Virus record (IMG/VR): IMGVR_UViG_3300033143_001932
Direction: 5' to 3' (one strand)
Length of the DNA: 20,000 nt
DNA from: an uncultured virus (IMG/VR IMGVR_UViG_3300033143_001932)
Taxonomy: Duplodnaviria; Heunggongvirae; Uroviricota; Caudoviricetes; Crassvirales
Part shown: positions 1-20,000 of the stretch, piece after piece
Numbering within the stretch: the first letter of the stretch is position 1
Layout: every line of letters begins with the position of its first letter
Position numbers and translations under genes: made by a program
Notes under the pieces: model-generated
Told to the model about the DNA's origin: nothing
Seen by the model: only the letters and a program-made list of their open reading frames with translations
Database searches by the model: none

Positions 1-10
1 TTCGCTCATT

Positions 11-229
11 TTATTTTTTTCTTTTAGAGTAATAAGGACTATCGATTATATTTATTCTATTAATATTATATAGTTTCCCAACCTCTAGTGTATCTTTTGA
101 AAGAATAACCTCTACTTGTTTAGTTTTAGGGTTTTGTAAATGGTAGAGCTGAACATCCAGCTTACTAACTACTTCAAACTTAGAACACCCTAAAAGGGTT
201 GCTAAAAAAATGGGGTAAAGGTTTTTCAT
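11..229 (-). CDS. Hypothetical protein, possible lipoprotein
   Basis: 72-aa ORF. N-terminus MKNLYPIFLATLLG-C looks like a signal peptide II with lipobox. Confidence 0.6.
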   Translation of the reverse strand: MKNLYPIFLATLLGCSKFEVVSKLDVQLYHLQNPKTKQVEVILSKDTLEVGKLYNINRINIIDSPYYSKRKK

Positions 230-283
230 TCTATTCCGTATTTTATTTTTTTCTGCCCTGACGCTTTTAAAGATACACCTTTT

Positions 284-379
284 TCATTTGTCATCTTTTT
301 TCTTTTTCATTTTATTTAAATACATATCGTCAAATTTATTTAACAATATCAGTAATATAAAATTAATATACCCTTTCAT
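284..379 (-). CDS. Microprotein (31 aa, MKGYINFILLILLNKFDDMYLNKMKKKKDDK)
   Basis: Translated by hand. ATGA overlap with upstream ORF 376..486. Confidence 0.45.
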   Translation of the reverse strand: MKGYINFILLILLNKFDDMYLNKMKKKKDDK

Positions 380-486
380 CGTGTTTGAGATTTTATGTTA
401 CATATTCTGATGTAAAGCTCTACATTAAAAGAGCCTTCGTTATTTCTGGTCCACCAGCTAATTTGATCACTTAATTCTATCTTCAT
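376..486 (-). CDS. Microprotein (36 aa, MKIELSDQISWWTRNNEGSFNVELYIRICNIKSQTR)
   Basis: Translated by hand. Starts 4 nt after the stop of 491..1156 and fills the operon gap. Confidence 0.55.
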   Translation of the reverse strand: MKIELSDQISWWTRNNEGSFNVELYIRICNIKSQTR

Positions 487-490
487 TTTA

Positions 491-1156
491 TTATGCTTGC
501 ATACGTTCTATTTCTTTTAAAGCTTCTTTTTTGGTAGTGCTTACAAATTCCTCTAGGCTCCATTCCATATACCATCCTTTTTTATATTCATCACCTAGCT
601 TATGGTAATCCTCTACTAAATAAACTAAAGTTCCCCAATCTGTATCTACACTCTTGCCCCATACTGGTAAGTCGTATTCTTCCATATTCATAAGCACTCC
701 ATTTATAGATTGCCATACAGCTCCATATCCCTGCTCTTCTTCCCATTCAAAAGTGAATGTTGGGATATCTTGGGATAGTTTGCGAATTATTTCTTCACTA
801 GGTGGAGACCAAGCGGAAGTAAAGTTGTATACTCCATCATCATACTGATTATCATAACAACCCCATTTAGTTCCCCATACTTTATTAGCCCAGTCATACC
901 AATTAGAGGCACCGTATTTCTTAATTAGGTTTTTAACCCTTTTCTTGGTAGTTCGATACGTTTTGAAACTTCCATTATCTACAACAGGTTCTTTTTTATA
1001 CTCTTCCTCACTCACGATCGTAGGGGGAGAAGTAGTGTTTTCTATTTCTTTTGGCATAGGTGCGTAGTATTTACACAAACCTACTTTAGATATTTCTTCT
1101 AATTTATCAGCATACTGTTCTTCAACTGATATTATGTTATAAACGTGATTAGGCAT
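491..1156 (-). CDS. DUF1281/YubB-like ferredoxin-fold domain protein
   Basis: Motifs MPNH..N, NWYDW...WGTKW and F.SAWSPP are typical of this family. Confidence 0.75.
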   Translation of the reverse strand: MPNHVYNIISVEEQYADKLEEISKVGLCKYYAPMPKEIENTTSPPTIVSEEEYKKEPVVDNGSFKTYRTTKKRVKNLIKKYGASNWYDWANKVWGTKWGCYDNQYDDGVYNFTSAWSPPSEEIIRKLSQDIPTFTFEWEEEQGYGAVWQSINGVLMNMEEYDLPVWGKSVDTDWGTLVYLVEDYHKLGDEYKKGWYMEWSLEEFVSTTKKEALKEIERMQA

Positions 1157-1161
1157 ATTTT

Positions 1162-1539
1162 TTATTTTAAATCTTCTAGTTCTTCTATTATGTTTTCTAC
1201 GTCTTCTTTTTCTAATCTAGCGTTCCATTTATCGCTTAGTGTTGACGACTCGCTTAGTATCTCTTCTCCTTTAATGTACACAAACATATTTACTACTTTT
1301 TCGGCATCACTAAAGTCTGTGCTACAATCTCCAAAGTGTAATTGTTCGTATTGTTTTATTTCTTCTATAGCATTAAACACCCCTCCATTTTCTTGAAGCC
1401 ACTCTTTAGCTAGTGCAGTGCCTATAATGTAGTAATCCTCATTAAAGATGTAATTGTGTAAGTCGCATCCATAGTTGCCTTCTCCTCTATCATTTACTCC
1501 TTCAATTGCGTGATCTACTAATTCTTCTAAATGTTTCAT
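1162..1539 (-). CDS. Acidic phage hypothetical protein (weakly Ocr-like)
   Basis: Likely start is MKHLEEL at 1539 (A-rich leader; a separate microORF occupies the upstream region). Contains DLHNYIFNEDYYIIG and is very D/E-rich. Confidence 0.7.
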   Translation of the reverse strand: MKHLEELVDHAIEGVNDRGEGNYGCDLHNYIFNEDYYIIGTALAKEWLQENGGVFNAIEEIKQYEQLHFGDCSTDFSDAEKVVNMFVYIKGEEILSESSTLSDKWNARLEKEDVENIIEELEDLK

Positions 1540-1544
1540 TTTAT

Positions 1545-1625
1545 TTAAATTAAAATCCATAATAAAAAGGCGAAAGTTATTATTACGCCTAGTATCCATA
1601 TATATTCTGTCCAGTAATGTTTCAT
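1545..1625 (-). CDS. Single-TM microprotein (26 aa, MKHYWTEYIWILGVIITFAFLLWILI)
   Basis: Translated by hand. Hydrophobic helix; ATGA overlap with 1622..1699. Confidence 0.55.
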   Translation of the reverse strand: MKHYWTEYIWILGVIITFAFLLWILI

Positions 1626-1699
1626 TTTTTCTTTTTTAAAACTATTAACATCACCGCCATTACCAGGGTAAATATTAACATTATTTTTATTGTTCCCAT
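1622..1699 (-). CDS. Single-TM microprotein (25 aa, MGTIKIMLIFTLVMAVMLIVLKKKK)
   Basis: Translated by hand. A-rich leader ending ATTATG; hydrophobic helix followed by a poly-Lys tail. Confidence 0.55.
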   Translation of the reverse strand: MGTIKIMLIFTLVMAVMLIVLKKKK

Positions 1700-1754
1700 A
1701 ATTTTTTTATTTTTTTAATAATAGATCACTTTTTGATCACTTTTTTACAGGTCG

Positions 1755-2213
1755 CTACCAAGATGCTCGATACCATAAATCTCCATCTTGTTCGTTTTTC
1801 AATAAATCACTTATCACTTCGAGAGTTTCTTGACAACAATCATAGTAGTATTCATCATACATTAAGCTACCAAAAAAGAACCCGCTGTCTGTGGGTAGGT
1901 GTTTGGCTGAGGTTTCCTCATCTTTATGGTGAAGGACAATTGTTAGTGTTGACACAAGATCAGCTAATATAGACCTATCTATATAGATCTCTTGACACTC
2001 GTCATTACCATCTGCGCAATTATCAATAAAGAACTTATGGATGTGATTAGCTTTTCGCCAATACATTATTTGTTCAACGGTTTCTGTGATTCGTTCAGGT
2101 TTTATTTCATGACCACACTCTCTTTTAATGGTTATGTTATATCTTCTCTCTTTAGGAGTATGATTCCAATTTTCTACATACGTCCTTTTGTTTAAAAACA
2201 TGTCTAATCCCAT
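1755..2213 (-). CDS. Conserved phage hypothetical protein
   Basis: MGLDM..., YWRKANHIHKFF, GFFFGS..YDEYY and Y.ASW motifs recur in phage early genes. Confidence 0.8.
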   Translation of the reverse strand: MGLDMFLNKRTYVENWNHTPKERRYNITIKRECGHEIKPERITETVEQIMYWRKANHIHKFFIDNCADGNDECQEIYIDRSILADLVSTLTIVLHHKDEETSAKHLPTDSGFFFGSLMYDEYYYDCCQETLEVISDLLKNEQDGDLWYRASW

Positions 2214-2225
2214 AGTTTCTATTTG

Positions 2226-2432
2226 TTATTTTCCATAATTTATATATTTACTCGTCAGAGGTTCAATTATAAAATCATCTAATGATTCTTGTGAATCTTC
2301 ATCTCTTTGAGCATTGTGTTCCTCTAACCATTTCTCAGGGTTGTTAGTTATTACTTGTAATTCTTTTTCCCCGTCCCATTGACCGAGAGTTGAATAGTCA
2401 AAATATATTGCATATTTTCTTGGTTCACTCAT
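2226..2432 (-). CDS. Hypothetical protein
   Basis: 68-aa ORF with shared leader AACAAATAGAAATTATG. Confidence 0.7.
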   Translation of the reverse strand: MSEPRKYAIYFDYSTLGQWDGEKELQVITNNPEKWLEEHNAQRDEDSQESLDDFIIEPLTSKYINYGK

Positions 2433-2450
2433 AATTTCTATTTGTTATTA

Positions 2451-2702
2451 TTAATCTACTACACCACCTCTGTAGTAATTCCTTATTGTGTGGTGGTTAG
2501 GAAAGAATTCTTCGTGATATCTTCTGCGTACTTCATCACTTACAAAAGTGTAATGACATCCATTACAGTATTTTAATTCATTATTTAGGTTGTAATACTT
2601 TGCAAAAGATGCATCTGTATCTGGCCAATCTTCTGTCCTTACTAATTCTGATTTAGCTCCTTGATATTTTACGTTCCAATATTCTACTTTAAATGTTTTC
2701 AT
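2451..2702 (-). CDS. Hypothetical protein
   Basis: 83-aa ORF, tightly packed in the operon. Confidence 0.7.
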   Translation of the reverse strand: MKTFKVEYWNVKYQGAKSELVRTEDWPDTDASFAKYYNLNNELKYCNGCHYTFVSDEVRRRYHEEFFPNHHTIRNYYRGGVVD

Positions 2703-2703
2703 C

Positions 2704-3137
2704 TTATTTGTTATATTGTTTAATAAATTCTACTACTGCATTGTAGGTAGCATCTAGTTTGTTATCTCCATTCATTTCAATAATAATATCCATTGATTCT
2801 CCATCAAGTATGTAAACAAAATGTTGTTCTATTCTGAAATTATATAAATGACCTCTCATCGAATCTCCATCATTTCCGTCTTGAAAACTCTCTATCTTCT
2901 CCACTACAGGCATAAGCCAATCCCAAGAGGTGTGGTAATAAGCCAATCCCAAGAGGTGTGGTATTCAAGACAATCTTTAGGTATCTCCCATATTAGGTTG
3001 TCGTTTTCCACTCTATTACTACACCACTCTCTATGGTCACTGGCTAGAAATTGAGGCAAACTATCTGACAATAGATACTCTCCCCTATCCGATATTTTAT
3101 ATCCCATAAATTCTGCTATTAGTTTATTGTTCTCCAT
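2704..3137 (-). pseudogene. MENNKLIAEFMG...YHTSWDWLMPVVEKIE-family protein, frameshifted by a 26-bp tandem duplication
   Basis: ORFs 2904..3137 and 2704..2952 both contain YHTSWDWL. Removing one 26-bp copy gives 408 nt, a single 135-aa ORF colinear with paralog 3124..3327. Confidence 0.8.
2912..2963. repeat. Perfect 2x26-bp tandem duplication ATAAGCCAATCCCAAGAGGTGTGGTA
   Basis: Copies at 2912-2937 and 2938-2963. Confidence 0.95.
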
Positions 3138-3327
3138 CGTTATATTGTTTAATAAATTCTACTACTGATGGATATGTTACTTCAATATCTCCTACATATT
3201 CAAATTCTGGTTTTATAAACAGTATTCTATTTACCACAGGCATTAACCAATCCCAAGCGTAAAATTCTCCATCAACTATTTCTAATTGATATCCCATAAA
3301 TTCTGCTATTATTTCATTTTGCTCCAT
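3124..3327 (-). CDS. Short paralog of 2704..3137
   Basis: Shares IAEFMGY, WDWLMPVV and VVEFIKQYN. Identical DNA blocks at 2710-2738/3139-3167 and 3099-3121/3289-3311. Confidence 0.75.
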   Translation of the reverse strand: MEQNEIIAEFMGYQLEIVDGEFYAWDWLMPVVNRILFIKPEFEYVGDIEVTYPSVVEFIKQYNDGEQ

Positions 3328-3332
3328 AATTT

Positions 3333-3497
3333 CTATTTTTTATTTAGGTTATTAATTTCAGAATAAAAGTCGTATCCGTATGACTCTTGATGTTCATCAT
3401 CTTTGTTGAATCTATCGTATACTACTCCCTCTGTGTCGAATTTTATTTGTATATAGTCACCACTTGGTAAGTATATATATCTATATTCTCCGTCCAT
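3333..3497 (-). CDS. Hypothetical protein (54 aa, MDGEYRYIYLPSGDYIQIKFDTEGVVYDRF...)
   Basis: Translated by hand; fills the operon gap. Confidence 0.65.
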   Translation of the reverse strand: MDGEYRYIYLPSGDYIQIKFDTEGVVYDRFNKDDEHQESYGYDFYSEINNLNKK

Positions 3498-3512
3498 TGT
3501 TTAACTTATTAC

Positions 3513-3701
3513 TTATTGTTTTAATAAGAGTTGTATTTTATCTCTTGTTTGTTCTAGTTGTTCTATATCTCTTTGTAAGTGTGGGTTGCAATCCTGGTTG
3601 CCGGTTTGTTCAGACAACAGGAGCTGAAACTTCTTACTGTCAATTAATATGGTTAACTCTGTTATTACAGATATTAACCCCTTTGCTGTGTTTACGTCCA
3701 T
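3513..3701 (-). CDS. Hypothetical coiled-coil protein
   Basis: Likely start is MDVNTAK at 3701, because another microORF occupies the upstream region. Confidence 0.6.
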   Translation of the reverse strand: MDVNTAKGLISVITELTILIDSKKFQLLLSEQTGNQDCNPHLQRDIEQLEQTRDKIQLLLKQ

Positions 3702-3796
3702 TTTATTAAGATTAGATATATCATTATTAATATGTTGAGCATTATGCTTATACACGCTAATTCAAATGCTCTTTTGGCTCTGTGGCTATACTTCAT
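3692..3796 (-). CDS. Single-TM microprotein (34 aa, MKYSHRAKRAFELACISIMLNILIMIYLILIKWT)
   Basis: Translated by hand. ATGA overlap with 3793..4080. Confidence 0.55.
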   Translation of the reverse strand: MKYSHRAKRAFELACISIMLNILIMIYLILIKWT

Positions 3797-4080
3797 ATTA
3801 AGTCTAGCTTTTCGATTAGTTCTTGTGACTTATACTTTAACATTTTCTCACTATGCGCCTCTAGTATCATTCTATTTAGTACACTCGTTATTCCGCTAAT
3901 TCCATCTACCATGAAATATGTAGCACTACTGTTATTATTTTTCCTGAAATAATAGAAGCTAGAACCACCATATTTGTTTGATAATTTTGTAATATCAGCA
4001 GCAAACTTGTCTATTAATTCTCTGCACTCTGCGTTTACTTTAATTTGAAGTGCTTTTTCTATTGCGTTTGTTGTTTCCAT
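3793..4080 (-). CDS. Hypothetical protein
   Basis: 95-aa ORF in the operon. Confidence 0.7.
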   Translation of the reverse strand: METTNAIEKALQIKVNAECRELIDKFAADITKLSNKYGGSSFYYFRKNNNSSATYFMVDGISGITSVLNRMILEAHSEKMLKYKSQELIEKLDLI

Positions 4081-4236
4081 TTATTTGTTTTTTGGTGAAT
4101 AATTTTGAATTACATATTTAGCGAACTCTACATAAATGTATTGTTCGTCATACATAAAATAGATTTTGTTTTTATGTATGGCTTTGAGGTATAGTTTTTT
4201 AAATTCTTCAAAGGCTTCCGGGGTGAAGTCAATCAT
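4081..4236 (-). CDS. Hypothetical protein (51 aa, MIDFTPEAFEEFKKLYLKA...VEFAKYVIQNY)
   Basis: Translated by hand; abuts both neighbours. Confidence 0.65.
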   Translation of the reverse strand: MIDFTPEAFEEFKKLYLKAIHKNKIYFMYDEQYIYVEFAKYVIQNYSPKNK

Positions 4237-4238
4237 TT

Positions 4239-4490
4239 TTAAGTTATTTCATTTACGTTATTTATAATTCGTGATTGGTCTTTGTCGTATTGTTTATAGT
4301 CTATAATAAACCCAACTAAGACTATTATGTTCATTCCACAAGAGGCTAATATCTCATGAAGATCCGCATACACATTTAAAGATAAATGGATATGCCCTAC
4401 CATCCAAAAGGGGACGGCAAGGTTTTGACTTATCCATATTAAAGTAAACTTTGTTATGCTTTTTATTTTTAATTTATTTATAGTATACAT
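4239..4490 (-). CDS. Hypothetical membrane protein
   Basis: 83 aa with two hydrophobic segments. Confidence 0.6.
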   Translation of the reverse strand: MYTINKLKIKSITKFTLIWISQNLAVPFWMVGHIHLSLNVYADLHEILASCGMNIIVLVGFIIDYKQYDKDQSRIINNVNEIT

Positions 4491-5550
4491 TTGTCATTTC
4501 ATCTATTTGTTCATCTTTATAGGTACTACAAGTCATGCAATAAAGCCTAGCTTCATACTCATCATACCACAACTCATCAGAACAGTTATTACAATCAACT
4601 CCAGCTTCCATAACTTCACCTTCCATTCTTTCTTCTAAAGGGACATCTTCAAACTTTGGATTGTAATATTCCCAATTACCATCATCAGCCCATCTATCTT
4701 CTAATAAATAGCTGTCTACATACGATTGATGATGAACCCCACTATCCTTAACGGTGTCGTTAAAGTATGTCCACGCCTCTACTATCTCTCCGTTACTTAG
4801 TCGTATTGGAGTCTTTTGTCTTTTATACCAATTGGGGTGTCCTTCTAACATATCTATGTCTATCATTGTGTCTTTGTCAACTAGAAACACATCTACATCT
4901 ACATTATGTCCTACTCCCTTTTTACTTAGTAGGTATGGTAGTCCCTCTACTATAAGGGGATATTTGTATACAGTTTCACCTGAGTCTACATATTCTGATT
5001 GTGTTAGGTAGCTATAATAATTACTATGTTTATATTTAAGCGTTCCGTATACAGCCATAAAACTAAACCCTAACACATTCTTCTTGCTATACATAATTCC
5101 ATCGCTGTCGCTGTGCCACAGTTTAGGATTATATATTTCAAATGTTTTTTCTTTAGTATTAGCAACTACATATCTACAATTTGTCATTTCCAACACTTTC
5201 CTCCAACGACTTGGTGCTAAATCTGCTAGTATTTCAGCCAGCTCCTCAGTGTCGGTTGTTAGTAAATTCCCCAATCCTGGTACTGTTCCATTTTGGAATA
5301 AAAGATTGTCTTTATCAATACTAAACGGATGACAGTTGTTGAGGTTTATTTTACCTACAGTTGCATACCTAAAGTGAGCTATAAACGGTCTAGGCGTTAA
5401 CAGTTTTTCATATTTTTCACTTGGTATTTTTTCTAGTTCAAAAGTATCTAACCATATAATTCCTAGTCCGTCAGGGTTTTTTAGTGCTGAAGCAACAAGG
5501 GTTGCATGGTTAATGATGTTTTTGTTTTCTTTAATTATTATTACACACAT
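4474..5550 (-). CDS. Class II glutamine amidotransferase fused to a gamma-glutamylcyclotransferase (AIG2-like) domain and a C-terminal Zn ribbon
   Basis: GATase-II: N-terminal nucleophile Cys2 (MCVII), NPDG.G, HFRYAT.G, N.HPF, QNG. GGCT: VYGTLK and D.LEGHP.WY.R. Tail: CxxC...CxxC. Confidence 0.85.
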   Translation of the reverse strand: MCVIIIKENKNIINHATLVASALKNPDGLGIIWLDTFELEKIPSEKYEKLLTPRPFIAHFRYATVGKINLNNCHPFSIDKDNLLFQNGTVPGLGNLLTTDTEELAEILADLAPSRWRKVLEMTNCRYVVANTKEKTFEIYNPKLWHSDSDGIMYSKKNVLGFSFMAVYGTLKYKHSNYYSYLTQSEYVDSGETVYKYPLIVEGLPYLLSKKGVGHNVDVDVFLVDKDTMIDIDMLEGHPNWYKRQKTPIRLSNGEIVEAWTYFNDTVKDSGVHHQSYVDSYLLEDRWADDGNWEYYNPKFEDVPLEERMEGEVMEAGVDCNNCSDELWYDEYEARLYCMTCSTYKDEQIDEMTNVYYK

Positions 5551-5551
5551 A

Positions 5552-6847
5552 TTATCTATCGTTTGATGGGTTAATGAATTCTTCTATTGAGTCGCTTACT
5601 TCATCAGCGATCAAGTAAGTTCTAAATGCACAAGCTAAGTCTATAATTTTCTTAACTTTCGCTTTATCGCCATACATTTTCATTAATATAGGCTTTACTC
5701 TTTTTATTAAAATTCCAAAGGGCGCTGAACCTTGTCCAACACTGGCATTTACAATTTGATACATTAAGTCATATCTTAGCTTTAGTTGTCTGGTGTTTTG
5801 AACTCTGTTCGGCAATCTTATTTCTATAGCACTAATGTTTCTTTTTACCACTACAGTAGAATAATGAGGCGGGTGAGGTAGGTCCATCTTTTTATTATGC
5901 CTACAATGAGTGTTGTTTAATCGATATCTCCATAAAGCATACACTATAGATAAGTTTCCTCTCATTTTTTCAAGTAGATTTACGGGATTCATAAACAACT
6001 TCTTTTTAGCAAGAGTAGGGTGTAGAGCTGCGCTAATAGTGATATGTCCCCCACAGTCGGTATCACACTCCTCATCTATAATACACTCTGCCTCATCTAT
6101 CCAATCAAATACTATCTTTCTTTTTTTACTCCTAACCGGTGAGAGAGGTAATATGTGGGTTATAGCTTCCAATCCACAACTACTATCCGTTTCGAATTTA
6201 GCAAACAAGTCATATTCTCCTATCTCCTCTCCTACATCATCTTGCCCATATCCATTAATGGTTGTTTTCTCAATTTCAAACCCTATTCTAAATTGAGCAT
6301 TCATTGATTTATCCTCCGGGTCTGGACCTTTGTGATATTCACTAATGTGATCACATCCTCCATTTTCTTCTACAACATTGTCTTCATCCCAATAATAACA
6401 CTCACGAGATTCACACCAGTGGGCGTCATCCTCGTGAACATAATCATCAATATCCTCACAATAACTCACGTCTTCATAATATACCCACTGTCCATCAGCC
6501 ATACCATACGACACACACTTAAAATCATCTGAGTCTTCTAGCCATTCTTCAGTAGCCGCATTCTCACACCAAGTCATCATAATGTCTTGATTATGTATCC
6601 ATTCCCCCATCATGTCGGACCACTGTACATCATCTAAGTGATATCTACAATCCCTAGAATCAACATAAGGAAAATCGTCTTCGTGGTCTTGGTGAATAAA
6701 CCCCCGAGCAGGCGAAATGTTTTCTAAGGTTTCTTCTTTAAGAATGTATTCTTCTTGATATTCACTATAAACTATTTCGTCCGAGTGAACATCCATTGGT
6801 TCGTCTACATTGTAAACGGCAACCAGCTCTTTGCTTTGTGTTTTCAT
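5552..6847 (-). CDS. Putative amidoligase (glutamine synthetase-fold COOH-NH2 ligase) with an acidic Cys/His-rich N-terminal region
   Basis: Motifs GFEIE, DSS.G.E..TH.L, CGGHITIS and IEIRL; adjacent to a GATase/GGCT gene. Confidence 0.75.
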   Translation of the reverse strand: MKTQSKELVAVYNVDEPMDVHSDEIVYSEYQEEYILKEETLENISPARGFIHQDHEDDFPYVDSRDCRYHLDDVQWSDMMGEWIHNQDIMMTWCENAATEEWLEDSDDFKCVSYGMADGQWVYYEDVSYCEDIDDYVHEDDAHWCESRECYYWDEDNVVEENGGCDHISEYHKGPDPEDKSMNAQFRIGFEIEKTTINGYGQDDVGEEIGEYDLFAKFETDSSCGLEAITHILPLSPVRSKKRKIVFDWIDEAECIIDEECDTDCGGHITISAALHPTLAKKKLFMNPVNLLEKMRGNLSIVYALWRYRLNNTHCRHNKKMDLPHPPHYSTVVVKRNISAIEIRLPNRVQNTRQLKLRYDLMYQIVNASVGQGSAPFGILIKRVKPILMKMYGDKAKVKKIIDLACAFRTYLIADEVSDSIEEFINPSNDR

Positions 6848-6857
6848 ATATTGTTAT

Positions 6858-7088
6858 TTACTTATTAACTTCTTCGTTTAAGAAATAGATGGTTTCATCT
6901 ATGACTTCTAGGTAGATTTTACCTAACACAGGATCTATAGTGCCGTCTTGTATATCTTCATTCATATACTCTTGCATTTCATACATATTCTCTAATGCAT
7001 ATTCTACACGATAACTCCTAACTGTGTTGTAGGTGGTAAATGACATTACTCCCAATGTCATAAACCCTAAGATTATTTTCTTCATCAT
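6858..7088 (-). CDS. Exported/membrane-anchored hypothetical protein
   Basis: Signal-like N-terminus; EDIQDGTID...GKIY motif is shared with 8782..9048. Confidence 0.7.
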   Translation of the reverse strand: MMKKIILGFMTLGVMSFTTYNTVRSYRVEYALENMYEMQEYMNEDIQDGTIDPVLGKIYLEVIDETIYFLNEEVNK

Positions 7089-7089
7089 C

Positions 7090-7344
7090 TTAACTTATTA
7101 CGGGAAACGTCCAGTCTTTTCCATCTTTACTTTGTCCAAACAACGCTCCACCATCATTACCCTCATCATCTCTTGAAGGCAACACAAGTGAGCCGTCATC
7201 AAACTCAATTACTAATGGTCGATTGTACCAACCCATGTGTTCTTGTTCTTCTTGTGTAATGTATCTTACACTTTTTACTTTCTTACCGACAAGTCTCGTC
7301 CTTGCGTAGCTTGTCCATTGTAACTCTATGTTTTCTTTAGCCAT
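7090..7344 (-). CDS. Conserved phage hypothetical protein
   Basis: Motifs LVGKK.KSVRY and PSRDDEGNDGGALF. Confidence 0.75.
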   Translation of the reverse strand: MAKENIELQWTSYARTRLVGKKVKSVRYITQEEQEHMGWYNRPLVIEFDDGSLVLPSRDDEGNDGGALFGQSKDGKDWTFPVIS

Positions 7345-7354
7345 AACTTTTATT

Positions 7355-7522
7355 TTATTTATAATTATTATTCATAGCGCCATGTATTACATTTTCTTCT
7401 AAGAATTCTACTAAATCATTTATAAACTTGTTTGAATGTGGATTAGGTAATCCATATTTTTTACCGTTTACATAATCATTTACCATGAATACTATCTCTT
7501 GTAATGCTTCTTTATCGCTCAT
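7355..7522 (-). CDS. Hypothetical protein (55 aa, MSDKEALQEIVFMVNDY...)
   Basis: Translated by hand; fills the gap. Confidence 0.6.
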   Translation of the reverse strand: MSDKEALQEIVFMVNDYVNGKKYGLPNPHSNKFINDLVEFLEENVIHGAMNNNYK

Positions 7523-7527
7523 ATTAT

Positions 7528-7752
7528 TTATTTTACTTGATTTTTATAATTTATTATTTTGTTTATTTTTACCACTTGTATCCACTCTCTATAAGACCAT
7601 TCACCCTCATATCCCATTTCCTTAGCTTCTTCTATCTCTTTTATACAGTCTTCTTCACTTTGCAATAGTTCATGAGATGAAAAAAGTTTATTATTTAATA
7701 ATATGTCCCAATTCTCATCTCTTGTCCATTCTTTTCCATCATTATGTCCCAT
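7528..7752 (-). CDS. Hypothetical protein
   Basis: 74 aa; leader AATAAATGTTATG. Confidence 0.65.
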   Translation of the reverse strand: MGHNDGKEWTRDENWDILLNNKLFSSHELLQSEEDCIKEIEEAKEMGYEGEWSYREWIQVVKINKIINYKNQVK

Positions 7753-7768
7753 AACATTTATTTTATTT

Positions 7769-8026
7769 TTAATCGTATAAATCTATTAGAACTGCCATAT
7801 ACATTTCTTCTTGATATATGAAGTTTCTACAAAGTCCCGTTTTATAATAAATATCATAATAATGTTCACACAACAACCACTCAAGCATTTCTTCTCCTTC
7901 TTGATCTAATGTGATTACTTCTATTACTGGATAATACATATCCATTAACTTCATCTCAAAGTGTTCTTTTGCGTGTTCAATTATCCCTGCGGGCAGAGGT
8001 AATTCTCTTGGTTTTATGTGTTCCAA
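7769..8026 (-). CDS. Hypothetical acidic protein
   Basis: 85-aa ORF with a TTG start; the start position is uncertain. Confidence 0.65.
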   Translation of the reverse strand: MEHIKPRELPLPAGIIEHAKEHFEMKLMDMYYPVIEVITLDQEGEEMLEWLLCEHYYDIYYKTGLCRNFIYQEEMYMAVLIDLYD

Positions 8027-8316
8027 ACTTGTATGTATTTATATAAATGTTCTGAGATATCTTGAGTCATAACGCGGTATCCCTCTGCCACAGTATATGC
8101 TTCAGCCTCCTTGTATGTGTGAAATCCCACAAAAATTCTTTCCTTGGTGTATCTGCCATGTTTATCATTAACAGTATATACATTCCACTCAAATCCATTT
8201 AGATCAGCTTCGCTTTTATAATCTTCACCCCACCCATCGTCATTTAATAGGTTGATGGTTGCAGGGTCATTCCATCGTAGCTCTATCCACGCTTCTGGTT
8301 TTGTATCTTCACCCAT
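8014..8316 (-). CDS. Hypothetical protein
   Basis: 100 aa; leader AATAAATGTTATG. Confidence 0.7.
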   Translation of the reverse strand: MGEDTKPEAWIELRWNDPATINLLNDDGWGEDYKSEADLNGFEWNVYTVNDKHGRYTKERIFVGFHTYKEAEAYTVAEGYRVMTQDISEHLYKYIQVWNT

Positions 8317-8321
8317 AACAT

Positions 8322-8420
8322 TTATTTATTTATATATCCAATAAAAAAAGCCAACGCTAATGATAGGTTGACTAATAACATCAAGATATCTCCTTGATAC
8401 TTCTTTATAAATTGTTTCAT
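8322..8420 (-). CDS. Single-TM microprotein (~32 aa, MKQFIKKYQGDILMLLVNLSLALAFFIGYINK)
   Basis: Translated by hand. ATGA overlap with 8417..8785. Confidence 0.5.
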   Translation of the reverse strand: MKQFIKKYQGDILMLLVNLSLALAFFIGYINK

Positions 8421-8785
8421 TGATTCAATAATTTTGTTAGGTGATACGCTTGTTTTAGACTTATTGTACCTTGCTCTACAAGATACGCCTCAAGTTTTGC
8501 TTCATCTTCTTCACGCTCTTCTTTAGTACGGTCGTCAATATTAACTTGACTCTCCATTCTAAGTAGATGTTTTTGTTCTTCAGAAAGCAGATGAGTCAAT
8601 AGTCCCTGGACCGCTTCATACTTTTCAGCAGCTTCTTCTAATTGACTAATCCATTCGTCTTGTTCCTCTTCGCTTTTAAAAGGTTCGTTTGTTGCGTTGG
8701 GGTATAGTTTGGGGAAAAAAGTCACTGACCCAAATATATTGGATAAAGCGTCTTCTACTAGTTGTCTAAATTTTCTCTTTTTCAT
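8417..8785 (-). CDS. Hypothetical protein
   Basis: 122-aa helical/acidic ORF with ATGA overlaps at both ends. Confidence 0.7.
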   Translation of the reverse strand: MKKRKFRQLVEDALSNIFGSVTFFPKLYPNATNEPFKSEEEQDEWISQLEEAAEKYEAVQGLLTHLLSEEQKHLLRMESQVNIDDRTKEEREEDEAKLEAYLVEQGTISLKQAYHLTKLLNQ

Positions 8786-9048
8786 TTTGTAGTCCTTTCT
8801 ATTTTATTTAAATTATTATACACTACTATCAATCGATCTATGGTTACTTCATACTGCTTTATGTATAAGTCCCCTATCTCTTCATTAAGAGTCCCATTCT
8901 CAATGTCTTGCATTGCCCACTCTATATAATCTTGAAGGTCATTGATTGATTCGCTTACCTCAAACTTAGTCAACTCTAGCTTAGTTTGACCCATACATAC
9001 TGACATCATTCCGACCATCAGTATACTTAATGTAATTAGTTTTTTCAT
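8782..9048 (-). CDS. Exported hypothetical protein, paralog of 6858..7088
   Basis: Signal peptide MKKLITLSILMVGMMSVCMG-Q; motif QDIENGTLN...GDLY. Confidence 0.7.
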   Translation of the reverse strand: MKKLITLSILMVGMMSVCMGQTKLELTKFEVSESINDLQDYIEWAMQDIENGTLNEEIGDLYIKQYEVTIDRLIVVYNNLNKIERTTK

Positions 9049-9254
9049 CTTAGCATTGTTCCGTAACCTTTTCGTCTTGTCATTTTTGCTATTGTTTCAG
9101 CATCTTCTCTTGACAATATCTCTATACTGTTACCTGTTTTATGATTAATAACTGGTGAACAACCGTACTTTTGCACAGTTGAACACTTAACACATACTTT
9201 ATACCCCAAGTCTATCCGTCCTTGAGGTATTACTTGATTGCATTTACATTTCAT
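9045..9254 (-). CDS. C4 zinc-finger protein, TraR/DksA-like
   Basis: CxC...IP.GR...G...CV.C pattern. Confidence 0.6.
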   Translation of the reverse strand: MKCKCNQVIPQGRIDLGYKVCVKCSTVQKYGCSPVINHKTGNSIEILSREDAETIAKMTRRKGYGTMLR

Positions 9255-9265
9255 TTCTTCATAAT

Positions 9266-9445
9266 CTAATTTTGCTTGATTAGTCTTAGTTCTTCTTTTT
9301 CAACAAAATCAGCCACAGCTCCTACACTAAATGGTTGGTTTTTTTCGACTAAATCATCTATTGCTTGTCGGACTATACGCCCATGAGTTTTAAGCATTAT
9401 TTCATTGAAGTGATCTTCGTTAAGTTGTTTTTTATTTTTCGGCAT
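9266..9445 (-). CDS. Hypothetical protein (59 aa, MPKNKKQLNEDHFNEIML...)
   Basis: Translated by hand; leader AAATGTTATG. Confidence 0.6.
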   Translation of the reverse strand: MPKNKKQLNEDHFNEIMLKTHGRIVRQAIDDLVEKNQPFSVGAVADFVEKEELRLIKQN

Positions 9446-9599
9446 AACATTTTTTTAGCTCAATAAACCCATCTTTAAGGACGGTTAGTTCATTGAATAG
9501 TTCAACATAAAAAGGTTCTGATAGTCTAAAGGCTCGGTGGGCTACATAATCAATATGTTTAGCCCACGCCTTAAGGTTTTTGATTGGCTCTACTACCAT
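9432..9599 (-). CDS. Hypothetical protein (55 aa, MVVEPIKNLKAWAKHIDY...)
   Basis: Translated by hand; short overlaps with both neighbours. Confidence 0.55.
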   Translation of the reverse strand: MVVEPIKNLKAWAKHIDYVAHRAFRLSEPFYVELFNELTVLKDGFIELKKCYAEK

Positions 9600-9808
9600 C
9601 CTTTTGTTTCCTTTAATTTAGCTATTTTTTGATTAATCTTTTCGCTAGAGTTTAACACCTTTCTTTTATAGGCTGCTCTTTCTTTAGCTTTTAAAACTTT
9701 CCTAGCTTCGCCTACAGTTAAGCTTTTTGTGTTCATAATTTCTCTTAACTTGTCGTATTTTGCAATACCGTCCCAAACTTGTTTAGATATTCTTTCGTTT
9801 TGTGTCAT
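9593..9808 (-). CDS. Basic hypothetical protein
   Basis: Likely start is MTQNERIS at 9808, preceded by the shared AATAAATATGTTATG leader. An in-frame upstream start is possible. Confidence 0.6.
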   Translation of the reverse strand: MTQNERISKQVWDGIAKYDKLREIMNTKSLTVGEARKVLKAKERAAYKRKVLNSSEKINQKIAKLKETKGW

Positions 9809-9897
9809 AACATATTTATTTAAAAAACGGTTGCATTTGAAACGTAGCAACCTCCACGCCAATTTATTTATGTAAATGAATTCTTCTGTTCTAGTCA

Positions 9898-10143
9898 TTA
9901 TCCAAGGTTTTTGAATTCCCACTGGACCAGCTTCTCCATTCGTTTATTGTGTAATATTTTCTTTGCTTTATCGAAAGTACAGTCGTATATCTTTTGACAC
10001 ATCTTAATACTTTCTAAATATGAAGTCATATCTCCCTCACCTAAATCTTTACTTTGTTTTGTTGTTTCAGCTATCAGCTGTTGCTCTTCCTCGCAAACGA
10101 ACTGTCTAACAGTCGGTCTGCGTCTTTTGTTTGTGTTTGTCAT
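9898..10143 (-). CDS. Hypothetical protein
   Basis: 81-aa ORF. Confidence 0.7.
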   Translation of the reverse strand: MTNTNKRRRPTVRQFVCEEEQQLIAETTKQSKDLGEGDMTSYLESIKMCQKIYDCTFDKAKKILHNKRMEKLVQWEFKNLG

Positions 10144-10160
10144 AATATGTTTTTAATATT

Positions 10161-10562
10161 TTAATAGAACCAACCCTGATGATAACAATCTTCAGGTCTT
10201 TCGTTTACCCATTCAGATATTGGGTTTCTAACTACATTAGGCACAAGTCCTTCAGGCATTTGCTCAAGTATTTGGTCGTAGGTGTAGCTATTTTTGTTTA
10301 AAAATTCTTCGTGCTGGTAATACAGTTTACGCTTTTCTTCCGGTGTCTTAACGAGATCTATCTCGGACCAAATTCTTCTTGATTCTTTGAATGTTTTTCT
10401 AGTCATAAACCTACCATATCCGTCATAAACTCCTCCATAAGTGTTACCTAAATGGTCTATTATATATGCAGTTTTAGTGAATGGCTCGCTCGGTGTTCCT
10501 TCATAGTATTGATTCGTTACCGATTCGTTAGTGTCTTGTGTTATGTAGCTAAAAAATCCCAT
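10161..10562 (-). CDS. Conserved phage hypothetical protein
   Basis: MGFFS..TQDT.ES, YDGYG.F and C-terminal QGWFY motifs. Confidence 0.75.
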   Translation of the reverse strand: MGFFSYITQDTNESVTNQYYEGTPSEPFTKTAYIIDHLGNTYGGVYDGYGRFMTRKTFKESRRIWSEIDLVKTPEEKRKLYYQHEEFLNKNSYTYDQILEQMPEGLVPNVVRNPISEWVNERPEDCYHQGWFY

Positions 10563-10577
10563 TTTACTTTCCTCCTT

Positions 10578-10679
10578 TTAAAATTGGTTTGTAATATACA
10601 TTAAGAATATGTGTAGCATTACAGCTACTGTAGCACCGATCAGCGCCACTACTCCATCATTGTTTAATAACTCTTTCAT
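10578..10679 (-). CDS. Single-TM microprotein (33 aa, MKELLNNDGVVALIGATVAVMLHIFLMYITNQF)
   Basis: Translated by hand. Has the same 20-nt leader/start as 10161..10562. Confidence 0.65.
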   Translation of the reverse strand: MKELLNNDGVVALIGATVAVMLHIFLMYITNQF

Positions 10680-10696
10680 TTTACTTTCCTCCTTTT

Positions 10697-10891
10697 TTAA
10701 TTGATTAATCTCATTATTTCGTACACATCTGTAGTTGCATACTGTTTCTTTTTTAGTTCTATAAACCCTTCAGCTTTTAGAAGTTTTTGGTGGTATCTCT
10801 TTCTTTGTTCGATATTGAATATATTGTAGTATAACACTACTAATCTATTAGCTTCTTTAAGCTGGTCGAGTTCTGTTTTAAATTGTGCCAT
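10697..10891 (-). CDS. Hypothetical protein
   Basis: 64-aa ORF; leader AAGTAAAATG. Confidence 0.65.
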   Translation of the reverse strand: MAQFKTELDQLKEANRLVVLYYNIFNIEQRKRYHQKLLKAEGFIELKKKQYATTDVYEIMRLIN

Positions 10892-10892
10892 T

Positions 10893-10991
10893 TTACTTAT
10901 TTAATGATTTAATAAATTGTCTTAACTGATTCACTCTAACATTAGAGCTGTCATTAAGAGCTTCTTTGATTTGCTGTTGTATTTTGTCCAT
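10893..10991 (-). CDS. Microprotein (32 aa, MDKIQQQIKEALNDSSNVRVNQLRQFIKSLNK)
   Basis: Translated by hand. ATG lies 2 nt after the 3' end of the tRNA-like element; the stop lies 1 nt before the next start. Confidence 0.55.
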   Translation of the reverse strand: MDKIQQQIKEALNDSSNVRVNQLRQFIKSLNK

Positions 10992-10993
10992 AG

Positions 10994-11055
10994 TGGCAAT
11001 ACAGAGAATCGAACTCCGTTACCTATTATTTCAGTTTGTCAACCTGACTATTGCC
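10994..11055 (-). ncRNA. tRNA-like element (acceptor stem and T arm, no proper anticodon arm)
   Basis: GGCAATA/TATTGCC 7-bp acceptor stem plus discriminator A; T arm CGGAG-TTCGATT-CTCTG; only 30 nt between the acceptor 5' strand and the T arm. Confidence 0.7.
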
Positions 11056-11058
11056 AAT

Positions 11059-11093
11059 AAAAAAAGAGGGCAACTTTTATTGTTACCCTCTTT
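11059..11093 (-). terminator. Intrinsic terminator
   Basis: AAAGAGGGTAAC-AATAAAA-GTTGCCCTC followed by T7. One pair works only as G-U on the - strand. Confidence 0.8.
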
Positions 11094-11792
11094 AGTTTTA
11101 TCTCCTTATCCATCATTGTCATATATCCGACCTCAGTCTTAATTTTTGACTTAGATATAATTTAACTTTTGAACAGGATCTGCTCTCCTTATTTATAAAC
11201 ACAACCTAGCAGTTGATAGGAAGCTTAGTATTTCGGCAGTTTTTACCTGCTTTACCCACTTACCAAATATTTCAATTCAGTTGTCTTTAAACATAGGGTG
11301 CAACTTTACACAATGCGCCTCGCTTTACGTGTTTTCGCTATATATTTAACCAGCTCCTGATCGAAAAATCAGTCCATACCTTAGACCTCAGTTCTAGTTA
11401 AACTCTCTGCTTCTTTAGTCCATTTATGCGCACTACTCGAACGCTTTCGCACTCAAAACTTACCTAAATTGCATCTCTAGACATACATACCTGCCTAGAT
11501 GGTTTTTAAACTTTCAAAGGGTTAAATAAAACGTGCTGAATTGTTATTGAATTCGCCATTTAAACAACTATAAGAACGCTTATAAATGCTGCTAAATGCT
11601 TTACGGTAGAGGTTCTAACATTAAGACCTTAAGAACGCTTAAAATCTGTCAGATTTGCTACAATTAACCTTTGAATTAACGCCCAATTAAAAGGGCGTTA
11701 AACGCTTAATTAAAAAAGATATAAAGAACTATTTGCCGTCAACACTCAGTTAAAAAACTGTCAACCCTTCGGAAGTTGAAATGGTGTTTTAC
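11094..11792 (-). ncRNA. Candidate large structured non-coding RNA (~700 nt)
   Basis: No ORF of 60 aa or more in an otherwise gene-dense genome; more than 10 hairpins and long-range helices; G-U pairs favour the - strand. Confidence 0.6.
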
Positions 11793-11817
11793 AAAAAGGG
11801 GGCTATTTTGCCCCCTT
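11793..11817 (-). terminator. Intrinsic terminator after 11822..12253
   Basis: GGGGGC-AAAATA-GCCCCC followed by TTTTT. Confidence 0.75.
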
Positions 11818-11821
11818 ATAT

Positions 11822-12253
11822 TTATTTAGAATTCTTTGATAGTCTGCTCAATACGTTGCAAACTTGGTGAGTAGAAAAATACTCTTTTTTAACATCTGTA
11901 ATAGTGTACTTATTACCCTCTTTTACGCTTTTAAACCTTTCGTATCTAGTCAAATTAGATAAGAAAGACTTAACCGTTAACGCTGAGATATTTAACTTTG
12001 ATTTGTTGCTCTTATTCAGGTAATCAATAAACGCTTGCGTTTGCTCTAATCCCTCACCTTTACAGAATTTAACTATCCCGTTTGCGCTCCTAGTAGTTTC
12101 TAGGTATTTGCTTTTTACAATTCTTCTCAATTGTACGTTTTCGTTGATTTTAGGTGTTTTTTTAGTTGACTTTGCACCTGATAAACTAACTTCTTCTGTT
12201 GTTGTTCTTTTACTATTCTTCGAAGAAACAACGCTTTTTATTTGTGTTTTCAT
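11822..12253 (-). CDS. Basic (Lys/Ser-rich) hypothetical protein, first gene of the - strand arm
   Basis: 143-aa ORF with its own promoter and terminator. Confidence 0.8.
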   Translation of the reverse strand: MKTQIKSVVSSKNSKRTTTEEVSLSGAKSTKKTPKINENVQLRRIVKSKYLETTRSANGIVKFCKGEGLEQTQAFIDYLNKSNKSKLNISALTVKSFLSNLTRYERFKSVKEGNKYTITDVKKEYFSTHQVCNVLSRLSKNSK

Positions 12254-12257
12254 ATTG

Positions 12258-12289
12258 CAATAATACGTTATAAATATTTAATAAACAAA
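12258..12289 (-). promoter_or_regulatory. Bacteroidota sigma-type promoter (-33 TTTG / -7 TATTATTG)
   Basis: TTTG-N20-TATTATTG, one mismatch to TAnnTTTG. It ends 4 nt before the ATG, so the mRNA may be leaderless. Confidence 0.55.
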
Positions 12290-12367
12290 TTATTTACAAG
12301 TTTTTTTTATTTTATTTACATTTTACTGAGGTAATTAAGGGGACAACAAAGAGTTAATAAGACAATA

Positions 12368-12710
12368 GAAAGGTTTTAAGAGGGTTTAAAAGGGTTGAAA
12401 TGTTAAGGGGTTTAAAGAGGGGTTAAGGGTGTTATCCCTTTGCTTAAAGGGTGCAAGGGTTAAGAGTTTAATGAAGGGTAAAGGGGGACGGGGTACGGGT
12501 ACGGGGTTGAGTATTGCAGTAATGAGGGGGGGGAGTTAGTGTGATCACGCGCGCGCGTGTCCACGCGTTAGCGCGCAAGCGCGCGAGTGCGTGCGAGGTG
12601 TGCGAAAACGTGAAAAAGTTCGGGCGAAATTTTTTAAAAAAAGAACCCCCCTTGTTTTTTAAATCGTTTTTCTGGTGGGGTCGAGTCGTCAGCGCGTGGG
12701 GGTCATCCCC
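12368..12710. repeat. G-skewed AAGGG(T/G)TT-like repeats, G-tracts and CG-alternating tract at the divergence point
   Basis: About 10 degenerate AGGG(G)TT/AAGGGT units at 12370-12490; G5-G4-G3-G4 at 12483-12506; palindrome CACGCGCGCGCGTG at 12546-12559. Confidence 0.75.
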
Positions 12711-12740
12711 TGGTTATATGTATGTGATAAAATTTTTTGC

Positions 12741-12748
12741 TATCTTTG
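12741..12748 (+). promoter_or_regulatory. -7 promoter box TATCTTTG
   Basis: Matches TAnnTTTG; 16 nt before ATG 12765. Confidence 0.65.
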
Positions 12749-12764
12749 TTATAAACTATACAAC

Positions 12765-12977
12765 ATGAAAAAGATTAGACGAAAAAAGAATTTAAGCTAC
12801 GATCACGATTATACTATAAAGAAAGGTAGACTTATTAATAATGCTCCAGAAACAACAACAGGACTTTGGAAGGAAGCACAAAGAAGAAAGGCTATGAAAA
12901 GAGCTGACAAGGTTAGGATGATAGCTGAAGCAAACGAACTAGCTAACATGAATATAGACCTATTTAAAAAAATATAA
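12765..12977 (+). CDS. Basic hypothetical protein (70 aa, MKKIRRKK...)
   Basis: Start reassigned to the ATG downstream of the promoter; followed by a terminator. Confidence 0.7.
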   Translation: MKKIRRKKNLSYDHDYTIKKGRLINNAPETTTGLWKEAQRRKAMKRADKVRMIAEANELANMNIDLFKKI

Positions 12978-13009
12978 CGATTTCTTTTCTCCATAGTTCG
13001 TCTAAAATC

Positions 13010-13041
13010 GGGAACGTTTTCACTCAGCGTTCCCTTTTTTT
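13010..13041 (+). terminator. Intrinsic terminator
   Basis: GGGAACG...CGTTCCC followed by T7. Confidence 0.8.
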
Positions 13042-13218
13042 ATGTTATAAATCTAAGTTTTATGTTGGTTTTATGTTATAAATTCAAAGCTAACTTGTTG
13101 TAAACCAATAGTATATGTTACCATGTTACTTTCTACTCACACCCGTTAAGTATAAAAAAATAAAAAGTATAAAAAAAAATAAAAGTGATATAGGTACGGA
13201 AAACCAACATTCCAACAT
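13038..13218. repeat. Cluster of ATGTT-core direct and inverted repeats with an A-rich spacer
   Basis: TTTTATGTTATAAAT x2 (13038, 13069), TTTTATGTTGG (13058), ATGTTAC x2 (13115, 13123), inverted CCAACAT x2 (13204, 13212). Confidence 0.65.
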
Positions 13219-13241
13219 TTTGCTACTCTTCATATTTTGCG

Positions 13242-13249
13242 TAGATTTG
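13242..13249 (+). promoter_or_regulatory. -7 promoter box TAGATTTG for groEL
   Basis: Matches TAnnTTTG; 28 nt before ATG 13278. Confidence 0.6.
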
Positions 13250-13277
13250 TATTAACAATAAACTACAATACAATACA

Positions 13278-14849
13278 ATGATAGTAAAAGATATTAGCTT
13301 TGGCGATGAAGCTAGAGGTGCCTTAATCGCAGGCATAAACAAAATCGCTAATGCTGTAAAAAGCACACTAGGTGCGCGAGGTCGCACAGTCTTAATTGAA
13401 TCAACTGAGCACATAGGCGGTATAACGGTAACAAAGGATGGAGTAACTGTTGCTAACAGCATCAACCTTATGGACCCGACTGAAAATTTAGCTGTAGTAA
13501 TGATGCGTCAAGCTGCATCCAAGACAGCTAGTGAAGCTGGTGACGGAACGACTACAGCTATAGTGTTAGCTCAAGCATTGATCCATGAAGCTCAAACACG
13601 TATAAAGCCGGAGATGAACTTGACTCAGATTATGAGAGCTATTCAATCTAGTTCGGATTACATACTAAAGCTATTAACTGACATGTCGGACCAGGTGAAT
13701 GAGGATAGGCTGCTAGATGTCGCCTCTATTTCAGCTAATAATGATTCGGAGATTGGGGAAATAATATACAACGCTTACAATAATGTAGGTAAGCATGGAG
13801 TGGTGACGGTAGAGAATGCGCAAGGGTCTGAGACTTATTGCACAGTTAGTGAAGGTATGCGTATAGCCCGTGGGTATTTGTCTAGGTATTTTATAACTAA
13901 CAAGAAAACCAGTGAATGCGTTTTGGAGAAACCATACATCTTAGTTCTTGATCAAGAGGTTGAGCAGTTCGGGAATATTGAACAGGTCCTGGCTGATGTG
14001 TACAAAGAAGGGCGTTCCATACTAATCATTTCTAACTTAAGTCCAAACATTATAAACACACTAAACCTCAACCGAGCTAGAAATGGTTTAAAGGTTTGTG
14101 CTATTCAACCACCGCAGTTTGGTTGGAAGTCAAACGAGCTGATGGAGGATATAGCGATAGCAACTGGCGCAACATATTTTAGTGAGTCGACTGGCGACAA
14201 TCTACAATCAGTCTCCATAGCCGATCTTGGTTTCTGTGATAAAGTAATCGTAGACCAAACACATACCATACTAGTGCGAAACGAGGACAATGACCAAGTG
14301 GTTAATGACCGAGTGTCCGTCCTGTGGGAAGAGCATGATAACCATAAAAATAAAGACACTCAAGAATTTATTCGCGAGCGCATAGCTGTACTGTCAGGAC
14401 GAATCGGAGTAATCCACGTAGGAGCCAATTCAGACATAGAGCAAAAAGAAAAGCGCGATAGGGTGGATGATGCTGTCTGCGCGACTCGCGCAGCACTGGA
14501 GGACGGAATTCTCTCCGGAGGTGGTGTCGCACTTAGGGACATCTCCACAAAGGTTGGCTCTCAAAAAGGATCATGTGAAGAAGATCAGGTCGCTTACGCA
14601 ATTTTAGAAAAAGCACTGCGTGCTCCTTATAATCAAATATTAGCCAATGCGGGTCTGGACTATCCAGCACCCTCTGGACAAAGAAAGGGCTACGGCATAA
14701 ATGTCAAGACTATGAAAAGTGGGAACATGCGTAAGCTAGGCATCATTGACCCAACTAAAGTAACAAAGAGTGCTATAGTAAATGCGATATCTGTAGCTAC
14801 AACTATCCTATCAACTAATGCTATAATAACAAACATAAGACAACAATGA
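13278..14849 (+). CDS. groEL: Phage chaperonin GroEL (Cpn60)
   Basis: Motifs AVKSTLG, VTKDGVTVA, AGDGTTTA, ISANND, KEKRDRVDDA and GIIDPTKV; no C-terminal GGM tail. Confidence 0.97.
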   Translation: MIVKDISFGDEARGALIAGINKIANAVKSTLGARGRTVLIESTEHIGGITVTKDGVTVANSINLMDPTENLAVVMMRQAASKTASEAGDGTTTAIVLAQALIHEAQTRIKPEMNLTQIMRAIQSSSDYILKLLTDMSDQVNEDRLLDVASISANNDSEIGEIIYNAYNNVGKHGVVTVENAQGSETYCTVSEGMRIARGYLSRYFITNKKTSECVLEKPYILVLDQEVEQFGNIEQVLADVYKEGRSILIISNLSPNIINTLNLNRARNGLKVCAIQPPQFGWKSNELMEDIAIATGATYFSESTGDNLQSVSIADLGFCDKVIVDQTHTILVRNEDNDQVVNDRVSVLWEEHDNHKNKDTQEFIRERIAVLSGRIGVIHVGANSDIEQKEKRDRVDDAVCATRAALEDGILSGGGVALRDISTKVGSQKGSCEEDQVAYAILEKALRAPYNQILANAGLDYPAPSGQRKGYGINVKTMKSGNMRKLGIIDPTKVTKSAIVNAISVATTILSTNAIITNIRQQ

Positions 14850-15103
14850 AAGCAATAGGTAAATATTTGCTGATTGAATCTCAAGCAGAAGAACACACTA
14901 CCAAAAACGGATTGCTGATAACTGGAGATGATGTAGCTCAAGTTAGATATGCTCGCGGAAAAGTTATTAGTGTGGGATCGGATGTAAAACATATATCACA
15001 AGATGATATTATATATTACGACAAACGAAACACGCATATAGCAAGAATTGAAGGTGCTGCTTATCAAGTTGTTCCTGAAGCTTGTGTGGTAATTGTTTTG
15101 TAA
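14846..15103 (+). CDS. groES: Co-chaperonin GroES (Cpn10)
   Basis: 85 aa; mobile loop TTKNGLLI and GKVISVG; ATGA overlap with groEL. Confidence 0.9.
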   Translation: MKAIGKYLLIESQAEEHTTKNGLLITGDDVAQVRYARGKVISVGSDVKHISQDDIIYYDKRNTHIARIEGAAYQVVPEACVVIVL

Positions 15104-15112
15104 AAAAATACT

Positions 15113-15120
15113 TATCTTTG
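15113..15120 (+). promoter_or_regulatory. -7 promoter box TATCTTTG
   Basis: 17 nt before ATG 15138. Confidence 0.65.
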
Positions 15121-15137
15121 GTGTATAAATTATACCA

Positions 15138-15434
15138 ATGGCAAAAACTTCTAAAGCAAGCATGCCTTGCAACAAACCAAGGAGATCTAATCGTCCAGGA
15201 AAAAAAATGATGGTTAAAGGCTGTGAAGGTGGAAAGGAAAAACTTCTACACTTTGGAGCTAAAGGTTATGGTCATAATTATTCTCCAGCAGCTCGTAGGT
15301 CATTCAGAGCTAGACACAAATGTGCTACAGCTACAAGTAAATTAACGGCTAGATATTGGGCGTGTAAAAAACTGTGGGCTGGAAAAGGGGGCTCCACTAA
15401 AAGCTCTCCAAAAAATAAACAAGGAAAATATTAA
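15138..15434 (+). CDS. Conserved basic phage protein (HFG..GY / FRARH.C / ARYWAC family)
   Basis: 98 aa, K/R-rich, with motifs recurrent in aquatic phages. Confidence 0.8.
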   Translation: MAKTSKASMPCNKPRRSNRPGKKMMVKGCEGGKEKLLHFGAKGYGHNYSPAARRSFRARHKCATATSKLTARYWACKKLWAGKGGSTKSSPKNKQGKY

Positions 15435-15438
15435 CACA

Positions 15439-15624
15439 ATGAATTATAGAACATCACTTCCATTACATGAGACAGAGTTTCTTGATGAGTGGCCCAAAAA
15501 GAAAAGAAAAAATAAATCAAAAGGGAACAATAGGTCTATTAAGGATAAAAGAAGAGCTCATAAGAAGCAGCTAAAAAAGTGTGGTAAAAAAACCTTGGGA
15601 AGCTGTAAGGTTGTAAAAAGATAA
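15439..15624 (+). CDS. Basic small protein with MNYRTSLPLHETEF tag
   Basis: 61 aa; shared N-terminal motif. Confidence 0.75.
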   Translation: MNYRTSLPLHETEFLDEWPKKKRKNKSKGNNRSIKDKRRAHKKQLKKCGKKTLGSCKVVKR

Positions 15625-15668
15625 GATATAGCTAAGAAAAGAAAAGTAACTAGAAAAAAAAGTAAGAC

Positions 15669-15869
15669 ATGAGTAAGATGACTAACAGAAAACGCAAATG
15701 CCCTAAAGGAGAAAGGTTTAATAAGGGTAAAAACAAATGTGTAGAAACACTTATTAGTAAAGCTGGCATAGACAGCCCAGGGGCTGTAGCTGGTTTAATT
15801 GGTGTTTTAGGTGGAGGATTAGGAGCTTACGCTAAAGTAAAGTCGGATATTAAAAAGCAAGGACGATGA
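15669..15869 (+). CDS. Small basic protein with a Gly-rich hydrophobic helix
   Basis: 66 aa; CPKG.RFN....KC motif followed by a GxxxG-rich segment. Confidence 0.7.
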   Translation: MSKMTNRKRKCPKGERFNKGKNKCVETLISKAGIDSPGAVAGLIGVLGGGLGAYAKVKSDIKKQGR

Positions 15870-16033
15870 ATTATAGAACATCGCTCCCGTTACACCCAAC
15901 CGAATTTCCTGAAGTGTCTAAAAAAGATAGACGAAAGGTTAAAAGATATTCCCGCAAAGCGGTAAAAGGTAAGTCCACAAAGAAAAGTAGACGAGAGACT
16001 AGTAAGTTATATTATAAAATAGTAGGATTGTAA
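15866..16033 (+). CDS. Basic small protein with MNYRTSLPLHPTEF tag (55 aa; absent from the ORF track)
   Basis: Hand translation: MNYRTSLPLHPTEFPEVSKKDRRKVKRYSRKAVKGKSTKKSRRETSKLYYKIVGL. ATGA overlap with the upstream gene. Confidence 0.8.
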   Translation: MNYRTSLPLHPTEFPEVSKKDRRKVKRYSRKAVKGKSTKKSRRETSKLYYKIVGL

Positions 16034-16063
16034 AGAATCTTAAGAAACAAACAAGAAATAATT

Positions 16064-16480
16064 ATGTCATATAGAACCTCATTACCATTGCACCCAACTG
16101 AATTTGGAAAACCTTTAGTAACTAAGAAAAGGAAAAAACACGCCAGATCTATTCGCCCTACATCTAGAAAAAATCCAGATGGAAGTAGAAGTTCACATAT
16201 AATGGAGTCTGGTGAGTCTGACGGCAAGTACAAATATCAAGTAAACCCAACCCTATTAAAAGAAGGCACAGCAGGGTGGAGAGAAGCACAGAAACGAGGA
16301 GAGGTATATGGATTTAAGAGTAAGAAAAGAGCTGAAAAGTTTGCTTATGGCAGTTGGAAAAAGGGAAAAGATAAAAGAACCGGCATGAAGCACTATCGTT
16401 GTGAGAAAAAAGGATATACCTGGAACAACAATACCAATACTTGTGAGAAAAAGAAAACAGGTAAAAAAAGAAACAAATAA
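16064..16480 (+). CDS. Basic protein with MSYRTSLPLHPTEF tag
   Basis: 138 aa; shared N-terminal motif. Confidence 0.8.
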   Translation: MSYRTSLPLHPTEFGKPLVTKKRKKHARSIRPTSRKNPDGSRSSHIMESGESDGKYKYQVNPTLLKEGTAGWREAQKRGEVYGFKSKKRAEKFAYGSWKKGKDKRTGMKHYRCEKKGYTWNNNTNTCEKKKTGKKRNK

Positions 16481-16509
16481 AATAACTATCTTTACAAAAA
16501 AACAAAATT

Positions 16510-16746
16510 ATGAAACAAGGATATAACTCAAGACTAGATGAATCTTTAGGTGCAAAGCACGGAAAGAAGTCACAAAGCTATGCGTCAAGAAGACATGAAA
16601 GCGAAGCTATGGAAAAAAAATATCATGGTCACAAGTATGGATCAGATGCAGATATGTCTTATAGAGACAATTTTAAAGACAAGTGTGCGCACGTTGTAAA
16701 AGGTGGACACGTTGCTAAAGCACTAGAGCATCAATTTAGAAAATAA
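16510..16746 (+). CDS. Conserved basic phage protein (KQGYN.RLDESLG)
   Basis: 78 aa; variant promoter box TATCTTTA at 16487-16494. Confidence 0.75.
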   Translation: MKQGYNSRLDESLGAKHGKKSQSYASRRHESEAMEKKYHGHKYGSDADMSYRDNFKDKCAHVVKGGHVAKALEHQFRK

Positions 16747-16749
16747 GAC

Positions 16750-17010
16750 ATGGCTAGTAAGTTAGAAAAAATGAGGGAAAAGCCCGGAGGTTCTAACGCT
16801 GGTAAATACAAAAACGTTTCTAAAGGAGACTTTTGTGGACCATCAGGAGGAGCACCTCAAGGTAGTTACCCGGTAAACACAAGGGAGAGAGCTGAATCAG
16901 CTCTTAAGCTTGCTCACAATGCACCTAATCCAGAAGGGATTAAGTCTTGTGTGTATAGGAAATACCCAGGTCTTAAGAAAAAAAGCTTAATGCATAATCG
17001 TAAGAAGTAA
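16750..17010 (+). CDS. Conserved phage protein (YPVNT..RA..AL motif, possibly DUF6582-like)
   Basis: 86 aa; FCGP.GG...GSYPV and VYRKYP motifs. Confidence 0.75.
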   Translation: MASKLEKMREKPGGSNAGKYKNVSKGDFCGPSGGAPQGSYPVNTRERAESALKLAHNAPNPEGIKSCVYRKYPGLKKKSLMHNRKK

Positions 17011-17378
17011 TGTCTAAACTAGGTGGAGGTAAGCACGAGCGTCAATTAAAGAGAGAGGAGCGTAGGCGTAGGCGTCAGTGGCAAAAAAGATCTTCAGCAA
17101 AAGGTGTAGAAAAACCTAATTGCACTACTCTTTCTTGTCGAAACCCAGGGACTAAGAGTAAAGCTCAAAGACAAAGGGAGAGAGAGGCTCGTAAAGATGA
17201 GCGTCAAGACAACAGAGCTAAAAACAAGCAATTAAGAAAAGATAAAAGAGAGCTAAAAAAAGACATTAGAAAAGAAAAGAGAGCGGTGAGAAAGAGTTCT
17301 AAAACGAAACCCATCCCATCTTTAATTGCTGGTCCTCCAAAATCTAAAGAAAAATCTAAAAACCCTAGGTTTATGTAG
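17010..17378 (+). CDS. Very basic coiled-coil protein
   Basis: 122 aa, R/K-rich; start overlaps the upstream stop (TAATG). Confidence 0.7.
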   Translation: MSKLGGGKHERQLKREERRRRRQWQKRSSAKGVEKPNCTTLSCRNPGTKSKAQRQREREARKDERQDNRAKNKQLRKDKRELKKDIRKEKRAVRKSSKTKPIPSLIAGPPKSKEKSKNPRFM

Positions 17379-17379
17379 A

Positions 17380-17793
17380 TTACCATCTTCCTTGATTAAT
17401 ATCTTTTATAACCTTACGATAAACTTTATCATTATATGTAACCCGCTCTTTTAGGAGTGGGTTTCTTTTTGGTGTAGATGGAATCTTCTCTTCACCATTA
17501 AGTATTTTGTATGCTCTATTAACCAAAGTCTTAGCTTTATGTGAAAGCTCATAAAGAGAATACCCACGACCATGTTGTTTCCTCCAGGTCACAATCCACC
17601 CTTCATTCATTAAACGTTTAAATCGTTTTCGCTCCCAATTAAAAACAGCTTCATAGTCATCAAATATTTTTTTAGTGAACCTACCTTCACTATATAAAAA
17701 AAGAATAAGATCTAAATCTGACTGATTTAAATTATATTTACGTTTGATGTAATAGCGAACTACGCGCCAATGTTTCAGGAAGTCTGTGTTCAT
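17380..17793 (-). CDS. Putative winged-helix (MarR-like) DNA-binding protein
   Basis: L...DLDLILFLY, RL..EGWI and wing-like LYELS.KAK; lone antisense gene in the + arm. Confidence 0.65.
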   Translation of the reverse strand: MNTDFLKHWRVVRYYIKRKYNLNQSDLDLILFLYSEGRFTKKIFDDYEAVFNWERKRFKRLMNEGWIVTWRKQHGRGYSLYELSHKAKTLVNRAYKILNGEEKIPSTPKRNPLLKERVTYNDKVYRKVIKDINQGRW

Positions 17794-17817
17794 AAAAACT
17801 AATATAACATTTTTATT

Positions 17818-17825
17818 TATCTTTG
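17818..17825 (+). promoter_or_regulatory. -7 promoter box TATCTTTG
   Basis: 18 nt before ATG 17844. Confidence 0.65.
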
Positions 17826-17843
17826 CAATAAACCTAATTAAAT

Positions 17844-18008
17844 ATGAAAAGTAGAGGACTAGGAGATAGTATCCATAAAATTACCAAAGCTACAGGTGTT
17901 CACACCTTAGTTGATAAAGGAGCGAAAGCTTTAGGAAAGTCAGATTGCGGGTGTGATAAGCGTAGGGATACATTGAATCGTTTAATACCTTATCGCAAAA
18001 ATAAATAA
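17844..18008 (+). CDS. Conserved small phage protein (GLGD...CGC..R...LN family, 54 aa; absent from the ORF track)
   Basis: Hand translation: MKSRGLGDSIHKITKATGVHTLVDKGAKALGKSDCGCDKRRDTLNRLIPYRKNK. Confidence 0.8.
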   Translation: MKSRGLGDSIHKITKATGVHTLVDKGAKALGKSDCGCDKRRDTLNRLIPYRKNK

Positions 18009-18009
18009 A

Positions 18010-18477
18010 ATGGCATATCAAAAATTACAAGTAAGCAGAGCTCTAGTAGTTATACCTAGTGACACCGTAGACATTCCGTTCCCAGGAGCACTTATGATCA
18101 GTAGTACCACAACTGGAGTGCCAGCTGCTCTTAACGTGGTGGATTTAGGCGGAGATTTTATAAACAAAGGAGTAAGACCTGGGGATATTATTTACTCCGG
18201 AACTACTATAGCCGCCACCGTGGTTACTGTGGATAGCGCAACGGAATTAACCGCCACAGCTGCCGTACCAAACGCAACCGATTATAAGATATACAAGGCG
18301 GGGGCAAATGAAGGCTGCGTATTGTATGTGGGTACAGGTGGAAATGTAGATTTAATTACAGCTGGTGGAGACACTGTGTTGTACACTGGTGTCCCAACAG
18401 GTATGTTTATGCCGGTTCAAGTGAAAAGAGTAAAAGCCTCACTTACTGGAGCCTCAACCATTATAGCGCAGTGGTAA
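18010..18477 (+). CDS. Putative virion structural protein (beta-rich)
   Basis: PSD and LYVGTGG.V...VP.G.FMPVQVKRV motifs; next to a lectin gene. Confidence 0.7.
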   Translation: MAYQKLQVSRALVVIPSDTVDIPFPGALMISSTTTGVPAALNVVDLGGDFINKGVRPGDIIYSGTTIAATVVTVDSATELTATAAVPNATDYKIYKAGANEGCVLYVGTGGNVDLITAGGDTVLYTGVPTGMFMPVQVKRVKASLTGASTIIAQW

Positions 18478-18478
18478 A

Positions 18479-19897
18479 ATGGGAATAATTAACGGAATAG
18501 GAGTAGCTATTGAAAGTAGCACACAAGACGGTGTTCCTCAAGGTGGGGGAGGATTTCCCAACACGTATTCGTTAGAATTTGACGGAGTTGACGATGTTGT
18601 AAATGGCGGCAATTCAAGTGAGTTACAAATTACATCTGACATAAGTATATCAGCTTGGTTTAAAACTACCTCAACTAGCACTATGATTATAGTTGCTAAA
18701 AGAGATAGTCCTCTTGGCGGAAGCACTTATGGTTATCAGGTATATTGTTCGGGGGGTAAAGTAGTGTTTTTAGTCACAAGGTCAGGACCAACAACAACTT
18801 CTATTTTAGGAACAACAACTATTTCTGATGGTGCTTGGCATCATGTTTTATGTACTATTAATCAAGCTTCACAAATATCTATAATTTTAGATGGATCAAC
18901 AGAAGGCACTGCTTTATTACCAGCGGGTACTTTTATTGATAGTGATAGTGACTTGAGAATAGGTTACAATCAAATTGGTTCTTCTAATTACTATTTTAAT
19001 GGAACCATTGATGAAGTGGCTATTTTTGACTCATTACAAAGTGGCTCTGTTATTTATAATAATGGTAAACCCGATGATTTAACTCCACTTAATCCCGTTG
19101 CTTGGTATCGAAATGGCGACAACGGTTCATACAAATCTCCACAGTGGTTAATACCTAATAATATTAATAAGGATAAAGTATCGAATTATAGTTTTGAGTT
19201 TGATGGTATTGGGGACAATATAAACTTAGGCACAAGTGTCCTTGACGGCTTAGGTGCTTTTAGTATTTCTTTTTGGTTCAATACAAGTTATGATAATTGG
19301 CAGTATTTTATGGGTGATAATAGCTTTAGATTTACTATGAAGCAATCTACTGACGATGTAAGAATAAATTTTAATGGTAGTGCTGTTTATAGAGCTGACC
19401 CTTTACCTGTAACTTTAAACACTTGGAATAATTTTGTTTTTATTTTTGACGGCTCTTTAGCTCAAGCGGATAGAATGAAATTATATCTAAATAACTCTTT
19501 AGCAACTAATATTCTTGGTGGCACACCAGATACTACTTTTGTAGCGAGTAATGATTTTAGACTTGCAAGAGTAGGATCTTATAGTGCAAAGCTGTTTGTT
19601 GGTATGATGGATGATGTTGCATTTTTTAATACAGCTTTAACTCCTGAAAATGTAGATTCAATTTATAATGGTGGCGAACCAACAACATTACCAAGTGGTA
19701 CAGTAGCACATTACCCAATGGGGGAAGAAGCAACATTTAGTACCAACTGGACAATACCTGATGGAGTGGGAAGTGCTGACGGTACGTCTGAAAATATGAC
19801 AATACAGGATAGAGTAGGCGAAGCAAGTGCCAGCGCTTCAAACGCAGTTAGTCTTAACATGATTGAAGGGAGCAGAGTAGAGGATGTTCCAAGTTAA
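18479..19897 (+). CDS. Tandem LamG/concanavalin A-like lectin domain virion protein
   Basis: Two repeats starting YS.EFDG..D, each with SIS.WF.T, WHH/WNN and F.G..D.VA.F. Confidence 0.85.
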   Translation: MGIINGIGVAIESSTQDGVPQGGGGFPNTYSLEFDGVDDVVNGGNSSELQITSDISISAWFKTTSTSTMIIVAKRDSPLGGSTYGYQVYCSGGKVVFLVTRSGPTTTSILGTTTISDGAWHHVLCTINQASQISIILDGSTEGTALLPAGTFIDSDSDLRIGYNQIGSSNYYFNGTIDEVAIFDSLQSGSVIYNNGKPDDLTPLNPVAWYRNGDNGSYKSPQWLIPNNINKDKVSNYSFEFDGIGDNINLGTSVLDGLGAFSISFWFNTSYDNWQYFMGDNSFRFTMKQSTDDVRINFNGSAVYRADPLPVTLNTWNNFVFIFDGSLAQADRMKLYLNNSLATNILGGTPDTTFVASNDFRLARVGSYSAKLFVGMMDDVAFFNTALTPENVDSIYNGGEPTTLPSGTVAHYPMGEEATFSTNWTIPDGVGSADGTSENMTIQDRVGEASASASNAVSLNMIEGSRVEDVPS

Positions 19898-19909
19898 AAA
19901 TAAATTTAT

Positions 19910-19917
19910 TACCTTTG
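19910..19917 (+). promoter_or_regulatory. -7 promoter box TACCTTTG
   Basis: 16 nt before ATG 19934. Confidence 0.6.
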
Positions 19918-19933
19918 TTAAAACAATAAAATT

Positions 19934-20000
19934 ATGGCAACAATACCAAGTAATGAGCAGTTTGTAGGGATTAACGCCTCTCAAGACTTAACAGAGAGAA
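19934..20000 (+). CDS. Partial CDS (MATIPSNEQFVGINASQDLTER...)
   Basis: Open to the window end; has a promoter and an A-rich leader. Confidence 0.65.
   Translation, partial: MATIPSNEQFVGINASQDLTER

Follow-up and report, generated by a model that had tools for sequence, protein, structure and literature searches.

The stretch of phage DNA analysed here (the window, 20,000 nt) carries, behind the first gene of its early operon, a real non-coding locus that is neither ROOL nor GOLLD and is, as far as the literature and Rfam searches reach, a variation on the theme of large phage RNAs that has not been described before. Sequence comparison suggests that related phages fill a common slot at this place with different RNA-like sequences. 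The slot is fixed, comes first in the early operon, and combines recognisable production signals with a variable cargo, so that RNAs of this kind can be found by position and not by sequence. The single ornate RNA that a sequence-only reading had proposed for the window is unproven.

The window is organised in two divergent arms. Small genes on the minus strand extend up to 12253, and the plus arm opens with GroEL followed by GroES. The site that heads the minus arm was read with TAnnTTTG, which we take to be the Bacteroidota promoter consensus. In a scan for this one promoter type, no other site was found near the head of the early arm, inside the RNA stretch or before the next early genes. 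Together with the boxA motif described below, the promoter motif points to a Bacteroidota host. Marine, sediment and vent samples are the source of the DNA sequencing runs in which 20-40% of the sampled window words occur, and there is no RNA run among the listed runs with window words. A related record of 50.6 kb (G001) is 99.4% identical to the window over 9000-14800. A control region between the arms (12360-12700) has repeats rich in purines, a tract of alternating C and G and a switch in GC skew, and is possibly an origin or packaging site. A 30-nt direct repeat (10560-10589 and 10677-10706, 90%) spans the ribosome-binding region of one early gene and, in its other copy, that of the adjoining one, and both copies are matched by X1 and X2 contigs. 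After groES, a series of very small, strongly Lys/Arg-rich ORFs without family assignment occupies 15138-17378.

Table 1. Features at the head of the minus-strand early arm, in the order of transcription (window coordinates).
Feature	Position	Strand	Remarks
Promoter-like site, Bacteroidota type (TTG ... TAnnATTG)	12258..12288	-	one mismatch to consensus TAnnTTTG
First early gene, 143-aa basic protein	11822..12253	-	pI 10.1; 30 K+R, 11 D+E
T1, G+C terminator-like hairpin	11796..11817	.	called on + only; - U tract short, imperfect
Long-range helix closing the 5' domain, 5' strand	11761..11781	-	pairs with 11505-11525; indels in run X9
boxA-like element	11715..11730	-	13/16 to Bacteroidota rRNA-spacer motif; first 8 nt perfect; mostly unpaired in predicted fold
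9-bp hairpin directly 3' of boxA	11676..11701	-	pair probability 0.98
Two long hairpins, 11614-11653 and 11564-11589	11564..11653	-	common apical stem-loop: 15-nt repeat (family D19), 93% identity
Long-range helix, 3' strand	11505..11525	-	alternative partner 11664-11675
RNA body, 3' part	11095..11504	-	hairpins 11472-11501, 11436-11457 (GAAA loop); stems 11344-11403, 11197-11288; moderate folding
T2, intrinsic terminator	11059..11093	-	12-bp stem and U tract
tRNA-like element, 65 nt	10991..11055	-	7-bp acceptor stem, canonical T arm, single middle hairpin, 3' ACUA

The stretch 11143-11821 (679 nt) is the longest gap in the window without an ORF of at least 45 aa on either strand, in agreement with the earlier description of it as the only long ORF-free stretch of the minus arm. 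Only two other such gaps reach 150 nt (261 and 277 nt), and the short ORFs within the stretch do not exceed 27 aa. It had also been described as bracketed by two terminators. The downstream one, T2, is indeed called on the minus strand (11093-11063), whereas the upstream hairpin T1 is called on the plus strand only. T1 is probably leaky on the minus strand because the U tract following its hairpin is short and imperfect. A search with all 4227 Rfam families gave no match at E 1 over the window or at E 10 over the region, in line with the sequence-only reading, which could not assign the RNA to a known class by eye, and neither the twister model nor other Rfam models found a self-cleaving ribozyme in the window. 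Further long ORF-free gaps, with no Rfam hit at gathering score, are present in G001 and G003 (L202:13291-13951, L202:16820-17688 and L205:15847-17475).

All of the hairpins and stems listed in the sequence-only reading are present as complementary sequence, but two of the long-range stems do not prevail in the predicted ensemble. The stem 11664-11675/11513-11525 (-9.2 kcal/mol) loses to the outer helix 11761-11781/11505-11525 (-18.1), with 0.7 against 14.6 expected pairs, and the stem 11428-11435/11311-11318 has only 2.4 expected pairs out of 8. The inner stem may still be the conserved one despite the ensemble, because the two partners compete and the outer partner has indels in run X9. Little weight can be given to the argument that G-U pairs working only on the minus strand indicate selection at the RNA level: G-U pairs make up 21 of the 165 probable pairs, but the energy gap between the strands is mostly present in shuffles too (-162.8 for the minus and -128.7 for the plus strand). 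The minus strand is G-rich throughout the arm.

Compared with shuffled sequences, the minus strand folds better, as had been anticipated, but only moderately so (z -2.33, 1 of 20 shuffles as good; plus strand z -1.24, 3 of 20). With the terminator removed, the RNA stretch has a z of -2.2 (0 of 25 shuffles as good). The 5' domain (11505-11781), whose bounds were picked after the helix had been seen, reaches -5.9 (plus strand -4.1), and the 3' part of about 400 nt (405 nt folded) reaches -1.7 (3 of 60 shuffles as good) against +0.7 on the plus strand. The ROOL of L035, used as a control, has a z of -4.9, which is stronger than that of the whole window stretch. When folding was scanned in 150-nt pieces, only the terminator windows and 11550-11699 fell below about -2.9, and a coding window (10050-10199) reached -3.6. 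The best long-range duplex in the stretch is equalled by 2 of 40 shuffles.

Close strains differ less in the RNA than in the neighbouring gene. Between G001 and the window, 3 of 734 RNA positions differ, against 22 of 432 positions of the basic gene (16 synonymous and 5 non-synonymous codons). The X2 contigs, which like those of X9 may stem from different strains, have 7 substitutions in 656 RNA positions and 23 in 304 of the gene. The X9 run has 20 substitutions and 53 gap letters over 10891-11585, against 72 and 10 over 11704-12214; several of its indels fall in 11738-11786, and an 18-nt deletion lies at 11264. Substitutions are also few in the 3' part of the body in independent samples. The lower substitution in the RNA fits both purifying selection and an exchanged gene allele. 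The contrast may reflect a swapped basic-gene allele, because G001 is identical to the window in GroEL and most other kilobases. Of the 34 G001 differences over 5.8 kb, 22 lie in the basic gene and are largely common to an X2 contig, which gives this gene the look of an exchanged allele.

Nine substitutions within the RNA body (X2, X3 and G001; the X-run ones among the 40 listed of 114 rows, the three of G001 placed by hand on the predicted helices) could be compared with the fold. Two keep the predicted pair, one is unpaired and six fall on pairs they would break, mostly at helix ends or in pairs of low probability. One of these six, at 11389, leaves the hairpin 11357-11372 of the sequence-only reading intact, and the predicted fold may therefore be in error at this point.

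This pattern, which does not favour pair-keeping changes, together with an overall z of only about -2 and a best duplex matched by shuffles, agrees with a sequence that is for the most part a neutral spacer or has decayed, and where nothing but the terminators, the boxA and the tRNA-like tail matters. We consider such a spacer very unlikely in view of the strong folding of the 5' domain, the low X2 and X9 substitution counts, the covariation in the sister clade described below, and a slot kept at 600-800 nt in several lineages whose early arms are otherwise gene-dense.

Searches for the RNA body gave no diverged relative. No homolog was found by blastn in 50,697 phage records, or in IMG/VR with an exact 27-nt pattern and a repeat-spacing pattern, the 26 spacing hits being unrelated repeats. 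A Flavobacteriaceae MAG pointed to an order with 401 genomes, and in these the body had only chance matches of 20-52 nt; the best of those overlapping the boxA was considered as a possible rRNA locus and rejected, as it is not at one. The phage, IMG/VR and Flavobacteriaceae-order searches likewise gave no isolated fragment of the body. The literature, judged from listings and abstract openings, yielded no description of the locus. A motif search in six supplementary files of PMC10690425 gave no hit (files 1, 2 and 4 may hold such RNAs), and the accessible part of 10.64898/2026.09.22.753630 has no relevance to the locus.

The slot itself could be traced through the basic protein. The family of this protein comprises 4 close and 10 distant relatives; the latter were obtained with a profile, and their alignment led to five loci (L044-L048), which represent three lineages because L045/L046 and L047/L048 are near duplicates. 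In all five, the roughly 600-750 nt behind the basic gene contain no credible ORF. A boxA-like match lies 136-171 nt into the slot in all three that were scored (L044, L045 and L047), and the slots of L044 and L047/L048 close with a T-arm minihelix. The five slots have a common core (68-83% identity) of about 130-250 nt. It covaries in the sister clade: 4 of 27 pairs are changed on both sides, and 1 of 500 shuffles is as high, for three sequences and a structure derived from them. This core is better supported as an RNA than the window's own body. The covarying part, of about 130 nt and outside Rfam, lies at L044:3650-3782, L045:3668-3799 and L047:676-839, and a pattern search with the core returned the same five records and no others. 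The ORF-free slot with boxA in basic-gene relatives and the covarying core in one clade uphold the proposal of a non-coding RNA locus outside Rfam.

The bodies of the related slots and of the window are not detectably homologous by sequence. In blastn, the window matched these slots only through its tail, and homology to the sister-clade core was not supported, there being no hit at the expected place with the covariance models R1 and R2 or with nhmmer, all built from three sequences. By eye, a colinear chain of motifs at 11510-11340 resembles the core. Both strands of one helix seem to have changed in it, but another helix is lost, and the resemblance is not significant, as 12 of 100 shuffles reach its alignment score. 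With a profile of the 5' half of the core, the slot of L053 ranked first in 108 kb (E 0.094), a hint that the core family may be wider. Between the bodies of the window and L053, the local score of 112 exceeds that of 100 of 100 shuffles (maximum 108); at low identity and as one of 28 pairs tested, the similarity is a hint only. The idea of one ornate RNA class is thus not borne out: diverged homologs were not found, the 3' 400 nt fold modestly, and the bodies differ between clades.

L053 was located through the tRNA-like tail, which it shares with the window at 64 of 65 nt. It has a basic first gene, a terminator, a twister-like ribozyme, two boxA, about 800 ORF-free nt, a terminator and the tail. 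Its slot folds with a z of -2.35 (inner body -1.2), and hhalign detected no homology between its first-gene protein and that of the window. The ribozyme, placed directly after the terminator of the first early gene at the 5' end of the slot (L053:1735-1786), is Twister-P1-like with 46 bits and E 2e-7, below the gathering score of 67.2, and it suggests release of the RNA from the mRNA. L051 has a similar ORF-free gap with boxA behind another first gene. In L040, the basic gene and the tail are present, with ORFs between them and no boxA. The GroEL-anchored loci L001-L007 have nothing in common with the region; in the part compared, a slot and a boxA are both absent from L002, L003, L004 and L006, and the basic gene is absent from the records behind three of these four (two of them complete). 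The module of basic protein, large RNA and tRNA-like element that had been proposed is consequently a loose one: the basic gene comes with the ORF-free slot in five of five loci, whereas the slots of L053 and L051 lie behind other first genes.

The tRNA-like element is missed by ARAGORN, which called no tRNA in the window. Its best Rfam scores, both below gathering, are 22 bits (E 0.099) for mascRNA-menRNA and 19 bits (E 0.53) for tRNA. A canonical tRNA was rejected, as the score is 19 bits against 29, the middle hairpin replaces the D and anticodon arms, and ACUA replaces ACCA. When IMG/VR was scanned for similar tails without requiring ACUA, six of ten hits were ordinary tRNAs and the other four all ended in ACUA. 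Together with a metagenome scan, which did require ACUA, this gave eight distinct tails including that of the window. Their T stems vary; seven tails pair at five of five positions and one at four of five, where the search pattern itself had imposed the closing pair. The tail is a member of a wider phage family ending in CCACUA, a small separate family of tRNA mimics worth modelling; listings and abstract openings in the literature contain no phage tRNA mimic with this end. As most of the tails follow ORFs, the tail would be an independent mobile part. Its inclusion in the module stands for the window and L053, whose tails are the only two of the eight distinct ones to come immediately behind a long ORF-free stretch. 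At 10988, just past the tail, one X2 contig departs from the window sequence. Another phage (L038/L043/L057:2363-2563 and 3170-3451) has two consecutive tRNA-like elements, with a short tmRNA (~280 nt) nearby.

In another reading, the locus would not be one RNA but a row of smaller modules (the 5' domain of about 280 nt, the 3' domains and the tRNA mimic) that are excised from a common precursor and swapped among phages. The concentration of the folding signal in the 5' domain, the short length of the sister-clade core, the recurrence of boxA and tail with bodies that differ between clades, and the presence of the window's tail but not its body in L053 all agree with such a row. Nevertheless, it is improbable, since no internal promoter (of the one type scanned) or terminator separates modules between T1 and T2 and the searches named above found no body piece standing alone.

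The 16-nt motif matched at 11730-11715, which the sequence-only reading had overlooked, is presumably the boxA of Bacteroidota. A scan of GTDB genomes gave at least 121 exact copies, mostly in Bacteroidota; at 13 of 20 bacterial loci tested the motif is located just 5' of the 23S rRNA on the same strand, the remaining seven having no Rfam hit. The window copy agrees with this host-type rRNA-spacer boxA at 13 of 16 positions, the joint best score in the window and the sole one with the first 8 bases perfect. Matches of this quality occur by chance about once per 20 kb, and further ones are present in G001, in G003 and once more in the window, so the match is weak alone. It gains weight because related slots have boxA-like matches at the corresponding position: 15/17 in L044, 13/17 in L045, 14/17 in L047, 14/17 in L051, and 16/17 and 14/16 in L053. 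The best matches in the early arms of the slotless loci L002, L003, L004 and L006 are 11-12. The finding of boxA only where a long untranslated stretch exists fits the production of a non-coding RNA.

By combining these observations, it is possible to propose how the RNA may be made. Host polymerase would start at the promoter before the basic gene, and a fraction of it would read through the imperfect T1. As the arm has a single promoter-like site, at its head, and the scan detected no further site of this type within the RNA or before the next genes, the RNA must be a product of such read-through. The boxA-like site would then load the host rRNA-type Nus complex (NusB-S10, NusA/NusG). In the rrn system, boxA nucleates a complex that confers Rho resistance and chaperoned folding (accessible text of PMC8632103); by analogy, the complex would shield some 650 untranslated bases from Rho and aid their folding. 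Most transcription would end at T2, and the product would be a folded, stable RNA with a length of about 620-730 nt. RNA that extends past T2 may be cut by RNase P at the tRNA-like element, thus freeing the downstream early mRNA. The RNA would most likely act in trans when infection begins, as a decoy or scaffold that binds proteins; our guess for the first candidate partner is the basic protein. Related phages would keep the slot and its signals and carry other RNA bodies.

The locus would then be an exchangeable non-coding RNA cassette, expressed early with the help of host Nus antitermination and yielding a stable trans-acting RNA, a reading whose chances we judge to be about even. It agrees with an ORF-free slot outside Rfam that recurs in all five basic-gene loci (three lineages), L053 and L051, with boxA in the scored slots, the sister-clade covariation, the twister-like hit, the fewer RNA substitutions, and a precedent in phage phi14:2 (accessible part of 10.1101/2020.03.07.982082). 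Against it stand a window body without a diverged homolog, the modest folding of the 3' part and of the whole, which is well below the ROOL control, a window boxA that is the weakest form, the possible swapped gene allele, substitutions that are not pair-keeping, and the X9 indels.

The same signals might instead serve a leader acting in cis, in which the boxA and the folded RNA stay on the polymerase, the basic protein is N-like, and one promoter drives the arm through T2. Lambda early operons have the order promoter, small basic first gene, boxA, terminator. The window resembles them in this order (for nut and put, see the accessible part of PMC8632103), boxA accompanies the basic gene in the loci seen, and the single promoter-like site at the head of the arm, with none before the next early genes, suits the leader as well as it does the cassette. 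A leader is possible, although we do not think it probable. The put element has about 65 nt and, like nut, acts bound to polymerase (PMC8632103, same part), so 700 nt would be unneeded. Lambda N is extended (PMC8632103, same part), but the basic protein, the first 30 residues of which are disordered, is confidently predicted to have a folded, helical core (pLDDT 78.5). Furthermore, L053 and L051 have the slot and boxA behind other first genes, and the twister-like ribozyme of L053 suggests a freed RNA.

Binding of the cassette RNA by the basic protein is a guess from charge and position. The protein has no match in Pfam, PHROG or PDB, and the ESM Atlas gave no usable hit. A fold search found nothing at E 0.001, the best hits (Z 3.5, non-significant) being N-terminal fragments of sigma factors. 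When viral, metagenome and genome contigs and GenBank phages, collections that may lack the records nearest to the window, were scanned with the alignment of the close relatives, no locus was obtained. It is conceivable, if doubtful, that Bacteroidota phages first make a basic protein of new fold and a large RNA transcribed like rRNA, and that the two form an RNP that reprograms host transcription or disarms defence, the bodies being either swapped cassettes or one fast-evolving family. The RNA would in that case be boxA-loaded, released by a ribozyme or processing stalk, and have a tRNA mimic at its end; if there is one family, its core would still be faintly visible in the window as the motif chain at 11510-11340.

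ROOL and GOLLD are large phage RNAs of unknown function (accessible parts of PMC12286853 and PMC5737381). The window RNA is like them in being of similar size, phage-borne and beside a tRNA-like element, although the window and the G001 pieces contain no true tRNA and the window has this element only. It is not a ROOL (RF03087), as it has no covariance-model match, while the true ROOL of L035 scores 284 bits, and it is not a GOLLD, as none of the 4227 Rfam families gave a hit. An alignment of the window to the L035 ROOL is reached by 80 of 100 shuffles, the window folds more weakly, and its body is not conserved across the phage group. A cluster of tRNAs contains the genuine ROOL (L035:3233-3857), and L035 also has a twister-like hit at 1134-1209. 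A further comparison is with Cellulophaga phage phi14:2, a Bacteroidota phage in the early region of which two abundant and persistent intergenic RNAs are described in the accessible part of 10.1101/2020.03.07.982082. The two phages have in common a long non-coding intergenic stretch in the early region; the phi14:2 RNAs are expressed, whereas the window stretch is known from sequence alone and has no sequence match in the phage collection. The large RNAs GOLLD, ROOL and those of phi14:2 have no known function.

The tail of the window has an acceptor stem, a T arm and a reduced middle, like mascRNA/menRNA and the tRNA-like domain of tmRNA; it differs from them in lacking G3-U70, in ending with ACUA and in belonging to its own phage family with a covarying T stem. 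With lambda nut/N and HK022 put, the window shares an early operon, a boxA, a small basic first gene and downstream terminators. Its slot is ten times longer than put, the hairpin after its boxA is not recognisably a boxB, and its basic protein is unrelated to N by sequence and fold search. The boxA/Nus system of rrn operons differs in that the window copy is degenerate (13/16), stands in a phage early operon before an uncharacterized RNA, and binds Nus factors only putatively. The likeness consists in a motif that matches the Bacteroidota 16S-23S spacer boxA and heads, on the 5' side, a long stretch without translation, with a long enclosing helix.
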